Shown here: piece after piece, positions 1 through 64,000 of the stretch | Numbering within the stretch: the first letter of the stretch is position 1 | How the letters are laid out: each line of letters starts with the position of its first letter | Sequence record: PZ445428.1 | DNA: 64,000 nucleotides | Direction: 5' to 3' (one strand) | Source: a phage | The notes under the pieces: model-generated | Told to the model about the DNA's origin: nothing | What the model saw: the letters and a program-made list of their open reading frames with translations, nothing else | Databases searched by the model: none | Made by a program: the position numbers and the translations under genes

Positions 1-1317
1 ATGGAAGTCTCAAGACCGTATATTAACACTACGGATATTATTGACTTTGGTATAGACAAGCGATTCTTTCGTCTACCAGTCTCTAGCATCCTAGCCCAAG
101 AGGGGATTATACCTAATGCCCCTCAGGTAGCAATTATTAATGCTCTAGAAGATCCTAGGCATCGTTTCGTAACAGCATGTGTATCACGTCGTGTAGGTAA
201 GTCATTCATAGCATATACACTTGGGTTCTTAAAACTTCTGGAACCCAATGTAAAAGTACTAGTAGTTGCACCTAACTACTCATTGGCCAACATCGGTTGG
301 TCACAGATTCGTGGTCTTATTAAGAAGTATGGATTGCAGACTGAACGTGAGAACGCCAAAGATAAAGAGATTGAGCTGGCAAACGGCTCGCTCTTCAAAC
401 TGGCTTCTGCGGCACAAGCTGACTCCGCGGTTGGACGTTCGTATGATTTCATCATCTTTGACGAAGCAGCGATTTCCGACGTTGGTGGTGCAGCATTTGA
501 CATTCAGCTACGTCCTACTCTAGATAAGCCAAACTCTAAAGCTCTATTTATCTCTACTCCTCGTGGTGGTAACTGGTTTAAAGAGTTCTATGAGAAAGGG
601 TTTAACGAAACGTTACCTGGCTGGGTATCTATTCATGGTACATATCGTGACAACCCACGTGCTGACCTGAACGATATCGAGGAGGCGCGTCGTACTGTTA
701 GTAAAAACTATTTCCGCCAAGAGTATGAGGCTGACTTCTCCGTATTCGAAGGTCAGATCTTTGATACCTTTAATGCTATTGAGCACGTTAAAGATCTCAA
801 GGGTATGCGTCACTTCTTTAAAGATGATGAAGCATTCGAAACGTTACTTGGTATTGACGTTGGTTATCGTGACCCAACAGCTGTTCTTACTATCAAATAT
901 CATTACGATACCGATATCTACTACGTACTGGAAGAGTATCAACAGGCAGAGAAAACTACTGCCCAACATGCTGCTTATATCCAGCACTGTATAGATCGTT
1001 ATAACGTTGACCGTATATTTGTAGACTCCGCTGCTGCTCAGTTCCGTCAGGACTTAGCATACGAACACGAGATCGCTTCTGCACCCGCTAAGAAATCTGT
1101 CCTAGATGGTTTAGCATGCCTGCAAGCACTCTTCCAGCAGGGTAAGATCATCGTAGATGCTTCATGCACCTCATTGATTCACGCACTGGCCAACTACAAA
1201 TGGGACTTCCAAGAAGGTGAAGAAAAATTATCACGTGAAAAACCACGTCATGATGCAAGTTCACACCTTTGTGACGCCCTGCGTTATGGAATTTACTCAA
1301 TTTCCCGTGGGAAATAA
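1..1317 (+). CDS. Terminase large subunit (ATPase/nuclease); N-terminus may be cut by the window edge
   Basis: 438-aa ORF with Walker A-like VSRRVGKSF and acidic Walker B-like FIIFDEAA; sits directly upstream of portal in a head-morphogenesis order. Confidence 0.8.
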   Translation: MEVSRPYINTTDIIDFGIDKRFFRLPVSSILAQEGIIPNAPQVAIINALEDPRHRFVTACVSRRVGKSFIAYTLGFLKLLEPNVKVLVVAPNYSLANIGWSQIRGLIKKYGLQTERENAKDKEIELANGSLFKLASAAQADSAVGRSYDFIIFDEAAISDVGGAAFDIQLRPTLDKPNSKALFISTPRGGNWFKEFYEKGFNETLPGWVSIHGTYRDNPRADLNDIEEARRTVSKNYFRQEYEADFSVFEGQIFDTFNAIEHVKDLKGMRHFFKDDEAFETLLGIDVGYRDPTAVLTIKYHYDTDIYYVLEEYQQAEKTTAQHAAYIQHCIDRYNVDRIFVDSAAAQFRQDLAYEHEIASAPAKKSVLDGLACLQALFQQGKIIVDASCTSLIHALANYKWDFQEGEEKLSREKPRHDASSHLCDALRYGIYSISRGK

Positions 1318-1376
1318 ATAAGTTTAGGATGGGATACTACTCAGTTGGTATCCCATTCCTACATTTTAAAATCCCC

Positions 1377-1405
1377 TTTACAAATTCGACATGATTATGT
1401 ATACT
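1377..1405 (+). promoter_or_regulatory. Candidate sigma70-type promoter upstream of HNH gene
   Basis: TTTACA-17 nt-TATACT. Confidence 0.3.
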
Positions 1406-1431
1406 ATATTCATACAGTTGAGGAGAATACT

Positions 1432-1869
1432 GTGGCGAGTAATGTAAAATACAAACGTGATGCAATATCACTCATGCGAGACGGTATAAAAAGTCAATAT
1501 AAAAAAGCCGCTTGCTGCGAAATCTGTGGTTGTGAAGAAGAATTAGAGCTTCATCATTACCATACAGTGTCTCTACTAGTTAAAAAATTTGCTAAAGAAC
1601 TCCAATTGGATTTCACTGACGAAGAAACAGTCCTCTCAAATAGGACGGCATTCTATGAAAGATATAGGCATGAGCTAGTAGATGACACTGTTACCCTTTG
1701 TGTCCACCATCACCAACTATTACACAAGGTGTACACTAAAGAGCCTCCCCTTTTCTCTGCTAATAAGCAGAAGGCATGGGTTCTTAAACAAAAGGAAAAG
1801 CTACAGAATCCTCACAAAGAGACACAAGTCAAGACTGAAAATAAATCAGGATTCGCAAGGTTCTTATAA
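1432..1869 (+). CDS. HNH endonuclease
   Basis: CCEICGCEE...LELHHYH...CVHHHQLLH motif (Cys pairs plus His-rich HNH core). Start moved to GTG at 1432, which follows GAGGAG (1420-1425); the track ORF begins at TTG 1345 with no SD. Confidence 0.65.
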   Translation: MASNVKYKRDAISLMRDGIKSQYKKAACCEICGCEEELELHHYHTVSLLVKKFAKELQLDFTDEETVLSNRTAFYERYRHELVDDTVTLCVHHHQLLHKVYTKEPPLFSANKQKAWVLKQKEKLQNPHKETQVKTENKSGFARFL

Positions 1870-3086
1870 TGGGTTTAAAAAGCTGGATTACTGAAAAGCT
1901 AAATCCGGGTCAACGTATTATAAGAGACATGGAACCAGTTAGTCATCGTACTAACCGAAAGCCCTATACCACAGGTCAAGCCTACAGTAAGATTGAGATT
2001 CTCAACCGAACTGCTAACATGGTCATTGATAGTGCGGCTGAGTGTTCTTATACTGTCGGAGCAAAATATAATATTGTCACGTATGCTAATGGCGTCAAGG
2101 CAAAGACTCTAGACACTCTCTTAAATGTACGACCTAATCCATTCATGGATATAAGCACATTCCGTAGACTTGTAGTCACTGACCTACTTTTTGAAGGTTG
2201 TGCGTATATCTATTGGGATGGCACAGCACTTTACCATGTCCCGGCTGCTCTTATGCAGGTCGAGGCAGATGCCAATAAGTTTATCAAAAAATTTATATTT
2301 AATAATCAGATAGACTATCGCGTAGATGAGATTATCTTTATAAAGGATAACAGTTACGTGTGTGGCACAAACTCTCAAATTTCTGGACAATCTCGTGTTG
2401 CTACTGTTATTGACTCTCTTGAGAAGCGTTCTAAAATGCTCAACTTTAAAGAGAAGTTCCTCGATAACGGCACCGTGATTGGTCTTATTCTTGAGACGGA
2501 TGAAATCCTGAACAAGAAATTGCGTGAGCGTAAACAAGAAGAATTACAACTCGATTATAATCCTAGTACGGGTCAGTCTACTGTCCTGATTCTAGATGGT
2601 GGTATGAAAGCAAAACCGTACTCCCAAATATCCTCATTTAAAGATCTAGACTTTAAAGACGACATTGAACGTTTCGATAAGAGCGTCTGTCTGGCTTTTG
2701 GTGTTCCGCAAGTTCTGATTGATGGTGGTAATAACGCTAATATTCGACCAAACATCGAATTGTTCTACTACATGACAATCGTTCCTATGCTGAACAAACT
2801 GACTAGTTCTCTTACTTTCTTCTTTGGTTACAAGATTACTCCTGATACTAAGGAAGTAGTTGCGTTAACTCCAGATAAGGAAGCTGAGGCTAAACATTTA
2901 ACCTCTCTGGTTAATAACGGTATCATGACTGGTAACGAAGCTCGACAAGAGCTGAACCTTGAACCTTTAGATGATGAGCAGATGAATAAGATTCGTATTC
3001 CTGCTAACGTTGCTGGTTCTGCTACAGGTGTATCTGGTCAAGAAGGTGGTAGACCGCAAGGTTCCGCCGAAGGGGATGAAGAATGA
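1869..3086 (+). CDS. Portal protein
   Basis: 405-aa ORF between terminase and protease/capsid genes; start overlaps upstream stop (TAATG); size and position typical of siphovirus portal. Confidence 0.75.
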   Translation: MGLKSWITEKLNPGQRIIRDMEPVSHRTNRKPYTTGQAYSKIEILNRTANMVIDSAAECSYTVGAKYNIVTYANGVKAKTLDTLLNVRPNPFMDISTFRRLVVTDLLFEGCAYIYWDGTALYHVPAALMQVEADANKFIKKFIFNNQIDYRVDEIIFIKDNSYVCGTNSQISGQSRVATVIDSLEKRSKMLNFKEKFLDNGTVIGLILETDEILNKKLRERKQEELQLDYNPSTGQSTVLILDGGMKAKPYSQISSFKDLDFKDDIERFDKSVCLAFGVPQVLIDGGNNANIRPNIELFYYMTIVPMLNKLTSSLTFFFGYKITPDTKEVVALTPDKEAEAKHLTSLVNNGIMTGNEARQELNLEPLDDEQMNKIRIPANVAGSATGVSGQEGGRPQGSAEGDEE

Positions 3087-3565
3087 TTGATTATGATGGT
3101 CTGAAGGCCATTTTTGGTGAGAAGTTACCAGAATCTCATATCTTCTTTGCTACGGTTGCAGCACACAAGTTTGTTCCGAACTACACTACTCTACGTAAAG
3201 AGTTCGGAATGACCACTGCACATACCAACCGCAAGGTTTGGAATAAGTTCAAAGAAGCTTACGAAGTTACTGCTCCGGTTGTCCCGGCTCTAGCTTTCAC
3301 GAAGAATCTGGCTAAAACTCTAGCTATTGAAGAAGGCACAGCAATTAATCTAGGTGTTACGGTTACTGGTGGTACTGCACCATATACGTATGCTTGGACT
3401 AAAGATGGTTCTCCACTGAGTGGTGCTACCGGCCCTAACTTCAATAAAGCAACCGCGGCTGCAGGAGATGCAGGTACTTACAAAGTCGTAGTAACGGATA
3501 GTAAATCTACCGCCATTACTTCTAACGAGTGTGTAACTACTGTTAATCCTGCTGCTGGAGGCTAA
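3083..3565 (+). CDS. Capsid decoration protein with C-terminal Ig-like domain
   Basis: 160 aa; C-terminal TVTGGTAPYTYAWTKDGSPL...GTYKVVVTD is an Ig-like fold signature; position between portal and protease matches T5-type decoration protein. Confidence 0.55.
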   Translation: MIDYDGLKAIFGEKLPESHIFFATVAAHKFVPNYTTLRKEFGMTTAHTNRKVWNKFKEAYEVTAPVVPALAFTKNLAKTLAIEEGTAINLGVTVTGGTAPYTYAWTKDGSPLSGATGPNFNKATAAAGDAGTYKVVVTDSKSTAITSNECVTTVNPAAGG

Positions 3566-3568
3566 TAA

Positions 3569-4198
3569 ATGACAAATGCTGCAATTGACTATAACAAGTT
3601 AAAATCAGCACCGGTTCATTTAGACGCTTACGTTAAGTCTATTGATAGCGAGTCCGAAGGTGTAGTTAAGATCCGTGGATTCGCTAATACAATTAGTAAA
3701 GATCGCGCTGGTGATGTGATTCCTGCTTCGGCATGGAAAACATCAAATGCACTTACTAACTACATGAAAAACCCGATTATTCTTTTCGGCCACGACCATC
3801 GTCGTCCAATCGGTAAGTGTATTGATCTTAATCCTACAGAGATGGGGCTTGAGATTGAATGTGAAGTTTATGAAGCTTCCGACCCTGCGATTTTTGCACT
3901 AATTAAAAACGGTGTACTGAAAACTTTTAGTATTGGATTCCGCTGCCTAGATGCAGAATGGGATGAAGCTACTGATATTTTTATTATTAAAGATTTAGAA
4001 CTATACGAAGTCTCGGTAGTTTCTGTACCGTGTAACCAAGACTCTACTTTTAACCTAGCTAAGAGTATGAATGGTCATGATTACACTGAATGGCGTAAAT
4101 CTTTTACTGCAACAAGTTCTAAAGCTGTCCCAGCTCAAGAACGTAATCTTTCTGAACTAGAAAAACTTGCGATAGCTTTAGGCTACGTTAAAGAATAA
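3569..4198 (+). CDS. Prohead maturation protease
   Basis: 209-aa ORF immediately upstream of major capsid gene, preceded by GGAGGC RBS; HK97-like head module order. Confidence 0.6.
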   Translation: MTNAAIDYNKLKSAPVHLDAYVKSIDSESEGVVKIRGFANTISKDRAGDVIPASAWKTSNALTNYMKNPIILFGHDHRRPIGKCIDLNPTEMGLEIECEVYEASDPAIFALIKNGVLKTFSIGFRCLDAEWDEATDIFIIKDLELYEVSVVSVPCNQDSTFNLAKSMNGHDYTEWRKSFTATSSKAVPAQERNLSELEKLAIALGYVKE

Positions 4199-4215
4199 CG
4201 GAGAATTATTTAAAA

Positions 4216-5592
4216 ATGACTATTGATATTAATAAGCTGAAGGAAGAACTTGGTCTGGGTGATCTGGCTAAATCTCTGGAAGGTCTGACTGCTGCTCAGA
4301 AAGCTGCGGAAGCTAAGCGTCTGCGTGAAGAGCAGGAAGAAAAAGAACTGGCTCGTATGAATGACCTGGTTGCTAAAGCTGTTGGCGAAGATCGTCAGAA
4401 AATGCAGGAAGCTCTGGATCTGGTTAAATCTCTGGACGAAAAGTCTAAGAAGAGCGCAGAACTGTTTGCACAGACGGTAGAGAAGCAGCAGGAAACCATC
4501 GTTGGTCTTCAGGACGAAATCAAATCTCTCCTGGCGGCACGTGACGGTCGTTCTTTCGTAGCTGACAACATCTCCAAAGCACTTCGTGGTGATCAGAACG
4601 CTTTCGAGGACGAAGTTGAAAAACTGGTTCTTCTGTCCTATGTAATGGAGAAAGGCGTATTTGATACTGACCATGGTCAGGCTCACCTGAAAGCTGTAAA
4701 CGCTTCATCTTCTGTTGAAGTATCTAGCGAATCTTACGAAACTATCTTCTCCCAGCGTATCATCCGTGATCTGCAGAAAGAACTGGTAGTTGGTGCTCTG
4801 TTCGAAGAACTGCCAATGTCCAGCAAACTTCTGACTATGCTGGTTGAGCCAGATGCTGGTCGCGCTACTTGGGTAGATGCTTCTACTTACGGTACTGATG
4901 CTACTACTGGTAACGAAGTTAAAGGTGCTCTGACTGAAATTCAGTTCAAGACCTACAAACTGGCTGCTAAGTCCTTCATCACTGATGAAACTGAAGAAGA
5001 TGCTATCTTCTCCCTGCTGCCTCTGTTACGTAAGCGTCTGATCGAAGCACACGCTGTTTCTATCGAAGAAGCTTTCATGACTGGTGACGGTTCTGGTAAG
5101 CCTAAAGGTCTGTTGACTCTGGCTTCCGAAGACAGTGCTAAAGTTGTTACCGAAGCTAAAGCTGACGGTTCCGTACTGGTAACTGCTAAGACTATCTCTA
5201 AGCTGCGTCGTAAACTGGGTCGCCACGGTCTGAAGCTTTCCAAGCTGGTACTGATCGTGTCTATGGATGCTTATTACGATCTGCTGGAAGATGAAGAATG
5301 GCAGGACGTTGCTCAGGTTGGTAACGATGCTGTTAAACTGCAGGGTCAGGTTGGTCGTATTTACGGTCTGCCGGTTGTAGTTTCTGAGTACTTCCCAGCT
5401 AAGGCTGCTTCTGCAGAATTCGCAGTAATCGTCTACAAGGACAACTTCGTAATGCCGCGTCAGCGTGCTGTTACTGTTGAACGTGAGCGCCAAGCTGGCA
5501 AACAGCGTGACGCATACTACGTTACTCAGCGTGTTAACCTGCAACGTTACTTCGAGAACGGCGTTGTATCCGGTGCTTACGCTGCATCTTAA
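4216..5592 (+). CDS. Major capsid protein precursor (N-terminal coiled-coil scaffold/delta domain)
   Basis: 458 aa; N-terminal roughly 150 aa strongly coiled-coil and charged; highly biased codon usage (ctg/cgt/gct); followed by a strong hairpin terminator. Confidence 0.85.
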   Translation: MTIDINKLKEELGLGDLAKSLEGLTAAQKAAEAKRLREEQEEKELARMNDLVAKAVGEDRQKMQEALDLVKSLDEKSKKSAELFAQTVEKQQETIVGLQDEIKSLLAARDGRSFVADNISKALRGDQNAFEDEVEKLVLLSYVMEKGVFDTDHGQAHLKAVNASSSVEVSSESYETIFSQRIIRDLQKELVVGALFEELPMSSKLLTMLVEPDAGRATWVDASTYGTDATTGNEVKGALTEIQFKTYKLAAKSFITDETEEDAIFSLLPLLRKRLIEAHAVSIEEAFMTGDGSGKPKGLLTLASEDSAKVVTEAKADGSVLVTAKTISKLRRKLGRHGLKLSKLVLIVSMDAYYDLLEDEEWQDVAQVGNDAVKLQGQVGRIYGLPVVVSEYFPAKAASAEFAVIVYKDNFVMPRQRAVTVERERQAGKQRDAYYVTQRVNLQRYFENGVVSGAYAAS

Positions 5593-5613
5593 TACAGGCT
5601 TTTCAGCCGATAA

Positions 5614-5637
5614 GGAGAGCTTCGGCTCTCCTTTTTT
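5614..5637 (+). terminator. Rho-independent terminator after major capsid gene
   Basis: GGAGAGC-TTCG-GCTCTCC hairpin followed by TTTTTT. Confidence 0.7.
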
Positions 5638-5651
5638 ATTGGGAAAAATAA

Positions 5652-6164
5652 ATGCAAATCATCACTGTTGAAGATTACAGACTATATGCTAACGCAAAAC
5701 GTCCTGAAATTGAAACACAAGTAGATATGATGATTAAAGCTGCCAATACGCTGATTACTAGCCTTCTAGGTATGGACGACGCGGATGCGGTAGATCAATT
5801 AATCACTACTAAACCTAGCCGTAGGAAATACTTTTTGAGTTCTCCTTCTGCTACATCAGTCACAAAGATGACTATTAATGAGAATGAAATAGCCCCGGAA
5901 CAGTATAAACTGTATCCAGATGGTGTTATTCTCCTTAAATTTAATCCACCAGAAGGGTATATGGATGTAGAATATACGCAAGGTGGTTTCAACCCAATGC
6001 CTGAAGATCTCAAGCTGGCTGCATGTCTATTAGTAGATCACTGGCATAAACAAGATTATCGTCAAGCCAAGACTATTGGTGGTGAAACAGTAACGTTTAA
6101 CAATACTAAGTCAGGTATTCCTGAGCATATTCGTACAATCATCGAAGTCTATAGGAGAGTATAA
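5652..6164 (+). CDS. Head completion / head-tail adaptor protein (putative)
   Basis: 170-aa ORF directly after capsid gene terminator; assignment by gene order only. Confidence 0.4.
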   Translation: MQIITVEDYRLYANAKRPEIETQVDMMIKAANTLITSLLGMDDADAVDQLITTKPSRRKYFLSSPSATSVTKMTINENEIAPEQYKLYPDGVILLKFNPPEGYMDVEYTQGGFNPMPEDLKLAACLLVDHWHKQDYRQAKTIGGETVTFNNTKSGIPEHIRTIIEVYRRV

Positions 6165-6931
6165 TGTCTCTTTCTGATCTAGCTAGACAGATTATCAAAG
6201 AGCAGCTAGATACAGCAGGACGATCTGAAAATAATAAGAACACTGTTGTGTATACTGTTGAAACTGGGCTTAAAGATCCGAAAAGGGATGGTACTGTTGC
6301 GCAAGTATCATTCAAGTTCTCTAAACCAGTATCGCAGGACTTATTAAACGTGAGGACAGCCTCTATCTTGAAGGCTGTTTCCGCCAACTTAGATCTTTCT
6401 GGTGACTTAGGCGCTCTGGAAAATCTCATACAAGCCACGGCAGGCAAAAGATCAGCCGTTGGTAAGAAACGCTCAACTGGTAGGGTTCAAGTAAACTTTG
6501 GTGATCCTAGAGATACTGAAGATGGTTATTCAGGTGCAGTTACAGGTGCGGCTGGACGATTCGTTTCAAATAGTAACATGAAGGCTATCTTGGAGATAGT
6601 AGCTAAAGAATATCTTATTAAGGATATGAAGAAAGCAGGAGCGCCACTGAAATTCAGAACTGGACGTTTTGCTAACTCCCTTAAAATCAAAGATGTTATG
6701 TTACGTGATGCTGAAACAAGTCGTGGTGCTCCTGAACTTAATGTGACCTACAATTATATGGTTAGACCTTACTCAGTATTCAACCCCGCAGTATCCACCT
6801 ATCGCAGACTGTCTTTACGTCCTTACCCTGGGGCGAGAAACCCACAAAAACTTATTGGGGAAGCGATAGCTAAAGCTGCAAGAGACCTGATTCACTCTAG
6901 ATATAAAATCAAGGTTAATCAAGGAACCTAA
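6164..6931 (+). CDS. Structural protein, head-tail joining region (hypothetical)
   Basis: 255-aa ORF with AGGAGAG RBS, start overlaps upstream stop; synteny only. Confidence 0.35.
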   Translation: MSLSDLARQIIKEQLDTAGRSENNKNTVVYTVETGLKDPKRDGTVAQVSFKFSKPVSQDLLNVRTASILKAVSANLDLSGDLGALENLIQATAGKRSAVGKKRSTGRVQVNFGDPRDTEDGYSGAVTGAAGRFVSNSNMKAILEIVAKEYLIKDMKKAGAPLKFRTGRFANSLKIKDVMLRDAETSRGAPELNVTYNYMVRPYSVFNPAVSTYRRLSLRPYPGARNPQKLIGEAIAKAARDLIHSRYKIKVNQGT

Positions 6932-6934
6932 TAA

Positions 6935-7420
6935 ATGGATCACAGAACAAGTATTGCACAAGCGCTGGTTGATCGAATCTCCAAGCAAATGGACGGATCT
7001 CAGCCAGATGAGTATTTTAACAACCTTTATGGAAACGTTTCTCGTCAAACTTATAGATTTGAGGAAATCCGAGAATTCCCTTACGTGGCAGTTCATATAG
7101 GAACTGAAACTGGGCAGTATCTTCCTTCAGGTCAACAGTGGATGTTTTTAGAACTTCCAATTCTGGTCTATGACAAAGAAGAAACAGATATTCAAGAGCA
7201 ACTTGAAAAACTCGTAGCTGACATAAAAACCGTCATTGACACAGGTGGAAATTTAGAATATACTGTTAGTAAACCTAATGGATCGACCTTCCCATGTGAG
7301 GCAACTGATATGAGCATCACGTCAGTTAGTACAGATGAGGGTCTACTGGCCCCATATGGTTTAGCGGAAATAAATGTAACAGTGCGCTATATGCCACCTA
7401 AGCGTGCATTACGCAGATAA
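6935..7420 (+). CDS. Tail terminator/completion protein (putative)
   Basis: 161-aa ORF immediately upstream of tail tube gene; synteny only. Confidence 0.35.
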   Translation: MDHRTSIAQALVDRISKQMDGSQPDEYFNNLYGNVSRQTYRFEEIREFPYVAVHIGTETGQYLPSGQQWMFLELPILVYDKEETDIQEQLEKLVADIKTVIDTGGNLEYTVSKPNGSTFPCEATDMSITSVSTDEGLLAPYGLAEINVTVRYMPPKRALRR

Positions 7421-7446
7421 GTTACAGATTAGGAGAATATAAATAA

Positions 7447-8856
7447 ATGTCTTTACAACTATTACGTAATACTCGAATCTTCGTGTCTACGGTTAAGACT
7501 GGTCACACCAAAGAAAACACGCAAGAGATTCTAGTTCAAGATGATATTTCTTGGGGTCAGGACAGTAACTCAACCGATATTACTGTTAACGAAGCTGGTC
7601 CGCGTCCAACTCGTGGTTCAAAACGTTTCAACGACTCCTTGAACGCTGCTGAGTGGAGCTTCTCTACTTACATCCTGCCTTACGCGGATAAAACTACTGG
7701 TAAGCAGATCGTTCCAGACTATATGTTATGGCATGCGCTCTCTAGTGGTAAGCCTATCGATCTCGATGGTGATACTGGAGCTCATACTAACGAAACCAAC
7801 TTCATGGTTAACTTTAAGGATAACGCATATCACGAACTGGCTATGCTGCACATTTATATCCTTACTGATAAAGCCTGGAGTTACATTGATTCCTGTCAGA
7901 TCAACCAAGCCGAAGTAAACGTAGATATCGAAGATATCGGTCGTGTAACTTGGTCGGGTAACGGTAACCAGCTGATTCCTTTGGATTCACAGCCATTTGA
8001 CCCTGATACTGTAGGTATCGATGATGAAACTTACATGACTATCCAGAGTTCTTATATTAAGAACAAATTAACTATCCTGAAGATCAAGGATATGGATACT
8101 GGTAAGGCATATGATATTCCGATCACTGGTGGTAGCTTCACAATCAACAACAACATCACCTACCTGACTCCGAACATCATGTCCCGTGTAAACATTCCAA
8201 TCGGTTCCTTTACTGGTGCATTCGAACTAACTGGTTCTCTGACTGCTTATCTGAACGATAAAGCTCTAGGTTCTATGGATCTGTACAAAGATCTGATTAA
8301 GACCCTGAAAGTAGTTAACCGTTTCGAAATTGCCCTGATTCTTGGTGGTGAATACGATGATGAGCGCCCTGCAGCTGTTCTGGTCGCTAAGCAAGCCCAC
8401 GTTAACATCCCAACTATCGAGACTGACGATGTACTTGGTACTTCTGTTGAGTTCAAGGCTATCCCTACCGATCTGGATACAGGTGATGAAGGTTACCTTG
8501 GTTTCTCTAACAAGTATACCAAAACTACTATCGCTAACCTGATTGCTACAGGTGACGGTGGTCAAGTTGCTCCGGTTCCAGTTACTGGCATTACTGTTAA
8601 GTCTGCTGGTGACGCTACTTCAGTTGAAAACAGCGCAACTCTTCAGATGACTGTAGATGTTCTGCCTGCTGAAGCTACGAACAAGGCTGTAACTTGGTCT
8701 ATCTCTTCTGGTACTGCTGCTACTATTGACGCAACTTCTGGTCTTCTGACTGCTGATGCTTCTAAAACTGGTGCAATTACGGTCAAAGCGGTAGCTAAAG
8801 ACGGTTCTGGTGTAGAAGGTACTAAGAGCATTACAGTTACTGCTTCTGGTGGCTAA
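7447..8856 (+). CDS. Major tail tube protein with C-terminal Ig-like (Big_2-type) domain
   Basis: 469 aa; AGGAGA RBS; C-terminal ITVKSAGDATSVENSATLQMTVDVLPAEATNKAVTWSISSG...ITVKAVAKDGSG resembles bacterial Ig-like domains; position upstream of tape measure. Confidence 0.75.
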   Translation: MSLQLLRNTRIFVSTVKTGHTKENTQEILVQDDISWGQDSNSTDITVNEAGPRPTRGSKRFNDSLNAAEWSFSTYILPYADKTTGKQIVPDYMLWHALSSGKPIDLDGDTGAHTNETNFMVNFKDNAYHELAMLHIYILTDKAWSYIDSCQINQAEVNVDIEDIGRVTWSGNGNQLIPLDSQPFDPDTVGIDDETYMTIQSSYIKNKLTILKIKDMDTGKAYDIPITGGSFTINNNITYLTPNIMSRVNIPIGSFTGAFELTGSLTAYLNDKALGSMDLYKDLIKTLKVVNRFEIALILGGEYDDERPAAVLVAKQAHVNIPTIETDDVLGTSVEFKAIPTDLDTGDEGYLGFSNKYTKTTIANLIATGDGGQVAPVPVTGITVKSAGDATSVENSATLQMTVDVLPAEATNKAVTWSISSGTAATIDATSGLLTADASKTGAITVKAVAKDGSGVEGTKSITVTASGG

Positions 8857-8860
8857 TTAA

Positions 8861-9757
8861 ATGTACTACTCTCTAATGCGAGAGTCGAAAGTTATAGTTG
8901 AGTACGATGGCAGGGCGTATCACTTTGACGCTCTGTCAAACTATGATATCAATACCTCCTACGAGGAATTTAAAACTCTTCGTAGGACTATTCATCGCAG
9001 AACCAACTATGCTGACTCTGTTATTAACGCACAAGCTCCATCATCAATATCGCTGGCTATAAATTTTAGTAATACCCTTACTGAGGCTAACTTCTTTGAA
9101 TGGATGGGCTTTGATAGAGAGGGTACTACCTTCCTACTACCACTTTATAGCACGAATATTGAACCAACAATGTTTAATATCTACATAGTTAATAAAGATA
9201 ATAACTGTGTATATTTTGAAAACTGTTTTGTATCTAACGTTGACTTCTCACTTGATAAGAATGTCCCTGTGCTGAATGTTGGTATTGAGTCTGGTAAGTT
9301 CTCTGAGGTATCCACGTACACTCCTGCTGGTATTGTTCAAGGCGAGGTTATGTCTTACAGCCCTCCTAGAGTAGCTACAAACAGTAATATTTTACCTGCT
9401 CTTTTATCCGCTTCTATGTCCTTCCAGCAGCAATGCTCTTGGAGAGAAGATAAAAGCGTATTTGACATAAACAAAATATATAATAATAAAAGAGCTTATG
9501 TTAATGAGATGAATGCTTCGGCAACAATTGCGTTCTACTACACCAAGCGATTTGCTGGTGATATGTTCTACAATATTGAACCTGAGACTGATATCCCTTT
9601 AACTATACGAAATGAACATATTTCGGTTGATTTCCCTTCAGCACGTATAACAAAACGCCTACAATTCTCGGATCTGTACAGGATTGAGTGGGATGTAATT
9701 CCTACTGCTGATTCTGATCCGGTAAGAATCGACTTCTTTGGAGAAATAAAGAAATGA
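8861..9757 (+). CDS. Minor tail protein (tail-tube-like, putative)
   Basis: 298-aa ORF between tail tube and tape measure genes; synteny only. Confidence 0.4.
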   Translation: MYYSLMRESKVIVEYDGRAYHFDALSNYDINTSYEEFKTLRRTIHRRTNYADSVINAQAPSSISLAINFSNTLTEANFFEWMGFDREGTTFLLPLYSTNIEPTMFNIYIVNKDNNCVYFENCFVSNVDFSLDKNVPVLNVGIESGKFSEVSTYTPAGIVQGEVMSYSPPRVATNSNILPALLSASMSFQQQCSWREDKSVFDINKIYNNKRAYVNEMNASATIAFYYTKRFAGDMFYNIEPETDIPLTIRNEHISVDFPSARITKRLQFSDLYRIEWDVIPTADSDPVRIDFFGEIKK

Positions 9758-10158
9758 TTAACTTAAAAGATATTACCCTAGATACTCGCTCTGTTACGCT
9801 TTCCTACCCTGGTATGCCTAACTTTAAGCTTGAACTGAACTACATGTCTCGTGCTACCTCTAAGCGTGTTATTGCTTCTGCAAAACGTGATGAGTGGGTT
9901 AACGGTACACTGTTACAAGTTCAGGATGATGACAAGTTCATCGAAGCTTTCGTTGACTCTGCTATCAAAGGTTGGACTGGTCTGACTATTGGTGATGTTG
10001 AGAAGCTGATGCTGATTGAAACTGAAGCTGATCCATCTACCGAAGTTCCTTTTAGCCGCGATAATGCTGTGATGCTAATGCAGAACTCTGCTGCGTTTGA
10101 TTCTTGGATCAACCAGACAGTGTTCCACTTAGACACTTTTCGTAGCCCAAAAGCGTAA
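9754..10158 (+). CDS. Tail assembly chaperone candidate
   Basis: 134-aa acidic ORF directly upstream of tape measure region; position typical of chaperone. Confidence 0.35.
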   Translation: MINLKDITLDTRSVTLSYPGMPNFKLELNYMSRATSKRVIASAKRDEWVNGTLLQVQDDDKFIEAFVDSAIKGWTGLTIGDVEKLMLIETEADPSTEVPFSRDNAVMLMQNSAAFDSWINQTVFHLDTFRSPKA

Positions 10159-10163
10159 ACAAC

Positions 10164-10220
10164 TTTTAGATGCCGTTGCCAAATTCGCAGACAAATGCGT
10201 TAAATCTTCGGCATCTAAAA
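10164..10220 (+). promoter_or_regulatory. 12-bp perfect inverted repeat enclosing the start of ORF 10220
   Basis: TTTTAGATGCCG (10164-10175) and CGGCATCTAAAA (10209-10220); right arm ends on the A of the ATG. Confidence 0.5.
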
Positions 10221-10588
10221 TGACTAAAGAACAATACTTAATAATGTGCGAGTCAATGGGTATCGAACCAGATCCTGATGTGATGCCTGTTGAACTCGAA
10301 GATTTTCCACCTATCGTATCTACTAGTATGCAAATTTATAACAGTCTCATTGATTGTTTCATACCGGGTGACTTTCCTATCTTTATAGGCAAAGACAAGG
10401 GTGCATTAGGTGTTTTATTTGATATCTATGGGATTACTGATCCGATAGAGAAAGAGTTCGTTCTACATATCATCAATATATTTGATTCGAAAGCAGTAGA
10501 CGCAGCTCGTAAGAGAGCCGAGAAACATGGGAAACAGAATGGTCGCACTCCGAACATTAAACCTCATGGAAGATCTCGAGCTCAGTAA
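10220..10588 (+). CDS. Hypothetical protein (tail assembly region)
   Basis: 122-aa ORF; ATG has no SD and lies inside a 12-bp inverted repeat; frame is open upstream from 10136. Confidence 0.3.
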   Translation: MTKEQYLIMCESMGIEPDPDVMPVELEDFPPIVSTSMQIYNSLIDCFIPGDFPIFIGKDKGALGVLFDIYGITDPIEKEFVLHIINIFDSKAVDAARKRAEKHGKQNGRTPNIKPHGRSRAQ

Positions 10589-10625
10589 AAGTTTCCTCCA
10601 ATGGGCGTTCCACGATGAGGCTTGG

Positions 10626-10656
10626 CTCTGGGTGATTTGCCCAGAGCCTTTTTTAT
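10626..10656 (+). terminator. Rho-independent terminator upstream of tape measure gene
   Basis: GGCTCTGGG-TGATTTG-CCCAGAGCC hairpin followed by TTTTTT. Confidence 0.65.
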
Positions 10657-10668
10657 TGGGAAAAATAA

Positions 10669-13600
10669 ATGACTGATAAGCTAATACGAGAACTACTGAT
10701 AGACGTAAAGCAGAAAGGGGCAACCCGTACTGCTAAATCTATTGAAAATGTTTCCAATGCGTTAGAGGATGCTGCTGCCGCTTCTGAACTGACTAATGAA
10801 CAGTTAGGAAAGATGCCCAAAACTCTTTATTCCATTGAGAGGGCGGCGGATAGAGCAGCAAAAAGTCTAACGAAGATGCAAGCAAACCGTGGTATGGCTA
10901 GTATAACTACTTCAATAACAAAAATTGGAGATAAGTTAGATGACTTAGCACTAGCAATGCTAGATGTTGCAGATAAAATGGAAAGTGGTTTTGACCACGT
11001 TGGTAAATCTGTAAAGGCTATGGGCAATGACGTAGCTTCTGCAACTGAAAAAGTTCAAGATAGGTTATACGATACAAATAGAGCCTTAGCAGGTACCTCT
11101 AGAGGCTTTAATGATACCACTACGGCAGCAGGACGCGCTAGCCGAGCAATCGGTAATACTTCTGGGTCAGCACGTGGCGCAACTCGTGACTTCGCAGCTA
11201 TGGCTAAAGTAGGAGGTGGTTTACCTCTAATGTATGCTGCAATCGCATCTAACGTGTTCGTTCTGCAATCTGCTTTCGAACAACTGAAGATGGGTGACCA
11301 GTTAAACCGTCTAGAGAAGTTTGGTACTATAGTTGGTACTCAGACGGGTACTCCAGTACAGACGTTGGCTAGATCTCTACAAGAAGCTGCTGGTTATGCA
11401 ATTTCTTTTGAAGAAGCAATGAGACAGGCATCTTCTGCTTCTGCATATGGTTTTGATGCAGAACAACTTAATAAGTTCGGTCTAGTAGCTCGTCGTGCTG
11501 CTGCTGTTCTTGGTGTAGATATGACTGATGCGCTTAACCGTGTAATCAAGGGTGTATCCAAACAAGAAATCGAACTTCTGGATGAGCTTGGTGTTACTAT
11601 TCGTCTTAATGATGCCTTCGCTGATTACGTTAAACAGCTTAATGCTGCTAACACTGGTATTACATATAATATTAATAGCCTTTCTTCCTTCCAGAAGCAA
11701 CAAGCATACGCTAACGCAGTAATCGCTGAATCTACTAAACGTTTCGGCTACCTGGACGACGTGCTTCGTGCAACTCCATGGGAACAGTTTGCTGCTAACG
11801 CTGATGCTGCCTTACGTAAGATTCAACAAGCTGCTGCTAAGTACCTTGGTCCAGTTATTGATTCTATTAACGCAGTATTCTATACTTCTCAAGCTTCTAT
11901 CTCTGCAACTGCGGCTAGGGCACAGGAGCAGACAAACAAATCGATTGATCCTAGTAACGTGGGTGCTGTAGCTCTTGGGCTCGAGGCATCAGAAGCTGGG
12001 TACAATAAGGCTCTCGATATGTATAGAGAATCTCTAGATAAGCGTAATAAGTTAAAGGCTGATCTAGATAAACGTATGCAGCAAGCTGACTTCTTTACCA
12101 CTGGTGCAATCCGCTCTGTGGCTCAAGGAGTTCCTTTAAGTGCTGCTGCATTGGGTGCTTCCGAGGAGAATAAGAAGTTTGTTGCTGATACCGCTGCAAT
12201 GGCATTACAAGTAGAACGTCTTGATAAGGAAGTTGCTGACTCTACAGATAACTTAGGAGCCTGGAAATCTGCGTATCAAGCTGCTGGAGCGGCTGCTGCT
12301 AAGGCAAATCCTGAGTTCCAAAAACAAATTAATCTGCAGAAAGATGCTAATGATCCGAGTGCAGTTTACGACTTCAATTCTGAAACTCTAAAAGGATTAA
12401 CGGAGCAGCAGAAAGCGTACAACCAGACTAAGAAAACTGCTAGTGACTTAGCAAATGATATTCAGAACATTGCTCAAAATACTAACACTGCTGCTAAGAC
12501 AAGTGCATCATTAGCTGATACAATTAAGACTATTGAATCGCTATCAGCTGGTACTGGTAAGAATGCTGATGAGTATGTTAAGAGCCTGAACTTAGGTTAT
12601 AATACTCTAAGTGAAATGAAAACTGCTTCCCAAGCACTTGCTGGGTACGTAAAACTAACTGGTGATGAAACTAAGAATCAGTTAGCTGTTCAGCAGAAGA
12701 TTGCCGAAGTATACAACCAGACTAAGGACAAAGAAAAGGCTCAGGAAGCTGGTAGACGTCTGGAAGTTCAACAGCTAGAAGAACAGGAAGCCGCACTTAA
12801 GCGTGTACTGGAAACTAACCAAGGTAATAAAGCAATTGAAAATGAGATTGCTAAAATCCAGTTAGAGAAGATCAAAATCGCTAACCAGAACATGGAAGCT
12901 CAGAAGAAGGTTAAGGATTATACGGATAAGATCCTTGGTGTCGATCGTGAAATTGCTCTGCTTAACAACCGTACTATGACGGATACTCAATATAAGTTAG
13001 CTCAGTTGAATCTTGAACTGACTATCGAGAAAGAGAAGTATGCGTGGTACTCTAAGCAGGTTGACAAACAGAAGGATGCTGAGCAATCAAGACGTGCTCA
13101 GGCACAGATTGAACGTGAAATCTGGAAGTTCCGTCAAGACCAGCAAATGGAAATGGCCAGTGGGCGCGAGAGAGCCTTAGGGATATCCCAAACCGAACGT
13201 AACGTTACTGGTGAATCTCAGCGTTTAACTGAACAGCAAGCTCTGTACCAAAGTCTACTGGAGATTACAAAAGGAAACGCACAAGCTCAGGAAGAGTATA
13301 AGCGTAAGATCCAAGAAACTTCGGCAGCTCTAGCACAACTCAAGATGCAACGTGATGCTCAAATGCAGCAATCTGTTACTTCTTCTGTTGGTGGCACTTA
13401 TACACCTACTACTGGACTGGAGGGTGATGATAAGGCCAATATGGATATGCAGAATAGAATGGCATCCTATGACCAGGCTATCTCTAAATTATCTGAGCTG
13501 AACTCTGAAGCAGCTGCAGTAGCACAAAGTATGGGTAATCTAACTAATGCTATGATTCAGTTCTCCCAAGGATCTCTGGATACCACATCTTTAGTAGCTG

Positions 13601-14349
13601 CTGGTATGCAAACTGTATCTTCAATGATTCAGTATAGTGTTGGTCAACAGGTAAGTGCGATTGATCAGGCTATTGCGGCAGAACAGAAGCGTGATGGTAA
13701 ATCAGAGGCATCTAAGGCTAAGATCAAGAAGTTAGAAGCTGAAAAGCTTAAGATCCAACAAGATGCAGCTAAGAAGCAAATCATCATCCAAACAGCAGTT
13801 GCAGTTATGCAGGCAGCTACTGCAGTACCTTATCCATTCTCTATCCCATTAATGGTGGCGGCTGGATTGGCAGGTGCTATGGCATTAGCTCAGGCGTCTT
13901 CCGCATCTGGTATGTCTAGTATTGGAGACACGGGTGGAGACACTGCTAGTTATTTAACTCTTGGTGAGCGCCAGAAGAACGTTGATGTTTCTATGTCGGC
14001 TAATGCTGGTGAATTATCCTACGTGCGGGGTGATCAAGGTATCGGCAATGCCAACTCCTTTGTCCCTCGTGCAGAAGGTGGTAATATGTACCCAGGAGTT
14101 AGTTACCAGATGGGTGAACATGGTACCGAGGTAATTACTCCTATGGTTCCCATGAAGGCTACTCCTGCTGATGAAGTTAAAGGCTCAGCTAGAGGATCAT
14201 CTGGTAGACCTATTGTACTGAACATCAATACAATGGATGCGGCGAGCTTCCGAGATTTTGCTTCGAGTAACAGTGCTGCGTTCAGGGATGCCGTGGAACA
14301 GGCTCTTAATGAGAATGGAACCACCCTGAAATCACTTGGTAATTCTTAA
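10669..14349 (+). CDS. Tape measure protein
   Basis: 1226 aa, long alpha-helical/coiled-coil Ala/Gln/Lys-rich body with hydrophobic segment near C-terminus; canonical position. Confidence 0.85.
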   Translation: MTDKLIRELLIDVKQKGATRTAKSIENVSNALEDAAAASELTNEQLGKMPKTLYSIERAADRAAKSLTKMQANRGMASITTSITKIGDKLDDLALAMLDVADKMESGFDHVGKSVKAMGNDVASATEKVQDRLYDTNRALAGTSRGFNDTTTAAGRASRAIGNTSGSARGATRDFAAMAKVGGGLPLMYAAIASNVFVLQSAFEQLKMGDQLNRLEKFGTIVGTQTGTPVQTLARSLQEAAGYAISFEEAMRQASSASAYGFDAEQLNKFGLVARRAAAVLGVDMTDALNRVIKGVSKQEIELLDELGVTIRLNDAFADYVKQLNAANTGITYNINSLSSFQKQQAYANAVIAESTKRFGYLDDVLRATPWEQFAANADAALRKIQQAAAKYLGPVIDSINAVFYTSQASISATAARAQEQTNKSIDPSNVGAVALGLEASEAGYNKALDMYRESLDKRNKLKADLDKRMQQADFFTTGAIRSVAQGVPLSAAALGASEENKKFVADTAAMALQVERLDKEVADSTDNLGAWKSAYQAAGAAAAKANPEFQKQINLQKDANDPSAVYDFNSETLKGLTEQQKAYNQTKKTASDLANDIQNIAQNTNTAAKTSASLADTIKTIESLSAGTGKNADEYVKSLNLGYNTLSEMKTASQALAGYVKLTGDETKNQLAVQQKIAEVYNQTKDKEKAQEAGRRLEVQQLEEQEAALKRVLETNQGNKAIENEIAKIQLEKIKIANQNMEAQKKVKDYTDKILGVDREIALLNNRTMTDTQYKLAQLNLELTIEKEKYAWYSKQVDKQKDAEQSRRAQAQIEREIWKFRQDQQMEMASGRERALGISQTERNVTGESQRLTEQQALYQSLLEITKGNAQAQEEYKRKIQETSAALAQLKMQRDAQMQQSVTSSVGGTYTPTTGLEGDDKANMDMQNRMASYDQAISKLSELNSEAAAVAQSMGNLTNAMIQFSQGSLDTTSLVAAGMQTVSSMIQYSVGQQVSAIDQAIAAEQKRDGKSEASKAKIKKLEAEKLKIQQDAAKKQIIIQTAVAVMQAATAVPYPFSIPLMVAAGLAGAMALAQASSASGMSSIGDTGGDTASYLTLGERQKNVDVSMSANAGELSYVRGDQGIGNANSFVPRAEGGNMYPGVSYQMGEHGTEVITPMVPMKATPADEVKGSARGSSGRPIVLNINTMDAASFRDFASSNSAAFRDAVEQALNENGTTLKSLGNS

Positions 14350-14353
14350 TATT

Positions 14354-14384
14354 GGAGGAGGACTTTATGTCCTCCTTTTCTTTA
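14354..14384 (+). terminator. Rho-independent terminator after tape measure gene
   Basis: GGAGGAC-TTTAT-GTCCTCC hairpin then TTTTCTTT. Confidence 0.6.
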
Positions 14385-14402
14385 TGGAAAAATAAAAATT
14401 TC

Positions 14403-14431
14403 TTGATAAAATTTTCCAATCCTATTATAAT
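14403..14431 (+). promoter_or_regulatory. Sigma70-type promoter upstream of distal tail protein gene
   Basis: TTGATA-17 nt-TATAAT, directly after terminator hairpin. Confidence 0.5.
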
Positions 14432-14457
14432 ATTGTTATTAAGAGGAGAAATTAACT

Positions 14458-15072
14458 ATGAGACTACCAGACCCATACACGAACCCAGAGCTATCAGGGT
14501 TAGGTTTTGAAAGCGTTAACTTAGTAGACAATGACCCTATGATTCGTGATGAATTACCTAATGGTAAAGTTAGGGAGGTTAAGGTGTCTGCTCAATATTG
14601 GGGTATTAATATCTCTTATCCAGAATTATTCCCAGATGAGTTTGCAAAATTAGACTCATTTATACTTGACTATAAAAGAAAGGGTGATTATATTGATGTT
14701 CTACTACCTCAATATGAAGCTTTTAGAGTACGTGGTGATACTAGTGCTGTGAATATTCCAGCAGGTCAAAAAGGTTCCACTGTTATGATGGATACTAAAG
14801 GAACACTACGTGGGCTACCAAAGCCAGGAGATTTATTTAAACTCTCCAATCATCCTAAAGTATATAAAATCACTTCTATCACTACAGCAGGCAACTCATG
14901 GCAACTGAGTATTTATCCTGATCTGTTCATTACTACTACAGGTAGTGAAAAGCCAGTATTCAATGGTATTTTATTCAGAACTAAGCTCATGAATGGGGAT
15001 AGTTTTGGCTCTACGTTAAATAATAACGGTACTTATTCTGGTATTTCACTTTCCTTGAGGGAAAGTCTATGA
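14458..15072 (+). CDS. Distal tail protein
   Basis: 204-aa ORF immediately after tape measure gene, own promoter and AGAGGAG RBS; synteny with T5-type tail tip. Confidence 0.55.
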   Translation: MRLPDPYTNPELSGLGFESVNLVDNDPMIRDELPNGKVREVKVSAQYWGINISYPELFPDEFAKLDSFILDYKRKGDYIDVLLPQYEAFRVRGDTSAVNIPAGQKGSTVMMDTKGTLRGLPKPGDLFKLSNHPKVYKITSITTAGNSWQLSIYPDLFITTTGSEKPVFNGILFRTKLMNGDSFGSTLNNNGTYSGISLSLRESL

Positions 15073-17918
15073 AGAAAATTCTTGACACAGCTAGAGAGTA
15101 TTTAAGATCACACAATAAAATAAAAACAGCGTGTCTTATTACTCTTGAGCTTCCTAGCTCTACTGGATCTAGTGCAGCTTACATATATCTAACTGATTAT
15201 TTCAGAGATGTTATGTATAATGGTATTCTATATACATCTGGTAAAGTTAAGTCTATTGCAACTCACAAACAAAACAGAGATCTTTCCATTGGTAGCCTTT
15301 CTTTTACTATTACGGGTACAGCAGAGGATGAAGTTTTAAAACTCGTTCAAAATGGTGTATCCTTCCTAGATAGATCTATATCTATTCATCAAGCTGTTAT
15401 TGATGAAGATGGTAACATTCTTCCAGTAGATCCAGATACTAATGGTCCTTTATTATACTTCCGTGGTAAGATTACTGGTGGAGGTATTAAAGATAATATT
15501 GGTACTTCAGGCATCAGTACCTCAGTAATTACATGGAATTGTTCAAACCAGTTCTATGACTTCGATAGAGTTAACGGTCGTTTTACTGATGATGCTGACC
15601 ATCGCGGATTAGAAATTGTTGCTGGTCAATTAGTTCCTTCTAATGGTGCTAAGCGTCCAGAGTATCAAGAGGATTATGGTTTCTTCCACGCTAATAAGAG
15701 TATCTCTATTCTTGCTAAGTATCAGGTGCAGGAAGAGAGATATAAACTGCAATCCAAGAAGAAATTATTTGGTCTATCAAGAAGTTATAGTCTTAAGAAG
15801 TATTATGAGACTGTAACTAAAGAAGTTGATCTTGATTTCAACCTTGCAGCTAAATTCCTTCCAGTAGTATATGGAGTTCAGAAAGTTCCTGGTATTCCAG
15901 TGTTTGCAGATACTGAACTACATAATCCAAATATTGTGTATGTAGTATACGCCTTTGCAGAAGGGGAGATTGACGGGTTCCTAGACTTCTACTTTGGCGA
16001 CGTTCCTATGATTTGTGTTGATCCAAATGATAGTAAAAACCGTACATGTTTTGGTACTAAAAAGACTGCTGGTGATACAATCCAACGTATTGCTTCTGGA
16101 TTGCCAGACTCTTCTCCTTCTATTCACGGACAGGAATATAAGTATAACGATGGTAATGGGGATATTAGGGTATGGACATTCCACGGTAAACCAGATCAAA
16201 CCGCAGCAGATGTTTTAGTAAACATTGCTAAAGAAAAAGGTTTCTATCTCCAGAACATGAATGAGAATGGCCCTGAATATTGGGATTCTCGTTATAAACT
16301 TCTAGATACTGCGTATGCTATTGTTCGTTTTACTATTAACGAAAACAGAACAGAAATTCCTGAGGTTAGTGCTGAGCTTCAAGGTAAGAAGATTAAGATC
16401 TACCATTCTGATGGTAAAGTAACTGCTGATCGTACTAGTTTAAACGGTATTTGGCAGACTCTTGACTACCTGACTTCAGATCGTTATGGTGCTAATATTA
16501 CTATTGACCAGTTTCCACTAAAACAACTAATTCAAGAGGCTGCTATTTTAGATATCATTGATGAGTCATATCAAGTATCTTGGCAACCTTATTGGAGATA
16601 CGTTGGATGGACAGATGCAATAGGTGAACATCGTCAGATAGTACAGATGAACACTATTTTAGATACTTCTGAATCTGTGTTTAAAAACGTACAAGGTTTA
16701 TTAGAATCTTTTGGTGGTGCGATAAATAACCTGTCAGGACAGTATCGTATAACTGTTGAAAAGTACTCCAATACTCCATTAGAGATTAACTTTATGGATA
16801 CTTATGGGGACTTAGAGTTGTCTGATACAACTGGTAGGAATAAGTTTAACTCTGTTCAGGCCTCTATCCTAGACCCTGCATTAAGTTGGAAAACCAACTC
16901 TATCACATTCTTTAACTCTATATTTAAAGAGCAGGATAAAGGATTAGATAAAAAGCTGCAACTATCCTTTGCAAACATTACTAACTACTACACTGCACGT
17001 AGTTTTGCTGATAGAGAACTTAAAAAGTCTCGTTACTCTCGAACTCTATCTTTCTCTCTACCATACCATTTCATTGGTATTGAACCTAACGATCCAATAG
17101 CATTTACTTATGACCGTTATGGGTGGAATAAGAAATACTTCCTAGTAGACGAGGTTGAGAACTCAAGAGAAGGCAAGATTAATATTACTCTACAAGAGTA
17201 CGGAGAAGATGTATTTATTAACTCCGAGCAGGTAGATAACAGTGGTAATGATATTCCTGATGTAAGTAATAACGTTCTGCCTCCAAGAGATTTTATTTAT
17301 ACGCCAACTCCTGGCGGTACTGTTGGAGCTATAGGTAAGAATGGTGAGTTATCTTGGCTTCCAAGTCTTACAAATAACGTTGTTTATTATTCTATTGTTC
17401 ATTCTGGCCATGCAGAACCGTATATCGTTCAGCAGTTAGAATCTAATCCAAATCTACGAATGATTCAAGAAATCATAGGAGAACCTGCTGGTTTAGCAGT
17501 ATTTGAGATTAGAGCAGTAGATATAAATGGTAGAAGAAGTTCTCCAGTAACTTTATCTGTAGAGCTTAATTCTGCTAAAAACTTAAGCGTTGTTAGTAAC
17601 TTTAGGGTAACTAATACAGCTTCAGGAGATGCATCGGAATTTGTAGGGCCAGATGTTAAATTGGCCTGGGATAGGATTCCAGAAGAGGACATTATTGATG
17701 GTATCTACTATACTCTCGAAATCTACGATAATCTAGATCGTTTATTAAGAAGTGTACGTATTGAGGATCAATATGTTTATGATTATCTACTGATATACAA
17801 TAAGGCAGACTATGCTTTGCTAAATGAAGATGCTCTTGGTATTAACAGGAAATTACGTTTCCGAATTAGAGCAGAAGGTGATAATGGCGAGCAATCTGTG
17901 GATTGGGCATCTATTTAA
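15069..17918 (+). CDS. Baseplate hub / tail-tip protein
   Basis: 949-aa ORF following distal tail protein; size and order match T5-type hub protein. Confidence 0.65.
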   Translation: MKKILDTAREYLRSHNKIKTACLITLELPSSTGSSAAYIYLTDYFRDVMYNGILYTSGKVKSIATHKQNRDLSIGSLSFTITGTAEDEVLKLVQNGVSFLDRSISIHQAVIDEDGNILPVDPDTNGPLLYFRGKITGGGIKDNIGTSGISTSVITWNCSNQFYDFDRVNGRFTDDADHRGLEIVAGQLVPSNGAKRPEYQEDYGFFHANKSISILAKYQVQEERYKLQSKKKLFGLSRSYSLKKYYETVTKEVDLDFNLAAKFLPVVYGVQKVPGIPVFADTELHNPNIVYVVYAFAEGEIDGFLDFYFGDVPMICVDPNDSKNRTCFGTKKTAGDTIQRIASGLPDSSPSIHGQEYKYNDGNGDIRVWTFHGKPDQTAADVLVNIAKEKGFYLQNMNENGPEYWDSRYKLLDTAYAIVRFTINENRTEIPEVSAELQGKKIKIYHSDGKVTADRTSLNGIWQTLDYLTSDRYGANITIDQFPLKQLIQEAAILDIIDESYQVSWQPYWRYVGWTDAIGEHRQIVQMNTILDTSESVFKNVQGLLESFGGAINNLSGQYRITVEKYSNTPLEINFMDTYGDLELSDTTGRNKFNSVQASILDPALSWKTNSITFFNSIFKEQDKGLDKKLQLSFANITNYYTARSFADRELKKSRYSRTLSFSLPYHFIGIEPNDPIAFTYDRYGWNKKYFLVDEVENSREGKINITLQEYGEDVFINSEQVDNSGNDIPDVSNNVLPPRDFIYTPTPGGTVGAIGKNGELSWLPSLTNNVVYYSIVHSGHAEPYIVQQLESNPNLRMIQEIIGEPAGLAVFEIRAVDINGRRSSPVTLSVELNSAKNLSVVSNFRVTNTASGDASEFVGPDVKLAWDRIPEEDIIDGIYYTLEIYDNLDRLLRSVRIEDQYVYDYLLIYNKADYALLNEDALGINRKLRFRIRAEGDNGEQSVDWASI

Positions 17919-19976
17919 ATGATTTCGAATAATGCACCAGCCAAGATGGTCTTAAATAGTATTATGACTGGATATACAATGGCGTATATCCAGCATTCTA
18001 TCTATACCGACTACGATGTTATCGGTAGATCATTCTGGCTAAAGATTGGGGAAGATATTGACAGACGTGACTATACCGGTGTCGATACTTTCTTTGTTAT
18101 GATTAATAACTTAACTCCCTCTTCCATTTATCAGGTTCAGGGAGCTTTCTATGACTCGATTATAGATGAAGAACTTCTTGAAGCGAAGATTGGTATTAAC
18201 CTCTCTAATGAAACTAATTTTAAAACAAAAGAGAGGCCAGTCATTGTTGCTGCAAGATCAGAATCAGAACCTGTTGACGTGGGTGTTGGTGCTCCAATAG
18301 TTGTTGTAGAAACTACTGGTGAAGCTAGTTACTGCACTATTGAGTTAAGAAGCACTGCATCAGAAGATAGTGAATGGGTTAAGTATTACATAGGTGCAAT
18401 GGGGGCTACTATTAAGTTTGGTGGTGTTCCTATTGGTGACTATAAGATTAGAATATCTGGCCAAGTAACTATGCCAGACGGTGTTACAGTAGACTCTTCA
18501 GGATACTATGAACTCCCTAGTATTCTTACTGTTGCATATAATTTCATTCCACCTACTGCTCCAACTAACATTACTTTCAAAGCTGCTAGAATTGCAGATG
18601 GTAAAGAACGTTATGATGTTAGGATTGAGTGGGATTGGCAAAAGGGTGGTGGTTCTAACGTTCGTGAGTTTCTAGTTACTTATATAGATTCTGCGGAATT
18701 TGCTAGAACTGGATGGGCTAAAGCTCAGAAAATAAACGTAGGTGCTGCGCAGGCTGCAACAATTGTTTCCTTCCCATGGAAAGTTGATCATACCTTCAAG
18801 GTAGCATCAATTGCCTGGGGTCCTGATAAACAAGACATTACAGAATCTGCTCCTGTAACGTTTATACTAAATGAAGATACTCCACTCGATAACAGCTTTG
18901 TTAATGAGACTGGTATCGAAGTTAACTATGCATACATTAAAGGTAAACTTAATGACAATGGTACGTGGAGACAGACTTTCTTAATTGATGCCGCAACTGG
19001 TGCTATTAACATTGGCCTATTAGATGAAGAGGGTAAAGCTCCAATTTCCTTTGACCCAATAAATCACGTTGTTAACGTTGATGGTAAAGTAATTACTAGA
19101 GATATTAATGCTGCAAACTTTATTATGACTAACCTGTCTGGTAAAGATAACCCTGCAATTTACACTCAAGGTAAATCTTGGGGAGATAATAACTCTGGTA
19201 TCTGGATGGGGATGGATAATGCCTCGGCCAAAGCAAAATTAGATATTGGTAACGCCACACAATGGATTCGTTATGACGGTGATGTACTGCGTATCTCTAG
19301 TGGAGTAGTTATTGGAACCCCTAATGGTGACGTTGACATTGGGACAGGTCTGCAAGGTAAGCAAACAGTATTTGTTTATAAGTTAGCAACCTCACTTCCA
19401 GCAAAACCATTAGAGCAAGATTACCCACCTCCCGGTTGGTCGAAAACTCCACCTAACCGTACAGATATGACTCAAAATATCTATGCGACTACAGGTACAC
19501 TTGATCCAGTTACTAATAAACTGCTTGCAGGTACTAGCTGGTCAGACGTGGTTCAATGGAGTGGTACTGAAGGTACCATCGGTCATGATGGTCAGCGTGG
19601 TCCTGGGATGTATTCCTTAGGAATTGCTGGATTGAGTGGGTGGAATGATGCTCAGGCTAACGCTTTCTTCCAAAATAACTTTGGAGGTCCTCCAGTTAAG
19701 TATGATGTATTGACTGAGTTTAATAGTAGTGCTCCACAAACTGCATTTACTCGTCAATGGAATGGCTCTAGTTGGGTTAGTCCTGCAATGGTGTTGCATG
19801 GAGACATGATTGTTAATGGCACGGTAACTGCTAGCAAGATTGTTGCGAATAATGCTTTCTTATCTCAGATTGGTGTTAACATCATTTATGATAGAAATGC
19901 TGCACTATCTGGAAACCCCGAGGCATACTACAAGATGAAGATAGACCTAAATAGTGGGTATATCCATATAAGGTAA
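17919..19976 (+). CDS. Tail-tip (central fibre) protein
   Basis: 685-aa ORF after hub gene; Gly/Thr/Asn-rich beta-like sequence; synteny. Confidence 0.5.
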   Translation: MISNNAPAKMVLNSIMTGYTMAYIQHSIYTDYDVIGRSFWLKIGEDIDRRDYTGVDTFFVMINNLTPSSIYQVQGAFYDSIIDEELLEAKIGINLSNETNFKTKERPVIVAARSESEPVDVGVGAPIVVVETTGEASYCTIELRSTASEDSEWVKYYIGAMGATIKFGGVPIGDYKIRISGQVTMPDGVTVDSSGYYELPSILTVAYNFIPPTAPTNITFKAARIADGKERYDVRIEWDWQKGGGSNVREFLVTYIDSAEFARTGWAKAQKINVGAAQAATIVSFPWKVDHTFKVASIAWGPDKQDITESAPVTFILNEDTPLDNSFVNETGIEVNYAYIKGKLNDNGTWRQTFLIDAATGAINIGLLDEEGKAPISFDPINHVVNVDGKVITRDINAANFIMTNLSGKDNPAIYTQGKSWGDNNSGIWMGMDNASAKAKLDIGNATQWIRYDGDVLRISSGVVIGTPNGDVDIGTGLQGKQTVFVYKLATSLPAKPLEQDYPPPGWSKTPPNRTDMTQNIYATTGTLDPVTNKLLAGTSWSDVVQWSGTEGTIGHDGQRGPGMYSLGIAGLSGWNDAQANAFFQNNFGGPPVKYDVLTEFNSSAPQTAFTRQWNGSSWVSPAMVLHGDMIVNGTVTASKIVANNAFLSQIGVNIIYDRNAALSGNPEAYYKMKIDLNSGYIHIR

Positions 19977-19982
19977 CAAATA

Positions 19983-20405
19983 ATGAGTACAGAAAATAGA
20001 GTTATTGATATTGTTGTTGATGAGAAAGTACCTTATGGTCTTATTATGCAGTTTATGGATGTTGATGATAGTGTCTATCCTCCAACTGAAGTTCCTGTAA
20101 ATTTAGAGGGCTACTCACTTCGTGGAACAATTAAATCTAGCCTTGATGAAAACGCCGAGATTCTAGCAAATTTTAAGGCTCGTGTAGTGGATGCCTCTCA
20201 GGGAGCCGCAGCGATTAGTCTTACTGTTGAAGATGTTACTAACATTGGTAACAAAGCATCTAAAGAACGTGATAAGTATAACCCAAGACAACGTTTCGCT
20301 GGTTATTACGACATTCTAATGACTCGTGATGTTATTGGCTCAGAAGTCAGCTCATTCCGTATCATGGAAGGTAAGATCTACATCAGCGATGGAGTAACTC
20401 AATAA
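19983..20405 (+). CDS. Collar/fibre-attachment protein (putative)
   Basis: 140-aa ORF immediately upstream of long tail fibre gene; synteny only. Confidence 0.4.
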
Positions 20406-23400
20406 TGGCGATCAGAACTAAAATTATTGTACAGCAGATTCTGAACATAGATGACACTACAACTACTGCTAGTAAGTATCCTAAGTATACAGTAGTTTTA
20501 GGTAACTCTATTAGTTCTATTACTGCTGGTGAGCTGACTGCAGCTGTGGAATCATCCGCAGCTTCAGCTGCTGCTGCTAAAGATTCTGAAATTGCAGCAA
20601 AATCATCCGAAACTAATGCTAGAGACTCAGAAAATAGAGCCGCTATCTATGCTGATTCTTCTGAAGCTTCTGCTACTCAATCAGCTACTTCTGCTACAGA
20701 ATCTGAGAGACAGGCTGAATTATCTAAGGCTAGCGCTGAAGAATCCGCTGCATCTGCTACAGAAGCTGGTACACACAAAGATGCGGCTCAGTTAGCTGCT
20801 CAAAATGCTGAGAGAAGTAGAGAACTAGCCGAACAAGCTAAAACTGCTGCTCAACAAGCCCAGGTAGCCGCGGAGACTGCTAAGACGGGAGCTGAAACAG
20901 CTAAAGAAGGAGCAGATGCTGCTGCGACAACGGCTGGAGAACATGCTGCTGCTGCTAAACAATCAGAACTAAATGCTAAAGTTTCCGAAACTAATGCTGC
21001 TGGTTCTGCTACCGAAGCTGGTGATAAAGCTATCGATGCTACTGCTGAGGCAGACCGTGCTAAAGCAGAAGCCGATCGTGCATCCCAGGTTGTTGATGGT
21101 AAACTTGATAAAGTAGACATCTCTGGTTTTATCAAAGTTTATAAGACAAAAGCAGAAGCTGATGCGGATGTTGCAAACCGTGTTCTAGATGAAAAGATCT
21201 TAGTTTGGAATCAAACTGAGTCAAAATATGGTTGGTATAAAGTTGCAGGTACTACTAAAGCTCCTGTCCTAGAGTTAGTAGAAACTGAACAGAAACTTGT
21301 ATCAATCAATAACGTTCACGCTGATGATGCTGGTAACGTACAGATTACACTTCCAGGCGGTAACCCTTCTCTATGGTTAGGTGAAGTTACTTGGTTCCCT
21401 TATGATAAAGATTCTGGTGTTGGCTACCCTGGTGTTCTGCCTGCTGATGGACGTGAAGTACTTCGCGTAGACTATCCAGATACTTGGGAAGCTATCGAAG
21501 CTGGTCTGATCCCCTCTGTTACTGAGACTGAATGGCAGGCGGGTGCAATTCTTTACTTCTCCACTGGTGATGGTTCTACAACGTTCCGTTTACCAGATAT
21601 GATGCAAGGGCAAGCCTTCCGTGCACCAACTAAAGGCGAAGAAGATGCTGGCGTTATTAAAGATCAGATTCCTTATGTTGTGACAGTTAATGGTATCTCT
21701 CCAGATGATATAACTGGTAACGTTGAAATTGATACCTCACTACAAGGTACTGTTAATATTAATCAAGGAGGTACTGGTGCAACAACTAAAGAAGACGCCC
21801 GTATAGCCCTCGAGCTATATAGTACTACGGAAGTTGATTCTGCTTTAGCAGATAAGGCCGATATTGCTACCACGTATACTAAGATGGAAGTTGATTCTGC
21901 TTTAGCAGATAAGGCCGATATTGCTACCACGTATACTAAGATGGAAGTTGATTCTGCTTTAGCAGACGCTAAAACTCAGTCAGATACTAACTACTTATTA
22001 AAAGCAAATAACTTGAGTGATCTCGGAGACCGTACTGCTGCATGGCTTAACGTGCGACCACTTGGCTCTACTCCACTGGCGTCAGACCCTGTAAGTGACT
22101 ATGACGCCACAACTAAGCGCTGGGTGCAGAACTTAATCGGCGCAGGGACTGTAGGCCCGACAATGAACGGGGTCATGAATTATGGTGTTGGGGATTTCCA
22201 CCTACGGGATAGCAGGGCGTATATTCAACCTTATGAGGTATTATCAGACGGTCAATTGCTTAATCGTGCAGCATGGCCTGAATTGTGGGCATATGCTCAG
22301 ATGCTATCCCCTATCAGTGATGCTGAGTGGCTTAGTTCTGCGGAAAAACGTGGGCGTTATTCCACCGGTGATGGGTCAACAACCTTCCGTGTTCCAGACC
22401 GAAACGGTGTGCAGCCTGGGTCAACGACTAGTCTTTTTGGACGAGGGGATGGTGGTACTTCATCAGAGAACGGTAGGGTTTATGAAGCTGCTGCACCTAA
22501 TATATTGGGGACATTTGCAAATGATACCAGCGGAAAGGTGTGGATGCCTGCTCCAAAATCAGTAACGGGATCTTTTGGTTATGCCCCAACAACAGAAATG
22601 ACATTTTTACCTAATGATGGTTCCTTTGTAAAAGTCAATAACAATGCTACTACGACCTTTAATGCGAGATTGAGCGACGAGGTATATGGTAAATACGAAG
22701 TTAAAAATCAGATACTGCCCAAAAGTTTTGTAGGTGTTTGGGTTATTCGCGCATCCGGAGGTTTTACTGCTGCAAATACGTCATGGTCTGTGATCAATGC
22801 GGATGCTGTGGTTCCTGGAGCTAATGTTACTACTTATGGTGGTGATATGTGGTCAACATACCAAGTGGCTGGTGCTGATTATGTCAAATTAGGCTATCGT
22901 GCGAAAGTCACTATTGATGGTGCGTCTACAGGAGAAATCCGTCTAATGGATAGCAGGGTAGGGGGTACTAGCAAAACCTGGGAAATGCCTACTGTCAGTG
23001 GTACGCTTCTTAGTAGTGCGGATATAGGAACTTCAGGAGCTAAAATCCCTTTACTTAACGTTCAGAACATGTGGACAAAAACTCAGGTTTTCCAAGAATC
23101 AGGTGTTGTCACTCAATCGGTGCTGCCATCGGATGCTACTTTAAATGATCACGGCGGTCCTCATTTTGTTTCATATGTTATAACTGATAATCAAATTCGT
23201 TTAGGCGCTAAATTCTTTTCTAGTTTTGATTCTACGAATTTAAGAAGAGCCGTTGTCCAAGTCACAACAGATAACGATGCTTCCGCCCAGATATTTGCAT
23301 TTGATCAGAGAGGGGATATTTCATCTGCGAAAGGTATTGTACAGTGGAGTGGCTCTGATACCCGTATTAAGACTAACTTTGAACCTGTGCAAAGTGGGTC

Positions 23401-23803
23401 GTGGGAGCGTATTTCTAAGATTAGTATCTGTGAATATACCTATAAGGTAAACCCTACTCCTCAGCGTGGGTATCTCGCTCAGCAAATGAGGGAAATAGAC
23501 CCGTTATATGTCTTTGAAGGGGGTAGGTCTATTGATGATAACGGCAAAGAGTTTGAAATACTAAACGTGAACGATAAAGCTGTTACAGCAGATTTAATCA
23601 TAGTTGTGCAGCAAATGCAGGAAAAACTAGCTGTGCTTGAAGAGCATAATAAAAAGATTATCCCCTTAGAGGAAGAAATAGCTACTTTAAAAGATGAAGT
23701 TAATACTCTTAAAAAGTTACTTGTAGAGATTAATCAATCATTAGCTATCACTAGTCGTGTCTCAGCTTTAGAGTCCGAAGTTAATGAATTAAAACGTCCT
23801 TAA
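20405..23803 (+). CDS. Long (L-shaped-type) tail fibre protein with C-terminal intramolecular chaperone-like domain
   Basis: 1132 aa; N-terminal Ala/Ser/Glu-rich helical repeats; in-frame 19-aa tandem repeat; C-terminus has SDTRIKTN...QRGYLAQQ motif followed by coiled coil, resembling peptidase S74-type fibre chaperone domains. Confidence 0.7.
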   Translation: MAIRTKIIVQQILNIDDTTTTASKYPKYTVVLGNSISSITAGELTAAVESSAASAAAAKDSEIAAKSSETNARDSENRAAIYADSSEASATQSATSATESERQAELSKASAEESAASATEAGTHKDAAQLAAQNAERSRELAEQAKTAAQQAQVAAETAKTGAETAKEGADAAATTAGEHAAAAKQSELNAKVSETNAAGSATEAGDKAIDATAEADRAKAEADRASQVVDGKLDKVDISGFIKVYKTKAEADADVANRVLDEKILVWNQTESKYGWYKVAGTTKAPVLELVETEQKLVSINNVHADDAGNVQITLPGGNPSLWLGEVTWFPYDKDSGVGYPGVLPADGREVLRVDYPDTWEAIEAGLIPSVTETEWQAGAILYFSTGDGSTTFRLPDMMQGQAFRAPTKGEEDAGVIKDQIPYVVTVNGISPDDITGNVEIDTSLQGTVNINQGGTGATTKEDARIALELYSTTEVDSALADKADIATTYTKMEVDSALADKADIATTYTKMEVDSALADAKTQSDTNYLLKANNLSDLGDRTAAWLNVRPLGSTPLASDPVSDYDATTKRWVQNLIGAGTVGPTMNGVMNYGVGDFHLRDSRAYIQPYEVLSDGQLLNRAAWPELWAYAQMLSPISDAEWLSSAEKRGRYSTGDGSTTFRVPDRNGVQPGSTTSLFGRGDGGTSSENGRVYEAAAPNILGTFANDTSGKVWMPAPKSVTGSFGYAPTTEMTFLPNDGSFVKVNNNATTTFNARLSDEVYGKYEVKNQILPKSFVGVWVIRASGGFTAANTSWSVINADAVVPGANVTTYGGDMWSTYQVAGADYVKLGYRAKVTIDGASTGEIRLMDSRVGGTSKTWEMPTVSGTLLSSADIGTSGAKIPLLNVQNMWTKTQVFQESGVVTQSVLPSDATLNDHGGPHFVSYVITDNQIRLGAKFFSSFDSTNLRRAVVQVTTDNDASAQIFAFDQRGDISSAKGIVQWSGSDTRIKTNFEPVQSGSWERISKISICEYTYKVNPTPQRGYLAQQMREIDPLYVFEGGRSIDDNGKEFEILNVNDKAVTADLIIVVQQMQEKLAVLEEHNKKIIPLEEEIATLKDEVNTLKKLLVEINQSLAITSRVSALESEVNELKRP
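21830..21966 (+). repeat. In-frame 57-bp direct tandem repeat (about 2.4 copies) inside long tail fibre gene
   Basis: GAAGTTGATTCTGCTTTAGCAGATAAGGCCGATATTGCTACCACGTATACTAAGATG occurs twice perfectly, then a 23-nt partial third copy; encodes EVDSALADKADIATTYTKM. Confidence 0.9.
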
Positions 23804-23819
23804 TAATTATTAGGTAAAT

Positions 23820-23841
23820 ACCTGTGAGATATCTCACAGGT
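23820..23841. repeat. Perfect 22-bp palindrome between the two tail-fibre genes
   Basis: ACCTGTGAGATATCTCACAGGT, self-complementary around GATATC. Confidence 0.85.
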
Positions 23842-23915
23842 ATCCCCTAGTACTAATTTATTAAAAAAGTAAAGAAGATTATAGTATATACTACTAGGTC
23901 TTTCTAGGAAATACT

Positions 23916-25682
23916 ATGTCACGTAATTTAATGCCTAAATCCGGCGCAATGGCGCCTTACGTTGTAGTTAACAGAGATGCTGCGGTTGCTGGTGTTTTCT
24001 CTGTTGATGGAGAGGCTGGTGCTGTTGTACTAACTTCCAAATACCTACAAATTACAAAGTATACTACTGATAAGACAGCTACTGATGCTGCGATCAAGAG
24101 TATTAATGATTCAATTGGTAACATCAATACTGCACTTGGTGGTATCAACACTACTCTAGATACTAAGGCTGCAAAAGGTGCTAATAACGATATTATAGAA
24201 CTAAACGCACTGACTAAGGCTATTACTATTGCTCAGGGAGGTACTGGTGCTACTACCTTACCAGACGCAAAAACAGCTTTACAAGTAGATCGTTTAAGGC
24301 AGCAGGATAATGGTACTTTTGTAACCTCTCCAGATGGGAAGTACTCTTTATTTATCTATAATAGTGGAGATTTTGGACTGATTAATAGTTCTACTGCTGC
24401 AGTCCAAGCTATGAAAGTGCAGTTCGGAGGAACAGGGGCTTATGACGCAAAAACAGCAAGAAAGAACCTAGATGTTCCTGTAGGAGCTACAGCTGTAAAT
24501 ATTCCCCCTAATAGTAACGTTCTTGCATATATTGCTACTATGGGGCAGAGTGGATACTACTCTTCAGGTGAGCTAATCACATTTGGTCCTCCTGTACAAG
24601 AAGGTTGGTGGACTTTTAACTTCCACTGTCATGGTGTAGATATCAATGGTGTTGCACAGTATGGGGTTCTTAAGGCAACCGGGATATCAGGTAGTTCTTG
24701 GATCAATATTCTCAGCGGATCAGGTAATTGGACAGGCTGGCAAGAGCAGTTTAATGTACAGTCTACAATCTCTATTGCTAATGGAGGTACTGGTGGTAAT
24801 ACATATGGTCAAGCTAGAGAGAATCTAGGTATTACACGTTTTGTTCAAGGTTCCTCCTCAACAGTAGTACAGTCTGCTGATGGGTTGCATAGCTTCAGTC
24901 TTGCGGATACCGGAGAATGGGGTGTTACTAAGAAAGGGCAGCCAGGTTGGATTACTTTAGGGATCGCCCAAGGAGGTACTGGTGGGGGAGATATTAATAC
25001 TGCTCGTAACAACCTTAATCTAGGAACTGGTCAGCAGGCAGTATTTGACTCAGTATATTTGCCTAACTATAAGGCTGCTGATTGGTCTTATGGGGTAGGT
25101 TGTAGAATCAATGGTGGTGCATTATCTAGTTGGTCTTCTAGGCCTGTAGCTGTTAGTGTTGATGGTAATACTACTGATGTGGCTGTAGGTATTGCTAAAG
25201 TTACTATTCCAGGAAAAGGATACGCTTGTAACGTTGATGGCATACTTTGGAACGACGGAACCTCTGAGCTAGATATAATGACTGGTGCTTCTAGATTCTA
25301 TTTCCATAGTGATGGTGGTGGTAGAGCATCTAACTGGATTAACGTCTCAGATATTAGAACTAAATCTAATTTAGCTAAGATCGAAAATCCATTAAGTAAG
25401 ATCAATTTACTATGTGGTTATACTTATCAGAAACGAACTAACATTGATGATCCTGAAAGCAAAGATTATTCTATGGAAGCAGGTATTATTGCTCAGGATC
25501 TCCAGAAAGTATTGCCTGAAGCTGTATACCAAGTAAGTCAGGACGGTTACCTTGGTGTTAGTTATGGTGGTGTTTCTGCCCTTCTAGTTAGCGCTGTTAA
25601 TGAGCTTAGTGGGATTGTTGAGCAACAGAAGCAAGAAATTGATGAACTCAAGGAATTGGTAAAACAACTACTTGCTAAGTAA
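23916..25682 (+). CDS. Second tail fibre protein with C-terminal intramolecular chaperone-like domain
   Basis: 588 aa; Gly-rich beta-like body; C-terminal SDIRTKSN...GYTYQKR...coiled coil parallels the C-terminus of the upstream fibre. Confidence 0.6.
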   Translation: MSRNLMPKSGAMAPYVVVNRDAAVAGVFSVDGEAGAVVLTSKYLQITKYTTDKTATDAAIKSINDSIGNINTALGGINTTLDTKAAKGANNDIIELNALTKAITIAQGGTGATTLPDAKTALQVDRLRQQDNGTFVTSPDGKYSLFIYNSGDFGLINSSTAAVQAMKVQFGGTGAYDAKTARKNLDVPVGATAVNIPPNSNVLAYIATMGQSGYYSSGELITFGPPVQEGWWTFNFHCHGVDINGVAQYGVLKATGISGSSWINILSGSGNWTGWQEQFNVQSTISIANGGTGGNTYGQARENLGITRFVQGSSSTVVQSADGLHSFSLADTGEWGVTKKGQPGWITLGIAQGGTGGGDINTARNNLNLGTGQQAVFDSVYLPNYKAADWSYGVGCRINGGALSSWSSRPVAVSVDGNTTDVAVGIAKVTIPGKGYACNVDGILWNDGTSELDIMTGASRFYFHSDGGGRASNWINVSDIRTKSNLAKIENPLSKINLLCGYTYQKRTNIDDPESKDYSMEAGIIAQDLQKVLPEAVYQVSQDGYLGVSYGGVSALLVSAVNELSGIVEQQKQEIDELKELVKQLLAK

Positions 25683-25688
25683 AAGAAA

Positions 25689-25716
25689 ACCCCAGTGGAT
25701 TGTCCACTGGGGTTTA
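25689..25716. terminator. Bidirectional terminator between convergent late (+) and early (-) modules
   Basis: AACCCCAGTGGA-TTGT-CCACTGGGGTT hairpin flanked by A-run on one side and T-rich run on the other. Confidence 0.65.
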
Positions 25717-25719
25717 TTA

Positions 25720-25989
25720 TTATCTACTTCCGGTAATAATACCTAAGTTAAATACTGCTAACATAGCTCTGAGAGTAGGATCTTCGGACTTGCTACATAA
25801 TTCGACAAAAGCATCTTCGTCCCAATAAATTACATTACCTTCTCGATCTACTTTAAGAACTACATTATTCAGGTTAGGTTCAGCAACTGCAACATGATAA
25901 GTATTTGACTGCTCAAAATTACCTACCATATTAGGATCTGAATAGTTATAATTATTTACTTCCTGAGCTTCCAAATCCACCTTCTCCAC
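25720..25989 (-). CDS. Hypothetical protein
   Basis: 89-aa ORF, GTG start, overlaps end of dUTPase gene; weak. Confidence 0.25.
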   Translation of the reverse strand: MEKVDLEAQEVNNYNYSDPNMVGNFEQSNTYHVAVAEPNLNNVVLKVDREGNVIYWDEDAFVELCSKSEDPTLRAMLAVFNLGIITGSR

Positions 25990-26398
25990 GTACAGTCTCC
26001 TCTAATTCGTCGACGATTTCAAAATGATGAGTTGAATAGTGTGGTAGTACCACTAGCTGGCAAAGTCTCTCGAAATTCTCCAGTGTTTGAATTTCAGAAC
26101 CGTAGTTAAACAGATTCATCTTAATAGTCCCACGATAGTCTGAGTCGATCACACCTGAGGTGTTTGCGATCATCAGATGACGCTTACCTAAAGAGCTACG
26201 AGGAACTACTAAACCGAACCAACCTTGCGGAATTTCCACCGCAACACCGGTATCAATCATAAGGGCTTTGCCCGGTGCAATAGCTTTTAAATCTGCATTT
26301 GGGTTAGTACCGAAGAATGCGCGCAGATCCATTCCTGCGGCATCTTCAGATCCAATCTTCGGCATGCAATCTGGGTGAGTTAGTTTAATTTTAATCAT
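25952..26398 (-). CDS. dut: dUTPase
   Basis: 148 aa with dUTPase motifs AGMDL, PRSSL, GVIDSDYRG, RGEGGFGSSG. Confidence 0.85.
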   Translation of the reverse strand: MIKIKLTHPDCMPKIGSEDAAGMDLRAFFGTNPNADLKAIAPGKALMIDTGVAVEIPQGWFGLVVPRSSLGKRHLMIANTSGVIDSDYRGTIKMNLFNYGSEIQTLENFERLCQLVVLPHYSTHHFEIVDELEETVRGEGGFGSSGSK

Positions 26399-27270
26399 TG
26401 TCCAGCAATCTCCAAAATATCTTTCGTAAACTTATCAAGTACGTCTTGACCAACCGCAGCAATAGCATCTATACAGTAAGTCGGTAAATCAACCAGAATC
26501 AGATTTCGGAAAAGCAACTCCTCCGATGCGTTCAGATTCTGTATATATTTTTGTTTCCCAGGCAAAGGAAGTTGGTCAATAATATCCAGAACGTTTCCAA
26601 ATTCACGGATAATATTATAGCCACGTTTTGCACCAATCCCTTCAACACCACGGATGTTATCACCAAGATCTCCCATGATTGCTTTTAAAGAGATAAACTG
26701 GTCAACATCATCAACGTTGTGGTGCTCATACATATCACGAAGATGATACTCACGACGTGTGGTAAATGAGAAGCGAGAAACTCGATCTGTTAAGAGAGTA
26801 TCCCAGTCACCATCGGTAGAGATTAACCAAACGTGATCATAATAATGACCAATGAGCTTAACAATATAAGCTGCCATGTCATCTGCTTCTACACCACGGA
26901 TAGTGAAGGTCGGGAATGTAGTTTCACACAACTCGAAAGCATCACGCAGATACTCGAAGAACTGCTCGTCTAGAGCTTTCTCTTCTTCTGTACGTTGTGC
27001 ATACTTTTCATCCCGGTTGCCCTTATAATCTGGAAGATGTTCAAGACGGAATACAGACTTCCCTTTATCACCAAGAACAATCGTAGTTCTAGCAGAATAA
27101 GATTTCGCCAAAGATTGAATCGTCGATACATAACTAGAAGCAAAAGGTTTCTTACTATTATTATGTTTAAAGCGGAAGCCTAAGTTAGTTCCGTCAACAA
27201 TCATAAGATTACGACGAGAAGCCAGCTCAGCTTCTTCCTCTTCAATAAATTTTCCCCAGGATTTACTCAT
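26395..27270 (-). CDS. Flap endonuclease / 5'-3' exonuclease (T5 D15-type)
   Basis: 291 aa; acidic clusters typical of FEN family (MIVDGTNL, GDKGKSVFR, EADDMAAY, STDGDWD) and C-terminal helix-hairpin-helix-like GIGAKRG. Confidence 0.8.
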   Translation of the reverse strand: MSKSWGKFIEEEEAELASRRNLMIVDGTNLGFRFKHNNSKKPFASSYVSTIQSLAKSYSARTTIVLGDKGKSVFRLEHLPDYKGNRDEKYAQRTEEEKALDEQFFEYLRDAFELCETTFPTFTIRGVEADDMAAYIVKLIGHYYDHVWLISTDGDWDTLLTDRVSRFSFTTRREYHLRDMYEHHNVDDVDQFISLKAIMGDLGDNIRGVEGIGAKRGYNIIREFGNVLDIIDQLPLPGKQKYIQNLNASEELLFRNLILVDLPTYCIDAIAAVGQDVLDKFTKDILEIAGQ

Positions 27271-27752
27271 TATTTAATTAAGTCCTCAACAGATAAGTGA
27301 TGTAACCACGGCTCAAATAAACCGATTACGATTTCCATGTCTTTCTTATTTAGCACCATATGGGTACGACTCATTAAGTTGTCAACCATCGGGTCTGAGC
27401 TATCCAATGCAACTAACCACTGTCCTCTGTCTTTCTTGAATATCAATGCTGGTTTGGAGTTCATCTGCTCACCTTCACGGGAACATTGCTGCCACCACTT
27501 CTCTAGAGTGGATTCACCAACATTGAATAAATTACTTGAAATATTATCATCTTTATACCACTTAACTTCGAAGCAGTATTTACTAATGTGTCCGCTTTGT
27601 GGTGGGAGGTAGATGTCACCCTTTAGTCCATGGCTCTGGCCAAAAGCACCAGAGCCTGGAACACGTTCCCACTCAAGACCTGTACGTTCACGCAGTATAT
27701 CTCTTACCTGATATTCACCACGTTTACCTTTCTCTCTACTATCTACGGCCAT
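27270..27752 (-). CDS. Hypothetical protein (possible nuclease-fold)
   Basis: 160-aa ORF between SbcC-like and FEN genes; E...D...EVK spacing vaguely like PD-(D/E)xK; not confirmed. Confidence 0.3.
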   Translation of the reverse strand: MAVDSREKGKRGEYQVRDILRERTGLEWERVPGSGAFGQSHGLKGDIYLPPQSGHISKYCFEVKWYKDDNISSNLFNVGESTLEKWWQQCSREGEQMNSKPALIFKKDRGQWLVALDSSDPMVDNLMSRTHMVLNKKDMEIVIGLFEPWLHHLSVEDLIK

Positions 27753-27756
27753 GTTT

Positions 27757-29595
27757 TTATTCTAAGTAGGAAAATCCTTCTGCATCTTTTTTGACAGTAA
27801 TCTTATGGGCTAATGGATGCGTATGCCCATGAGAAACAATGATAGAGTTCAGACTATCTTCCTCATTTAATAATTCAACGAGAGTGTCAAGCCCTTTCGT
27901 ATCAATAAAGCTAATCACTTCATCAAGGAACAGAAGATTAATGTTAACTTTACTAATAGATGTTAACAGCATACGAATCGCTAACAGTGTTGCTAGGTTA
28001 ATTCGACTTTGCTGACCAGTAGAGCAGTTCTCCATACTGGTTCTATTTCCATCATTGAAGATTACTACCTGTAATTTCGTTTCATCAAGCTCAAATCCAA
28101 GTGCGAACTTACCAGCAGTCATAATAGAAAGATATTTATTAATTAATTCTTCAAACACTTTCACACTATGCTCTAGTTTATATCCTACCAGATTTTTCAA
28201 AGCAGCAATCAGAATATCAAGATCAGCTACAGCTTCGGCTACTCCATCAAGTTTGGAAGTAATCTCAGTCATTTCTGCTTCTGCTTTCTCTATCTGTTCT
28301 AGCTTTGCTTTATACCTTGCATTGGCAACTTCAACATTTGAGTTATGCTCTTTAGCCCTTGCAACTTTGGAACGGCCATCCGCTATTTCCTGTTCAAGCT
28401 GTAGGATTTGCACCTGTAGGATTTGCACATTGAGTTCTTCAAAAGAGGAATCACTCATTGAATTTTTGAACTCGTCTCTAGCTGCTACTGCCTTATCCAA
28501 AGCATCTTTAGCTCTAGTGTACGCAGTGTACTCGAGTTGTTCTTTCTTTAATACTTCCAGTTGCGCTTCGAGTGTCTGCTTCTCTTTAAATAGAGGATCA
28601 TATTCCACTCGTGCCATATCCATAGCTTTTTGTGCAGCCGTTGTATCCAGATGAGTTCCGCAGGTAGGACATTCAGTTGCTGAAGCCTCATGCTTGAACT
28701 TCTGATAACGTTTCTTGACTTCGCCCGCACGTGAGGTAACAATCGTTAGGTCACGCGTAACATTCGAGATATCGTCGTTTTTGCACATGGGCGCGGGAAG
28801 ATTTTGATAAGGCTCGAAAGATTTTTCGGCAACTTGTACAGCTTTGTCCAAATTACGTAACTTAGTAATATTAGCTTCTTGTGCTTTAGCTAATGCCGCC
28901 TTGACTTTCGACTCAGTCAACTCTTGTGACAGTGGTTCTTCATCAAACTCAGGAACTTCAACTGGCTCCTGCAAACTTCCGAGATTGTCTTTACTATTGA
29001 GAATCTTCGTAATTACAGCCATTTGGCCTTGCAGATTACTTAATGTAGCTGCCACTTCTTTACGATCAGTCTTAATAGTTTCAGACATTTCTTTATATTG
29101 CTCTTGATTAAACAAGTTAACAAGAAATGCTTTACGTGTTGCATCAGTAGCTTTGAGGAAGTCTAGATTTGAACCAACAGATTGATAGATCAATTTGGTG
29201 AACGTTTGGAAATCTCCACCCATAATCTCTTCGATCATCTTGTACGTTTGAGTTGCTGTGTGTCCACTGACATCTTCTCCGTTCTTAATCAGTGTAACTT
29301 TAGCAGTTGATTTAACAACTTTATGCAGCTCGTACTCATCTTCATCTTTCGAGAAGTAAGCGTGCATTTCGTACTCTTTCTTCGGAGCGCTCCATGAGAA
29401 GAGGGCGTCCTTCTTGATACCACGTGAGTTCTTATTATAAAAGAGTTCCTCAAGAACAGTAGCAATAGTGGACTTCCCTAAACCATTTTCTCCGATTAAC
29501 TGAGTAACTGGGTTCTTATCGAAATGAATCACGATATCCTTACCGTAAGACATAACGTTGCTGAATTTTAGTGTCTTAATTATAATCTTTGACAT
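27757..29595 (-). CDS. SbcC/Rad50-like recombination ATPase
   Basis: Walker A ENGLGKST, long central coiled coil with CPTCG zinc-hook-like motif, C-terminal LLFLDEV Walker B. Start set to ATG at 29595 (MSKIII); track ORF begins at TTG 29625. Confidence 0.75.
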   Translation of the reverse strand: MSKIIIKTLKFSNVMSYGKDIVIHFDKNPVTQLIGENGLGKSTIATVLEELFYNKNSRGIKKDALFSWSAPKKEYEMHAYFSKDEDEYELHKVVKSTAKVTLIKNGEDVSGHTATQTYKMIEEIMGGDFQTFTKLIYQSVGSNLDFLKATDATRKAFLVNLFNQEQYKEMSETIKTDRKEVAATLSNLQGQMAVITKILNSKDNLGSLQEPVEVPEFDEEPLSQELTESKVKAALAKAQEANITKLRNLDKAVQVAEKSFEPYQNLPAPMCKNDDISNVTRDLTIVTSRAGEVKKRYQKFKHEASATECPTCGTHLDTTAAQKAMDMARVEYDPLFKEKQTLEAQLEVLKKEQLEYTAYTRAKDALDKAVAARDEFKNSMSDSSFEELNVQILQVQILQLEQEIADGRSKVARAKEHNSNVEVANARYKAKLEQIEKAEAEMTEITSKLDGVAEAVADLDILIAALKNLVGYKLEHSVKVFEELINKYLSIMTAGKFALGFELDETKLQVVIFNDGNRTSMENCSTGQQSRINLATLLAIRMLLTSISKVNINLLFLDEVISFIDTKGLDTLVELLNEEDSLNSIIVSHGHTHPLAHKITVKKDAEGFSYLE

Positions 29596-30553
29596 ATTTA
29601 GCAGCTCTAGCCAAAATTCGATCAATATCGTCTTGGGTCAGCTTTTCAACTTCACGGAAGTAAAGTTCTAGCTCGCCTAACATATCAAGATCGACAAGAT
29701 TTAATTTAGCATCTTTAGTAACTCGATGGTTAATCTTTTTATCTAAGAGATCGGAGTTCTTAACAGACTTCAACTGAACAACGTCACCAGTGACTTCATA
29801 GATTACACGGTCATAATCACTTGGTTCCATTTCTTCGCCAACCTCGATTGTCCTACGAATCAATTGAGGTAAATCACCAAGTTCAATCCATTCTACTTTT
29901 AATGTGTCGGTATCGATGATGAAACAACCATTCGTACCTTTTGTGCGTTCTCTATGGAACGATGTAGTTAACGGAGATCCTGGATAAAGAAGTTTAGTAG
30001 AACCAATAGTTTGACTATTAGTATAAGAATGTAAATCGCCAGCAATTACAGTGTCATAACAGTTATACCTCGTTAGATCAATCTCTGGTTTTACATGTGG
30101 AGGGATTTCACCACGAACATGCGTGAAACATAGTTTTGATTCAGATGGTTTCCACTTCGGTTTGTGGATTTCAGCGTAGGGAACTATATCATATTCTGGT
30201 GAACGATAGGGCTTAGTAACAACATCCCATTTTCCATTAGTTACCTTATGGATAACTCCAGCATAGTGATACAAACATGAAATTGTTTTGGTTAACATTT
30301 CATGGTTTCCGGTGAAGATCTTACCGGGATGATCAAGTCTTGACATGAATTGTTCAAGAAGTTCTACTTCTTCCGACGACGGGTCGGAATGGTCAAATAA
30401 ATCACCACCAATAATATGAAGATCACAGTTATGATTATGGAATACATCATTTAAACGGCCCCCCAACATTAAGAATCTCTTCTTTTGCCATTCTTTGGGG
30501 ATTTTGTCCTGTCCAAGTTTTATATGATGATCTGCGCTAAAGAGTATTTTCAT
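29576..30553 (-). CDS. SbcD/Mre11-like nuclease (calcineurin-type phosphoesterase)
   Basis: LFSADHH, GGDLFDH, GNHE, HVRG metallophosphatase motifs; adjacent to SbcC-like gene. Confidence 0.8.
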   Translation of the reverse strand: MKILFSADHHIKLGQDKIPKEWQKKRFLMLGGRLNDVFHNHNCDLHIIGGDLFDHSDPSSEEVELLEQFMSRLDHPGKIFTGNHEMLTKTISCLYHYAGVIHKVTNGKWDVVTKPYRSPEYDIVPYAEIHKPKWKPSESKLCFTHVRGEIPPHVKPEIDLTRYNCYDTVIAGDLHSYTNSQTIGSTKLLYPGSPLTTSFHRERTKGTNGCFIIDTDTLKVEWIELGDLPQLIRRTIEVGEEMEPSDYDRVIYEVTGDVVQLKSVKNSDLLDKKINHRVTKDAKLNLVDLDMLGELELYFREVEKLTQDDIDRILARAAKYVKDYN

Positions 30554-31074
30554 CTTTGTGCATACTTTCGCTTTATCTCTTGAATATCTATTCCTTGTTT
30601 CAGTTCACTCAAAACCTGGACTAAGATGCCCTCGAGATCTTTTCGTTCTTTACTAGCCATTATATGGTAGTGTTTTTTTTTTTTTTTATTATAATACAAA
30701 CGTAGAGTATATGTACTTGATTTGACATTGTAGCTTATATTTCCAGAATAATTTTCTATATTCTGCATGTTAGATCGGTGATCACCGTTTTTGAGGTTGT
30801 CCCATCTATTATCGTGTCGTATGCGATTATCATGGTCAATTTCTTCTGGCATCTCCCCGGTTTGCATTAACCAAATAAGTCTGTGCAACCTATATTTAGT
30901 TCCAAATACCATAGCATCTAAATATCCAGACTGCTTAGAGGGAGTTCCTACAGGTTTTCCTACACAATCTTTAGGAAGTCCATTTGACCATACTTTATAG
31001 GTTACAATACCTGTATCTGGATCATATGAGAATCTACGATGACATTCATTGTACAACTTAACTAAATCATCCAT
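30550..31074 (-). CDS. HNH homing endonuclease (HNH_3-like)
   Basis: GKPVG...GY...YRLHRL...IDHDNR...DNRWDNL motif set; paralogous to ORF 57161-57679; contains an A15 run (KKKKK). Confidence 0.6.
   Translation of the reverse strand: MDDLVKLYNECHRRFSYDPDTGIVTYKVWSNGLPKDCVGKPVGTPSKQSGYLDAMVFGTKYRLHRLIWLMQTGEMPEEIDHDNRIRHDNRWDNLKNGDHRSNMQNIENYSGNISYNVKSSTYTLRLYYNKKKKKHYHIMASKERKDLEGILVQVLSELKQGIDIQEIKRKYAQR
30673..30687 (-). repeat. Homopolymer run (T15 on plus strand, A15 on coding strand) inside HNH ORF
   Basis: 15 consecutive T at 30673-30687; encodes KKKKK in the minus-strand ORF. Confidence 0.9.
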
Positions 31075-31080
31075 AAGTTA

Positions 31081-31106
31081 AAAATAAAGGGGCATGAAGC
31101 CCCTTT
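31081..31106 (-). terminator. Rho-independent terminator
   Basis: Minus strand GGGGC-TTCAT-GCCCC hairpin followed by TTTATTTTT. Confidence 0.6.
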
Positions 31107-31111
31107 GGTTA

Positions 31112-31885
31112 TTAGTCGTCCAGATCGCTAGCAGCTTCTGCATCGATACCTTTCTGGGAACCAGCTTCGGAACCACCCTTAGCATCGCCACCTTCCTGCT
31201 TCTCACGTCCTTCCATGAAGGCATCTACTGCTTCTTTCTGTTCTTCGTAAGACGGAACCGGATAGGTTTCTTCCAGAGAAGGAACTTTCTCGAACTTCAG
31301 GAAATCGCCATTTTCATCGCTCAGTGCTTCACCGAGGATATCTACATCAGCAGCGTGTAACTTAGACTCAGCACTGTTAGGATCTTTCAGTTTCATCTGG
31401 AACTGCATTGCTGCAATCTGTTGTACATCGTACTCAGTTTCGAAGCCTTTACCTTTCTTCTCGATAGAGATATCGATATCGAACGGATCGGATAGTTCAA
31501 GCTGTTTCATGATAGACTTGATGCCTTTCAGGATAGTAGCTTTAACTTCCATTACTTTCAGTTTGTTATCAGAACGGTCGATAACGAAAGCGATGTAGTT
31601 CTTCTTAGGTTTCAGCGGAACACGATTACCCTCTTTGTCCAGATCTTTCTCGAAGAAGCCCATTTCATGGATCGGGTCAGCTTTACCACGAACAAAGCTC
31701 TCTTTAGTACGGTTGAAACGCAGGCACTCAAACGGAGCTGCATTACCATCTTTGTTAGTCAGCCAGTAGACATAACGCGGAAGAACACCAGAAACGATAC
31801 GAACACGAGTGATACCGTTGTTGAATTTCAGGAAGTCGATTTTATCGTTAGAACCGCCAGTAGTTTCGCCCCAAGACTTAGCCAT
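31112..31885 (-). CDS. Hypothetical protein with acidic C-terminal tail
   Basis: 257 aa, GAGGAA RBS, C-terminus ...GGDAKGGSEAGSQKGIDAEAASDLDD; an ssDNA-binding role is speculation. Confidence 0.3.
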   Translation of the reverse strand: MAKSWGETTGGSNDKIDFLKFNNGITRVRIVSGVLPRYVYWLTNKDGNAAPFECLRFNRTKESFVRGKADPIHEMGFFEKDLDKEGNRVPLKPKKNYIAFVIDRSDNKLKVMEVKATILKGIKSIMKQLELSDPFDIDISIEKKGKGFETEYDVQQIAAMQFQMKLKDPNSAESKLHAADVDILGEALSDENGDFLKFEKVPSLEETYPVPSYEEQKEAVDAFMEGREKQEGGDAKGGSEAGSQKGIDAEAASDLDD

Positions 31886-32162
31886 ATTTTATTTCCTCAA
31901 TAAATGTTAATTTCGATTTGTTAATTGCGATTAGTGGGTTAGTGTCGATTACAGAACGTGGTATCCATATCGGAACATATTGCATGTCCAAACTCGGATC
32001 GTTTGTAAACTTGTATTCGGCATAATTTCGTAGACTTAAAATTCCTAGATATTCTGCCAGTTGTCTATTAGACAGTTTGCGTGGATTATCAACTATCGTT
32101 GATTCATTCAAAATGAATGAGGAGCCGACCAGCAATTGGTGAGCATCAGGCTCTGCAAGCAT
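31878..32162 (-). CDS. Hypothetical protein
   Basis: 94-aa ORF; no SD at ATG; weak. Confidence 0.25.
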   Translation of the reverse strand: MLAEPDAHQLLVGSSFILNESTIVDNPRKLSNRQLAEYLGILSLRNYAEYKFTNDPSLDMQYVPIWIPRSVIDTNPLIAINKSKLTFIEEIKYG

Positions 32163-32269
32163 TCTATTAAATAACTTAACAATCAGGTCGGAATTTCCTC
32201 TAGCTAGTAAGTATAGCTTTTCATAGTCGAAGAATTTAATTTTTGTTTTCTCCTCGAATTTATGTATAT

Positions 32270-32299
32270 ATTATACTAGATTTCGAGAGAATTTAGCAA
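32270..32299 (-). promoter_or_regulatory. Early promoter cassette (copy B of a tandem pair)
   Basis: Minus strand TTGCTA-18 nt-TATAAT then ATATACATAAATTCGAGGAG. Confidence 0.45.
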
Positions 32300-32370
32300 G
32301 TACAATTTTTATTTTTCTGCTTCGGACTTTCTTATCAATCCGAAACTTTCTCTCTCAAATTTATGTATAT

Positions 32371-32399
32371 ATTATACAATAATTATGAACTGTTGCCAA
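32371..32399 (-). promoter_or_regulatory. Early promoter cassette (copy A of a tandem pair)
   Basis: Minus strand TATAAT then ATATACATAAATTTGAGAGAG; -35 region weak (TTGGCA) and inside the 3' end of the helicase gene. Confidence 0.35.
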
Positions 32400-33735
32400 A
32401 TGCAATTTTAGCTAACTGTACTGCTTTCTCCGGAGTCATAGTAATAGTTTTCCATGCATTATTGCGATACACGGCCATACGTCCGGAAGCCTGTCTTAAA
32501 CCAGTGCCACCTTTCATAATTAGGTCTACTACTATCGGATCTAACTTCCCATCAACTATACGTTGTACACGACCTGCTAACTGTTCTATTAACGATTCGT
32601 TATTAATGAGACTTCCCATTATTAAACAAGACAGCTCGTTAAGAGAAATACCTTCGGAGAAGATACTTTGTGCAGCAGCAAGACAACATGGACCACCTTC
32701 TGCTACTTCCTTCTGGATTCGCAGACGATCATCGAGTGGAGTTGCACCAATAATCTCGTAGGTTGTAACACCTCGCTGAGACAGTGCTTCTAGTATCGTT
32801 TGTATTAGTTCTGTCCTGTCACTCACAAACAGAACCTTATGTCCCATGTTCACATACAGATGCGCCAGATTAATAATAGTCTGACGATATTCAGGGTTAG
32901 AATACACATCATTAGCACGTAAAGCCCACGGAACGTTCTGGTTTCCAGACAATTCAACCGGTACGGAGTACCTGTGGATTGTAGGAGCGACAGTATTATT
33001 AACCGGAGGGCTAAAGATCTTATATCCAAAGAAATCTTTGAACATAACCTGCAAACCATCCTTACGTTTTAACGTACCGGATAGCCCAATCTTGTAGCGG
33101 GCACAGGAAATTTCCAAGAAATTAGTAAATGTAGTTGCAACACAATGGTGAACTTCATCCACAATAACTGTTCCAAACACTTTGGACAGCTGATTAGCGT
33201 GTTTATTTACTGTTTGTATATTACTAACCACAATAGGTGGGTCAATATTATACTTTCCTGAACCAATAACTCCAGGTTCAAACCCAAACCATTTACGAAC
33301 TTCGGCCATCCACATTTCACGGATGGAAGTATTCGTACAGATTACCAGAGTTTTCTGTCCAAACTTATACGCAAGTGCTAATGCTAGGATAGTTTTACCA
33401 AATCCTGGCTTACCATTGATAATGCAGGTATCATCACACTCTTCATAAATAGGTAACTGATCTTCTTCACGCAGTTTAAAAGATGGTTCTGGAATATAAA
33501 CCGGAGCCAATGTGCGTTTATCAACCAGTTCGTACTTCACTCCCTTAGCATCTAGTAAATCCAGACGTGTAATGGGAATCCACTTAATCTCTTTAGCAAC
33601 AACACCGCTATTCTTATACATAATAGGGTATTTACTTGTCATTGTCTCGACATGGTAAGTGGTTTGCTTACTACAATAATCCCAAAGTTCATCATCGGGC
33701 TTGAAATAGGCTTTATTAGATATAACAACCTTCAT
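32383..33735 (-). CDS. SF2 DExH-box helicase
   Basis: Walker A GKPGFGKT, DEVHH box, downstream helicase C-terminal motifs; located between polymerase and SbcCD genes. Confidence 0.75.
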   Translation of the reverse strand: MKVVISNKAYFKPDDELWDYCSKQTTYHVETMTSKYPIMYKNSGVVAKEIKWIPITRLDLLDAKGVKYELVDKRTLAPVYIPEPSFKLREEDQLPIYEECDDTCIINGKPGFGKTILALALAYKFGQKTLVICTNTSIREMWMAEVRKWFGFEPGVIGSGKYNIDPPIVVSNIQTVNKHANQLSKVFGTVIVDEVHHCVATTFTNFLEISCARYKIGLSGTLKRKDGLQVMFKDFFGYKIFSPPVNNTVAPTIHRYSVPVELSGNQNVPWALRANDVYSNPEYRQTIINLAHLYVNMGHKVLFVSDRTELIQTILEALSQRGVTTYEIIGATPLDDRLRIQKEVAEGGPCCLAAAQSIFSEGISLNELSCLIMGSLINNESLIEQLAGRVQRIVDGKLDPIVVDLIMKGGTGLRQASGRMAVYRNNAWKTITMTPEKAVQLAKIAFGNSS

Positions 33736-34229
33736 AATTTTATTCTAAGTCTAGGAATTTCAGGCTCCTCTTGATGGACTTGATAAATAACAGGGCTATT
33801 ATTTACCAGAATATAGCTTATATAAGCTGGTACACTAGAAAGCACGAATGGATACGGAACCTTCGCTACGTAACATTGATACTTTCCATTATAAATTCTT
33901 GCAGAATGCAGAACTTTCGCAGTCACAACATCATAGAACGTAGTTTTCTTCCAGTTAATAAGATTTCCATCAGAATCTATAAACTGGGTACGTTTCGATC
34001 CCACTAACTGGGACAGCATTGATATTCTACCACGAATAGGATAGAGTTTGTAAGGTAATTCCTTTCGTTCCTCGTATAGAACAAGCCTACGTTGAGAAAA
34101 TGTGCCAGGCAACTTCCTGTTATCCAGCACATATTTGTTATATCTTGTAGTTATTACGGAATAATCACCTTCTTGCTCAATTCTTTCAAAAGCCCGCAGT
34201 GCGTATACGGGCAGTTTGAAATTAAGCAC
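33732..34229 (-). CDS. Hypothetical protein
   Basis: 165-aa ORF coupled between polymerase and helicase genes; GTG start per track. Confidence 0.3.
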   Translation of the reverse strand: MLNFKLPVYALRAFERIEQEGDYSVITTRYNKYVLDNRKLPGTFSQRRLVLYEERKELPYKLYPIRGRISMLSQLVGSKRTQFIDSDGNLINWKKTTFYDVVTAKVLHSARIYNGKYQCYVAKVPYPFVLSSVPAYISYILVNNSPVIYQVHQEEPEIPRLRIKL

Positions 34230-36789
34230 CGAGAATCCTTTTCACGTTATCCAGATCTTTACATACAGCGATAAACTTATCATCCTTGTACTTGCTGTGG
34301 TCTGGATGCTCTTTATCCATAGCTGCTAACTTCTTGTATTCGAAGTCTGCGTCTAATAATACACCCTTAACATAACGAGTATATTCATCATCATCGATAC
34401 ACGCAATAGACGGGTGCTGTTTCTTCATCTTACCGCAGGAGTAGTCACGAGAACCCCCAGCTTCGGAGTCAGAATCAATACCGATTGGGCAATCAGGAAT
34501 ACTGATACCACGGTCTTTCTGAATGTTACGAATCAGAATCTGGTTATACTGCTCAATCAGATCTTCACGTACAATGGCAACCACGGAGTCGTGAACCAAC
34601 ATGACGATCTTCATCTCCTTTCCTAGACCCAGGGACAGGATTTCTTCATCAGCATCAATAGCACCTAATAGGAGACTGTCAGAAGATGCAGACTGAATGA
34701 TTGCGTTAAATCCAGAACGGATTTCTTCACCCTGAACACCACGATCTTCGGAGTGGATGTTGTGAAGACGACGTTTACGACCAAAGTGACTATAGATGAA
34801 TCCAAAGTTCTTGATCTGATCGTGGCACTTATCAATCCAACGCTTAAGCTGAGGGAACTGACCGAAGTAAGTTTCGATGTAATCTTTCGCATCTGCAACA
34901 GTACATTCAGTGAACGGTTCACCAGTTTTAGCTGCTTGCTCAAGCAATGCTTCGTTAACAGAATGAGCTACCTTAGCTGGGCCAGAACCATACAGAATAC
35001 CGAAGGTAATTGCCTTAGCTGCCTGACGCAGGGCTGGGAACAGTTTCTTAACATCACGTGGTTCACAGGATAACTTAAATACCATGTGGGCGATGTTAGA
35101 GTGGAAGTCAGGATACTTATCCGGCTCATTTTTCATGTTGATGAATACTTGTTGCATGTTTCTGTCACCAGACAGTACAGCAGCATAGTAAACTTCAGCA
35201 GTTGTTAAGTCCCATGCGATTACACGATATCCAGGTGGTGCAACTACACAACCCTTGATAATAGATTCATCACGAGGTAACTGTTGCAAGTTCAGTTTAC
35301 CAGAAGAACTCAGACGACCAGAAGTAGTCATGTGTTCGTGGAAACCTGTACGGATGCAACCATCGGCATCGATACTCAGAAGAATCTTCTCAACATAAGT
35401 AGAGATCAGCTTAGTCAGCTTACGAATCTCTAGCAGAGTCTTAGCAATCGGATGTTGAGTTGCTAATTCATTCAGAGCTTCTGCGTTCGTAGAATCTGCA
35501 CCAGTATCCGTCAACTTACCAGTTGGAGCCAAACCAACATAATCGAACAGAAGAACACGGAGCTGCTTAACAGAGTTCGGGTTAAACGCTTCATTCTGAT
35601 CCTGTTCTAGTTGCTTAACTTCTGGATAAGTATACAGATGCTCACGAGCCTTATTCAGACGATGAGTCAATTGATACTGAGCTTCTTTCAGACGATCTAC
35701 GGAAATAGGTACACCACGATCTTCAACACGTTGCAGGAATACACAACCGGGCATCAGAACTTCGTAATACAGATCACGCAGTTTCTCGTTCTTCTCAATC
35801 TTCGGTAAGAAGAAATTGTGCAGACGCAGAGTCGCATCGGTATCCTTCGCAGCATATGGCCACATAATATCAAATGGAATCAGATCATAGCTGAAATCCT
35901 CTTTCTTGATCTTATGCGCTTTGCAATAATCGTCCTTGAACTTATCGAGTTCAAAGTCGTAGTCACCCATGTCAGTATACTTCATAGCCAAAGATTTCAG
36001 GCCGTGAGTACCACGACGTTCATCGAGAACATAGTGCTGTAACATGGTATCATGAAGTCTACGCTCTTTACTTGCTTTCTCGAAGGAAAGTCCTAGATGG
36101 TAGGAGTAAAAGTGCATATCGAACTTCAAGTTATGGAAAACAATGTCATGCTTCTCACTGTCCAGGATCTTCTGGAGATAATGGACTGTCACTTCCGTAA
36201 GCACATCGGCATCAATATAAACACCCTGATACTCTTGGTGAGAAATGGAAACACCAAGCAGATAACCATCACGGCAATACAGAGCCGAGGTTTCGGAGTC
36301 AAATGCGATCGGGCCGATAACCATGGTATACACCATCTTGATGTATTCTTCGGCTTCATCAGGATCTGTAATCGGGCGATAATCACCAGCTTTAGCAATT
36401 TTCTCCCGACCATTAATAATGTCATGAATGCTTTCAACAGTTGCTTCAAAGACTGGTTTCATTTCAGGTTTAAAGTGTAACTGGGCTGGACTAATACTTG
36501 CAATCCAGTTCGCATAGCCATTATGCTCTACACGTTTACCGGTATAATCACCAATACCTTTCTTGCCTGCAAAATACAGGAAAGGTTCAGCACCAACTAG
36601 TACAACAAAATCGTAATCATTCGGATCGAATGGATTCTCTGGAGTTCCAATGGTAATATGCTTTTTCAGCAAACGCCCAGATAACTTCTCGTTACACATA
36701 TGGAATACATCAACTTCCTCACCGTAAAGCTGGAAGTGTTTATCATAACGAGTATTATTTAGAGCTTTATCAACTACTGCAATTTTCAA
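34222..36789 (-). CDS. DNA polymerase, family A, with 3'-5' exonuclease domain
   Basis: 855 aa; exo-like N-terminal region, motif B RQAAKAITFGILYGSG, motif C LVHDSVV; TTG start with AAAGGAG RBS. Confidence 0.9.
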   Translation of the reverse strand: MKIAVVDKALNNTRYDKHFQLYGEEVDVFHMCNEKLSGRLLKKHITIGTPENPFDPNDYDFVVLVGAEPFLYFAGKKGIGDYTGKRVEHNGYANWIASISPAQLHFKPEMKPVFEATVESIHDIINGREKIAKAGDYRPITDPDEAEEYIKMVYTMVIGPIAFDSETSALYCRDGYLLGVSISHQEYQGVYIDADVLTEVTVHYLQKILDSEKHDIVFHNLKFDMHFYSYHLGLSFEKASKERRLHDTMLQHYVLDERRGTHGLKSLAMKYTDMGDYDFELDKFKDDYCKAHKIKKEDFSYDLIPFDIMWPYAAKDTDATLRLHNFFLPKIEKNEKLRDLYYEVLMPGCVFLQRVEDRGVPISVDRLKEAQYQLTHRLNKAREHLYTYPEVKQLEQDQNEAFNPNSVKQLRVLLFDYVGLAPTGKLTDTGADSTNAEALNELATQHPIAKTLLEIRKLTKLISTYVEKILLSIDADGCIRTGFHEHMTTSGRLSSSGKLNLQQLPRDESIIKGCVVAPPGYRVIAWDLTTAEVYYAAVLSGDRNMQQVFINMKNEPDKYPDFHSNIAHMVFKLSCEPRDVKKLFPALRQAAKAITFGILYGSGPAKVAHSVNEALLEQAAKTGEPFTECTVADAKDYIETYFGQFPQLKRWIDKCHDQIKNFGFIYSHFGRKRRLHNIHSEDRGVQGEEIRSGFNAIIQSASSDSLLLGAIDADEEILSLGLGKEMKIVMLVHDSVVAIVREDLIEQYNQILIRNIQKDRGISIPDCPIGIDSDSEAGGSRDYSCGKMKKQHPSIACIDDDEYTRYVKGVLLDADFEYKKLAAMDKEHPDHSKYKDDKFIAVCKDLDNVKRILGA

Positions 36790-36802
36790 ATTTAGTCTCC
36801 TT

Positions 36803-36848
36803 TTGGTAAGTAAGTATAACTTCAGTGTTTCTTCTCTAACTTACCAAT
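36803..36848 (-). promoter_or_regulatory. 9-bp inverted repeat in the 5' leader of the DNA polymerase gene
   Basis: Plus-strand arms TTGGTAAGT (36803-36811) and ACTTACCAA (36840-36848) between the candidate -10 and the RBS. Confidence 0.4.
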
Positions 36849-36850
36849 AT

Positions 36851-36880
36851 ATTATACCAAATCTTTAAGCGATTCAGCAA
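36851..36880 (-). promoter_or_regulatory. Candidate promoter for DNA polymerase gene
   Basis: Minus strand TTGCTG-18 nt-TATAAT; lies in the 3' end of the primase gene. Confidence 0.35.
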
Positions 36881-37742
36881 CTAAAATTTCAATACGTTGT
36901 GCTAACGTATCGATCTCTTCTTTATTAAGATCACCTGGGTCTTTTCCTTCAGGAAGAAGGAAGTTACCAACTACAGGTGTTAAACGTGTTTTTGTACGGA
37001 TTAATTTAGCCAATGCTTGGGCAGCTTTATTACCCGAAGCATCGTTATCTAGTAAGATAACTACTACTCTAACTCCAGCAATAATATATGGGCTGAACTT
37101 ATCTGCAATGTTATCAGAAGTAAACTGATGTGTACCAAAGCAACAAGAGGCATAGTTTATCCCATTATCTTCTAGGTTCAACATATCAAAGATGCCTTCA
37201 ACTAGAACGAGAACTGGAGTATTATATCGTACAGGAAAAATCGGGGGTGAAACTTGTTTAGGTTTTACTAAGTATTTAGGAGGGGCAGAACTGTTTATAG
37301 AACGACCCAGGAATAGGATATTACGTCCAACAGCATCTGTTATTGGGAACACGATTCTGCCTTCCCAGTCTGCTTGATGTTGGAAAGCAAAATATTTCTT
37401 CAAGGTCTTAGAACTGATACCTCGGAAATCACCTTCGAAAAGGTAAGCAGATTCAGGAATTGCAAGATTCGTAGATCCATTCCTGATCTCTGAAATCTTT
37501 TTACGTACTTGTGACAATCTTGGTGACTGTCTGTACTGAGTCTCATTAAAATAATGGTAAATGCTCGGTATACCTTTACCGAAGCCGCAACTCAAGCAAT
37601 GCATAACTCCTGATTCAGGATCAATACGTAAACTTGGGTGCTTATCATCATGATCTGGGTTGAGACAACAGATGAGGATGTCCCCACCTGTGTCTTTGTA
37701 TTCAATGCCTTTCAGATCAAGTAGTTCTGTTATCCTACTCAT
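36852..37742 (-). CDS. DNA primase (DnaG-like, zinc finger plus TOPRIM)
   Basis: CLNPDHDDKHPSLRI...HCLSCG zinc-binding motif and VEGIFDM TOPRIM-like motif. Confidence 0.7.
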   Translation of the reverse strand: MSRITELLDLKGIEYKDTGGDILICCLNPDHDDKHPSLRIDPESGVMHCLSCGFGKGIPSIYHYFNETQYRQSPRLSQVRKKISEIRNGSTNLAIPESAYLFEGDFRGISSKTLKKYFAFQHQADWEGRIVFPITDAVGRNILFLGRSINSSAPPKYLVKPKQVSPPIFPVRYNTPVLVLVEGIFDMLNLEDNGINYASCCFGTHQFTSDNIADKFSPYIIAGVRVVVILLDNDASGNKAAQALAKLIRTKTRLTPVVGNFLLPEGKDPGDLNKEEIDTLAQRIEILVAESLKDLV

Positions 37743-39211
37743 ATATCTTTGGCCTCTTCACCTGAGGAATTTTCTGGTTTTTCTTTCTTAGCACGTTTAG
37801 GTTGGGCTGGTTTATCCTTCTCGATCGGAATAACAAATTCAGCTTCCATTTGAGTGATATCTTCCATTGCCAAGTTAGTAGTGTTATCCATTCGTAGAGT
37901 TTCCCAGTTCATCTTAGGCATAAACTTCACACTATCAGAGGAACGAGTCTTAACGAAGTCAAACATAATAGCACCCTGACCATTATCAGCTTTAGCAGCA
38001 TTAAGGTTGGCAGCCATGTCTGCGGAATCAAGGATACCTTTAGACATACGAGTTCTACCGTCTTGATCAATCTGGTAAGGAGCTACACCAGCAACATTAT
38101 GTTTCTGGCATATAGATTTGAAAGATGAACTTACAACCATCTGCTCTTTCCAGTCATACATGTCAATGGTTTTGGAATCTGGAAGTCTAGTCTGGTTAAT
38201 GTAGTCCAGTAGAGCTACAGTAACTTTATCACCATACTTAGCAACTAGTTTGTTTAGTTCTACGTCTACTGTAGTAATGGAGAGTTCGGGATCATACACA
38301 ACGATCATTGGAGTATGTAACTCATGACTTTCTAACAGCTTACTTTCCATATCATAGAAGTCGCTCATTCTAGCCATTGTGTACTGCTTAACGAAGTTAT
38401 CGAAAAGTTCTTCACCACCATTAAACATTCTAGCCCTAGTTCTTGCTAATCTCAAAAGAGGAGCGCCATCAAGGGTGTTGTTACGCATTGCCAGTGCAGA
38501 TACACCAGCTAACATTGCTAAATTACGCCTAAACACTTCGTGCTCTTTCATCTCAATTGAGAAATATGGAGCAATGTCTCCATTCAAATATTGCTGAACC
38601 TGTATGTTTGAACAGATAATGGATTTACCAGTACCACGCCAACCACCAAGCAGTAACGTTTCTGTACGAGCTAAACCAATTTGCGCGTCGAACTCATTAC
38701 AAATACCAAGAGCAATCATGTTAAGTTTGGTATCTTCTTCTCTCTGGAAAATACGCATTGTGTCTGCGTTGAATACCTTTCCAGTATTCGTTACTTTCTC
38801 TTCTAATTTTAAGTGAAGGGAGGCAACCCTGTTGAGAATTTCTCCCTGATCCAGCATTGTTAAATCTTGAAGCACGTCTGTTTCTAGAAGTTTCAGGAAT
38901 AGATCCTGTGTATATTCAGCTTCTAGGACTTCAAGTGCCTGTTCCATGCTCACTTCTGGAATTTGAGTGTTAGCTAAGACGACTAGAGCTTGAGAAAGGC
39001 GGGCGTTCCTGTTGGCCTCAAGCATAAGTGCGTCAATGGACGGCATTGCGTTATATTTTTTATAATAATTCTGGACGGCTTGGTAAATTGAGGAGAAAGC
39101 GTCATTAAAATGATCTTTATGCAGTTTTGAGAATGTTTCCAATGCTATTTGTTTCTGTTCAGAAGCCAGAAGCATCTTCAACACTACAGCTTGCACGTTA
39201 AACAAGGTCAT
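37739..39211 (-). CDS. DnaB-like replicative helicase
   Basis: Walker A LLGGWRGTGKS in C-terminal RecA-like domain. Start set to ATG 39211 after AAGGAGAA; track ORF begins at 39262. Confidence 0.65.
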   Translation of the reverse strand: MTLFNVQAVVLKMLLASEQKQIALETFSKLHKDHFNDAFSSIYQAVQNYYKKYNAMPSIDALMLEANRNARLSQALVVLANTQIPEVSMEQALEVLEAEYTQDLFLKLLETDVLQDLTMLDQGEILNRVASLHLKLEEKVTNTGKVFNADTMRIFQREEDTKLNMIALGICNEFDAQIGLARTETLLLGGWRGTGKSIICSNIQVQQYLNGDIAPYFSIEMKEHEVFRRNLAMLAGVSALAMRNNTLDGAPLLRLARTRARMFNGGEELFDNFVKQYTMARMSDFYDMESKLLESHELHTPMIVVYDPELSITTVDVELNKLVAKYGDKVTVALLDYINQTRLPDSKTIDMYDWKEQMVVSSSFKSICQKHNVAGVAPYQIDQDGRTRMSKGILDSADMAANLNAAKADNGQGAIMFDFVKTRSSDSVKFMPKMNWETLRMDNTTNLAMEDITQMEAEFVIPIEKDKPAQPKRAKKEKPENSSGEEAKDI

Positions 39212-39216
39212 TCTCC

Positions 39217-39262
39217 TTTGCACGCTTTCGTGCCTTCTAAATGCAAAAAGGGGAAGGAGCAT
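39217..39262 (-). terminator. Terminator-like GC-rich hairpins after DNA-binding repeat protein gene
   Basis: Minus strand GGGGAGGGGG...CCTTCCCC then TTTTT, and GCACGAAAGCGTGC (GAAA loop) just before the next RBS. Confidence 0.4.
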
Positions 39263-39293
39263 AGCCCCCTCCCCTTAGGTTTAATTTACCAGA

Positions 39294-40061
39294 TTATTCA
39301 GCAGCCGCAGCTTTTGCATCCAGTTTAGCACGCTTAGCAGCACCATCATAGTCCTTAGCAACCAGACCACGACGAGACAGCATAGATTTAACACCGCGCT
39401 CAGACTTACCAGTTTTCTCAGCGATATCAGCAACAGTCATGTTAGCCAGATCCAGACCTTCTAACAGATCTTCGCGAGTTTTAGCGCTTGAAGTTTCCTG
39501 TACCGGCATTGCAGCGATACGACCTTCACGAAGCAGGCTCAGAGCTTTACCACGGATCTGCTTGATATTGCGACCGAAGTGAGCAGCGATAGCTTCAATA
39601 GTTGCACCAGCAACAACCTGATTAACGAAATCAGTTTCTTCGTCAGGAGTGAAGGAACGAACGGCAGCAGCTTTTTCAGTTGGCTTAACAGCAGCAGTCA
39701 TTTCCAGACTCAGAATCTTACCCTGTACCTGCTTAGCACCGAACTGACCACCAGCTACAGCAGCAGCGATTTCAGCGTAGGTATACTGACCAGCATGAGA
39801 GTTCAGGAAATCAACCAGTTCAGCTTCCTGCTCAGGAGTCCACGGGGATTTCTGTACTTCGTTAGCTTTCTGTACTTCGAAGCCTTCTTTACGCAGCTTA
39901 GAACCAACAGAGCGGGCGGTTACGTCCTTGCCAGTTTCAGCAGCCAGTTCTACAGCGATAGCAGCAACTTGTTCTTGAGAGATTACAGCTACACCCAGAG
40001 CAACGGCTTTAGCTTTCAGAGACTCGGTTACACCTTCTACGTTCCAGTTCAGTTTAGACAT
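39294..40061 (-). CDS. DNA-binding protein with four internal HTH-like repeats
   Basis: 255 aa; four repeats of about 50 aa each ending in an HTH-like segment (e.g. TVADIAEKTGKSERGVKSMLSRRGL); strongly biased codon usage. Confidence 0.5.
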   Translation of the reverse strand: MSKLNWNVEGVTESLKAKAVALGVAVISQEQVAAIAVELAAETGKDVTARSVGSKLRKEGFEVQKANEVQKSPWTPEQEAELVDFLNSHAGQYTYAEIAAAVAGGQFGAKQVQGKILSLEMTAAVKPTEKAAAVRSFTPDEETDFVNQVVAGATIEAIAAHFGRNIKQIRGKALSLLREGRIAAMPVQETSSAKTREDLLEGLDLANMTVADIAEKTGKSERGVKSMLSRRGLVAKDYDGAAKRAKLDAKAAAAE

Positions 40062-40063
40062 TA

Positions 40064-40834
40064 TTATTTTTTCTCCAATAGTTCTTTAATCGACAGGATT
40101 TCTATCCCATTCGTTTCGGCTTTCTTATAAGATGAGGAAGAACGCTTTGATTCATCCTCACAGATGAGGTAGTTTACGTCTTTGGTAACGGACTTCTTAA
40201 CCGTATATCCTAGACTTTCTAAGTAGTTTGTTGCATCCGTTCTATTTGCAAAATCTTGCAAAGAACCGGTAATACATACCACGATTCCGTTCGGTTGAGC
40301 AACTAAATCATCGATAAAGATGATATCAGCTTTTGTGCCCCGAATACCAGAACTAAATTTCCATGGTAGTTCGATAACATCCTTGCCTTGTGGGGAATTT
40401 AGCCAGGCTTTATAATTTTCTCCAGCTTTGCCGTCAGCCTTAACATCATTAAAACTAATGCAACCCTGGGATAGCTTTTTAGCAGCAACCTCTCCAATCA
40501 GAGGGATTCCTAAAGAACCGAGAACTGAACCAAAGTCAATGTCTCCGCGAACCTTAGTATTTAACTCGCTAATTAACTTAGCGGCAACCTTACTTCCCAC
40601 AGCTCCGACCAAATCTTCTTCGGTCAGGTAAAACAGTTCTGAGATCTTAGTCAGTTCCAGCTTTTCAATTGTTTTCGGGCCAAAGCCCTTTAACTTCATC
40701 TTTGTGCAGAAGTTCTCAATTAACTTACTTGACTGAGCTGGACAGTTGGACTTATTCCGACAGAATAATTGTCCGTTGACAAGATCTAGCTTAGAACCAC
40801 AAGAGGGACATTGTGTTGGAATTTCGATTTTCAT
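40064..40834 (-). CDS. ligB: NAD-dependent DNA ligase, C-terminal part (zinc finger/HhH/BRCT-like)
   Basis: Begins CPSCGSKLDLVNGQLFCRNKSNCPAQ (LigA-type Cys4 zinc finger) then HhH-like GFGPKTIEKL. ATG at 40834 after AAGGAAG. Confidence 0.7.
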   Translation of the reverse strand: MKIEIPTQCPSCGSKLDLVNGQLFCRNKSNCPAQSSKLIENFCTKMKLKGFGPKTIEKLELTKISELFYLTEEDLVGAVGSKVAAKLISELNTKVRGDIDFGSVLGSLGIPLIGEVAAKKLSQGCISFNDVKADGKAGENYKAWLNSPQGKDVIELPWKFSSGIRGTKADIIFIDDLVAQPNGIVVCITGSLQDFANRTDATNYLESLGYTVKKSVTKDVNYLICEDESKRSSSSYKKAETNGIEILSIKELLEKK

Positions 40835-40866
40835 CAAATTTCTTCCTTATCAATTTATATAACTAT

Positions 40867-40895
40867 TATAGCAAGTATTTAAGCATTTAGCAACT
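40867..40895 (-). promoter_or_regulatory. Early promoter cassette inside the ligA-ligB spacer
   Basis: Minus strand TTGCTA-17 nt-TATAAT then AGTTATATAAATTGATAAGGAAG and ATG 40834. Confidence 0.5.
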
Positions 40896-41040
40896 ACAAT
40901 TTTAACTAACTTTGCTTACCCTCGCCATAACTTTCTATCCCTCAACTGAATGATAATAGTATATACCTAAGCGGCGAAAATGTCAATAACCACTTTATAA
41001 TTCCGACATGGGAAACGGGTAGCAAAGGGTTATGAATTAC

Positions 41041-42012
41041 TTAATCTACTCGCTCTACAATACATGGGATTACACCACCAGCACGAATCACTCGAATCTG
41101 GCAACCGATCTCTAAATCGAGAGCGTTAATGTAATCAACGTTATTGAGAGTTGCTTTAATAATCTTGGCATCGTCAATAATTACCGGTTCGAAATATCCA
41201 ACAGGAGTTACTTTACCAGAAGCCCCTACCTGCCACTCAACTTTGAGAAGAGTTGTAATTTCGCCTTCTTCATCTTGTTTAATTGCATAAGCACCACGAG
41301 GATGTTTATTTGTCCAACCTTCACGGAAGAATTTGTTGTTGTCATTAATACGAACAACTTTACCATCCATTGGATACCAGTTGAAGTAGTTTTTAATATT
41401 CAGTACAGTGATGAAATCTTCGTTAGCTAACCAAGACATATCATCTAAGTAAGAGCCTGTAATACCTACAGAATCTTCGGAACACTGAATACCATAAGCT
41501 ACAAAGATCAATCCACCTTCCGCAATACGTTCGATGAAGTCATCTTCTTCTTTTAAGTTAATAGCACCAGAAGCGTAGTTACGTTTGTTTTCTACTTCTT
41601 TAGTGATAAGAACTTCACCAGTGATTTGAGTTGGTACTTTCTGAGAAATCTTTTTCGGAATGTTCAGCAATCTAACGTTGCTTGTGACATCATTTCCTAG
41701 AATACCATTACCACGAGTTAACGCTTGAACAAACGTTCCGTCGATATACAACAGAGAAATTGCGCAACCGTCTAGCTTATCAGTTTCTACATCATCAAGA
41801 GTAGTGAATGGAGCTTTATCACCCCGATCGAAGTAAACTTTCTGCAAAGAATACATACGATACAGATGTGGGATATCACCTTTCGGACCGATGGCATCTT
41901 CCGCTGTTGGGAAACGTTTAAGCAGACGATCATACTCAGCATCAGAGATAATACTATAACCCTGATAATACGCTTCTTGACAACGTTGGATAAACTCTTT
42001 TACATTATTCAT
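41041..42012 (-). CDS. ligA: NAD-dependent DNA ligase, N-terminal adenylation/OB part
   Basis: KLDGCAIS (KxDG adenylation motif), N-terminal AYYQGYSIISDAEYDRL NAD-binding-like segment. Start set to ATG 42012 (MNNVKEF); track begins at TTG 42054. Confidence 0.75.
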   Translation of the reverse strand: MNNVKEFIQRCQEAYYQGYSIISDAEYDRLLKRFPTAEDAIGPKGDIPHLYRMYSLQKVYFDRGDKAPFTTLDDVETDKLDGCAISLLYIDGTFVQALTRGNGILGNDVTSNVRLLNIPKKISQKVPTQITGEVLITKEVENKRNYASGAINLKEEDDFIERIAEGGLIFVAYGIQCSEDSVGITGSYLDDMSWLANEDFITVLNIKNYFNWYPMDGKVVRINDNNKFFREGWTNKHPRGAYAIKQDEEGEITTLLKVEWQVGASGKVTPVGYFEPVIIDDAKIIKATLNNVDYINALDLEIGCQIRVIRAGGVIPCIVERVD

Positions 42013-42205
42013 CGTCGGCGATTTCCATCTTGAGTTCTTTATTATACTGCGCAACCATACCAGCTAAATCAGCAGATTCTTTCAGAAACGCATCTCTGTA
42101 CGCTTTTTGATTTACTGTGCCGATACTATCTTGATATTTAATGCGAGCCATTGAAAGCAAATTAAGTTTTGCTTGAATTTTGGGAAGTGTTACTGTCATT
42201 GCCAT
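42005..42205 (-). CDS. Hypothetical small protein
   Basis: 66 aa from ATG 42205, which follows the conserved GAGAGGA cassette RBS; stop overlaps ligA start. Confidence 0.35.
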   Translation of the reverse strand: MAMTVTLPKIQAKLNLLSMARIKYQDSIGTVNQKAYRDAFLKESADLAGMVAQYNKELKMEIADDE

Positions 42206-42234
42206 AATTGATCCTCTCATCAATTTATATAAAT

Positions 42235-42263
42235 ATTATATATTAAAATTGAGCTGAAAGCAA
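42235..42263 (-). promoter_or_regulatory. Early promoter cassette
   Basis: Minus strand TTGCTT-17 nt-TATAAT then ATTTATATAAATTGATGAGAGGA and ATG 42205. Confidence 0.5.
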
Positions 42264-42269
42264 GTACAT

Positions 42270-42308
42270 TTATAAAGAAAAAGCCAAGAACTATTCAGTC
42301 TTGGCTTT
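42270..42308 (-). terminator. Rho-independent terminator
   Basis: Minus strand AAAGCCAAGA...TCTTGGCTTT hairpin then TTTTTCTTT; overlaps stop codon of the 42291 gene. Confidence 0.55.
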
Positions 42309-42599
42309 GAGTTCCTCAGCTCTTTTCTGAACTTCGGCAAGAACCTCAGATTCACTAAGGATTTGCGTAAAAGCATAGAATAGCTGTGAAGTAGTTTCTA
42401 GAGTGTACGGAAAAGAGAAGCCGGATTTCGTTGGAAACCATTCTCCAGTAATATCCTGGAGCCAATATCTAATTCCCATGTATAGATTCCCACGAAATTC
42501 AGATACTGTCAATCTTACTTGTTCACCTTCCTTTTCCCATAGAAGGATTGACTGATCATCAATGTGTCCTTCATAGTTTTGGTTTACCTGATCGCTCAT
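42291..42599 (-). CDS. Hypothetical protein
   Basis: 102-aa ORF bounded by hairpin terminators. Confidence 0.35.
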   Translation of the reverse strand: MSDQVNQNYEGHIDDQSILLWEKEGEQVRLTVSEFRGNLYMGIRYWLQDITGEWFPTKSGFSFPYTLETTSQLFYAFTQILSESEVLAEVQKRAEELKAKTE

Positions 42600-42610
42600 T
42601 TACGTTTCTC

Positions 42611-42640
42611 AAATAGACAAAAAGCCCCATATAGGGGCTA
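42611..42640 (-). terminator. Rho-independent terminator
   Basis: Minus strand AGCCCC-TATAT-GGGGCT hairpin followed by TTTTTGTCTATTT. Confidence 0.6.
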
Positions 42641-42649
42641 ATTGCTTTC

Positions 42650-42946
42650 TTATCGGCCTACTGGAGAAGCACGATCTAACTCTGACTGAAGGCTCGTAAT
42701 GCGACGAACTTTCGCAACAGGAATGAAACGGAAGCTATCGTTAGTACGGGAGAAAACGAGGATCTCGTCGTCTTTATCCTTACGAATACGTTCACGTTTA
42801 ATGCGCTCTGCTAGGTATTTATCCTGAGCAGGATCAAACTCCATCGTACCCTGAAGATACGTGGTTCCTTTCTGACGCAGTTTCTCATAATGGAGATAAA
42901 ACTCACCAAATTTGTTGCATTGTGCAATGATTTCAGCTTTATTCAT
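42650..42946 (-). CDS. Hypothetical protein
   Basis: 98-aa ORF with AAGGAAA RBS. Confidence 0.35.
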   Translation of the reverse strand: MNKAEIIAQCNKFGEFYLHYEKLRQKGTTYLQGTMEFDPAQDKYLAERIKRERIRKDKDDEILVFSRTNDSFRFIPVAKVRRITSLQSELDRASPVGR

Positions 42947-42983
42947 AACTGTATTTCCTTGTGTGGTGGATTTATCTTGAGAA

Positions 42984-43394
42984 TTATTTAGTGATAGCTC
43001 GGACAGCTTCTGCCAGATGAGCAGCTGCTTTACCAGTCAGCTTGTCGATAATCGCTGAATCCAGGAAGTCTGGAGCCAGACCTGCATCAGAGAATGCAGA
43101 CAGAAGATCGGCATGAGCCTGAGCTTTAGAAGTACGAGAACCGCCAGAAGCTTTTTCTCCAGTAGATGCAGTTGATTTGGAAGCAGAGCCAGCAGCTTTC
43201 TTGATATACAGACCCGCTTTAGTCAACTTCATACGGAAGCCGTTCGGAGTTACACCGTTTTCCTGAGCGATTTCGCTAACAATTTCCATGCTAACGCCCG
43301 GACGCTCATCTTCTGGGAATTGCTCCATACGAGCAACGTAATCGGAAGACATTTTTTCGAACAGTTCATCAGTCCACTGAGTTGGAGTAGTCAT
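42984..43394 (-). CDS. Hypothetical protein
   Basis: 136-aa ORF with biased codon usage, own promoter. Confidence 0.4.
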   Translation of the reverse strand: MTTPTQWTDELFEKMSSDYVARMEQFPEDERPGVSMEIVSEIAQENGVTPNGFRMKLTKAGLYIKKAAGSASKSTASTGEKASGGSRTSKAQAHADLLSAFSDAGLAPDFLDSAIIDKLTGKAAAHLAEAVRAITK

Positions 43395-43452
43395 ATTTTT
43401 GAATTTCCTTAATTAAGAATTAAACAGAATAGTTCTTTCAAACTATGAGAAT

Positions 43453-43481
43453 ATTATATCAAGAATTACAGGATTAAGCAA
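43453..43481 (-). promoter_or_regulatory. Early promoter
   Basis: Minus strand TTGCTT-17 nt-TATAAT; -35 overlaps a short palindrome ACTGAAA..TTTCAGT. Confidence 0.5.
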
Positions 43482-43731
43482 CTGAAATTTTTCAGTAACT
43501 GCTACACATCAAGCTCAACGATCTCCCAATCATCGGCCAGTGCTTCTTCTAGGGTCAGCTCACACACTTCGTCACTAGGCATTAGTGACGTATCGGAGGG
43601 CATCCACACGTACTGGCGTACGGTGTTGCTATCTACGAAGAATTTCAGGATTACTGTGTAATCCTTGTTGTTTTCCCAACTAGTCCGCTGGAGATATTTT
43701 TACGTCTCTAGCTTTTAACAGATCAGTTAAT

Positions 43732-44436
43732 TTACTCGCTGCGTCTTCCTTTTTCTTTATCAAGTTTCAGGGCAGCCTTAACAGCTTCATTAACTAACGT
43801 GATTACTTCTTCACGAGTATATTTGAAACCTAAAGCCTTAACATCGACTCCCAGCTCTTGCAGATGTTTTACAGAAGCTAATTCGTAGTTCATATAATGA
43901 ACGTTCTGTTGTTTACCCTCGCTTAACAACCAAACACGATAAGCTCCTACCGGATTAGTCAATGCTTTCTTAACTTCACCGATACACTGATAGCCAGGAA
44001 CCCAAACAAGCTCACCAACTTCAAATTCTTCTGCCATTGCATCATCTGGAACCAGCGGTGGATTCAACGGATCAACGATATCATTGATACGAAGCAGAGC
44101 ACCATAACGTTCAAGGACAGATTTAACCATAGCTACAGAACGATAGTTACGATCGGCAATTTCTTCGAAAGAATCACCAGATAAATACTGTTCAATTACG
44201 TTTGCGAGCTCAACACCTTGAATTAGTGTGCCACGCTTCTTTTTCTTCATTTCCGCGACTTGAACTTGGCGATCCTGCCATTCTTCAATCATTCGTTCCA
44301 TCGTCGGGTTAGAAGAAACTCCCAGCATTTCACAAGCAGCTTTCTTCGTTCCACCGTTCTCTAGATGTTCAATAACCTTCTTGAATACATCATCGGAGAT
44401 TTCGTGGATTTGCTTTTTTCTACGAGAACCAGCCAT
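43732..44436 (-). CDS. Putative transcription regulator (HTH; sigma-70 region-4-like segment)
   Basis: 234 aa; N-terminal KKAACEMLGVSSNPTMERMIEEW HTH-like; SFEEIADRNYRSVAMVKSVLERYGAL resembles sigma region 4.2. Confidence 0.4.
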   Translation of the reverse strand: MAGSRRKKQIHEISDDVFKKVIEHLENGGTKKAACEMLGVSSNPTMERMIEEWQDRQVQVAEMKKKKRGTLIQGVELANVIEQYLSGDSFEEIADRNYRSVAMVKSVLERYGALLRINDIVDPLNPPLVPDDAMAEEFEVGELVWVPGYQCIGEVKKALTNPVGAYRVWLLSEGKQQNVHYMNYELASVKHLQELGVDVKALGFKYTREEVITLVNEAVKAALKLDKEKGRRSE

Positions 44437-44467
44437 TTAAATACTCCTCTCTCAAATTTATGAATCT

Positions 44468-44496
44468 ATTATACAGAAAATTTTTGCAAGATGCAA
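44468..44496 (-). promoter_or_regulatory. Early promoter cassette
   Basis: Minus strand TTGCAT-17 nt-TATAAT then AGATTCATAAATTTGAGAGAGGAG and ATG 44436. Confidence 0.5.
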
Positions 44497-44504
44497 ATAA
44501 ATTT

Positions 44505-44738
44505 TTACGATTCCTTGAGCAAAGAAGCCAGCTCAGCATAAACTTTATCTAACTCAAATCCAACGCGAAGGGACACACGAGTCTTCCGTTGTTTCAGAAG
44601 CCATATAGATACGTTAGGGATACCAGCGAGACGAGGTGGTACAACCCTACATAACTTTTCCGCAGTGTCATATCCGGAACGTTTACTCTCTTTTACGGGG
44701 AACTTCCTTGTTTCCCATTTTTTATTCTTCGCTGTCAT
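44505..44738 (-). CDS. Hypothetical small protein
   Basis: Start moved to internal ATG 44738 (MTAKNKK) after GGGAG; track ORF begins at 44789. Confidence 0.25.
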   Translation of the reverse strand: MTAKNKKWETRKFPVKESKRSGYDTAEKLCRVVPPRLAGIPNVSIWLLKQRKTRVSLRVGFELDKVYAELASLLKES

Positions 44739-47577
44739 TTCTAGCTCCCAGTTCTGCCAAAGCCTCTTCATGCATCTGACGTTCTTCATCAGTCATGAAC
44801 TTAACTGGAATCGGCATACACTCGATCTTACAGTAAGTTCTGTACCAGTCCACAATCTTTTCTGTATCCAAATCCTTTCCGATACCCATCATTCCCAAGT
44901 ACATACGAGCATACTTTGGGTTTGCACTCTGACCTGTTTTAAGGAAGAAATCTTTCTTCTTACCTTTCAGAGCTTCGATAAATGGTTTGATTGTGACATT
45001 TGAACACTTCTTAATATCTTCCCAGAACATCTCGTGCATCTTATGGAAGAATGCAGCCCGATCGTTTGGTTTATCCTTGATATACTGTTCAACATGTTCA
45101 ACTGTTACATCTTTAATAGAATCAAGATGATAGTAACGAACTAGCAGAAGTTTTGCTTCATAAGCATCAGCATGACGTGGTGCACAATAATCAGGAGTTG
45201 AGTGCAGGATAGCTTTAATTCGCTCTTCTGTGTACTCTTTGTTTGCACCTTCGATAGTCCCCCAGCTTTCACTGAAGATATCAATAGTCGCACCCTGATC
45301 AAGCAGATAATAGCGTAGAGTACTAGTATAATTCCTAGACTCCAGCTCACGACGACGTGCATAAAGTTGCTGTGCTAACTCAATCCAACCTTCGTCAATA
45401 TTATACTGCTCGGAACCCGCAGAAAATCCACTTGTAGACTTATCAATAAAGTAATAGATATTCTGAGCACCACGGTCGCGCCTGATTGCTTGAAAACGCA
45501 TGTTTGGCGCTTGGTTACTGGTTCGAGTAATAACGAATACGTTATCGAAATAGTTAAAGTCAACCCCACTCGTTACAGAGGGACTACATAATAAACAATC
45601 AATCTGCTGATCAATTAGCTCATTAGTTGTGTAATCCAGAATACGACGAATATCCACATCTGATGTGGAATTTGAGTGAATTTCTTTAACTAACGCACCA
45701 GTATTACGACGTAACGCCATACCTTTTTCGTTCAGTTCATCCGGACCACAGTCAGATACTAGGATAGATTTCTCACCCATCTCTAGAGATGTTTGTAAGG
45801 CAACCCAAATGCTGGATTCATCAGGGAACTCATAAGCATGAGCTTTTGCCAGCATTTTACGGTGATGATTATAGAACGCTACCGGTTTATCAAAGTCGAT
45901 CAGAGAGCCATAGGCTTCAATCGTTTCAGCACTAATATCACCATCAGACAGAATAACTGTTTTAGCTGTCATGAGAATATCACGAAGAACCTGAATACAT
46001 TCACGACGGTTCTTAACAACTGGAGCAAACAACAGGTCATTCATTACCGCGTCACATTCATCGATAAAGATTGTATCAATCTGACCAACAAAACTCTTGA
46101 ATTTATGGATTGAGTGAATCGTAGTTGACATACGATCAATCGCACCACGCTTGAAGTTCAGCATATCTACAGACTTATCATACTGACCAGCACTAAATTT
46201 CTTTGCGTTTGAAGATACCAGAGCACGAGTGTTTGTTACCGCGATGAAATTCCCAGGAAGAACGCCAGCATCCAGCCACTTCGTTACCGCCGTAGTTTTA
46301 CCTGTACCAAGACTTGCCTTAACAAATGTTAGGTGATCTTTTGGAGGTACAATGTTAATCTTCAGATATGGGACTTCCGCTGGAGAATCCGTATTTAACT
46401 GTTTTAGAGGAACACCTTTCAAGTTTTGTGGAATATCTCTACGACTATTGTTAACAAACGCTTTTAACGCCTGTTTACGACCGTTATTGAAGTAATCCTG
46501 AATATTACGACTATTATCTTTAGTTGCAATGTATTCAGACAAGGCAGGTTTAATCTCACGTTCTAACCACGCAAAATCAACACCATCCTCTAACGCTCGG
46601 TGATATAGTTTTGGAATAATACGCAGGTACACTCCATCCTCAGCTTCTTCTAATTCGCTGATGGTTTCCTCTACTTTTTCAGAAGCAGCCTTCTTACCTT
46701 TGATTTGATCGAGTAAAGAGTAGAACTCTTCTTTGAACTCACCCCTAGTTGTTTCATAGTCAACTAGGTTGTTTGGCAGATTTACTTTCGAACCCTTAAC
46801 ATACACAAGGCGTGGCTTATTCTCCGCTTTAAACGGATCAACTATACCATCGCTAAATAAAGGGTCGGCAAAATAGTGAAGCTGTACAGAAGAATAATAA
46901 GCTAAGTCAGCAATATCAAAACCATACTTTTGCTTACTACTATCGTTGATAGACGTAAATAAGAACTTTAACTGTCCCTGCGTCACCTTAACATTAGATT
47001 CCAGCATTAAGTGCATTCGGATACCTGATTTTAATCCAGCCGAAGACGATGCATGAGCAATAAACCCTGCATCAAGAGGAAACATATCCTCACTAATACT
47101 ATGTAACATCTTAATGATATGACGTGCCATGCCAACAAGATTAAACTTGTCGTAACCACCAGTATCCTGAATACCATCCACGTCCATTGCAATAATGTGA
47201 CTAGGATTAGAAACGTTAAAGTTTCCACGAGTACGACGGACATTATCCTTTGGAGCCAAACATTTACCACGAATAGCCACAATATGAGGATCTTGGGTTA
47301 GCCTACGCATAATAGGCAGCATTTCAGCAAGGCTTTGCGGGTCAAGCTCTTCAAGTACATCAAATTTGAAGGGCATGGAAGCTGGTTTACCTTCCGGATG
47401 CTCTTTCGAGAATCGCTTAGCAAAGGTGTAATCTTCCACTTTAATTTCTTTCCAGATGCCTGTTGCTTTATCTCTGGAAAATCCTGCATGACCTTGTAGG
47501 ATTGAGAACACAACAATACTCCTATGCTGGTTATTCGAATACTTTTCTTTAGGACTATTCAAAAAAGAATAGAACAA
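44722..47577 (-). CDS. Replication initiator-like protein (N-terminal primase-polymerase-like region plus P-loop NTPase/helicase)
   Basis: 951 aa; Walker A LGTGKTTAV and Walker B IFIDECDAV in C-terminal half; N-terminal IAMDVDGI acidic motif; start codon uncertain (TTG, no clear SD). Confidence 0.55.
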   Translation of the reverse strand: MFYSFLNSPKEKYSNNQHRSIVVFSILQGHAGFSRDKATGIWKEIKVEDYTFAKRFSKEHPEGKPASMPFKFDVLEELDPQSLAEMLPIMRRLTQDPHIVAIRGKCLAPKDNVRRTRGNFNVSNPSHIIAMDVDGIQDTGGYDKFNLVGMARHIIKMLHSISEDMFPLDAGFIAHASSSAGLKSGIRMHLMLESNVKVTQGQLKFLFTSINDSSKQKYGFDIADLAYYSSVQLHYFADPLFSDGIVDPFKAENKPRLVYVKGSKVNLPNNLVDYETTRGEFKEEFYSLLDQIKGKKAASEKVEETISELEEAEDGVYLRIIPKLYHRALEDGVDFAWLEREIKPALSEYIATKDNSRNIQDYFNNGRKQALKAFVNNSRRDIPQNLKGVPLKQLNTDSPAEVPYLKINIVPPKDHLTFVKASLGTGKTTAVTKWLDAGVLPGNFIAVTNTRALVSSNAKKFSAGQYDKSVDMLNFKRGAIDRMSTTIHSIHKFKSFVGQIDTIFIDECDAVMNDLLFAPVVKNRRECIQVLRDILMTAKTVILSDGDISAETIEAYGSLIDFDKPVAFYNHHRKMLAKAHAYEFPDESSIWVALQTSLEMGEKSILVSDCGPDELNEKGMALRRNTGALVKEIHSNSTSDVDIRRILDYTTNELIDQQIDCLLCSPSVTSGVDFNYFDNVFVITRTSNQAPNMRFQAIRRDRGAQNIYYFIDKSTSGFSAGSEQYNIDEGWIELAQQLYARRRELESRNYTSTLRYYLLDQGATIDIFSESWGTIEGANKEYTEERIKAILHSTPDYCAPRHADAYEAKLLLVRYYHLDSIKDVTVEHVEQYIKDKPNDRAAFFHKMHEMFWEDIKKCSNVTIKPFIEALKGKKKDFFLKTGQSANPKYARMYLGMMGIGKDLDTEKIVDWYRTYCKIECMPIPVKFMTDEERQMHEEALAELGARNDSEE

Positions 47578-48010
47578 CTATTACTAACGTCAACACAAAT
47601 ATTAATCATCATCAAGCAGTATGGATAAGTTACCATACCTCAGTGCTGTGCTCTCTATACTCATATCCAGAATAGAAATTAGGTCTATCGGCCGCTAAGC
47701 CATTTCTATTTGTCCTCACTATCCTATTGGTAGGTGACTACTGGACGTGTTACCATTCGCAGCTCTTTTCGTTCGCACCCCCATAAAAGCCTCTCCCTAT
47801 CTAACGAAGCTAATATGCACGGTTTGGATTTACCTTTCCGAATTCAGGGTACACAGATCACTTAATTGACAACCAACTAATATCGTATAAACATTAGTAA
47901 TAGTTAAAACAACCTTTAATGGGGCAGCCGAACTGTTCCGTATTGCGGATTGTAAACAAGAAAAATTAGTAAAATCAATTTTTACTAATGTCTCTCAATT
48001 CAATATAAAT

Positions 48011-48039
48011 ATTATATCAACTTTTGGAGCATCCTGCAA
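48011..48039 (-). promoter_or_regulatory. Early promoter cassette at the distal end of the 550-bp ORF-free region
   Basis: Minus strand TTGCAG-17 nt-TATAAT then ATTTATATTGAATTGAGAGA. Confidence 0.45.
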
Positions 48040-48130
48040 GTAAAATTTTCCCGACGGTGCTATCAGTGGCCTTGAGTACGGAGAAAACCGAGCCAAAGTG
48101 ACTCGGTAATCAGGATTGTGCTAAGGAAAA

Positions 48131-48538
48131 TCAATCATCATTTAGACCTGGAACATAGATTCCAATACGGTTTAATTGATGTTTGGCTTCTTCGAGAATA
48201 TCTGGAGTGTACTCCCAAATATCATCTTCCACAAATAACAAATAAGGGGACTCACCTGTTTCGGGGTCACGTGTAATGGCGTAACCGCGTGGGTGGAACA
48301 GGGAGAAGTTTAGGGCAACAATAAGACCCATACGAGATAGCTCATTCCAGTGCATCTCAAAATCTACAGGAACATCATTTTGATCTCTACTGGTAACAAA
48401 GATTCCTAGACAAGGATCTGTCGGGTCAGTAAAGGGGAAAGTTACACTAACCTTTTCAACCCCCAACCAACGTGCAAGGAGCCCTTCAGCCCGCTCCACT
48501 AAACTAGGATCAATAAGACGCCAAGATACTTGTTCCAT
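48131..48538 (-). CDS. Hypothetical protein (paralogue of 48549-48977)
   Basis: 135 aa, strong AAAGGAGG RBS; shares C-terminal motifs with neighbour. Confidence 0.4.
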   Translation of the reverse strand: MEQVSWRLIDPSLVERAEGLLARWLGVEKVSVTFPFTDPTDPCLGIFVTSRDQNDVPVDFEMHWNELSRMGLIVALNFSLFHPRGYAITRDPETGESPYLLFVEDDIWEYTPDILEEAKHQLNRIGIYVPGLNDD

Positions 48539-48548
48539 TCTGCCTCCT

Positions 48549-48977
48549 TTAAGCAGTTAAACCAGGGATCTGATAGCCGAAATGACGCAGCTTCTGGATA
48601 CCCTCATTTATTTCTTCGGGCGAATAATGCCAGCCCTCACGTTCATTTACCTGGAAAGCCGGAGCCTCCCCATTACGATAGTTTACTATCAAACGATGTT
48701 TAATAGGCATGAACAGTTTGTAGTTCAATGCAAAAACCAATCCCATGTAGTCCAGTTCTTTCCAGTCTACAATCTCTTCTACCCCATCTTCCAACATTAC
48801 ACTGATACCAATGCAGCTAGCTTCATCAGAGTCTGAAGTAAACGCGAAAGCAATCTCATTATTCTCACACCAAATCTTGAGAGTATTAATGGCTTCCTCA
48901 AACAGATTATCCGGCAGAGAACGCCAGAAGTTGATAAGAAGTGGATTGATATTGGTTTCAAATAGGTTATTAAACAT
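48549..48977 (-). CDS. Hypothetical protein (paralogue of 48131-48538)
   Basis: 142 aa; shares MGLxxALNxxLFxP and VPGL/IPGL motifs with neighbour. Confidence 0.4.
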   Translation of the reverse strand: MFNNLFETNINPLLINFWRSLPDNLFEEAINTLKIWCENNEIAFAFTSDSDEASCIGISVMLEDGVEEIVDWKELDYMGLVFALNYKLFMPIKHRLIVNYRNGEAPAFQVNEREGWHYSPEEINEGIQKLRHFGYQIPGLTA

Positions 48978-48979
48978 AG

Positions 48980-49519
48980 CTATACCTTTAAGTTTTGAAG
49001 GGCTTTACACATTGCAAGATCAGGACTAAACTCCAGCATATAGCTGATAGCATTCAGATCCTGCATATTTATTCCAGTTCTACCATTGACAATAACTGTT
49101 GGATACTGGTACATCATAGCTCCAGCATCATCTAGGACACACCAGTGCTTGAGTTTGTACTTTTCCACAAACCGAAGAACAGAATTGCCTCTAGATAATC
49201 CACCACCAGTAAAATCAGTAGTACCAAGAAAACGATCAACCAGACCTAACGCGGTCATGATCTCAACATTCTCCACCTCGTTACGTACTGTAAACCATGA
49301 TGAAACCCCAACAATCATTATACCGGATGGTTTTAAGAAGTTCTGGAAAGCCTGTAGTAAAGGTTTGAAAACCCAGTCTCCACCAAAGAAGATCTTCTCT
49401 TCATCTGGAGCATGGTGGTGAGAGATGCTCGAATTGAGCACCCCATCAATATCCAGAAAAATAATTGGAGTATTACTTAGATCCACCGGATTTGTCCCAT
49501 TGCAGAGTTTTAGCTTCAT
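48980..49519 (-). CDS. HAD-superfamily phosphatase-like protein
   Basis: 179 aa; IIFLDIDGVLN (HAD motif I DxDG) and later VLDD. Confidence 0.5.
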   Translation of the reverse strand: MKLKLCNGTNPVDLSNTPIIFLDIDGVLNSSISHHHAPDEEKIFFGGDWVFKPLLQAFQNFLKPSGIMIVGVSSWFTVRNEVENVEIMTALGLVDRFLGTTDFTGGGLSRGNSVLRFVEKYKLKHWCVLDDAGAMMYQYPTVIVNGRTGINMQDLNAISYMLEFSPDLAMCKALQNLKV

Positions 49520-49798
49520 CGGAGAAAGGAATATGGTAGTCTACCTTACCCTTACCAAACATAGCCGCCAAAAATACAGTATAGATAGTAATCATACCAA
49601 TCAGGTTTACAGTCCACACCAATACTTTCCAGATACCCTTAAAAATCTTCTTCACCATATTCTTCCTCCTTAATCAGGAATTCTTTCCATTCTGCTGTAT
49701 CCTCATAGATAACGCAGAAATCATCACTCTTGCACGAGAAATCATCAGTAGCATATTCAAAACGGTAGCACCAACTACCATCTGGCCATACTAAAAGA

Positions 49799-50575
49799 TC
49801 ACACATGCTTTTGCGGTGCATAAATAGTTCCTTCCATAAAAGCCCCTACTTGGCCAATAAAGTGTTTGTTACCAAAAACTTCGGCAGCCCCAGCACGCCA
49901 TACAGTAACACCACGTTTCTCATACAAGGACTGTTCTAAGTAGTTGATAGTTGGGTTAACAACCATCATCTTAGTACCCCGTGCCACCGCAGGAAATAGT
50001 TCCCAGTTGAAGTTGATAACTTGGTTACTGCACCCAACCACGATAACCATATCATTAGCCGTAAGACTATCGAAAGTAGCGTTCATCAAAGCGTATTCAG
50101 GGGCTACTTCACCGAAGAATACAACGTTAGGCTTAGCCCAATAAAACTCATCAGGATCTATGGCAGTATAACCCACATCTAGGATATACTCTTTTCGATC
50201 TGGCAATTCCTTAATACGAACTTCTGGTAAATAACCATGAACGTGTAGAACTTCACTTTTTGGCACACCAGCCCTTTCCAGTAGATCATCCACGTTAGTA
50301 GTGATGTTCAGTACAGTCTCTGGATATCGTTGGAACCACTCCCCAATGCGGAGATGCGCAATGTTAGGTTCAACAGTCTGCAATTCCTGACGACGCTTGT
50401 TGTAGAACTCGTGGGTTTTCCAGTAGAACTGTCCACGGAAAGCATGAATATCACATACTTCTTCCAGATCGTATTCATCCCACATTGCCTTGCCACTAGC
50501 AGTATCTGTACGGAATGCACGGATACCACTATCAACACTTAAACCTGCACCACTAACAATAATTAGTCTACGCAT
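49799..50575 (-). CDS. Sir2-like (sirtuin-fold) NAD-binding protein, no zinc-ribbon cysteines
   Basis: 258 aa; GAGLSVDSGIRAFR (sirtuin GAGxSxxSGIPxFR-type), HVHG, VVFFGE, VVVGCS; the CxxC...CxxC zinc motif is absent. Confidence 0.65.
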   Translation of the reverse strand: MRRLIIVSGAGLSVDSGIRAFRTDTASGKAMWDEYDLEEVCDIHAFRGQFYWKTHEFYNKRRQELQTVEPNIAHLRIGEWFQRYPETVLNITTNVDDLLERAGVPKSEVLHVHGYLPEVRIKELPDRKEYILDVGYTAIDPDEFYWAKPNVVFFGEVAPEYALMNATFDSLTANDMVIVVGCSNQVINFNWELFPAVARGTKMMVVNPTINYLEQSLYEKRGVTVWRAGAAEVFGNKHFIGQVGAFMEGTIYAPQKHV

Positions 50576-50813
50576 TTTTCACCTGCTCTCGGAAATTTTG
50601 ACCAATACTATCTAATAGCTCAGCTAATTCTTTATTACCTTTTTCTACTAAGGTATTAGCAATAACTTCCAGCATAGTAGCACAAGATTCAACACCATCT
50701 TTGTAACCAGTTTCCCAGTGTTTCATTAAAACACCCTGAAACTCTTCATTGAGCTTGTTTAGGTCAATGAGGCTAACATTTTCACTTGGTAGCTTCTGAC
50801 TCGAGAATGCCAT
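50568..50813 (-). CDS. Hypothetical small protein
   Basis: Start set to ATG 50813 after GGAGGA; track ORF begins at 50945 but its N-terminal 44 aa look non-coding. Confidence 0.35.
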   Translation of the reverse strand: MAFSSQKLPSENVSLIDLNKLNEEFQGVLMKHWETGYKDGVESCATMLEVIANTLVEKGNKELAELLDSIGQNFREQVKNA

Positions 50814-50985
50814 ACAGTTTGTCCTCCAGTTCCATAATACGATTTTCATAGGAAGCACGCAGCTTCTCGATGGATAAAGCACGAACCGTAACCTCATCTG
50901 AGTTAATCGCCAGTTGAGCGAGGTCTTCCGTTTCCATGCGGCCATTGTAAATTAAGCGATATTTAAGATGTTTTACGTTTTTCAT
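50782..50985 (-). CDS. Hypothetical small protein
   Basis: 67-aa ORF with AAGGAAG RBS; overlaps the next gene by about 32 nt. Confidence 0.35.
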   Translation of the reverse strand: MKNVKHLKYRLIYNGRMETEDLAQLAINSDEVTVRALSIEKLRASYENRIMELEDKLYGILESEATK

Positions 50986-50994
50986 TCTTCTTCC

Positions 50995-51276
50995 TTAGTT
51001 CTGTACTGTAAATGCGTTTTTATCGGCATGAGCATTATAAGGATCATTCATGCGATAGATTTTCACAGCTTTAGTAGACCCTTTTGATTCTTCATAATCA
51101 ATCCAGAGCCACTTGTCTTTGCCTACATAATGTACCCGAAATTTCTTAACTTTCTTATCGTTCCACGTTGCTACAACTCTACGATAATCAAAGCCACCTA
51201 ACCAATCAAGAGCCTTACGTTCTTCACTAGGCTCTCCCAAATGTGAAACGTCCACTTTAGGAAGCAATTCGCTCAT
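50995..51276 (-). CDS. Hypothetical protein
   Basis: 93-aa ORF directly downstream of a conserved promoter/RBS cassette. Confidence 0.4.
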   Translation of the reverse strand: MSELLPKVDVSHLGEPSEERKALDWLGGFDYRRVVATWNDKKVKKFRVHYVGKDKWLWIDYEESKGSTKAVKIYRMNDPYNAHADKNAFTVQN

Positions 51277-51304
51277 AGCTTTCTCCTCTCAAATTTATAA
51301 ATCT

Positions 51305-51333
51305 ATTATACACAAATTTTTAGCTGAAAGCAA
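51305..51333 (-). promoter_or_regulatory. Early promoter cassette
   Basis: Minus strand TTGCTT-17 nt-TATAAT then AGATTTATAAATTTGAGAGGAG and ATG. Confidence 0.55.
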
Positions 51334-51367
51334 ATAAAATAAAAGCCAGGTCGACTAGCAACCTGGC
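51334..51367 (-). terminator. Rho-independent terminator after nrdD
   Basis: Minus strand GCCAGGT...ACCTGGC hairpin followed by TTTTATTTTATTT. Confidence 0.6.
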
Positions 51368-51375
51368 TGATTCAC

Positions 51376-53250
51376 TTATTTAGCGCGAACGTCTCTATGT
51401 TTCACTCGACCCATAACCTCATGTTGTTTACCAGGGTTAAAAGGACGTGCTCCTGGGTTCCCAAGATAACCACAAACTCGACGAGTTACCTCTAAAGTTT
51501 CAGGATCATGGTTTCCACAGATAGGACATTTGAATCCATCCTCAGAAGCGATAGTCTCACCCAAGAATCCACACTCACCACAGGAATCTACGGGGGTATT
51601 AATACCGAAGTAATGAACCTTACTTGCAGCATAATTAATAACCCATTCCAATGCATCAGGGAATTTCTTCATATCAGGTAATTCCACATAGGAAATGCAC
51701 CCACCAGAAGCAATTGGGGTAAAGTTAGACTCATAATCAAACTTCACGTTTGGAGCAACCTTACGTTCCACATCAAGGTGATGTGAGTTAGTATAGTATC
51801 CTTTACCAAGAATATCTTCATGCTCTGGGAAATATTCACGGTCTAGACGACAGAAGCGATCACATAGGGATTCAGAAGGCGTTGCATACAAACTGTACCC
51901 TAACTGAGTTTCTTCCTTCTTCTGATCTGCACGATCACGCATATATTGTAAAACACGCTGTACAAACTTAATGCAGGTGTCAGACATTGTATCTACATCC
52001 TTACCAAACATAAACTGTAACATTTCATGGCAGCCAATGTACCCTAGTGATACAGAAGCACGCTTGTAGAAATGATCAAACACATATTCATCGGGCCCCA
52101 GACGTAATCCAAAGGCTCCTGACATATAGAGGATGGGCGCAGCTTTAGCTTGAATGTATTTTAAGCGATCAACCCTCCACTCCAATGCTTTAAGTGCAGT
52201 ATCAACACGCAGCTCAAGCAGATCGAAAAACAGATCAATATCTCCATCGGCTTCGATAGCGATTCGAGGAAGGTTTACAGAAACGACACCTAAGTTATTA
52301 CGACCTGATGTTTCTCCATCTTCCGCAGCAGCTAAGAATGAGCGGCAGCCCATAGAAACTTTGTAGTCTCCAGTAACTTCAACTACCTTATCATAGCTGA
52401 TATAGTCAGGATACATACGTTCGGCAGTACACTTCATAGCTAACTTCTTGATATCGTAGTTTACATCACCAGGTTTCATATTAACGCCATCACGAAGTAC
52501 AAATACCAGTTTAGGGAAGATTGCAGTACGTTTATTGATACCCAGACCATCCATACGTACTTCTAGGATTGCTTTCTGTACAAGACGAGCTTCCCAAGAA
52601 GTTCCTAAACCAAAGCCAAAGGTGATAAAAGGACTCTGACCATTAGAGTTGAACATCGTATTGATCTCATACTCTAGACCCTGACAGGCGTCGTAAACTT
52701 CTTTCTCAGTCATTTCCGTAGCCATTACAGATGCTTTGGCTTCGTCCTTAGTCCAACGCTTAGCGAACGCATGGTTCTTATCATAAGATTTACGAACGTA
52801 AGGGGCTAATACTTCATCAAGACGGTCAACAGAAGTACCGCCATATTGATGGGAGCTAACCTGAGTAATAATCTGAGCTGTAATAGCAGCCGCAGTAGTG
52901 ATAGAATTTGGCGTACTGATTTCAGCATTACCAACCTTCATACCATTCTTCAACATATCTTCCAAAGCAACGAGGCAACAGTTAGTCATACCTAAAGCTG
53001 CATAGTCAGCATCGTGGAAGTGAATATCACCAATCATATGAGCATTTCGAATCTGAATCGGCATTTCTTCTAGAATCAGATACTTACTCAACTCACCTGC
53101 TAGCATATCCCTTTGAGTAGGGAAGCGTTCTGAAGGTTTATTGGCGTTATTAAACAGCAGCTCTTCATCTGCTGAACCTTCGATAATTTCCTTGCAGTTT
53201 GTAATTAAAGACTGCATTCTTTTAATCTTCATCTGATCATTGTGATTCAT
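51376..53250 (-). CDS. nrdD: Anaerobic ribonucleoside-triphosphate reductase (class III)
   Basis: 624 aa; C-terminal CPICGNHD zinc site and RVCGYLG glycyl-radical motif; GAGAAGGAG RBS. Confidence 0.85.
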   Translation of the reverse strand: MNHNDQMKIKRMQSLITNCKEIIEGSADEELLFNNANKPSERFPTQRDMLAGELSKYLILEEMPIQIRNAHMIGDIHFHDADYAALGMTNCCLVALEDMLKNGMKVGNAEISTPNSITTAAAITAQIITQVSSHQYGGTSVDRLDEVLAPYVRKSYDKNHAFAKRWTKDEAKASVMATEMTEKEVYDACQGLEYEINTMFNSNGQSPFITFGFGLGTSWEARLVQKAILEVRMDGLGINKRTAIFPKLVFVLRDGVNMKPGDVNYDIKKLAMKCTAERMYPDYISYDKVVEVTGDYKVSMGCRSFLAAAEDGETSGRNNLGVVSVNLPRIAIEADGDIDLFFDLLELRVDTALKALEWRVDRLKYIQAKAAPILYMSGAFGLRLGPDEYVFDHFYKRASVSLGYIGCHEMLQFMFGKDVDTMSDTCIKFVQRVLQYMRDRADQKKEETQLGYSLYATPSESLCDRFCRLDREYFPEHEDILGKGYYTNSHHLDVERKVAPNVKFDYESNFTPIASGGCISYVELPDMKKFPDALEWVINYAASKVHYFGINTPVDSCGECGFLGETIASEDGFKCPICGNHDPETLEVTRRVCGYLGNPGARPFNPGKQHEVMGRVKHRDVRAK

Positions 53251-53279
53251 TATATTCTCCTTCTCTAACTAAGACTACT

Positions 53280-53308
53280 ATTATAGCTCATTTGAAGGCG
53301 TATGTCAA
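53280..53308 (-). promoter_or_regulatory. Sigma70-type promoter for nrdD (divergent from phoH promoters)
   Basis: Minus strand TTGACA-17 nt-TATAAT then GAGAAGGAG RBS. Confidence 0.55.
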
Positions 53309-53366
53309 TATAAATTTTCTAAAGAGCTAAGTAACTTGATCTGGCTCAATTTTTGGAAAATTGTTG

Positions 53367-53396
53367 TTGACACCTTACCCTATTTTATACTATAAT
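53367..53396 (+). promoter_or_regulatory. Sigma70-type promoter (phoH operon, distal)
   Basis: TTGACA-18 nt-TATAAT. Confidence 0.5.
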
Positions 53397-53508
53397 CCCG
53401 CGCCCATGTACGCGATATAAAATGATTATCTAGTATCATACATCTCCCTCTATAAGCAAGCAAATTTTTTATTTAACTGCAATGTCATAGGCTTATTTAA
53501 AATTGTAG

Positions 53509-53537
53509 TTGCTTTTTACTGTAGATATTGGTATAAT
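53509..53537 (+). promoter_or_regulatory. Sigma70-type promoter with extended -10 (phoH operon, proximal)
   Basis: TTGCTT-17 nt-TATAAT preceded by TGG (TGn-type extended -10). Confidence 0.45.
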
Positions 53538-53610
53538 ATATTTGTAAGTTGATAAACAAGATCTTTTTGTTGATCCTCTGTTAGCGAAGTACACTATAGG
53601 AGTGTTATTT

Positions 53611-54360
53611 ATGGGAAAACTGCGTCAGAAAAGAGAAACCCGTAACGGGTCAAGAAAGCGTAACAGCAACTACGAAGATAACATTATTCAGGGAAACTTC
53701 TCTGATTTTGCTATTCCCGTTGCTAAGTCCCTAGAAGGTAAAAACAAAGAGCAAAAATCATATATCAATATGATCAAGAACAACACCATTACCGTTGGTA
53801 TTGGTGAACCAGGTACGGGTAAGACTTTTATCCCTTCCGTTCTTGCTGCTCAGGAACTTACTAATCCTCGCTCTAATATTGAGCAAGTGATTTTAGTGCG
53901 TCCTAACGAACCTCTAGGCAAATCTCTTGGGATGCTACCGGGTGACCTGGCTGAGAAGCTAGAACCTTGGCTGGAACCGATTGCAGATGGCATGAAATGG
54001 GCTATAGGTGATCAGGCATATAAAGGGTATGTAGAACGTCAGAAAGTTAAATTCCTGGCTATCGAGCATGCTCGTGGACGAACTTTCAACAACTCCTATG
54101 TGATTGTCGATGAAGCTCAGAATATCTCAGTCGAAGCAATGATCTGTCTCCTAACTCGTGTAGGACAAGATTGTCGCTTAGTCATTTGCGGAGATATCGC
54201 TCAGAAAGACATTAAGGGTGACTCAGGCTTAGCACTTCTAATGGAAGTGTATAAGAGGTATGATTACTCTCCATTCTCAATGATTGAACTTATTGAGAAC
54301 GTACGTTCCCGAGAATCTAAAGCATTCTATGACATCTTTAAAGAGATGGGGCTGGTGTAA
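53611..54360 (+). CDS. phoH: PhoH-like ATPase
   Basis: Walker A GEPGTGKTF, Walker B VIVDEAQN; ATG 53611 after TAGGAG (track begins at GTG 53602). Confidence 0.85.
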   Translation: MGKLRQKRETRNGSRKRNSNYEDNIIQGNFSDFAIPVAKSLEGKNKEQKSYINMIKNNTITVGIGEPGTGKTFIPSVLAAQELTNPRSNIEQVILVRPNEPLGKSLGMLPGDLAEKLEPWLEPIADGMKWAIGDQAYKGYVERQKVKFLAIEHARGRTFNNSYVIVDEAQNISVEAMICLLTRVGQDCRLVICGDIAQKDIKGDSGLALLMEVYKRYDYSPFSMIELIENVRSRESKAFYDIFKEMGLV

Positions 54361-54361
54361 T

Positions 54362-54604
54362 ATGGGAAATGTCGTACATCTACATCGCAAAACTAAAATT
54401 CACCGCACTTCGCTGAGTGCTGCAAACATGATTACCCGTAAAGAGGGTGAAGAAAGTCCTAAGACTTCTCTAGCATGGAAAATTGTAGCCTCTAATCCAA
54501 ATCGACCGTTCAACTATAATGAATTGAATACTTCCGTAGATATTTTAATGGCTAAGGAAATACGAGAGAAATTAAGAGATATGGCCGATAAAATTAAACG
54601 GTAA
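54362..54604 (+). CDS. Hypothetical small protein
   Basis: About 80 aa from ATG 54362 overlapping phoH stop; followed by hairpin terminator. Confidence 0.3.
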   Translation: MGNVVHLHRKTKIHRTSLSAANMITRKEGEESPKTSLAWKIVASNPNRPFNYNELNTSVDILMAKEIREKLRDMADKIKR

Positions 54605-54611
54605 GACAGAT

Positions 54612-54646
54612 GAGCCTGGGTATGAAAATATCCGGGCTCTTTTTAT
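54612..54646 (+). terminator. Terminator-like hairpin upstream of nrdA
   Basis: GAGCCTGGG...CCGGGCTC imperfect hairpin followed by TTTTTAT. Confidence 0.45.
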
Positions 54647-54660
54647 CTGTAAAATTGTAC

Positions 54661-54689
54661 TTGCATAATGACTCAAAACAAAGTAGAAT
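54661..54689 (+). promoter_or_regulatory. Candidate promoter for nrdA
   Basis: TTGCAT-17 nt-TAGAAT, about 40 nt upstream of the nrdA ATG. Confidence 0.4.
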
Positions 54690-54727
54690 ATTTCCTAAAT
54701 CCTGAGAACTACAAAAAGGAAACTGCA

Positions 54728-57061
54728 ATGGACTTTCGAATCACAAAAGTAATTAAACGCGACGGTACGATCCAGGACTTTGCTCCTGAAAAACTCAACG
54801 ACTGGGCTGCGTGGGCATGTAAGAATGCTAACGTTAGCTGGTCTGCCGTAGTTATGGCTGCACTGAAAAATCTACCTAAAGGGGTTGTAGATTCCGATAC
54901 ACTTCAAGATGTATTAATCAAAGCAGCAGAAGGTTTGATCAAAGATAACCCTGCGTATGATGAAGTAGCGAAGGAATTACGTCTTGCACAGATGCGTAAA
55001 CGCCTGTATGATTCCTATGAACCACCTTCTTTACGTTTCTTCCATGACCACATGGTTAAAGTTGGGGCTTGGGAAGATATGAGTGCATGGATTTCCGATG
55101 AACAGTTTGACGCTTTGAATGGTGTTATTGATCATGAACGTGATCGTCTCTTCACTAGCGGTGGTCTGAAACAGTTCTTCGATAAGTATTCCCGTCGTAA
55201 TATCGCAACTGGCGAAATTTACGAAACCCCGCAATTTGCCTACATGGGTATGGCAATGGCGATGTTATCTCAACCTAACTGGACAATTCTGGATGCAATC
55301 GACCTCTACAATGCAATGTCGCTCCATAAAATCAACGTTCCTACTCCGCCACTGGTTGGTCTGCGCTCTAGTGACCGTGGATTTGCTAGTTGCTGCCTCG
55401 TGGATTCCACGGACACGCTGGATTCAATCGACACAGCCGAGCACATCGTTTTCAAAATGGTCGCAGCCAGAGCGGGAATCGGGTATCATCTTGAAAGCCG
55501 ATCAATTGCTGATCCGGTGCGAAATGGGGCGTTCCCGCATTCCGGAAAACTGCCATATTATAGACACATCGACCGTTCAGTAAAAGCGAACACTCAGCAA
55601 ACCCGTGGTGGTTCTGCTACTGTATCTTATCCGTACTTCGATCCTGAAATCATTCAGTTGATGCAGGTTAAACAGCAACGTGCTACAGACGAGAACAAAA
55701 TCGATAAGATGGACTACTCTCTGAGCTTTAACAACCTTCTATTGAAACGTTATCTGAAAAACGAAGATATTACGCTCATGTCTTACTTCTATGCACCAGA
55801 AGTCCACGAAGCGTTTTATGGGGAAGATGAGGCTAAGTTTGAAGAAATCTATGTGGCAGCGGAGAAACGTGTGGCATCTCTTACAAAGATCGACCACGAA
55901 GGAAAAACAATTCCAGCAGCTCCTAAAATCCCTGCAAAAGAAATCCTAGATACTTGGTTACGTATCCGTATGGAAACAGGTCGTATGTACGCTCATCACA
56001 TTGGGGAATCTAACCGTCATGGTAACTTCCTTGACCCGATTCGTATGACCAACCTTTGTGTAGAGATTACCCAGCCAACTCGTCCATTCCAGCACATTAC
56101 GGAACTGTACAAAACTCCAGATCAACTGGATGATATGCGTCCAGAAGATATTGGTGAAGTATCTCTGTGTAACCTGGGTGGTGTTGTTCTAGGCCGTATG
56201 AGTTCTCTGGCAGAATGGGAGAAAACTTGCTACATCCTTCTGAAATTCGTTGATACTATCATTGAAATTCAGGACTATCCGTTCCCAACTATGGAATACA
56301 CGGCTAAGAAGCGTCGTAACGTAGGTATTGGTCTGATGAATGCAGCAGGTGCAATGGCAGCAGAAGGTCTGGCTTACGAAGGTGAAGAAGCTCGTAACTG
56401 GATTCACCGTGAAGCTGAGAAGCTCTCTTACTTCCTGCATAAAGCCTCTGTACGTCTGGCAAAAGAACAAGGTGCATGTGATTGGTTTAACCGTACCAAA
56501 CCTTCTCAAGGAACTCTGGTAATCGACACCTATAAGAAAACTGTTGATGAACTGGTATCCGTAGGTCTAGAAATGGATTGGGAATCTCTGCGTGCAGATA
56601 TCCTGAAATACGGTATGCGTAACTCTGTTCTGACAGCTCAGATGCCTGGTGAAAGTTCTTCTGTACTGTTAGGTGTTACCAACTCAATTGAGCCACCTCG
56701 TAAGATTGTATCTATCAAGGGTAGTGCAGTGAACAAAGTAATTGCAATTGCTCCAGGTGCAACTGATTGGGATACTCTCATGAGCTATAAACTAGCCTAT
56801 GATGTAGATCGCATTGAGTGGATCAAGTGGGTAGCAACTATGCAGAAATTCTTCAGCCAGTCTATTAGTACGAACATGTACTATGACTACACCAAGTTTG
56901 AGAATGAAATCATTCCTGGCCCAGTAGTAGTTCGTGATTTCATGACTGCTGTTAAGTACGGATGGAAGACTTGGTACTACGCTAACTTCAACACTGAAAA
57001 CGGTGGTGGAGCAGGTGAAGAAGCCGCAGCTGGTTGTGCATCAGGTGGTTGCCAACTTTAA
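54728..57061 (+). CDS. nrdA: Ribonucleotide reductase large subunit (class I alpha)
   Basis: N-terminal ATP-cone-like MDFRITKVIKRDGT; C-terminal tail ...AAGCASGGCQL with Cys pair; start set to ATG 54728 after AAAAAGGA (track start 54668 overlaps the promoter). Confidence 0.9.
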   Translation: MDFRITKVIKRDGTIQDFAPEKLNDWAAWACKNANVSWSAVVMAALKNLPKGVVDSDTLQDVLIKAAEGLIKDNPAYDEVAKELRLAQMRKRLYDSYEPPSLRFFHDHMVKVGAWEDMSAWISDEQFDALNGVIDHERDRLFTSGGLKQFFDKYSRRNIATGEIYETPQFAYMGMAMAMLSQPNWTILDAIDLYNAMSLHKINVPTPPLVGLRSSDRGFASCCLVDSTDTLDSIDTAEHIVFKMVAARAGIGYHLESRSIADPVRNGAFPHSGKLPYYRHIDRSVKANTQQTRGGSATVSYPYFDPEIIQLMQVKQQRATDENKIDKMDYSLSFNNLLLKRYLKNEDITLMSYFYAPEVHEAFYGEDEAKFEEIYVAAEKRVASLTKIDHEGKTIPAAPKIPAKEILDTWLRIRMETGRMYAHHIGESNRHGNFLDPIRMTNLCVEITQPTRPFQHITELYKTPDQLDDMRPEDIGEVSLCNLGGVVLGRMSSLAEWEKTCYILLKFVDTIIEIQDYPFPTMEYTAKKRRNVGIGLMNAAGAMAAEGLAYEGEEARNWIHREAEKLSYFLHKASVRLAKEQGACDWFNRTKPSQGTLVIDTYKKTVDELVSVGLEMDWESLRADILKYGMRNSVLTAQMPGESSSVLLGVTNSIEPPRKIVSIKGSAVNKVIAIAPGATDWDTLMSYKLAYDVDRIEWIKWVATMQKFFSQSISTNMYYDYTKFENEIIPGPVVVRDFMTAVKYGWKTWYYANFNTENGGGAGEEAAAGCASGGCQL

Positions 57062-57070
57062 TAAAACTAA

Positions 57071-57097
57071 GGAGATCTTCGGGTCTCCTTTTTCTTT
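57071..57097 (+). terminator. Rho-independent terminator after nrdA
   Basis: GGAGATC-TTCG-GGTCTCC hairpin followed by TTTTTCTTT. Confidence 0.65.
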
Positions 57098-57107
57098 GAA
57101 ATTTTAC

Positions 57108-57136
57108 TTGCTAATCGCGACCTGATTTGCTATAAT
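57108..57136 (+). promoter_or_regulatory. Sigma70-type promoter upstream of HNH gene
   Basis: TTGCTA-17 nt-TATAAT followed by AAGGAGA RBS. Confidence 0.55.
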
Positions 57137-57160
57137 ATCTCTATATTAAGGAGATATACT

Positions 57161-57679
57161 GTGAAACCTCAATTAACAAAAGAATTTCTAGAGAAATACC
57201 TAGAACTCAGAGAAGATACACTCTATTGGAAGCCAAGAGAAACTAACAAGGGTGGATTTAACACTAGATTTGCTGGAAAACCTGTAGGAGCCGTCAATGG
57301 AAATGGCTACCTATGCTTCCGACTTAATGTGGAAGGTTATAGATGGGAGTTAAGAAATCATGTAGTAATCTTCTGTCTCTATTATGGATATTACCCTACT
57401 AAGACAGTAGATCATAAAGATACAAATAAACTTAATAACCACCCTTTAAGTCTAAGGGAATCAACCGATGCTGGTAACGCCCAAAATAGAGGAGCTGGTA
57501 AAAACAATACTCATGGGCATAAAAACCTAGAGCCTCTTAGTTCAGGAAACTGGAGGGTTAGGATAACACACAACGGTACTGTTTATAGATCTTCCGCAAT
57601 GCCTTTAGAAAAAGCTCTAGAACATAGAGATATTAAACTTAAAGAATTTCATGGTGAATACGCTAATAATGGAGAATAA
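57161..57679 (+). CDS. HNH homing endonuclease (HNH_3-like), free-standing between nrdA and nrdB
   Basis: GKPVGAVNGNGY...YRWELRNHV...VDHKDTNKLNNHPLSLRE motif set; GTG start after AAGGAGA; own promoter and terminator. Confidence 0.7.
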   Translation: MKPQLTKEFLEKYLELREDTLYWKPRETNKGGFNTRFAGKPVGAVNGNGYLCFRLNVEGYRWELRNHVVIFCLYYGYYPTKTVDHKDTNKLNNHPLSLRESTDAGNAQNRGAGKNNTHGHKNLEPLSSGNWRVRITHNGTVYRSSAMPLEKALEHRDIKLKEFHGEYANNGE

Positions 57680-57682
57680 TTA

Positions 57683-58828
57683 ATGACAACCTTACTAAAT
57701 CTGAACTGGAATCCTGATTCTGAAGAGCTATTTCTGGGTGATGCTTTGGGAGTAGCAGACTATGTTCGTGTTGCTCATCCAGAGCTAGAACGACTTGCAC
57801 TATTGCAGAGGAGCCAGTTTTGGACTGAAACAGAAATCAGTCTAGAAAGTGACAAAAAGCAATGGCCTAATCTCCCAAGAGAAATACAAGAAATCACTCT
57901 GCTGAATTTAGCTTGGCAGGTTCAAACAGATTCATTTATTAGTAGAGCACCAGAAGCCGCAGTACTTCCTTTGGTTAGTCGCCCTGAGTTAGAGGGAATG
58001 CTAAAGCAGTGGAGCTACTTCGAAGATCTGCACAGCCGTGCTTATAGCAACATTATCCGTAACGTTCTGACTGATCCAGCAGAATTTATCGATTCTGTTA
58101 CAAAAAACCAAGAAGCATTCGCACGTATCGCTGATTCCGTAGAACTGTTCGATGAACTGTATCAATTAGGTCAGTATTTCATCGCAGTACGTGACCATCG
58201 TGGTGACAATACTTATCCAGAAACCGAGTTTCCTGAAGTTAAACGTGAAACTCAGGCTAAACTGTTAGATGCCTATTTTGCAATCTATGGTCTGGAAGCA
58301 ATGCAGTTCTACGCATCTTTTGCTTGTACCTTTGCTCTAGCAGAAAACGATATTCTGCAAGGTATTGCTAAGAACCTGCAATTGATTGCTAAAGATGAAG
58401 CTCTGCATACTCAAATGTCCAAAGCAGTTATCCAGATCATGTTCCAGCAGTTCGACCAAGATCTGATTGATGAAGCTCTGGCTAAAGCACCAGCGCAGCT
58501 TTTGAAAACTCTGCAAACTGAAATCAACTGGGGCCACTTTATCTTTAAAGGCCGTAGTCTGATTGGTCTGAACGCAGAACTTCTGGAAGAATACCTTTAC
58601 TTTGTAGGACGTAACGCATTTATGCATATTGGCGTAGAATGGCCGAGCAATCTGCCAGTAATTACTAAGAACCCAATTCCGTGGATCATGAACTGGCTGG
58701 ATACTACCTCTTTACAACCTGCTCCACAGGAAATCCAGATTGGTGCAGCTTATCGTGTAGGTCAGGTAACTGAGACTTCAACTGATACCTTGAAAGACCT
58801 GGGTAATGAATTTGAGGGCATGTTCTAA
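57683..58828 (+). CDS. nrdB: Ribonucleotide reductase small subunit (class I beta)
   Basis: 381 aa; di-iron ligand-like ExxH segments (EDLHSRAYS, DEALHTQ); adjacent to nrdA. Confidence 0.85.
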   Translation: MTTLLNLNWNPDSEELFLGDALGVADYVRVAHPELERLALLQRSQFWTETEISLESDKKQWPNLPREIQEITLLNLAWQVQTDSFISRAPEAAVLPLVSRPELEGMLKQWSYFEDLHSRAYSNIIRNVLTDPAEFIDSVTKNQEAFARIADSVELFDELYQLGQYFIAVRDHRGDNTYPETEFPEVKRETQAKLLDAYFAIYGLEAMQFYASFACTFALAENDILQGIAKNLQLIAKDEALHTQMSKAVIQIMFQQFDQDLIDEALAKAPAQLLKTLQTEINWGHFIFKGRSLIGLNAELLEEYLYFVGRNAFMHIGVEWPSNLPVITKNPIPWIMNWLDTTSLQPAPQEIQIGAAYRVGQVTETSTDTLKDLGNEFEGMF

Positions 58829-59364
58829 TGATAGCAGCAATCTATGCAACTGGGCCGAAAGGGGAGTTCGGCCTCAATGGTAGACTCCCTTGGGGTTCCT
58901 TCAAAGAGGAACTAGATATATTTTATGCCACACTAGATTCTCTAGCACCTGATAACATCATCATTGGTGCAGGTACGTGGTTGGGCTTTCCTGAAACGCT
59001 TCAAAAGCGGATTTTAGGGGATTCTGATCTGTTTATTTATGCCAATGCCCACAAGCCTTTACCAGAAACTATTGGGTGCCCTACTCGAATTACTAGCATT
59101 GGGTATACTTTGCCTGAATTCTTTAAGGAAGAAGTAACAGTAGTATTGGGCGGAGCAGCTTTGCTCCTAGAGATGTATGCTAAAAATCACTTAGACATGG
59201 CATATGTTTCGACAATCGCATCAGCAACACCATTATCAGCTGATGTACACTTGCATCCACATATTACTATGACTAACTCGATGGCAACCAGAATGGAGTA
59301 TGCATCAGGGGAGAATGCGGATAAAACCCTTTCCTTCCTACAGGAGCTGGTAACGTTTAAATGA
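58828..59364 (+). CDS. Dihydrofolate reductase
   Basis: 178 aa; [23 protein letters not shown] matches DHFR N-terminal substrate-binding signature; immediately upstream of thyA. Confidence 0.7.
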
Positions 59365-60215
59365 AACAATATATTGAAACAGGAAAACGTATTCTCGAAG
59401 AAGGTCAGTGGGTAACTAATCCTAGAACAGGTGTACGTTGCCTCACTATTATTGATGCAGATTTCACTTTTAATGTGGGGGCTAATGAATTTCCTCTTAT
59501 TACTACTCGTAAGGCATTTGCAAAACAAGCAATAATGGAAATGATTGGCTATCTACGTGGTTATGACTCCGCAGCACAATTCCGCGATATCGGGGTTAAT
59601 ACGTGGAACGCTAATGCAAATGAAAACCTTGCATGGTTGGATAATCCATATCGTAAAGGCGAGGATGATATGGGACGGGTCTATGGTGTTCAAGGACGTC
59701 ATTGGACAAACTCTGATGGTCTTATGTTTGACCAATTATCCAAGATCTATCGTAACCTGAAAAGAGGGATTGATGATCGTGGGGAAATTCTAACTTTCTG
59801 GAATCCGGGGGAGTTCTCAAAGGGCTGCTTGCGTCCTTGTATGCACACCCATCAGTTCTCTATTCTAGGTGATACCTTATATCTGAATTCATTTCAGAGG
59901 TCTAATGACTTCCTGCTAGGCCAGGTATTTAACATGGTTCAATGCTACGCTTTGCTTGCAATCATGGCTCAAATCACTGGATATAAACCTGGGATCGCTC
60001 GCCAAAAGATCGTGAATCTTCACATCTATGAGAATCAGTATGAAGTTCTAATGGAACACAAACAGTTTGATCGTGAACCTTTTGAGCCGCCTCATCTGAT
60101 TATTAATCCAGATATTCGAACTTTGGATGATGTATTAACTTGGGTAAGTAAGGATGATTTTACTGTTCGTGGCTATGAACATCATCCTGCTATTGCATAT
60201 CCATTTACGGTGTAA
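59361..60215 (+). CDS. thyA: Thymidylate synthase
   Basis: 284 aa; [17 protein letters not shown], catalytic-Cys region [25 protein letters not shown]. Confidence 0.9.
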
Positions 60216-60218
60216 CAT

Positions 60219-60572
60219 ATGTTAATTATACTATTATTTGTAATATTCTTTCTAAAACATTTTATGGCCGATTATCCTCTCCAAACACCATATATGCTAA
60301 GAAAGACTCATAAAATAGGGTGGAAACTTCCATTATTAACCCATTCTCTAGTACATGCTGTATTAACATTTGCAATTCTAATTCTATTCACATCACTAGG
60401 GATGGCTATAGCTTTAGCTATTATGGAATTAATTTTACACTTTATTATAGATTATTGGAAAGCACAACGCTGTAAGTACGCTATAAGCGATGCTAAGTTT
60501 TGGATAGCTTTAGGATTTGATCAGTTACTGCACTATCTGACATACGCCTTAATAATCTTGATTATAATCTAA
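60219..60572 (+). CDS. Small integral membrane protein (hypothetical)
   Basis: 117 aa with about three hydrophobic helices (LIILLFVIFFL, AVLTFAILILFTSLGMAIALAIM, ALIILIII). Confidence 0.4.
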   Translation: MLIILLFVIFFLKHFMADYPLQTPYMLRKTHKIGWKLPLLTHSLVHAVLTFAILILFTSLGMAIALAIMELILHFIIDYWKAQRCKYAISDAKFWIALGFDQLLHYLTYALIILIII

Positions 60573-60577
60573 CTCAA

Positions 60578-60603
60578 ATAGCCCTTCGGGGCTATTATAT
60601 TTA
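60578..60603 (+). terminator. Terminator-like hairpin after membrane protein gene
   Basis: ATAGCCC-TTCG-GGGCTAT hairpin followed by T-rich TATATTT. Confidence 0.5.
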
Positions 60604-60611
60604 AATTTCAT

Positions 60612-60640
60612 TTGCTTACTGAGTGAAATTCAAATATAAT
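60612..60640 (+). promoter_or_regulatory. Sigma70-type promoter
   Basis: TTGCTT-17 nt-TATAAT then GGAG RBS and ATG 60665. Confidence 0.55.
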
Positions 60641-60664
60641 ATATTTTATAAATTGGAGACACCT

Positions 60665-60919
60665 ATGGGACTCTTTAAAAAGAAAGTTTATTTAACACAA
60701 AGTCAAGAACGCAGGTTCTTAACTCTGTCTCAGTATTATCACTTACCTTTCGATCATTTCGTAGAACGGGCGATAGAACAATTCCTAGAAAAGGAACTAA
60801 GGGCAATAAGACCCGAACCGCCAAGAGTACCCAATGATGCACAGAGAGGCCACCCACGTATTCCTCCTATGCCGCCAATTCCTCAGGCGACTAGGGTCAT
60901 TGTAGAGGGCGAAAAATAA
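60665..60919 (+). CDS. Hypothetical protein, Pro-rich C-terminus
   Basis: ATG 60665 after GGAG (track start 60623 lies inside the promoter). Confidence 0.3.
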   Translation: MGLFKKKVYLTQSQERRFLTLSQYYHLPFDHFVERAIEQFLEKELRAIRPEPPRVPNDAQRGHPRIPPMPPIPQATRVIVEGEK

Positions 60920-61188
60920 TGTCTATTCTTTTATCTGCTTTAGAAGCAAAACAAAATACTATTGCTGTTATTAAACAGGAAGTAATTGACCTAGAATCAC
61001 TTATTGCCGTAGAGATTGATAAAGCAATCAAAGAAAAAGAATTTAACTGCCATATTCAGGGATTAACTGAATATTCAGAAAACGCCAGAAACAGCGTTAT
61101 GCAACGACTTACTAAACTAGGCTATATCGTAGAGGCTAAGTATGAGCAGCGTGAAGGTTTTTGGCTTGAAATTGACTGGAGCAAATAA
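60919..61188 (+). CDS. Hypothetical protein
   Basis: 89-aa ORF, start overlaps upstream stop. Confidence 0.3.
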   Translation: MSILLSALEAKQNTIAVIKQEVIDLESLIAVEIDKAIKEKEFNCHIQGLTEYSENARNSVMQRLTKLGYIVEAKYEQREGFWLEIDWSK

Positions 61189-61664
61189 TGTCGGTTTTCC
61201 ACATATATACAGATGGTGCATGTAAAGGTAATCCTGGGTTAGGCGCTTGGGGTTTTGTAGTATATGATCCTACTGATGAACGTTTAGGTTCTAAATCCGG
61301 TTTTAATCCAAAAACCACAAATAATGAGATGGAACTCACAGCTATTGTTGAAGTTCTACGTTGGGCTACTAAAAATGATAAGCGCCCAGCTATGATCTAC
61401 ACTGACTCTACATACTGTAAAAATGGCATGGAAAGCTGGGTTTTCTCCTGGCAGAAAAAAGGCTGGAAGAAAGCCGATGGAGAAGCCCCTCTTAACCTAG
61501 AGTTGTGGAAAGAAGCATTCTCATTACTACAAAAATACATAAACTTCCACGACACCACACCGACCTTCGTTAAAGTCAAGGGGCACTCAGGTGGTCCTAG
61601 AAATGACGAAGTAGACGCTCTATGTAATACAGTTATAACAGAGCAAGAGTTAGCTGAGATGTAA
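61188..61664 (+). CDS. Ribonuclease H
   Basis: HIYTDGACKGNPG, TNNEMELTAIVE, IYTDSTYC, VKGHSGGPRNDEVDALCN (RNase HI DEDD catalytic pattern). Confidence 0.8.
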   Translation: MSVFHIYTDGACKGNPGLGAWGFVVYDPTDERLGSKSGFNPKTTNNEMELTAIVEVLRWATKNDKRPAMIYTDSTYCKNGMESWVFSWQKKGWKKADGEAPLNLELWKEAFSLLQKYINFHDTTPTFVKVKGHSGGPRNDEVDALCNTVITEQELAEM

Positions 61665-61684
61665 TAAATAAATTAAAAATTCAG

Positions 61685-61713
61685 TTGCTTAAAGCCCTCG
61701 ATTTTAGTATAAT
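61685..61713 (+). promoter_or_regulatory. Sigma70-type promoter
   Basis: TTGCTT-17 nt-TATAAT; 9-bp inverted repeat AAAGCCCTC/GAGGGCTTT brackets the -10 and the RBS. Confidence 0.5.
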
Positions 61714-61740
61714 ATTCATATTGAAAGTGAGGAGGGCTTT

Positions 61741-62019
61741 ATGCGAATTTATAACTCAAATTCATTAGGTTTCAAACCATTGAGAAAACGTGCACAATCT
61801 CCGCGTCAGATCAGAAAGGCTAATATCGGAGAACCAGAAACGCGTCTTCCGCCACCTCCTGAACAACGTTTAGTTTATCTAGACGAGGAATTGGCAGAAC
61901 GTGAACGTAAAGCTCAAGAAGAAATTGAGCGTAAGAAGATGTGTACTGCTCCGGCATATAATAAAGGTGCATATCAATACGTTTCTGATGAAGAACAAGC
62001 TAAGATGGTCGGCAGATAA
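61741..62019 (+). CDS. Hypothetical protein
   Basis: 92-aa ORF with GAGGAGG RBS and own promoter. Confidence 0.3.
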   Translation: MRIYNSNSLGFKPLRKRAQSPRQIRKANIGEPETRLPPPPEQRLVYLDEELAERERKAQEEIERKKMCTAPAYNKGAYQYVSDEEQAKMVGR

Positions 62020-62035
62020 TTTTTAAAAAATTCAT

Positions 62036-62064
62036 TTGCTAAACGCTTCAAAATCTCGTATAAT
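62036..62064 (+). promoter_or_regulatory. Sigma70-type promoter for basic protein gene
   Basis: TTGCTA-17 nt-TATAAT. Confidence 0.55.
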
Positions 62065-62102
62065 ATACTTCATAAATTGATCAACAAAAAGGAAAATAAA
62101 TA

Positions 62103-62618
62103 ATGGCTAAGCAGAAAAACGCAAAAACTCAGGCAGCTCCAGCAGTTAAGACTTTCCCGCAGACCGAAGCTAATCGTAAGGCTCGTCTGGAACGTCATCT
62201 GCGTAAGCATCCTGAAGATGTTCAGGCTGCACAAGCTCTGGGTCGTCCGGCTCCTGTTCGTCAGAAACCGAAGGCTAAAAACTCAACCCGAGCTGTAGCT
62301 AAACAGGTTGTGTTCATCAAAGGTGAAGGCCACAAGTCTGTACCTGTAACCCTGGGCTTCAACGGTGGAGCTGAAATGTTCTCCCGTAAGGACATGTCCC
62401 CGAAAGAGTACGAAAAAGCAGTTAATCAGAAACGTAAGCCAATGGCCGACGTATTCCGTGAAACTCGCGGCCAGTTCGGCTCTGTTAAACCGAATATCTT
62501 CGGTGTAGAGTATAGCCGTGACAACGTTCGCGCTCTGTGCTACGGCATTGGCATCAAGTTCACTGGTGCTTCTGATCGTAAATCCGCTAAACCGGCTCGT
62601 AAGCGTAAAGCGAAGTAA
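62103..62618 (+). CDS. Highly basic protein, codon-optimised (putative abundant nucleic-acid-binding protein)
   Basis: 171 aa, Lys/Arg-rich termini (…KPARKRKAK), codon usage like capsid gene; strong promoter upstream, hairpin downstream. Confidence 0.4.
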   Translation: MAKQKNAKTQAAPAVKTFPQTEANRKARLERHLRKHPEDVQAAQALGRPAPVRQKPKAKNSTRAVAKQVVFIKGEGHKSVPVTLGFNGGAEMFSRKDMSPKEYEKAVNQKRKPMADVFRETRGQFGSVKPNIFGVEYSRDNVRALCYGIGIKFTGASDRKSAKPARKRKAK

Positions 62619-62626
62619 TGATTGAT

Positions 62627-62640
62627 GGGGCGAAAGCCCC
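62627..62640 (+). terminator. GC hairpin with GAAA tetraloop (terminator or RNA processing site)
   Basis: GGGGC-GAAA-GCCCC; no clean U-run. Confidence 0.35.
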
Positions 62641-62676
62641 ATATACTAACTCTCTTTCTAACTAAGGATATTTTTT

Positions 62677-62892
62677 ATGTTCTCTAAGAAACCACGTTCC
62701 GTTACTGAAATCGTTGCTTCCTTTACCACAATTACTGACGAACTTCAAGCTCGTATTGATGCTGATCAGAAAACCGCTGCTGAAATTCAGAAACAGCAGG
62801 AAGAACTTGCTCTGAAATTGGCTGAAACCAATAAGAGCGAAAAATCTGCTCAAACTATTAAGGAAAACATCCTTAAACTGCTGGGTAAGTAA
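62677..62892 (+). CDS. Hypothetical small helical protein
   Basis: 71-aa ORF with AAGGATA RBS, biased codons. Confidence 0.3.
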   Translation: MFSKKPRSVTEIVASFTTITDELQARIDADQKTAAEIQKQQEELALKLAETNKSEKSAQTIKENILKLLGK

Positions 62893-62893
62893 T

Positions 62894-63154
62894 ATGAGAC
62901 ATAATAACTCACGTATTATGTCTGGTATGCTTCAACGACTATTTAACGATGGAGCGGTGAGGGCTTATCGGACAGACATTACCAATATTTGGAAACTAGA
63001 GTTTAGGTTATCAGATGATTCCGAAGCCATAAACAACCGTACCTTTACTTGGTATGAATTTGAAGATGAAGTTCAGCAGTTTAGCGAGGGTTACTTTGTA
63101 ACACCTGGAGAAGCTCAGGCTGCCCTAGAGCACTACTGTAGGACTTATCTCTGA
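62894..63154 (+). CDS. Hypothetical protein
   Basis: 86-aa ORF. Confidence 0.3.
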   Translation: MRHNNSRIMSGMLQRLFNDGAVRAYRTDITNIWKLEFRLSDDSEAINNRTFTWYEFEDEVQQFSEGYFVTPGEAQAALEHYCRTYL

Positions 63155-63161
63155 TATACTA

Positions 63162-63177
63162 GGGGGCGAAAGCCCCT
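63162..63177 (+). terminator. Second copy of GAAA-tetraloop hairpin
   Basis: GGGGGC-GAAA-GCCCC(T); same element as at 62627. Confidence 0.35.
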
Positions 63178-63193
63178 CTCATTTGGAGAAACT

Positions 63194-63409
63194 ATGCGTA
63201 ACTTCGTTGCAAAGAATGATTTTAACCGTGCTAGCACTCATAAGTCTGCTAGAGATTATACTCGTCTTTCTAAACATGAGCTTCTAGAAGAAATCATGGA
63301 AGAAAACTGGGATGTTAATGAAAATGGAACAGACCTGTTTGAAGAAGAAGAAATTCCCTTGAAAGACCCCAAGCAGTGGGAGTCTAACAAAGAGACCACT
63401 CTTTGTTAG
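63194..63409 (+). CDS. Hypothetical acidic protein
   Basis: 71-aa ORF after GGAGAA RBS. Confidence 0.3.
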   Translation: MRNFVAKNDFNRASTHKSARDYTRLSKHELLEEIMEENWDVNENGTDLFEEEEIPLKDPKQWESNKETTLC

Positions 63410-63433
63410 TTTTCTACACAATAAGGATAAGTT

Positions 63434-64000
63434 ATGAAAGTAAAACCATTTGGTATGCTGGACATTGAATCCCTAGGGACTCCAGATAACTGTGGAACAA
63501 CCCATATCGCAATGCCGTCTTTCGCTTTCGTAGCCATGCACGGAATTGATACAGACCCTGACCTGATCTTCGTAACCCTAGACGTTCAAGATCAACTTAA
63601 TGCAGGTGCTAAAGTTACTGCATCTACATTTGCTTTCTGGATGGATCAGGCTAAAAATAGCCCATCTGCCCTCCACATTATGGAAGCTTTACAAAGCAAA
63701 GGTGCAAAACTCATTGCATTCCGTGATGGTAAACACCAGTGCACTAATGAACTAGGTTCAAACTATGGAGCTTACCTCATGGCTAAGAACATGATGGAAA
63801 TCTTCCTAGACGAAAATGCACTGTACTACGGCAATGGCCCAGAATTTGATATGACTATCTACTCTGCTAATACGTTCCATGCTGGAACTAATGAAGCAGT
63901 CGTTCCATGGAAATTCTGGAATCTGGGTAACGTTCGTTCTTTCCGTAATCTGTGGATGCAAGCAGGTTATAATTACAAAGAACTGGAAGCCGAAGGTGCT
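63434..64000 (+). CDS. DnaQ-like 3'-5' exonuclease candidate, 3' end cut by the window
   Basis: Open frame from ATG 63434 (AAGGATAA RBS) to window end with no stop; FGMLDIESLG resembles the exonuclease D-x-E motif; not in the ORF track because it is unterminated. Confidence 0.3.
   Translation, partial: MKVKPFGMLDIESLGTPDNCGTTHIAMPSFAFVAMHGIDTDPDLIFVTLDVQDQLNAGAKVTASTFAFWMDQAKNSPSALHIMEALQSKGAKLIAFRDGKHQCTNELGSNYGAYLMAKNMMEIFLDENALYYGNGPEFDMTIYSANTFHAGTNEAVVPWKFWNLGNVRSFRNLWMQAGYNYKELEAEGA

What the first reader, a model, noticed from the sequence alone, without database searches (positions are those of the whole stretch)
39294..40061. Codon-optimised protein built from four HTH-like repeats
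The 255-aa protein has four successive modules of about 50 aa, each ending in a helix-turn-helix-like segment, and uses the same biased codons as the capsid gene, suggesting high expression. A multi-HTH protein could coat or bend DNA and might switch host or phage transcription; its position matches an early DNA-binding protein described in T5-type phages.
Basis: partly seen in the sequence, partly recalled or inferred. Interest (0 to 1): 0.4.

Follow-up and report, generated by a model that had tools for sequence, protein, structure and literature searches.

The report
T5 D5 DNA-binding protein orthologue
This gene encodes the already described D5 protein of T5-type phages, an abundant early double-stranded-DNA-binding protein, and its only modest addition is that the protein can be read as four small helix-turn-helix DNA-binding domains in a row.

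Summary
ORF 39294..40061 (-) encodes 255 aa. An AlphaFold2 model (pLDDT 90.7, pTM 0.44) shows four separate HTH modules and a C-terminal helix; module 4 has only two clear helices. By sequence, modules 2 and 3 are clear repeats (hhalign 96%, P 4.6e-9). Modules 1 and 4 are only weakly similar to them.

Codon bias is real. Nc is 32.4 against 31.7 for the major head gene, with RSCU r = 0.94. Flanking replication genes have Nc 49-56 and r 0.31-0.47.

The protein is 97% identical to phage T5 D5 and lies between ligase B and the replicative helicase. The window is an Epseptimavirus close to Salmonella phage S124. D5 was described in 1979 as a DNA-binding protein affecting replication and late gene expression. 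A 2026 preprint shows its HTH fold triggers a type IX retron.

Most likely it is a monomeric, stoichiometric dsDNA coat that binds through four recognition helices.

Verdict: already known, low interest.

The parts
39294..40061 (-). D5 gene: 255-aa, 27.0-kDa protein, calculated pI 6.8, no Cys, 45 Ala
   Evidence: ORF. 97% identical to T5 D5. PHROG 323 at E 2.7e-70. Composition.
39858..40049 (-). Module 1 (aa 5-68): tri-helical HTH, helices 11-22, 29-43 and 49-58. The third (recognition) helix is ARSVGSKLRK.
   Evidence: AF2 model. Weak Pfam hits to HTH_33 and Tc3-type HTH. GcrA DBD aligns over 45 columns, P 7e-4. Helix 3 conservation is 0.89. The T5 retron-escape mutation G53D lies here.
39678..39848 (-). 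Module 2 (aa 72-128): tri-helical HTH starting with a Myb-like W-T-x-E-x-E. The third helix is AKQVQGKILS, with Q113, G114 and K115 invariant.
   Evidence: AF2 model. M2 vs M3 hhalign 96%, P 4.6e-9. Weak Myb hits. Invariant columns.
39495..39659 (-). Module 3 (aa 135-189): tri-helical HTH. The third helix is IKQIRGKALSLLR, with G171 and K172 invariant.
   Evidence: AF2 model. Pfam HTH_23, EutK_C and HTH_28 hits. GcrA DBD vs M3 72.5%, P 3.3e-5.
39339..39485 (-). Module 4 (aa 193-241): degenerate module with only the two HTH helices (210-217, 221-231). It follows a conserved linker in which P186, Q188 and D198 are invariant and L200 nearly so.
   Evidence: AF2 model. Sigma70_r4_2 at 204-230, 28.3 bits against a gathering score of 25.7; the family is matched in 24 of 28 relatives. 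Invariant columns.
39297..39344 (-). Conserved C-terminal Ala/Lys-rich helix (aa 240-255, GAAKRAKLDAKAAAAE)
   Evidence: Helix 240-254 in the AF2 model. Conservation 0.71; G240 invariant, R244, K246 and D248 nearly invariant. Its function is inferred only.
39248..39276 (-). Intrinsic-terminator-like hairpin (13-pair stem, 8 G-C pairs) plus a T run, starting 18 nt after the D5 stop codon
   Evidence: It is a consensus match only.
40865..40986 (-). Two sigma-70-like promoter matches upstream of ligase B, which abuts D5. The ligB stop TAA lies 2 nt before the D5 ATG.
   Evidence: TTGACA-17-TATACT (11 of 12) and TTGCTA-17-TATAAT with TG (10 of 12). The region as a whole holds no more matches than its shuffles. 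Junction read.
40073..40076 (-). GGAG Shine-Dalgarno-like motif, 11 nt upstream of the D5 ATG
   Evidence: Read directly from the sequence.

Best explanation
This is the orthologue of phage T5 gene D5 in an Epseptimavirus, close to Salmonella phage S124.

Shown: the protein is a single chain of four small HTH DNA-binding domains of the GcrA-DBD / Myb-like tri-helical type. Short linkers join them and a conserved C-terminal helix follows. The gene uses the codon set of the most abundant phage proteins.

Inferred mechanism: the protein is made in stoichiometric amounts early in infection. As a monomer it places its four recognition helices into successive major grooves of double-stranded DNA. 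Binding would come mostly from backbone contacts (the invariant Gly-Lys of helix 3), so it would have high avidity and little sequence specificity. By coating phage DNA it would shape the template used for replication, for shut-off of early genes and for expression of late genes. The conserved tail may mediate neighbour or partner contacts.
For: Identity:
- 97% identical to T5 D5 and in the same cluster as D5_BPT5.
- PHROG 323 at E 2.7e-70.
- Conserved synteny in S124 and in Vibrio phage Thalassa.

Architecture:
- AF2 pLDDT 90.7 with pTM 0.44, i.e. independent domains.
- M2/M3 repeat P 4.6e-9.
- Pfam HTH hits in each module.
- hhalign of the GcrA DBD against the M2+M3 profile gives 92.4%, E 5.1e-7, while shuffled controls reach at most 2.7%.

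DNA contact surface:
- Helix 3 is the most conserved element of every module, 0.72-0.89 against 0.51-0.80 for helices 1 and 2 (0.51-0.65 except helix 2 of module 2, 0.80).
- GcrA G38-K39 aligns with the invariant G114-K115 and G171-K172. K39 contacts the DNA backbone and K39A impairs GcrA function (PMC5887438; alignments).

Abundance:
- Nc 32.4, in a set with major head, major tail, SSB and the D3-like DNA-binding protein.
- The same bias is seen in the Vibrio phage orthologue: Nc 31.4 against 46-57 for its neighbours.
- D5 is among the major proteins by mass spectrometry in phiR2-01 virion preparations (PMC8624392).

Function from the literature:
- It has a role in early shut-off, late transcription and replication (PMC10194208).
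- T5 D5 is a 26-kDa monomer by mass photometry. It is predicted (AlphaFold3) to bind the retron msDNA through an HTH and remodels the retron complex in vitro. It is toxic when expressed alone (bioRxiv 10.64898/2026.07.11.737809).
Against: - No DNA-binding, footprint or expression data exist for this window; all function is carried over from T5.
- The protein is near neutral (calculated pI 6.8) and module 2 is acidic (pI 4.7). That is unusual for a non-specific DNA coat.
- Module 4 lacks a clear first helix.
- Sequence-level relatedness of modules 1 and 4 to modules 2 and 3 is marginal.
- Low sequence specificity is inferred only from the loss of GcrA's base-reading residues.
- How DNA coating would turn late genes on is not explained.
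Confidence: 0.75

Rival explanations
1. D5 is a specific transcription factor or sigma-70 cofactor. One or more modules would read a motif in late promoters, or replace or appropriate sigma region 4. The conserved tail or the linker would dock on host RNA polymerase, directly redirecting it from early to late promoters, much as GcrA equips sigma-70 holoenzyme with an extra DNA-binding domain.
For: - Module 4 passes the Pfam gathering score for Sigma70_r4_2 (28.3 against 25.7 bits), and 24 of 28 relatives match it.
- The closest solved domain is the DBD of GcrA, a sigma-70 cofactor (PMC5887438).
- D5 mutants affect late gene expression.
- The switch from early to late T5 transcription by sigma-70 RNAP is still unexplained (PMC7472727).
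- The linker residues P186 and Q188 are invariant and the C-terminal helix is conserved, which suggests a protein-protein interface.
Against: - No match to sigma region 2, or to the GcrA family (PF07750) for the window protein, was found in Pfam at E up to 10. Only 2 of 28 relatives give a weak GcrA hit.
- GcrA's base-reading residues R33, N34, H41 and R42 are not conserved.
- Capsid-like codon bias, shared with SSB, points to stoichiometric rather than regulatory amounts.
- D5 was not named among RNAP-associated T5 proteins in the passages of PMC7472727 that I read.
Confidence: 0.2
2. D5 is primarily a replication accessory factor. It would be a duplex-DNA clamp or coat that controls where the T5 polymerase, helicase and ligase act, for example at the natural nicks of T5-type DNA. 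The transcription effects would then be secondary to the failure of replication.
For: - The gene sits inside the replication module, ligA-ligB-D5-helicase-primase-polymerase. It abuts ligB and this order is conserved across two Demerecviridae subfamilies.
- D5 affects DNA replication.
- It is co-biased with SSB.
- From my own memory, not checked here: 1980s in vitro work reported that D5 protein modulates T5 DNA polymerase on duplex templates.
Against: - No domain other than HTH modules is present, and there is no detectable similarity to clamp, loader or primosome proteins.
- The literature available here lists transcription and replication phenotypes together without ordering them.
Confidence: 0.15
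3. The four-module pattern is a chance impression in an Ala-rich helical protein, and the codon bias is merely a composition effect.
For: - The protein is 18% alanine.
- M1 and M4 score only marginally above controls with the M2+M3 HMM.
Against: - M2/M3 P 4.6e-9.
- The AF2 model has four separate HTH units at pLDDT above 90.
- Different Pfam HTH families hit each module.
- GcrA DBD aligns in register with all four modules, well above shuffles.
- RSCU r is 0.94 with the head gene against 0.31-0.47 for adjacent genes.
- The bias is conserved in a 50%-identical Vibrio phage orthologue.
Confidence: 0.01

Closest known systems
Phage T5 D5 protein (UniProt D5_BPT5, 'Putative transcription factor D5'; T5.118; PHROG 323)
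   Same: 248 of 255 residues are identical, the length is the same, and the gene has the same position and neighbours. All four positions mutated in the T5 retron escaper (G53, W74, V149, G232) are unchanged here.
   Different: Seven substitutions: V20T, A25D, V37A, S88A, A124S, A206V and D212E, written as window residue, position, T5 residue. None lies in a third helix. The host range of the phage differs (Salmonella Epseptimavirus rather than E. coli Tequintavirus).
GcrA DNA-binding domain (Caulobacter crescentus; PDB 5YIU/5YIW; Pfam PF07750, N-terminal part)
   Different: D5 has four such domains in tandem instead of one. It has no match to the GcrA family as a whole, which includes the sigma-70-interacting C-terminal domain. 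It lacks GcrA's base- and methyl-reading residues R33, N34, H41 and R42, so a preference for m6A-GANTC is not expected.
Sigma-70 region 4 (Pfam PF08281 / PF04545)
   Same: The HTH of module 4 matches profile positions 23-49 of 54 above the gathering score. The GcrA DBD itself is reported as structurally close to sigma region 4.
   Different: There is no region 2 or region 3 and the match is partial. NCBI's name 'sigma-70 region 4 domain-containing protein' describes one module, not the protein.
Tandem Myb/SANT and paired HTH arrays (c-Myb R1R2R3, SNAPC4, Tc3/Mos1 bipartite DNA-binding domains, SelB C-terminal winged-helix array)
   Different: The regularly spaced tryptophan triad of Myb repeats is absent; only W74 is conserved. 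All sequence matches fall below family thresholds.

Membership tests
T5 D5 protein family (PHROG 323) | Full-length sequence similarity to T5 D5 | tested here: met
   97% identity over 255 of 255 residues. PHROG 323 at E 2.7e-70, covering 1-253. Same 90% cluster.
T5 D5 protein family (PHROG 323) | Position in the early replication module, between NAD-ligase subunit B and the D6 helicase | tested here: met
   Window ORFs. S124 annotation. The same order is found in Vibrio phage Thalassa.
T5 D5 protein family (PHROG 323) | Binds double-stranded DNA; needed for replication and late gene expression | not testable with these tools
   Known only from the T5 literature.
Sigma-70 family | Region 2 (core binding and -10 recognition) | tested here: not met
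   No Sigma70_r2 hit in Pfam at E up to 10. The whole chain is accounted for by four HTH modules and a tail.
Sigma-70 family | Region 4 HTH | tested here: inconclusive
   Sigma70_r4_2 at 28.3 bits against a cut-off of 25.7, but only profile positions 23-49 of 54 are matched.
GcrA family (PF07750) | N-terminal three-helix DNA-binding domain | tested here: met
GcrA family (PF07750) | C-terminal sigma-70 region 2 interacting domain | tested here: not met
   PF07750 does not match the window protein at E up to 10 and matches only 2 of 28 relatives, weakly. The region after module 4 is a single 15-residue helix. I did not run a direct comparison with the interacting domain on its own.
GcrA family (PF07750) | Base- and methyl-reading residues R33, N34, I37, H41, R42 | tested here: not met
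   The aligned D5 residues in module 2 are A109, K110, Q113, L117 and S118. Only G38-K39 is kept (alignments; GcrA contacts from PMC5887438).
Myb/SANT repeat proteins | Three regularly spaced Trp (or aromatic) residues per repeat; Pfam Myb_DNA-binding above threshold | tested here: not met
   Myb_DNA-binding scores 18.0 bits against a cut-off of 24.4. Only W74 is conserved.

The most novel reading that the evidence does not exclude
D5 could be a phage-encoded, chromatin-like temporal switch. In this reading a monomeric array of four GcrA-type DNA-binding domains coats replicating phage DNA. Through its conserved linker and C-terminal helix it would then hand sigma-70 RNA polymerase over from early to late promoters. 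That would address how T5-type phages switch gene classes without a sigma factor of their own, a mechanism that describes as still unknown. The evidence here does not exclude this, and it does not specifically support the RNAP hand-over step either.
Probability: 0.12. Interest if true: 0.5.

Novelty: already known. Interest (0 to 1): 0.15.

Why it matters
It matters little as a discovery. D5 has been a named T5 gene product since the 1970s, is annotated in hundreds of Demerecviridae genomes, and was recently shown to be the HTH trigger of a type IX retron.

The useful by-products are descriptive:
- A clear domain map: four GcrA-DBD-like modules, with helix 3 the most conserved element and an invariant Gly-Lys in modules 2 and 3.
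- Evidence from codon usage, conserved from Salmonella to Vibrio phages, that D5 belongs with head, tail, SSB and D3 in the stoichiometric class of proteins. This favours a DNA-coating role over a classical low-copy regulator.
- The expectation that this Salmonella phage would also be sensed by D5-triggered retrons.

These points could guide mutagenesis of D5, for example helix-3 Gly-Lys mutants module by module.

Tried and rejected
- PDB sequence search with the family profile found no solved D5 relative. The best hit was an engrailed homeodomain at E 0.013.
- The hit of the M2+M3 profile to 'CAP REPEAT' 8vd6 (E 3.8e-10) is a sum of five weak matches of 7.6-8.3 bits to identical repeat units. 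I discounted it.
- I considered and rejected a sigma factor and a full GcrA homologue (see membership tests).
- I considered protection of phage DNA from restriction. I set it aside because D5 is an early gene on second-step-transfer DNA and would not exist when that DNA enters. This is inference and was not tested.
- The antisense ORF 39579..40130 (+), 183 aa, I treated as a by-product of the strongly biased coding strand and did not test it separately.
- Literature searches for the original D5 biochemistry mostly failed: McCorquodale 1979 (PMC353123) is not held, and several searches failed because of the three-character limit on search terms.
- The search for T5.118 and 'D5-like' returned only unrelated poxvirus and antibody papers.

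Full report
**1. What is at the coordinates.**

ORF 39294..40061 on the minus strand starts with ATG, ends with TAA and encodes 255 aa. The stop codon of the upstream gene, NAD-dependent DNA ligase subunit B (40064..40837), lies 2 nt before the ATG. A GGAG motif lies 11 nt upstream of the ATG. A hairpin with a 13-pair stem and a T run (39276..39248) starts 18 nt after the stop codon. Two sigma-70-like promoter matches lie upstream of ligB. These are consensus matches only, and the region as a whole holds no more of them than its shuffles. Downstream come a replicative helicase, a primase and DNA polymerase I.

**2. The repeat observation.**

An AlphaFold2 model built on 28 family members has mean pLDDT 90.7 but pTM 0.44. 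That combination means well-defined domains whose mutual orientation is not fixed.

- Modules 1 to 3 are three-helix bundles: 11-22/29-43/49-58, 76-88/95-101/109-118 and 139-150/155-162/166-178.
- Module 4 keeps only the two HTH helices (210-217, 221-231).
- A conserved helix at 240-254 ends the chain.

I cut the family alignment into modules and compared the pieces with hhalign.

| Pair | Probability | P |
|---|---|---|
| M2 vs M3 | 96% | 4.6e-9 |
| M3 vs M4 | 58% | 1e-4 |
| M1 vs M4 | 27% | 7e-4 |
| M1 vs M2 | 9% | 3.6e-3 |

An HMM of M2+M3 detects M1 and M4 in register in most family members. The scores barely exceed reversed and shuffled controls: maxima of 13.0 and 6.3 bits against 4.3 bits. 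Pfam places a different HTH family on each module:

- M1: HTH_33 and Tc3-type HTH.
- M2: Myb and HTH_32.
- M3: HTH_23, EutK_C and HTH_28.
- M4: Sigma70_r4_2.

Only the Sigma70_r4_2 hit is above its gathering score. Their common origin is proven by sequence for the middle pair and is plausible for the outer two.

**3. The codon observation.**

D5 has Nc 32.4. The lowest values among 52 ORFs of at least 100 aa are the major head gene (31.7), the D3-like gene (32.1), then D5 and the SSB gene (both 32.4); the major tail gene follows at 37.2. RSCU correlation between D5 and the head gene is 0.94. For the adjacent helicase, ligase B and primase it is 0.47, 0.31 and 0.38. The preferred codons are the classic set of highly expressed enterobacterial genes: GCT, CTG, GGT, CGT, ACT, TCT, ATC, GAA, CAG and TTC.

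The bias is conserved. In Vibrio phage Thalassa the roughly 50%-identical D5 gene has Nc 31.4, while its neighbours have 46-57. High expression is an inference from this. It agrees with D5 being among the major proteins by mass spectrometry in phiR2-01 virion preparations (PMC8624392).

**4. Identity.**

- tblastn finds the protein in 903 phage records. The match is 100% to Salmonella phage S124, an Epseptimavirus of the Demerecviridae.
- Annotations read 'D5 protein', 'putative transcription factor D5' or 'late gene transcription factor'.
- The protein is 248/255 identical to T5 D5 and shares its 90% cluster.
- PHROG 323 'transcriptional regulator, D5-like' matches at E 2.7e-70.
- The gene order D3 ... 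ligA ... ligB-D5-helicase-primase-polymerase is kept in a different subfamily, Ermolyevavirinae.
- A scan of 1.84 billion representative proteins gives only 504 relatives at E up to 1e-3, mostly 235-260 aa. Rare five-module variants occur (P0136 at 309 aa, P0202 at 283 aa). A few unrelated long proteins carry 4-8 copies of a similar module.

**5. What the modules resemble.**

- No solved structure of a D5 relative exists.
- That sequence aligns to the M2+M3 profile at 92.4% probability, E 5.1e-7, over 47 columns.
- It also aligns in register to each module separately: 25.6%, 11.5%, 72.5% and 13.3%. Shuffled GcrA reaches at most 2.7%.

According to the GcrA structure paper, the DBD is a monomeric three-helix bundle whose helices 2 and 3 enter the major groove. 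K39 contacts the backbone and K39A impairs function. R33, N34, I37, H41 and R42 read bases and the methyl groups (PMC5887438). In D5 the Gly-Lys pair is invariant in modules 2 and 3 (G114-K115, G171-K172), and module 1 has G53-S54-K55. The base-reading residues are not kept.

In every module helix 3 is the most conserved element: 0.72-0.89 against 0.51-0.65 for helices 1 and 2, except helix 2 of module 2 at 0.80.

**6. Mechanism.**

Shown:
- Four independent HTH domains on one chain.
- Conservation concentrated on the putative DNA-contacting helices.
- Codon usage typical of the most abundant phage proteins, including SSB.

Taken from the literature:
[quoted passage not shown] It is also involved in early shut-off (PMC10194208).
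- T5 D5 is a 26-kDa monomer by mass photometry and is toxic on its own.
- It is predicted (AlphaFold3) to bind the retron-Kva2 msDNA through an HTH, and it remodels the retron complex in vitro.
- The T5 escape phage carried G53D, W74*, V149I and G232D in D5 (bioRxiv 10.64898/2026.07.11.737809). All four positions are unchanged in the window protein.

Inferred: one monomer engages several successive major grooves, mainly by backbone contacts. This would give avid, largely sequence-independent coating of duplex DNA. The coat would condition the template for replication and for the early-to-late transcription switch. The conserved tail and the invariant linker residues P186 and Q188 may be interaction sites.

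From memory only: older biochemical papers described cooperative binding of D5 protein to double-stranded DNA and effects on T5 DNA polymerase. I could not retrieve them.

Points that fit the coat model poorly: the protein is near neutral (pI 6.8) and module 2 is acidic.

**7. Rivals.**

- A specific sigma-70 cofactor of the GcrA kind remains possible (0.2). The protein lacks any match to sigma region 2 or to the GcrA family as a whole, and its expression class argues for stoichiometric use.
- A primarily replicative role (0.15) is compatible with the gene's position. The two rivals and the best explanation overlap.
- A chance pattern is excluded.

**8. Comparison and verdict.**

This is a member of the T5 D5 family. 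It is not a sigma factor, not a GcrA family member and not a Myb protein, although its modules share that tri-helical HTH fold. The four-fold GcrA-DBD-like reading is a small descriptive refinement. I did not find it stated in the text of the 2026 preprint, which speaks of 'a helix-turn-helix motif'.

Novelty: already known. Interest: low.

Noticed in passing
window 37739..39262 (-): The longest ORF of the replicative helicase (D6-like) starts at an ATG at 39262 that lies inside the terminator-like hairpin after D5. S124 is annotated with this long form. The Vibrio phage orthologue begins MINVQAVVLK, which aligns with MTLFNVQAVVLK at Met18 (ATG at 39211), and an AAAGGAGA motif precedes that ATG. 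The true start is probably 39211, which would make the annotated first 17 codons spurious.
   Followed up: partly
window 42984..43394 (-): The D3-like protein (136 aa) matches PHROG 1725 'DNA binding protein' at E 1.9e-48. It has the same extreme codon bias as D5 (Nc 32.1, RSCU r 0.84 with D5). Its residues 29-68 align weakly with D5 module 1 (hhalign 41%, P 2.8e-4...VTPNGFRMKLTKAGLYIKKA against VTARSVGSKLRKEGFEVQKA). It may be a paralogue of the D5 module. In T5, retron-Kva2 escape mutations also fell in D3.
   Followed up: partly
window 31112..31885 (-): A 257-aa protein with Nc 32.4 and RSCU r 0.92 with the head gene is the T5-type single-strand DNA-binding protein (PHROG 1607, E 8e-102). 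The codon-optimised set in this window is therefore head, tail, SSB, D3 and D5.
   Followed up: yes
window 62103..62618 (+): A 171-aa ORF has the highest GC in the window (0.50), fairly strong codon bias (Nc 37.5, RSCU r 0.90 with the head gene) and a Lys/Ala-rich N-terminus. It matches only PHROG 4516, of unknown function. It is probably another abundant early protein that has not been characterised.
   Followed up: partly
window 40838..41040, between 40064..40837 (-) and 41041..42054 (-): The NAD-dependent DNA ligase is split into two genes, A and B, separated here by about 200 bp that carry the two best promoter-like matches of the region. In Vibrio phage Thalassa three small ORFs sit in the same gap.
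   Followed up: no
proteins P0136 (309 aa), P0202 (283 aa), P0262, P0266, P0269, P0277: Some D5 relatives have five modules through duplication of module 2 or module 3. Unrelated long proteins carry 4-8 or more tandem copies of a similar W/F-[ST]-x-E-E ... G-x-[ST] ... I-A module, one of them behind a sigma-70 region 4-like N-terminus. Module number in this kind of array is evidently variable.
   Followed up: partly
window 39579..40130 (+): A 183-aa ORF runs antisense to D5. It is Ser/Phe/Leu-rich, as expected for the complement of a GCT/GAA/CTG-biased gene. I regard it as non-coding.
   Followed up: no

Follow-up and report, generated by a model that had tools for sequence, protein, structure and literature searches.

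Analysis of the split NAD-dependent DNA ligase locus of a T5-like Escherichia phage

The NAD-dependent DNA ligase of Escherichia coli, LigA (PDB 2OWO), is a single polypeptide of 671 aa, in which the Ia, adenylation, OB-fold, zinc-finger, HhH, and BRCT domains follow one another in series. In the phage DNA studied here, the same series of domains is divided over two open reading frames (ORFs) on the same strand, with approximately 200 bp between them. These ORFs lie in a stretch of 64,000 nucleotides from sequence record PZ445428.1, which is referred to as the window. Their arrangement raises the question of whether a functional ligase is encoded at this locus, whether this enzyme would consist of one chain or two, what the DNA between the two halves does, and how the enzyme came to be divided.

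Domains of the two halves and position of the break

The 2.4 kb around the ligase locus were 100% identical to Escherichia phage TrudiGerster (MZ501108), a T5-like phage (Demerecviridae, Markadamsvirinae, Epseptimavirus). When this 2.4-kb locus was used as a query, 493 phage records matched; in 430, the match extended over 80% or more of the locus, mostly with 80–90% identity. The following features make up the locus:

40064–40834, minus strand: ligB, 256 aa from an ATG start, annotated as "NAD-dependent DNA ligase B subunit" (bas27_0037), with a Cys4 zinc finger (C9/C12/C25/C31), an HhH region, and a BRCT domain
40835–41040, minus strand: the gap between ligA and ligB, non-coding, 206 bp
40839–40913, minus strand: orthologue of the T5 promoter P-K 28a, with -35 box TTGCTA at 40893–40888 and extended -10 box TG-TATAAT at 40870–40865
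40842–40848, minus strand: ligB ribosome-binding site (RBS) AAGGAAG, read from the sequence, 7 nt 5' of the ATG at 40834
40932–41006, minus strand: orthologue of the T5 promoter P-K 28b, with -35 box TTGACA at 40986–40981 and -10 box TATACT at 40963–40958
41041–42012, minus strand: ligA from its annotated ATG, annotated as "NAD-dependent DNA ligase A subunit" (bas27_0038), with the Ia, adenylation, and OB domains

Each half was assigned to a distinct part of the ligase by profile searches. LigA contained the adenylation domain (PF01653, 82 bits against a cut-off of 27) and the OB-fold (PF03120, 76 bits against a cut-off of 32.9), the latter at residues 267–336 of the 337-aa ORF that is obtained in a mechanical listing, where the frame extends to a TTG at 42054. 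LigB, whose N-terminus reads MKIEIPTQCPSCGS, contained the BRCT domain (PF00533, 35.8 bits against a cut-off of 21.3); its HhH region stayed below the cut-off by Pfam alone (19.3 against 27) and falls within the part of LigB that matched positions 388–652 of phrog_3869. Both proteins matched a phage protein family from end to end (LigA phrog_3359, E 7e-165; LigB phrog_3498, E 9e-133), and on phrog_3869, a profile of full-length phage ligases, they covered complementary, abutting parts, with LigA at 9–381.

Alignment to E. coli LigA allowed individual residues to be compared. K79 of LigA, which is part of a KLDG motif, aligns with the adenylation lysine K115 of E. coli, and K79, D81, and G82 were invariant in 13 diverse LigA homologues. 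In the Ia domain, the segment DAEYDRL aligns with E. coli residues 32–38, and LigA residues 21–35 (IISDAEYDRLLKRFP) align with the NMN-binding motif at E. coli residues 29–43 (EIPDAEYDRLMRELR). Among the same 13 homologues, Y15 and D28 were invariant and Y27 nearly so; we take the role of these Ia residues, NMN binding and dependence on NAD rather than ATP, to be that found by mutagenesis of E. coli LigA. The OB part of LigA (residues 213–320) aligns with E. coli 282–389, so that its last residue, 323, projects to approximately 392. LigB aligns with E. coli 402–529 and, in the BRCT domain, 587–666, with residue 3 corresponding to E. coli 402 and the four cysteines falling within the zinc-finger segment.

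In E. coli LigA numbering, these alignments place the break at approximately 392/400, within the variable linker that joins the OB-fold to the zinc finger. Approximately seven residues of this linker (E. coli 393–399) lack a counterpart in the phage proteins, and the phage HhH region is shorter. In related phage ligases in which the two parts are fused, this linker varied from about 6 to 25 residues in the alignment, and the ligA stop and the ligB start fall inside the linker, with no extra residues. The canonical single-polypeptide architecture is absent from this locus: a stop follows the OB-fold, after which come the 206-bp gap and a separate start for ligB. Together, the two chains comprise 579 aa (323 for LigA and 256 for LigB), against the 671 aa of the E. 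coli enzyme. Purifying selection acts on both halves, as dN/dS relative to T5 is 0.13 for ligA and 0.10 for ligB.

An earlier note on this DNA, made from the letters alone, had described a half with a KxDG motif that ends in IVERVD and a zinc-finger half as separate ORFs of one strand, and this description holds: both are on the minus strand, and LigA carries KLDG and ends in ...VIPCIVERVD. Its placement of the split at the boundary between OB-fold and zinc finger is borne out by the alignments to E. coli LigA and to fused relatives and by the mapping onto phrog_3869, while the ligase relationship of the second ORF follows from Pfam BRCT, from phrog_3498 and phrog_3869, and from a match to PDB chain 9hu3_B. 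The spacer of 203 bp given there (40838–41040) results if an in-frame TTG at 40837, 3 bases 5' of the ligB ATG, is counted as the start; from the annotated ATG, the spacer is 206 bp. A continuous frame that could be recovered by correcting a frameshift, which the note had named as one ground for doubting a split, was looked for and not found. The 206-bp gap contains several stop codons in each of the three frames, and ligA and ligB are in different frames, so that no single frameshift correction yields one ORF.

Directly upstream of ligA lies an ORF of 71–72 aa (bas27_0039, 42005–42223, minus strand), which overlaps the ligA ATG by 8 nt and belongs to a family of unknown function (phrog_8267). 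It has no counterpart in T5, to which identity falls to 0–12% over 42000–42199; in T5, a promoter abuts ligA where the window has this ORF. Just upstream of it, at 42240–42219, lies a box that resembles the -10 region and the downstream part of P-K 28a (TATAATATTTATATAAATTGAT).

Promoters and ribosome-binding site in the gap

A consensus scan placed the two best promoter-like sites of a 2.9-kb region in the gap, both on the coding strand: TTGACA-17-TATACT (11/12 matches, 40986–40958) and TTGCTA-17-TG-TATAAT (10/12 matches, 40893–40865). As the region as a whole contained 8 such sites, a total that was not above the 7.0 expected from shuffled sequence, the scan alone proves little. Both sites coincide with promoters annotated in the T5 reference genome (NC_005859), P-K 28b and P-K 28a, respectively. 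The two 75-nt promoter features of T5 are matched in the window at 75/75 nt for P-K 28b and 74/75 nt for P-K 28a, and the stretch from 41006 to 40835 has one mismatch to T5. The names P-K 28a and P-K 28b go back to the collection of functional T5 promoters assembled in Bujard's laboratory in the 1980s. The earlier note had read a full early promoter cassette and an RBS from this spacer, which in fact appears to hold two tandem promoters, with AAGGAAG in front of ligB.

The promoter block is the best-conserved DNA of the ligase locus, being 98–100% identical to T5, the IMG/VR relative L005, and smaug, against 69–90% for the body of ligA. As the synonymous divergence of the flanking genes amounts to 0.2–0.76, the near-identity of the block argues that it is under strong constraint. 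P-K 28a is retained even in Proteus phage 1. The ligB RBS is kept in T5 and smaug, and reads AAAGAGGAA in Proteus phage 1.

The T5 locus offers the closest comparison. Its ligA and ligB genes (T5.116 and T5.117) have the same order, strand relation, and split point as those of the window, with 85% protein identity for LigA and 94% for LigB. Its gap of 202 bp, compared to 206 bp in the window, contains the same two promoters and the same RBS, and the same genes follow downstream (D5, helicase, and primase). Based on the T5 annotation and the consensus matches, both promoters are expected to fire in TrudiGerster, with transcripts of the minus strand that would start near 40951 (P-K 28b) and 40858 (P-K 28a). 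In T5-like coliphages, the gap would then act as regulatory DNA, composed of two tandem, strong sigma-70 early promoters and the RBS of ligB. These promoters would drive ligB as well as the replication genes behind it (those for the D5 DNA-binding protein, helicase, and primase), into which transcription probably continues. No terminator-like site was found by consensus scan between ligA and the gap promoters, so that read-through from upstream may add to the expression of ligB.

Elsewhere in the window, the upstream part of P-K 28a (TTAAAATTGTAGTTGCT) recurs as short copies, exact or nearly so, at 53497–53513 (plus strand) and 32291–32309 (minus strand), which probably mark further early promoters of this design.

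Probable assembly of one enzyme from two polypeptides

Searches against the PDB linked both genes to an enzyme whose structure has been solved. LigA matched chain A of 9HU3 (9hu3_A, E 1e-103) and LigB matched chain B (9hu3_B, E 6e-79), and the chains of 9I5I were matched as well. A predicted model of LigA (pLDDT 82.8), when used for a structure search of the PDB, also returned 9HU3 and 9I5I first. The former entry, released on 2026-01-14, is titled [quoted passage not shown]; the title of the latter, released on 2026-02-18, ends in "(random sequence)". The T5-like Providencia phage vB_PreS_PR1 encodes a LigB with 100% identity to chain B. The PR1 enzyme, with a chain A of 339 aa and a chain B of 248 aa, is orthologous to that of the window (approximately 53–56% identity), was crystallized as a heterodimer on nicked DNA, and is encoded with a gap of 192 bp (locus L016).

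The structures imply that the PR1 enzyme seals nicks in an NAD+-dependent manner. By analogy to this orthologue, at the 53–56% identity given above, LigA and LigB of TrudiGerster are likewise expected to form a heterodimer. We estimate a probability of about 95% that the locus encodes a T5-type heterodimeric NAD-dependent DNA ligase. The assembly from two polypeptides, which the earlier note had deduced, has in this sense been seen directly in PR1. In such an enzyme, LigA would provide the catalytic core (the domains Ia, adenylation, and OB, including lysine K79), and LigB, as a separate polypeptide, the part that clamps and targets the DNA (zinc finger, HhH, and BRCT). Both would associate non-covalently around a nick and jointly do the work of the single-chain bacterial LigA.

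The split ligase is real, and it is already known: it is annotated in T5 along with its promoters, hundreds of relatives carry genes labeled as subunits A and B, and the structure of an orthologue has been solved. The T5 genes have been given as ligase subunits A and B (PMC3632103), and the T5 ligase as two ORFs (PMC3326045). In the literature searched, no paper on the heterodimeric ligase of PR1 or T5 was found; the PR1 enzyme is described here from the PDB titles. The annotation is not uniform among relatives: in Proteus phage 1 (MT679223; locus L004, 1185–2343), ligA is labeled "hypothetical protein", and a 55-aa ORF after it, which matches no family, is labeled "replicative DNA helicase".

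Two other readings of the locus deny that two functional chains are made. The two ORFs could be an artefact or a gene in decay, caused by a sequencing frameshift, an assembly error, or pseudogenization. Only the bare fact that a gene that is usually single appears as two ORFs speaks for this, but a 206-bp gap with stops in every frame is beyond the repair of a frameshift. Moreover, the same layout recurs in over 490 phage genomes that were sequenced independently and in 80 metagenomic contigs, dN/dS is about 0.1 in both halves, and the orthologous two-chain enzyme has been crystallized on DNA. With stops in all frames, ligB in another frame, and the layout conserved in hundreds of genomes, we rejected a frameshift or other artefact, the probability of which we consider negligible.

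Alternatively, one polypeptide might still be made from the two ORFs, by removal of an intron, by ribosomal bypassing, or by trans-splicing of a split intein. Phage genes interrupted by introns, inteins, or a bypassed coding gap do exist, T4 gene 60 being the example of bypassing. No Rfam intron or ribozyme family reached its threshold in the gap of the window, however: a scan with permissive filters gave one match (E 0.18, 15.5 bits against a gathering score of 38), which lies outside the gap, and the gap RNA did not fold significantly better than shuffled sequence (z = -0.84). An intron or ribozyme in the gap was rejected on these grounds. Furthermore, ligB has an RBS and an ATG of its own, the junction has no extra residues that could belong to intein halves, and the PDB entries list separate chains A and B under the term "heterodimeric". 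A single joined polypeptide is accordingly given next to no credence here.

Gap contents in relatives and the origin of the split

To what extent the split is shared was seen among relatives. The best 120 homologues of LigA among 5.8 billion proteins were 309–337 aa long, down to 46% identity, with the exception of one partial sequence of 240 aa. A survey of loci comprised 80 from IMG/VR and four from GenBank, 81 of which contained both halves. All 81 share one split point: ligA stops 1–12 codons after the OB domain and is followed by ligB on the same strand. The gaps ranged from approximately 50 to 1,550 bp; among 80 loci (the GenBank copy of TrudiGerster, L001, being left out), 17 had a gap of at most 60 bp, 30 of 61–100 bp, 16 of 101–250 bp, 4 of 251–500 bp, and 13 of more than 500 bp.

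A variety of genes was found in the longer gaps. Ten of the 81 loci (L026, L028, L031, L034, L041, L051, L057, L058, L069, and L077) had a T5orf172-like gene of about 120 aa in the gap, always directly upstream of ligB. Its match to Pfam T5orf172 was marginal (PF10544, 20.2 bits against a cut-off of 20), and it also matched phrog_681, "endonuclease", with an E-value of 6e-12. Two to four small conserved ORFs often go along with this gene, among them those for a CxxC...C protein and for another of about 73 aa. Other gaps contained genes for a GIY-YIG endonuclease with a NUMOD-like domain (L083), a thioredoxin (L031), a 2OG-Fe(II) oxygenase (L040), or a NADAR protein (L014). The junction of ligA and ligB is an insertion-tolerant slot, which is used by mobile endonuclease genes in relatives.

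The NADAR ORF (listed as 218 aa; PF08719, E 2e-31) fills the gap of a 104-kb T5-like contig (IMGVR_UViG_2974547928; L014, 4953–5609) and overlaps the stop of ligA. It may represent an accessory or counter-defence gene that lies between the halves of an NAD-using enzyme. In smaug and Proteus phage 1, one small ORF each overlaps the ligA stop. As these two ORFs gave no blastp hit to one another and matched no Pfam or PHROG family, their homology was rejected, and they were treated as independent insertions.

Fused, single-chain ligases of 555–586 aa were detected by an exhaustive HMMER search of cluster representatives, with 39–45% identity to LigA (P0154, 557 aa; P0156, 566 aa; P0173, P0176, P0178, P0181, and others). 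Ligases such as P0154 and P0156 share the compact size and the domains of the phage enzyme and have a short, variable linker between OB-fold and zinc finger; unlike ligA and ligB of the window, they are single ORFs. In a neighbour-joining tree of the N-terminal halves, a tree with long terminal branches and no support values, the fused forms were mostly basal to the split clade, with a few nested within it. This gives a hint that the fused forms are mostly basal.

How the split arose is a separate matter from what the locus does now. A homing endonuclease or another mobile cassette may have inserted into the linker of a once-continuous ligase gene and later have been lost, after which promoters took over the gap. 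Because it concerns the origin rather than the present function, such an insertion is compatible with the heterodimeric enzyme. It is consistent with the fused ligases, relatives of the same compact phage type whose linker is variable where the split lies, and with the endonuclease-type genes in the gaps of relatives, T5orf172-like in 10/81 and GIY-YIG with a NUMOD-like domain in L083. There is also a precedent in Aeromonas phage Aeh1, where nrdA is reportedly split by the homing endonuclease gene mobE, with products that reassemble into an active enzyme. The work, by Friedrich et al. (2007), is among the references of PMC3326045. As in the window, an essential enzyme of DNA metabolism is made there from two adjacent genes. 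In Aeh1, however, the endonuclease gene is still in the gap, whereas the window gap has promoters only and endonuclease-like genes occur only in distant relatives.

Several observations weaken the case for such an insertion. The gap of the window shows no similarity to the gap genes of relatives and is fully accounted for by two promoters and the RBS; it contains no ORF, and no free-standing endonuclease resides between the halves. To look for a remnant of an endonuclease, all gap ORFs of relatives were compared by tblastn with the window gap and with the window as a whole, which yielded no meaningful match apart from ligA itself, a hit that came from a mis-parsed locus (L033). The gaps of 47 of the 80 relatives surveyed are at most 100 bp, which leaves no room for a gene, and only some of the loci carry an endonuclease gene. 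What is inserted varies (NADAR, thioredoxin, 2OG-Fe(II) oxygenase, and unrelated small ORFs), a diversity that secondary insertions into a gap already present would explain just as well, and the tree that places fused forms near the base lacks support values. The earlier note had suggested that the spacer could be the footprint of an old insertion, such as a homing endonuclease or intron; GIY-YIG-type genes at the same position in relatives lend this some substance, but neither an intron signal nor a remnant was found in the gap. We therefore treat insertion of a mobile cassette as a tentative possibility, and an origin by a homing endonuclease in particular as plausible but unproven and, on balance, unlikely.

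A more elaborate scenario would have the junction as an old and recurrent landing site for endonucleases of the GIY-YIG superfamily, where one insertion into a fused ligase created the heterodimer, and the split was then kept because it allowed separate promoters and independent recombination. Taken as a whole, this chain of events seems rather doubtful to us.

A mobile endonuclease gene is also polymorphic nearby. In T5, the HNH endonuclease gene hegJ (P-TflX; L002, 5615–6148) lies between the genes for the D6 helicase and the primase, whereas the window lacks hegJ: its helicase (37739–39262) and primase (36852–37742) genes, both on the minus strand, share 4 nt, and no endonuclease gene separates them. 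T5 and the window differ in the presence of this mobile endonuclease, a polymorphism located about 1 kb from the ligase.

The two halves of the ligase have diverged unequally. Compared to T5 and smaug, ligA has a dS of 0.70–0.76 and approximately 85% protein identity, while ligB has a dS of 0.21–0.39 and 94–97% identity. The synonymous divergence of ligA is about twice that of ligB relative to T5 and three times relative to smaug, with the near-identical promoter block between them. This pattern points to a boundary of recombination at the gap or close by, across which the ligA and ligB halves may be exchanged independently.

With its known heterodimeric ligase, the locus offers a textbook-like case of an essential enzyme that tolerates a cut in an interdomain linker. 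The resulting gap would have become regulatory DNA in the T5-like coliphages; in environmental relatives, it would accommodate mobile and accessory genes. As an exercise in comparative bookkeeping, the survey of these loci may provide a starting point for studying how genes in pieces arise.

Follow-up and report, generated by a model that had tools for sequence, protein, structure and literature searches.

A conserved structured element, very probably an RNA, between an early promoter and the D2 helicase gene of T5-like phages

T5 is a classic model phage, yet a 0.6-kb gap ahead of the gene for D2, the helicase thought to start T5 replication, is blank in the annotations of T5 and of the relatives examined, which raises the question of what this stretch of DNA encodes. 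The window, which is the whole 64-kb stretch of DNA that was analysed, is a 100% match to Escherichia phage TrudiGerster (Bas27, MZ501108; Demerecviridae, Epseptimavirus, T5-like), and a position in the MZ501108 record minus 480 gives the position in the window. The genes at this locus lie on the minus strand. The initial annotation had drawn attention to a stretch of about 550 bp without ORFs, and a survey of all frames agrees with it: there is no ORF of at least 60 aa from 47578 to 48130, and at 553 nt this is the longest internal ORF-free run of the window, the runners-up being 351 nt and 337 nt in length (a run of 591 nt at the end of the window was set aside as an edge artefact). Because the D2 gene begins at the GTG codon at 47511, the true intergenic region extends from 47512 to 48130 and is 619 bp long. 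In minus-strand order, the locus consists of a terminator-like hairpin, a T5 early-promoter cassette, an untranslated leader of about 490 nt and D2. At the homologous place in T5, a rho-independent terminator and a promoter are annotated, followed by about 470 nt without any feature. The features that frame the leader are as follows.

48082–48107, minus strand: terminator-like hairpin ACCGAG-UCACUUUGG-CUCGGU, followed by UUUCU, which ends the upstream operon just ahead of the promoter.
48009–48039, minus strand: T5-type early sigma-70 promoter, with a −35 element TTGCAG (48039–48034), a 17-nt spacer, a −10 element TATAAT (48016–48011) and an ATATT-type discriminator.
47509–47522, minus strand: Shine-Dalgarno sequence GGAG (47522–47519) and GTG start codon (47511–47509) of D2.
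44722–47511, minus strand: D2 gene (929 aa), downstream of the leader, encoding a homologue of the T5 D2 bipolar helicase, a UL9-like 'replication origin binding protein'.

The downstream gene had initially been read as encoding 951 aa from a TTG codon without a Shine-Dalgarno sequence, and this start has to be replaced. The GTG codon at 47511 lies 7 nt 3′ of GGAG and gives 929 aa, in agreement with the GenBank annotation; the N-terminal MFSIL is kept in all relatives, and the in-frame extension upstream to TTG 47577 shows no conservation among them. TrudiGerster D2 is a homologue of T5.108. Its residues 387–533 correspond to the Pfam family Herpes_ori_bp, and its PHROG match is 'replication origin binding', so that the helicase part of the initial description holds. 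The primase-polymerase-like N-terminus that had been suggested for the same protein found no confirmation: the N-terminal domain has no Pfam match and no PDB sequence match for primase-polymerase; a single-sequence AlphaFold model of it was unusable (pLDDT 39). T5 D2 has been studied biochemically as a bipolar helicase and is related to UL9 of herpesviruses (PMC3632103).

The early promoter cassette already recognised at 48011–48039 on the minus strand has an annotated counterpart in T5. The window contains TTGC-N18-20-TATAATAT 10 times, this cassette included, where 0.05 occurrences would be expected, and every copy is oriented as its neighbouring genes. Its ATATT discriminator is characteristic of the early promoters of T5 (PMC7472727). 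Transcription is predicted to start near 48004 (about 59,080 in T5), just ahead of the first helix of the leader, P1, and the 3′ end of the leader and the stability of the RNA are likewise predictions. There is no terminator-like site between 48004 and 47511, that is, in the leader up to D2, and so transcription should run on into D2. Within the leader there is no promoter-like site on the plus strand. The fold described below begins 7 nt past the predicted start in every lineage, including those with a replaced promoter, and in the phages with a replaced promoter the predicted transcript still opens just before GAGAGA of P1. The stem of the terminator-like hairpin is retained with differing sequences in Klebsiella, Pectobacterium and L061 relatives, the last being a metagenomic lineage. 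In one phage, the promoter and P1 are duplicated.

An alignment of the leader from the promoter to the D2 start has shown that invariant islands, namely GAGAG at the 5′ end, ACGGAACAGUUCGGCUGCCCC, GCUUAGCGG and a GUUGCCACC-like loop, are separated by stretches that diverge between lineages and are still complementary to one another. The fold of the leader comprises at least 12 helices, two of which are long-range and nested. In the TrudiGerster model, RNA position p corresponds to window position 48005 − p, and the elements of the fold are listed from 5′ to 3′ in the order of their first strand.

47957–47997, minus strand: P1, a long 5′-terminal hairpin, UGAGAGA-C-AUUAGUAAAA ... UUUUACUAAU-U-UUUUCUU, with compensatory variants.
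47909–47953, minus strand: P2, a stem around the near-invariant motif ACGGAACAGUUCGGCUGCCCC (47941–47921), with covarying closing pairs.
47862–47914, minus strand: 5′ strand of P3, one side of a long-range rod, with the core AACUAUUAC at 47905–47897; pairs with 47574–47618.
47574–47618, minus strand: 3′ strand of P3, with the core GUAAUAGUU at 47584–47576; pairs with 47862–47914.
47852–47861, minus strand: 5′ strand of P5, made of GUG, a conserved AU bulge and CUGUG; pairs with 47643–47650.
47643–47650, minus strand: 3′ strand of P5, CACAG-CAC; pairs with 47852–47861.
47776–47851, minus strand: P6, UACCC (47851–47847) paired with GGGUG (47780–47776), plus inner hairpins; covarying.
47665–47746, minus strand: P8o, GUCCAG (47746–47741) paired with CUGGAU (47670–47665), enclosing a hairpin at 47737–47716 and P8.
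47671–47710, minus strand: P8, AAUAGAAAU/AUUUCUAUU, the inverted repeat of the initial annotation, capped by the invariant GCUUAGCGG.
47619–47638, minus strand: P9, a hairpin GUAUGG-UAACUUAU-CCAUAC; covarying.
47555–47572, minus strand: P10, a hairpin CUAUUC-UUUUUU-GAAUAG, immediately after P3 and 45–60 nt ahead of the ribosome-binding site of D2.

Covariation was assessed with anchor-segmented MAFFT alignments and hand-curated helix arms; types A and B, named below, are subtypes of the leader. The compensatory variants of P1 include UUAGACAA/UUGUCUAA in phage DU_PP_V and GAGAG/CUCUC in Klebsiella phages. The P2 motif (ACGGAAC...) contains a small hairpin, CAGU-UCG-GCUG, and its closing pairs covary as AAU/AUU, GAU/AUC, CAU/AUG, UAU/AUA and UAC/GUA. 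The domain closed by P3 measures about 330 nt. The duplex energies of P3 at the homologous place range from −24 to −36 kcal/mol in 10 variants from 6 lineages, both sides have changed in 9 of the 9 pairs of its core, and the pairing is also recovered by a repeat search and by RNAalifold without curation. The P5 layout of 3 bp, bulge and 5 bp is kept by six different sequence forms, the compensatory changes having arisen independently within type A and within type B. P6, one inner hairpin of which is AGCUUC...GAGGCU at 47811–47788, varies as ACCC/GGGU, CCCG/CGGG, GCGG/CCGC, UUCG/CGAA and GCCG/CGGC. P8o is GUCCAG/CUGGAU here and GUACAG/CUGUAU in T5-type sequences, and type B shows the series CG to UG to UA. 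The 9-bp inverted repeat AATAGAAAT/ATTTCTATT, which had been placed near 47672–47712, lies at 47671–47679 and 47702–47710 with 100% complementarity and is P8 itself; this helix encloses the hairpin GGC-UUAGCG-GCC (47701–47690, containing the invariant GCUUAGCGG) and a 10-nt bulge on the 3′ side. Other lineages have an (A)GUUGCCACC loop to which that of P9 is related. P10 occurs as CUAUC/GAUAG, UUUCC/GGAAA and ACUAU/AUAGU. A role of P10 as a terminator was considered and rejected, since it is without a U-tract and no terminator is predicted there.

The architecture does not depend on curation. Uncurated MAFFT alignment and RNAalifold folding of 8 type A sequences recovered P3, P5, P6, P8o, P8 and P9 with 12 compensatory pairs and almost no broken pairs, and the same treatment of 10 type B sequences, which differ in their central sequence, gave the same architecture with 7 further compensatory pairs. 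When the arms of 10 helices were extracted by hand, pairing was 96–100% within a variant, as against 44–76% with the 3′ arm of another variant. In a curated gap-free alignment of 10 variants from 6 lineages, 98.4% of the cells are paired compared with 69.2% in shuffled controls (0 of 500 shuffles reach the observed value), a percentage that is inflated because the alignment was hand-fitted to the helices, which the uncurated type A and type B alignments offset in part. Changes are found on both sides in 42 of the 47 pairs of this alignment, and sliding the partner by 1–3 columns leaves 28–45% paired. Because MAFFT sets the P8 module and P1 out of register across lineages, a descriptor search was used for P8 instead. 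Insertions and deletions respect the fold: a 97-nt insert with a hairpin of its own lies in the linker between P1 and P2, and the 18-nt triplication seen in the oselot phage falls at the tip of P1. Two alternative pairings, namely P1 with the P3 arms and the 5′ flank of P3 with the 3′ arm of P10, are too poorly conserved for a switch to be claimed.

The curated helix cells contain 24 G·U pairs and 1 A·C. Since a G·U pair becomes an A·C mismatch on the opposite strand, only the minus-strand (sense) polymer can fold in this way. The z-scores of the minimum free energy are alike on both strands (sense −3.3, antisense −3.0). The initial annotation had proposed a covariation comparison with related phages, and the outcome is a fold conserved by compensatory changes in at least six lineages. 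It is therefore highly probable that the leader is a conserved structured sense RNA.

Markadamsvirinae, Sugarlandvirus, Myunavirus/Hongcheonvirus, Priunavirus, Proteus phages and the metagenomic lineage L061 all have an ORF-free gap of 530–890 bp ahead of the D2 homologue, and the layout of upstream operon, terminator-like hairpin, early promoter, long gap and D2 homologue is found family-wide; in Vibrio and marine relatives the gaps measure 290–1170 bp. Between TrudiGerster and T5, the leader is 88% identical, compared with 64% at the third codon positions of D2 and 53% at those of the upstream gene. The leader thus changes more slowly than synonymous sites, indicating that this non-coding DNA is under purifying selection. 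A motif scan of IMG/VR found the P2 motif followed 214–224 nt later by UUAGCGG in T5-like genomes only, and the remaining 17 matches to the P2 motif look like chance. The P8 descriptor is found in every genus of Enterobacterales phages, including Providencia and Proteus phages, and elsewhere gives one weak match in 1.6 Mb; the descriptor search did not find the P8 module in Vibrio phages. A metagenome scan for D2 relatives added 17 loci. At all of the roughly 60 loci examined in Enterobacterales phages, no inserted gene separates the fold from D2, the spacing between the fold and the start codon of D2 does not vary, and the leader subtype (A or B) tracks the D2 clade.

The window holds no second copy of the element. 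Comparison with tRNA and ncRNA models, which the initial annotation had also proposed, returned no match: no model of Rfam 15 (4227 models) reaches its gathering score in the 64-kb window, a search of the region alone yields three noise matches to eukaryotic snoRNA or miRNA models (E of at least 0.13), 8 homologous loci from other genera have no Rfam match at E ≤ 1, and ARAGORN detects no tRNA or tmRNA in the window. Literature searches found no account of this leader RNA. The element would thus represent a new and apparently undescribed family of structured RNA, specific to T5-like phages of Enterobacterales.

The reading that we favour, with a probability of roughly 0.5, is that the region encodes a structured RNA of about 450 nt (about 430–450) that serves as 5′ leader to the D2 mRNA. 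A promoter lies directly upstream on the same strand and no terminator comes before the gene, as judged from the sequence alone; the fold is upheld by compensatory substitutions, and no ORF or frame is conserved. The initial annotation had preferred a replication origin and had named a structured leader or ncRNA as the alternative. It is the alternative that gains support, in that the sense-strand fold is contiguous with the D2 mRNA, and the hallmarks of a classical origin that were looked for in the region, considered below, were not found. That the leader exerts a specific cis-regulatory role on D2 is a tentative proposal, to which we give slightly less than an even chance. Host RNA polymerase would initiate near 48004 from the T5 early promoter (48039–48011), and the transcript would fold into P1, P2 and then the P3-closed domain of about 330 nt that holds P5, P6, P8o, P8 and P9. 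P10 would form last, 45–60 nt before the ribosome-binding site of D2, and transcription would read through into D2. A factor bound to the fold, be it a small ligand or a protein (most obviously D2 itself), may set the amount of D2. The likeliest route would be a choice of partner by the pyrimidine-rich 5′ arm of P10, between the 3′ arm of the same hairpin and the region of the Shine-Dalgarno sequence, making P10 a possible anti-SD/anti-anti-SD element. The 5′ arm of P10 is complementary to the Shine-Dalgarno sequence in TrudiGerster, Klebsiella phages and DU_PP_V only, and partition-function folds across lineages reveal no consistent partner that sequesters it, the partners differing by lineage; because of this, the case for a P10/Shine-Dalgarno switch comes from complementarity in some lineages only. 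No attenuator lies between the fold and D2. The fold may also keep Rho or RNase E from acting on the long untranslated RNA. Since an ornate fold of 450 nt far exceeds known translational operators, there is room for another function.

Such a function may be exerted in trans, by a stable ncRNA that is cut from the leader and persists as a free RNA or ribonucleoprotein, either as a cofactor, be it for D2 or, in the manner of phi29 pRNA, for some other machine of the phage or the host, or as a decoy against host defence; the location ahead of D2 would in that case be due to nothing more than shared early expression. The size of the element, its many junctions and its invariant loops are nearer to large ornate ncRNAs than to translational operators, the P3 rod brings the two ends of the domain together, a trait of many stable RNAs, and folding revealed no interaction with the ribosome-binding site of D2 that is consistent across lineages. 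A trans-acting RNA is nevertheless unlikely, because neither a terminator nor an evident processing signal is present past P10, because the unbroken linkage to D2 at about 60 loci and the constant distance to the start codon are features that a purely trans-acting RNA would not need, and because the A/B subtype follows the D2 clade. The transcript may also act at an origin, priming the leading strand through a persistent RNA–DNA hybrid or recruiting or loading D2. This too is improbable: T5 has its own DnaG-like primase and DnaB-like helicase, so that a primer made by RNA polymerase is not required, and stable intramolecular folding opposes R-loop formation. A repeat search of the region found no iterons, repeat families or repeated binding sites, only weak two-copy direct repeats; the element is without an RNA I-type antisense promoter and without a pronounced G-rich tract that would form an R-loop. 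The GC skew does not switch at this site (its switches are at about 26 kb and 53.5 kb), and it is uninformative here because it follows the direction of transcription in this genome. In favour of an origin, the element adjoins the gene for a UL9-like 'origin binding' helicase, and a strong promoter about 490 nt upstream of the gene together with a highly structured RNA recalls ColE1 RNA II. RNA positions 1–50 are AT-rich (20% GC), the same stretch forming the covarying hairpin P1. On the T5 genome the element is found at about 48.6% of the length, and electron microscopy places the T5 origins only 'near the centre' of the DNA; for the T5-like phage Bas33, coverage data suggest two internal origins, given without coordinates. 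If the fold belonged to a new class of large ornate phage RNAs and, transcribed at the genome centre, were the RNA component of T5 replication initiation, recognised by D2, loaded with it or extended by it, which we regard as doubtful, the element would define the long-sought origin of T5.

A further alternative is an element of duplex or single-stranded DNA, in which the palindromes serve as protein sites or form a cruciform or hairpin in the manner of HSV oriS and no RNA is involved. D2 is UL9-like, the P8 palindrome with its GC-rich core resembles a binding site, and sense-strand ssDNA would covary identically. This reading is very unlikely: the 24 G·U pairs (G·T in DNA) against 1 A·C indicate folding of one strand, which excludes symmetrical cruciform or duplex sites, and nested helices over 330 nt, multiway junctions and invariant unpaired motifs also argue against it, as does the coupling between the 5′ end of the fold and the promoter, which every lineage shows, those with a replaced promoter included. 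For a multi-junction fold of 430 nt that is linked to a promoter, RNA is a far simpler explanation than sense-strand ssDNA. The initial annotation had also foreseen that homologues might reveal a missed protein gene, and the comparison across lineages revealed no conserved ORF or frame. One example of a possible gene or leader peptide is a 21-codon ATG ORF at 47784–47719, MGVRTKRAANGNTSSSHLPIG, which has GGAGAGG ahead of it in both TrudiGerster and T5. The leaders of type B and of the Klebsiella, Pectobacterium and L061 relatives lack it, the lineages have no ORF or frame in common, its ATGGGGGTG overlaps the 3′ strand of P6, and substitutions track base-pairing without codon periodicity, which together leave this explanation hardly any weight.

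With about 430 nt, at least 12 helices and a strict tie to D2, the putative D2 leader would be among the larger phage RNAs supported by covariation and would offer RNA biologists a new family to solve. It would provide a testable handle both on the control of D2 expression and on the place and manner in which T5 replication starts, and the element is a useful conserved marker for Demerecviridae that infect Enterobacterales.

Several known systems share parts of this arrangement. The HSV-1 oriS/oriS* hairpin is recognised by UL9; the T5 element likewise has a UL9-like neighbour protein, and the palindrome P8 is its most conserved module. It differs from oriS in that the fold is strand-specific, about 430 nt long and started by a promoter, and in that no repeated UL9-box-like sites were found. 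The ssNA-helicase motif, reportedly presented by Weinberg et al. in 2017, is said to be a small structured nucleic-acid candidate upstream of helicase genes and is presumably present in Rfam. The likeness is one of genomic context only, a structure upstream of a helicase gene with the same question of RNA versus ssDNA; that motif is small, and the T5 element is without any Rfam match. The large ornate RNAs OLE, GOLLD, ROOL, raiA and HEARO and the phi29 pRNA resemble the element as RNAs of several hundred nt with many covarying helices and invariant loops. No Rfam match to OLE, GOLLD, ROOL, raiA or HEARO was found even at E up to 10, and, unlike such large ncRNAs, the T5 element is fused to an mRNA rather than being a free gene and is restricted to T5-like phages.

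ColE1 RNA II and the R-loops of T4 oriF/oriG are persistent RNA–DNA hybrids that prime the leading strand. These systems and the T7 origins have in common with the T5 element a promoter about 0.5 kb upstream and a structured transcript in a replication region. Unlike ColE1 RNA II, the T5 element has neither an RNA I-type antisense promoter nor a G-rich hybrid tract, and its transcript enters a protein gene. In R1 repA/CopT and in the pseudoknot leaders of IncB/IncI-alpha repZ, folding of the leader decides the synthesis of the initiator. The common feature is a long structured leader ahead of a replication-initiator gene; the plasmids use an antisense RNA and a leader peptide, whereas the T5 element has no antisense promoter and no conserved leader ORF. 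Autoregulatory structured leaders are known from the 361-nt 5′ UTR of E. coli rne and from the translational operators of T4 gene 32 and gene 43. The T5 element is much larger and more branched than these, with at least 12 helices of which two are nested long-range ones; no operator-like interaction with the ribosome-binding site was found for it, and no sequence or Rfam kinship with them was found. What it shares with the rne, gene 32 and gene 43 leaders is a conserved fold in an untranslated leader, a product that is a nucleic-acid enzyme, and the absence of any terminator between the two.

The early-promoter cassette TTGC-N18-20-TATAATAT is present in 10 copies at window 32268-62066, e.g., at 43451-43481 and 53509-53539, where 0.05 copies are expected, and every copy has the orientation of the local genes. 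The leaders downstream of the cassettes at 42233-42263 and 43451-43481, the two that were compared with the annotation, are about 50 nt or less, and so the untranslated, structured leader of about 490 nt preceding D2, the UL9-like replication helicase gene, is exceptional. Among homologous Markadamsvirinae loci, L017, L020, L030, L033, L059 and L062 carry an alternative promoter, TTGCAAGGGAGTATTATTTTATAGTATAAT, at about 1074-1103 or 1173-1202 in their own coordinates. The upstream gene also differs in these loci, and the leader still starts just 5' of the GAGAGA of P1, its 5'-terminal hairpin. In L033, the promoter and P1 are duplicated in tandem.

The leaders of Markadamsvirinae fall into two subtypes, types A and B, with unrelated central sequences and an identical helix plan, as seen when L022-L032, L043 and L054-L059 are set against window 47620-47860. 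Leader subtype and D2 clade go together in this group, and the Klebsiella and Pectobacterium versions are nearer to type B. In L021, L023 and L043, the linker between helices P1 and P2 is interrupted after RNA position 39-47 by an insertion of 97 nt that contains a separate hairpin, AUUUACGG/CCGUAAAU; the two-piece matches S126, ende and bastian are further cases. Since the 97-nt insertion is found in type A and type B leaders alike, its distribution suggests exchange by recombination.

A terminator-like hairpin separates the promoter from the upstream DUF7415 genes:
48082-48107 (-), terminator-like hairpin
48131-48538 (-), gene matching Pfam DUF7415 (of the two genes, the Pfam scan covered this one alone)
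48549-48977 (-), upstream neighbour
The stem of the hairpin is preserved through compensatory changes in the Klebsiella, Pectobacterium and L061 (metagenomic) relatives. The oselot homologues of the two genes carry an identical VOG3964 note, and therefore the genes may be tandem paralogues.

The N-terminal third (about 380 residues) of the D2 protein, encoded at window 44722-47511, has no match in Pfam or by PDB sequence, and its single-sequence AlphaFold model was unusable. Invariant residues in this part include D110 and D112, which make up a D-x-D, and an S-x-x-G...H167 stretch whose primase-polymerase-like appearance is judged by eye only.

The next-longest ORF-free stretches in the window are as follows:
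43395-43731, 337 nt
53251-53601, 351 nt, divergent-promoter region in the nrdD/phoH interval
GC skew switches sign in the latter, which is another origin candidate.

Outside the leader, the descriptor of the inverted-repeat module P8 matches only AGATTTCTTAGCGGGTGCAGAAGCGATCT at about 1064-1092 (-), with an inner stem of 2 bp, probably by chance. In Vibrio and marine relatives, the D2 homologue is preceded by long, ORF-poor, GC-richer leaders of 290-1100 nt:
L008, 706-1416
L051, 429-1530
L047/L064, about 1266-1650
L070, 100-540
Because the P8 module was not found in these leaders, they are not demonstrably homologous to the enterobacterial fold; they have in common a motif resembling GAGUGACUAACC.

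Follow-up and report, generated by a model that had tools for sequence, protein, structure and literature searches.

A zinc-less sirtuin co-transcribed with a HAD phosphatase in Escherichia phage TrudiGerster: possible NAD+-dependent healing of RNA ends

What might a phage do with a sirtuin that has lost its zinc site? In the genome of Escherichia phage TrudiGerster (sequence record PZ445428.1, of which one stretch of 64,000 nucleotides, here called the window, was analysed), a gene already labelled 'Sir2-like protein' in the record (bas27_0052) raises this question. A reading made from the sequence alone had pointed out that its product carries sirtuin motifs but none of the zinc-ribbon cysteines of classical deacetylases, and had proposed that it acts as an NAD+ hydrolase or ADP-ribosyltransferase in host takeover or counter-defence. 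Several aspects of such proteins have been described before. That phage sirtuins have lost zinc was pointed out in 2016, when Sir2/CobB-like proteins of the Vibrio phages KVP40 and phiSt2, which unlike TrudiGerster are jumbo schizo-T4-like phages with NAD+ salvage genes beside the sirtuin, were reported to have no zinc ligand, and Skliros et al. argued from a homology model that the phage sirtuin is a deacetylase that activates acetyl-CoA synthetase (PMC5107563). In 2022, Iyer, Burroughs, Anantharaman and Aravind described the phage sirtuin clade and its gene neighbourhoods (PMC9503650, section 3.7.3) and predicted that it removes RNA 2'-phosphates in an NAD+-dependent, Tpt1/KptA-like manner; their type 3 neighbourhood, that of Escherichia phage SP15, combines the sirtuin with a Swiss-army-knife HAD. 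The gene, the zinc loss, the clade, the HAD partner and the predicted mechanism therefore are not new. What we add is a link between zinc loss and the substitution Q93T, the retention of a Y-x-x-R pocket, a defined transcription unit, a natural double deletion in phage DT57C, chromosomal orthologues in Marinobacterium, and links of the clade to NAD+ salvage and the peptidyl-tRNA hydrolase PTH2. As the earlier reading had supposed, T5-like phages have annotated homologues; the searchable literature yielded no experimental function.

The open reading frame is intact, and its 258-residue product matches the Pfam SIR2 family (PF02146) over residues 9-186 with E=2.3e-23 and 83.5 bits (cut-off 24), the match spanning profile positions 1-178 of 180. 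It also matches PHROG 2162 'Sir2' with E=2.9e-105. The motifs quoted by the earlier reading are indeed there, namely GAGLSVDSGIRAFR at residues 9-22, HG at 113-114, FGE at 154-156 and GCS at 181-183; the protein has the complete set of Rossmann motifs for NAD+ binding (GAGxS, SGIxxFR, GxS) as well as its catalytic residues His, Asn and Asp. Across 35 aligned homologues, down to 58% identity, the residues G9-A-G11, S16, G17, F21, R22, Y58, R61, N94, D96, H113, G114, F153, F154, E156 and G181-x-S183 are invariant, and G155 nearly so. The only cysteines of the protein are C41 and C182, which form no CxxC pair and both lie outside the 40 residues from HG to FGE (residues 114-153), a stretch where canonical sirtuins carry CxxC...CxxC. 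This stretch is free of cysteine, and a conserved cysteine pair was found there in none of the 35 aligned homologues. At the positions of the zinc cysteines of E. coli CobB, the phage sirtuin has I, D, E and F. TrudiGerster thus encodes a real, intact sirtuin that lacks the four-cysteine zinc site of its canonical relatives.

An AlphaFold2 model of the protein (pLDDT 90.7) has CobB (1s5p) as its top structural match, with TM 0.77/0.87, and further matches to Sir2Af1 and SIRT5; the best 50 structural matches are all canonical sirtuins. The sequence searches gave a similar picture, the top matches being CobB (E=5e-19), Sir2Af2 (1ma3), Sir2Af1 and SIRT5. Profile search and structure prediction, which had been suggested as checks, hence both place the protein among the sirtuins, nearest to CobB-type deacylases. 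In the model, the sheet of the small domain is formed by three strands (114-122, 130-133, 146-151; pLDDT ~95), which suggests that the small beta-sheet module is kept without its metal ligands. The phage sirtuin shares with CobB and SIRT5 the Rossmann NAD+ site, the catalytic His/Asn/Asp, the FGE loop and the Y-x-x-R motif, and the best explanation for this likeness is descent from class III (CobB/SIRT5-like) enzymes.

This ancestry brings up the possibility that the protein is an ordinary CobB/SIRT5-type lysine deacylase, a deacetylase or desuccinylase that, in the course of infection, changes how host or phage proteins are acylated. Its zinc site would then simply have been swapped for a hydrophobic mini-core, and its gene neighbourhood would mirror the general tendency of auxiliary metabolic genes to cluster. 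Besides the sequence and structure matches, the pair Y58/R61, invariant in 35/35 homologues, argues for this, since it aligns with Y92/R95 of CobB, which we take to be the pocket for the succinyl carboxylate (Y92 is one of the positions altered in 6rxs, an entry for engineered CobB). Also conserved among the 35 homologues are V151 and F154 of the acyl-lysine tunnel as well as G155, E156, N207 and P208. The protein is acidic (pI 5.4; clade median 5.2), its Marinobacterium orthologues sit in housekeeping contexts, and the homology-model argument of Skliros et al. (PMC5107563) points the same way. Against it, the zinc module is reported to be necessary for deacetylation by canonical sirtuins (PMC12700824). 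Furthermore, all seven sirtuin models of NCBIfam score under their cut-offs, the best CobB/deacylase score being 108.7 bits versus 243, and the universal Gln of the TQN(I/V)D motif is replaced, which, together with a different gene context, sets the phage protein apart from CobB and SIRT5. A deacylase would moreover be expected beside a Macro-type O-acyl-ADP-ribose deacylase, but no Macro domain is adjacent (cf. PMC9503650). Finally, the deacylase explanation leaves unaccounted for the linkage, in shuffled gene order, to cREC, HAD_SAK_2, Nudix-cREC, RNA ligase and PTH2 genes that is described below. We therefore consider an ordinary deacylase somewhat unlikely.

The replacement of the Gln deserves closer attention. 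The residue found in its place, T93, is invariant in the close clade and adjoins the nicotinamide ribose, and it is there that the active site departs from canonical sirtuins. A change of this Gln tracks zinc loss: it is found in 43/53 zinc-less but only 14/95 zinc-bearing representatives, 81/95 of the latter retaining the Gln (Fisher p=9e-16, a value that ignores the kinship among representatives). The Y-x-x-R motif is found in 42/53 zinc-less representatives. In the subclade from enterobacterial phages, the cofactor-binding loop is moreover lengthened by a 4-residue insertion (FRTDTxSGKxxW as compared to FRAADGLW in CobB and SIRT5). We considered this TDTxSGK insertion as a feature of the whole clade, but only ~5/42 distant zinc-less representatives have it, and it is therefore a trait of the subclade.

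The sequence-only reading had reasoned from the missing zinc ligands to a free NADase or protein ADP-ribosyltransferase for host takeover, in analogy to the zinc-less Sir2 proteins of defence systems. The SIR2_2 NADases (ThsA, DSR1/DSR2, Sir2-HerA, Argonaute-associated Sir2) and vertebrate FAM118 are likewise zinc-free, NAD+-consuming members of the sirtuin superfamily. In addition, the Q-to-T change produces the motif 'TTNVD', which may resemble a putative active-site motif 'TTNYD' of SIR2_2 NADases; a literature search gave no occurrence of 'TTNYD'. Some canonical sirtuins, too, have weak ADP-ribosyltransferase activity. However, the phage sirtuin belongs to a different subfamily. Defence sirtuins of the SIR2_2 type lack the entire zinc module, the central sheet of ThsA and FAM118 proteins is seven-stranded, and SIR2_2 proteins act as sensor-coupled oligomers (PMC12700824), whereas the phage protein retains the small beta-sheet module and stands alone: no sensor, HerA, SLOG, Argonaute or TPR partner is fused or adjacent to it, its neighbours being the HAD, DUF7415 proteins and small ORFs. 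Kinship with the defence NADases was also rejected by the searches, in which PADLOC at E<=1 returned no family and Pfam at E<=1 returned PF02146 only, with no match to a SIR2_2 model; there was no defence-type sirtuin among the top structural and sequence matches, and a PDB search with the active-site segment alone retrieved canonical sirtuins only. Y58 and R61 are invariant, and a plain NADase would not need such a substrate pocket. Likewise, macrodomain-linked ADP-ribosylating sirtuins (SirTM) differ in that theirs is an operonic Macro domain, while none of the eight neighbouring genes of the TrudiGerster unit matches a Macro domain. With respect to host takeover, the DNA ligase of TrudiGerster is NAD-dependent, and the phage has homologues of the NAD+-rebuilding genes of NARP3 (for comparison, PMC13464706); depletion of NAD+ fits poorly because the phage itself depends on NAD+. 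Altogether, an NADase or protein ADP-ribosyltransferase seems to us quite unlikely. What survives of the earlier proposal is a counter-defence role that acts on NAD+ or nucleotides, which is compatible with the evidence, but this idea is not new and has been published in more specific form (PMC9503650).

If not as an NADase, how might the sirtuin be used? A first clue lies in the genes that are transcribed with it (Table 1). The locus, which plausibly belongs to an early region, is situated between the primase and the nrdD/phoH/nrd genes. The promoter of the unit is nearly base-for-base identical to the annotated T5 promoter upstream of T5.100, and the closing terminator (fold of -12.6 kcal/mol) is conserved with the annotated terminator after T5.107. 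The genes in between are closely spaced or overlapping, and the sirtuin and the HAD, which sits two small genes downstream, lie in one promoter-to-terminator transcription unit. The earlier reading had seen a HAD phosphatase and a duplicated pair of small genes nearby, and both are found: the HAD, which is intact, matches HAD_SAK_2 (PF18143) with E=8.7e-19, and the pair consists of two DUF7415 paralogues with 32% identity to each other. Counted from its first ATG, the HAD has 179 residues, the record having a 168-residue version that starts at 49486; UniRef names it 'RNA repair protein', and an alignment of 21 homologues shows no variation in any of its four HAD motifs (D23-x-D25, S73/S74, R110, D130), D131 being nearly invariant. 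A clade sirtuin, a linked Swiss-army-knife HAD and the absence of an adjacent Macro domain make the TrudiGerster sirtuin a member of the type 3 clade of Iyer et al. (2022), with nothing substantive different; the DUF7415 protein of SP15, itself T5-like, is 73% identical to the one in TrudiGerster.

Table 1. Features of the sirtuin transcription unit of TrudiGerster (positions in the window)
Feature	Position	Strand	Remarks
Terminator hairpin of nrdD	51368..51344		directly before the unit promoter; found by terminator scan
Sigma70-type promoter of the unit	51305..51333	(-)	TTGCTT, 17-nt spacer, TATAAT
First gene of the unit	50995..51276	(-)	93 aa; PHROG 7953; no Pfam match
Small gene	50782..50985	(-)	67 aa; PHROG 5236
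Small gene	50568..50813	(-)	81 aa; PHROG 5827; stop overlaps sirtuin start by 8 nt
Zinc-less class III-like sirtuin (bas27_0052)	49799..50575	(-)	258 aa; T5.102 orthologue; Pfam, PHROG, model
Small gene	49639..49821	(-)	60 aa; PHROG 5116; overlaps sirtuin stop by 23 nt
Small gene	49473..49658	(-)	61 aa; PHROG 11166
HAD-superfamily phosphatase	48980..49519	(-)	'Swiss Army Knife RNA repair' family (HAD_SAK_2); T5.105 orthologue
DUF7415 protein, first of paralogous pair	48549..48977	(-)	142 aa; T5.106 orthologue
DUF7415 protein, second paralogue	48131..48538	(-)	135 aa; T5.107 orthologue
Rho-independent terminator closing the unit	48081..48107	(-)	9-bp stem CCGAGUCAC/GUGGCUCGG in RNA, then UUUUCUC

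A second clue comes from other phages. Homologues of the sirtuin are present in more than 1000 phage records, with identities to the TrudiGerster protein of 52-68% for the copies of rV5-like phages, Mydovirus and T5-like phages, 38% for that of the jumbo phage CBB (all of these belong to PHROG 2162) and ~40% for those of Vibrio phages. In the rV5-like phage JeffSchatz, RNA ligase, cREC and sirtuin follow each other in this order, with polynucleotide kinase and a phosphoesterase alongside, and Mydovirus KB57 has RNA ligase, cREC, kinase, one small gene and the sirtuin. In CBB, the sirtuin is followed by a Nudix-cREC fusion. Linkage of the sirtuin to HAD_SAK_2 recurs in T5 as well as in Pantoea phage AAS21 and contig L094, where the order is reversed relative to T5 (HAD_SAK_2, one gene, SIR2). 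On contig L098, the sirtuin overlaps the gene for the peptidyl-tRNA hydrolase PTH2, and on contig L096 it is accompanied by a NadR-like gene and a HAD_SAK_2-like ORF within 4 kb. Two apparent extensions of this pattern were dismissed: a 184-residue gene that overlaps the sirtuin start in the phi92-like phage ALITA is not a hidden HAD (hhalign probability 0.2), and a 262-residue gene adjoining the HAD of Proteus phage SJ_PmiM gave no match to the clade profile and is not a hidden sirtuin.

The explanation that we tentatively favour, and hold to be possible rather than probable, is that of an active, NAD+-consuming sirtuin that is co-transcribed with the HAD and, as Iyer et al. (2022) predicted, heals the ends of RNA, probably tRNA, cut by host nucleases, in a Tpt1/KptA-like fashion. 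It is supported by the invariant or nearly invariant N94, D96, H113, GAG, FGE and Y58-x-x-R61 in a confident model, by the unit shared with the HAD, by RNA-repair-type neighbourhoods that recur in unrelated phages, and by the position of T93 next to the nicotinamide ribose and its association with zinc loss. Tpt1/KptA uses NAD+ in two steps, releasing nicotinamide and resolving an ADP-ribosylated intermediate by the ribose 2''-OH, and is tied to RNA ligase, cyclic phosphodiesterase and ADP-ribose-phosphate phosphatase steps. It would be a functional analogue only and not a relative of the phage sirtuin, because Tpt1/KptA has an ADP-ribosyltransferase fold and the phage protein is a Rossmann-type sirtuin.

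While the fold, the operon, the recurrence of the neighbourhoods and the intactness of the residues for catalysis and NAD+ binding are shown, the substrate and every chemical step are inferred, as follows. At the damaged end of the RNA, an oxygen of a phosphate would take the place of the carbonyl oxygen of the acyl-lysine and attack C1'' of NAD+, upon which nicotinamide would be released. The ribose 2''-OH, activated by H113, would then attack the phosphorus as it does the imidate carbon in deacylation, yielding a free RNA hydroxyl and ADP-ribose 1'',2''-cyclic phosphate. The HAD might remove the remaining terminal phosphate of the RNA, or else dephosphorylate ADP-ribose-1''-phosphate after opening of the cyclic phosphate, and for any sealing step T5-like phages would require host enzymes. 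The partner enzymes would fit the fate of such a phosphate-bearing ADP-ribose product, with cREC as predicted cyclic phosphodiesterase, HAD as predicted phosphomonoesterase, Nudix as predicted ADP-ribose pyrophosphatase, and NAMPT/NMNAT predicted to recycle the nicotinamide. This set mirrors the yeast route of Tpt1, Cpd1 and Poa1. A more general form of the proposal is that the zinc-less T93 clade has left protein lysines altogether for NAD+-driven dephosphorylation of RNA ends to ADP-ribose cyclic phosphate, and that either the by-product or the RNA end is then handled by HAD_SAK_2 or cREC; this we regard as somewhat unlikely.

There are several arguments against RNA-end healing. By its sequence and structure, the protein would pass for an ordinary lysine deacylase (Y-x-x-R, FGE loop, V151 and F154 are kept), a pI of 5.4 is unusual for an RNA-binding enzyme, and the acyl-lysine tunnel is narrow while an RNA end is bulky. 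Also, the pathway in TrudiGerster is incomplete: RNA ligase, polynucleotide kinase, cREC and phosphoesterase were not found in ~107/114 kb of its genome, and it is because of this absence that we call the repair pathway of T5-like phages incomplete. No hidden RNA ligase, kinase or cREC came to light when ten larger hypothetical proteins were scanned against Pfam and nine probes were run by tblastn. Moreover, 4/13 sampled phage sirtuin neighbourhoods contain nothing recognisable, and the roles assigned to cREC and HAD_SAK_2 are themselves predictions. The chromosomal Marinobacterium orthologues, which have in common with the phage clade the signature of zinc loss, T/S93 and Y-x-x-R, are surrounded by ordinary metabolic genes and have no RNA-repair context. 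These neighbours are not conserved across the genus, and we discarded them as a functional clue.

A further possibility is that sirtuin and HAD act neither on RNA nor on protein but on small molecules derived from NAD+, such that ADP-ribose-type metabolites or immune signals are converted or destroyed, or the NAD+ economy is fed together with salvage genes. Such genes lie beside the sirtuin in three lineages, namely CBB (NAMPT, NMNAT/Nudix), contig L028 (NAMPT) and contig L096, where a NadR-like gene overlaps the sirtuin. HAD_SAK_2, for its part, is fused into a cluster of PRPP-synthetase and NAMPT genes in Serratia phage ChuuTotoro and contig L093. The NARP3 homologues of TrudiGerster (PMC13464706) are in line with this, as is the history of CobB, whose discovery went back to phosphoribosyl transfer involving a small molecule (cited in PMC9503650). 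On the other hand, a sirtuin consumes NAD+, contrary to its restoration, and there would be no explanation for the association with RNA ligase, polynucleotide kinase and PTH2. We know of no sirtuin that acts on ADP-ribose-type immune signals. Phages do have a known phosphatase for ADP-ribose-1''-phosphate, but it is a Macro domain and not a HAD. Action on small molecules thus seems unlikely to us. The 'phage phosphatases' of the aRES preprint had been considered as relatives of the HAD, but are unrelated to it because they are Macro-domain enzymes. The same preprint also cites Poa1.

If RNA-end healing is correct, a sirtuin turned from protein deacylation to the healing of nucleic-acid ends would be present in more than 1000 sequenced phages, among them T5-like, rV5-like and several jumbo groups that serve in therapy and as models. 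Sirtuin chemistry would then include a new class of acceptor, and the protein would be the first sirtuin whose physiological acceptor is a nucleic-acid phosphate. It would also constitute a widespread counter-measure of phages against RNA-cleaving immunity. Phages would gain an NAD+-dependent arm against host immunity that cleaves tRNAs, and RNA repair would be tied to the contest over NAD+ (NARP1-3). Should the protein be a plain deacylase, it would exemplify how a phage can rewrite the acylation of host proteins and how a canonical sirtuin can fold in the absence of zinc.

Last, one may ask whether the gene has a function in TrudiGerster at all or is a decaying accessory gene. In phage DT57C, deletions have removed the catalytic centres of both the sirtuin and the HAD, and the phage is viable; the module is therefore dispensable in DT57C. 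In JLBYU43, the HAD is split into two ORFs. However, the TrudiGerster ORF is intact, the catalytic residues of the clade are invariant across hundreds of phages from several families, and full-length copies are kept in T5 and in DT571/2, the sister phage of DT57C, so that we find decay very improbable. A note on DT57C calls the T5 copy 'defective', yet the T5 reference record has a full-length gene of 272 residues. DT57C (deleted) and DT571/2 (intact) thus form a natural knockout pair.

The window matches the genome of Escherichia phage TrudiGerster (MZ501108; window coordinate = MZ501108 coordinate - 480) at 100% identity; this is a T5-like Epseptimavirus of the Demerecviridae and a member of the BASEL collection. 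Its sirtuin ORF, annotated as 'Sir2-like protein' (bas27_0052), is covered almost end to end by the Pfam SIR2 profile (E=2.3e-23) and matches PHROG 2162 'Sir2' (E=2.9e-105). All signature motifs quoted in the sequence-only reading of this DNA are present, and its assignment to the sirtuins stands. The absence of the CxxC...CxxC zinc cysteines is likewise borne out: apart from C41 and C182 the protein contains no cysteine, and neither of these falls in the canonical place between the catalytic HG (113-114) and FGE (154-156). When 50,697 phage records were searched with tblastn, homologues were found in at least 1000, with identities of 58-100% in T5-like phages, ~65% in Mydovirus, ~59% in phi92-like and ~53% in rV5-like phages, and 34-43% in several jumbo phage groups and Vibrio phages. 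Their names vary with the annotator (Sir2-like, NAD-dependent deacetylase, deacylase, even sirtuin-5), and the phage sirtuin therefore is a long-recognised and widely annotated gene.

The residues for NAD+ binding and catalysis (G9-A-G11, S16, G17, F21, R22, N94, D96, H113, G114, F153, F154 and E156) are invariant among 35 homologues, and G155 is nearly so; as judged from sequence, an intact, conserved and predicted NAD+-binding sirtuin is established. Likewise invariant are Y58 and R61, which align with CobB Y92 and R95, the class III pocket holding the succinyl-lysine carboxylate; the engineered CobB entry 6rxs has Y92 among its mutated positions. In the TQN(I/V)D motif, the glutamine is replaced by T93 (ITTNVDDL). 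Searching 1.84 billion representative proteins with a profile yielded 6294 matches, and among the best 148 that could be scored, residue 93 was other than Q (mostly T) in 43 of 53 zinc-less proteins versus 14 of 95 with at least three cysteines (Fisher p=9e-16, shared ancestry ignored). The triple signature of no zinc cysteines, T/S93 and Y-x-x-R occurs in cellular genomes at only ~21 loci, a tight group (39-45% identity) from Marinobacterium, Oceanospirillum and Haliea; the weaker cellular matches all have Q93 and at least three cysteines, save two incomplete or degenerate ones. Only the enterobacterial-phage subclade has four extra residues in the cofactor-binding loop (FRTDTxSGK). The chromosomal branch is kept across ~20 Marinobacterium genomes, where its neighbours are ordinary metabolic genes, and several of these loci carry a second, zinc-bearing sirtuin 2-5 kb away. 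A further triple-signature contig, L028, is labelled 'MAG: Bacilli bacterium' and is actually phage DNA, with the gene row NAMPT, zinc-less sirtuin, T4-type endonuclease VII and NrdD.

The closest PDB entry by sequence is E. coli CobB (E=5e-19), followed by Sir2Af2, Sir2Af1 and SIRT5. An AlphaFold2 model from the 35 homologues (pLDDT 90.7, pTM 0.88) finds CobB (TM 0.77/0.87), Sir2Af1 and SIRT5 as its best Foldseek matches, and the top 50 are all canonical sirtuins. With NCBIfam CobB and deacylase models, the protein scores far under every curated cut-off, so it is not a CobB orthologue. Three modelled strands (114-122, 130-133 and 146-151; pLDDT ~95) sit at the usual place of the zinc ribbon, so that the small beta-sheet module appears to be retained and the loss limited to the metal ligands; the CobB zinc cysteines align with I, D, E and F. 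This separates it from the zinc-less SIR2_2 defence NADases, in which the whole module is missing (PMC12700824). PADLOC models gave no match to the sirtuin at E<=1, and PF02146 is the only Pfam family listed for it, both consistent with this separation. The analogy to zinc-less NADases, which was central to the sequence-only reading, proved wrong; in spirit, that of a putative NAD+-linked and possibly counter-defence function, the reading is right.

The finding as such is already known and comes with a published, more specific mechanistic hypothesis. Skliros et al. (2016) described sirtuins without the zinc ligand in phages KVP40 and phiSt2, included T5 in their list of carriers and favoured a function in deacetylation (PMC5107563). 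Iyer et al. (2022) proposed that the sirtuin is KptA/Tpt1-like and takes off RNA 2'-phosphates (PMC9503650). Our literature search found no experimental study of any clade member. All three neighbourhood types published by Iyer et al. were recovered independently in our survey of 13 phage lineages carrying the clade, and in 7 of them an enzyme for RNA ends or tRNA is encoded no more than three genes away from the sirtuin. HAD_SAK_2 lies near the sirtuin in T5-like phages, and in Pantoea phage AAS21 and contig L094 the two are separated by one gene, in reversed order compared to T5. The rV5-like JeffSchatz carries RNA ligase, cREC and sirtuin, with polynucleotide kinase and phosphoesterase alongside, and Mydovirus KB57 has RNA ligase, cREC, kinase, one further gene and the sirtuin. 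In jumbo phage CBB, the sirtuin is followed by a Nudix-cREC fusion, and in contig L098 it overlaps a PTH2 peptidyl-tRNA hydrolase gene. NAD+ salvage genes adjoin it in three lineages (CBB, L028 and L096, the last with a HAD_SAK_2-like ORF within 4 kb as well), and four have no recognisable neighbours.

We tentatively favour a Tpt1-like model, the substrate being the part that we infer, because the sirtuin is constant while its neighbour varies among enzymes predicted to act on cyclic phosphates (cREC), phosphomonoesters (HAD), ADP-ribose (Nudix) and nicotinamide (NAMPT/NMNAT). These are the enzymes that would have to follow a Tpt1-type reaction; the yeast route runs from Tpt1 to Cpd1 to Poa1. 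A deacylase would be expected to have a Macro-type O-acyl-ADP-ribose enzyme alongside, and none is present. A further reason is that sirtuin and Tpt1 reactions follow one scheme, in which C1'' of NAD+ is first attacked by an oxygen of the substrate, whose electrophilic centre is then the target of the ribose 2''-OH. If this mechanism extends to the phage sirtuin, a phosphate acceptor would yield ADP-ribose 1'',2''-cyclic phosphate. Furthermore, the invariant Y-x-x-R pocket suits an anion, and the clade-specific Q93T change adjoins the nicotinamide ribose. Against the model, the protein resembles a lysine deacylase in every measurable way and is acidic (pI 5.4), T5-like phages do not themselves encode an enzyme for the sealing step, and no RNA-repair context surrounds the bacterial orthologues. 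For these reasons, three alternatives are kept. That the sirtuin is a plain protein deacylase is only somewhat less probable than the Tpt1-like model. Action on small-molecule NAD+ or ADP-ribose seems improbable, and the NADase or host-takeover idea slightly more so.

In TrudiGerster, the sirtuin gene stands fourth in a run of nine genes that overlap or are tightly packed, in the order three small ORFs, sirtuin, two small ORFs, HAD and two paralogous DUF7415 genes. The orthologues T5.100 to T5.107 are annotated in the T5 reference record as a single promoter-to-terminator unit, and the four catalytic motifs of the HAD protein are all invariant in 21 homologues; as far as sequence can establish it, the sirtuin gene is co-transcribed with an intact predicted HAD phosphatase. 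Two perfect promoters diverge elsewhere, between nrdD and phoH, at a spot where T5 promoters are annotated. The split DNA ligase is NAD-dependent, and replication of the phage therefore depends on NAD+. A NadR-like/PnuC-like pair shares annotation and gene order with the NAD+-rebuilding NARP3 pair characterised in 2026 in BASEL phage Bas30 (PMC13464706), of which it is a putative homologue. The genome has ~30 tRNA genes, and no RNA ligase, polynucleotide kinase, cREC or phosphoesterase was found across ~107 of its 114 kb.

Coordinates of the features discussed (window positions unless a record or contig is named)
Feature	Location	Strand	Remarks
Sirtuin ORF	49799..50575	-	intact, 258 aa
HAD phosphatase	48980..49519	-	Pfam HAD_SAK_2 'HAD domain in Swiss Army Knife RNA repair proteins', E=8.7e-19
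Promoter TTGCTT-17-TATAAT	51333..51305	-	near base-for-base match to T5 signal
Terminator hairpin	48107..48081	-	near base-for-base match to T5 signal
Split DNA ligase, separate A and B subunit genes	40064..40834, 41041..42012	-	as T5 ligA, ligB
sigma70 promoters (12/12; TTGACA, 17 or 18 nt, TATAAT)	53280..53308; 53367..53396	-; +	
NadR-like NMN adenylyltransferase and PnuC-like transporter	MZ501108 72730..74464 (L007 14931..16665)		outside the window, amid tRNA gene cluster
T5.105 (HAD_SAK_2)	L102 5589..6095		
DT57C 'sir2'	L101 2968..3240		90-aa in-frame fusion
JLBYU43 HAD_SAK_2	L088 1481..2020		split into two ORFs
ChuuTotoro HAD_SAK_2 cluster	L090 4001..7217		
Marinobacterium, Oceanospirillum and Haliea chromosomal sirtuin	L009-L029, match ~6001..6730		

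Distant HAD_SAK_2 genes adjoin a sirtuin gene at two loci and PRPP synthetase and NAMPT genes at two, and one is near an RNA ligase; the remaining loci have uninformative neighbours. In Serratia phage ChuuTotoro and in L093, HAD_SAK_2 heads a cluster that also encodes PRPP synthetase and a NAMPT-type phosphoribosyltransferase, which suggests that at least some of these 'RNA repair' members have a role in NAD+ or nucleotide salvage.

The 'sir2' of Escherichia phage DT57C joins sirtuin residues ~172-207 to HAD 139-179; the deletions took out the two intervening small genes together with both catalytic centres and kept the DUF7415 pair. T5 and the sister phage DT571/2 have full-length copies, such that DT57C and DT571/2 offer a ready-made natural knockout pair. 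In Escherichia phage JLBYU43, both halves of the split HAD_SAK_2 gene are labelled 'putative RNA repair protein', and the split reflects either a genuine frameshift or faulty sequencing. The DT57C loss and this split argue that the sirtuin/HAD module is an accessory that the phage can do without in laboratory hosts, which would be expected if it served conditionally in counter-defence or had an auxiliary function. T5-like records in RefSeq widely give HAD_SAK_2 itself the wrong label 'Sir2 (NAD-dependent deacetylase)', and PHROG 18062 bears a Sir2 label while matching HAD residues 88-179. Fusion remnants like the DT57C ORF, with pieces of both genes, are probably the source of this mislabelling.
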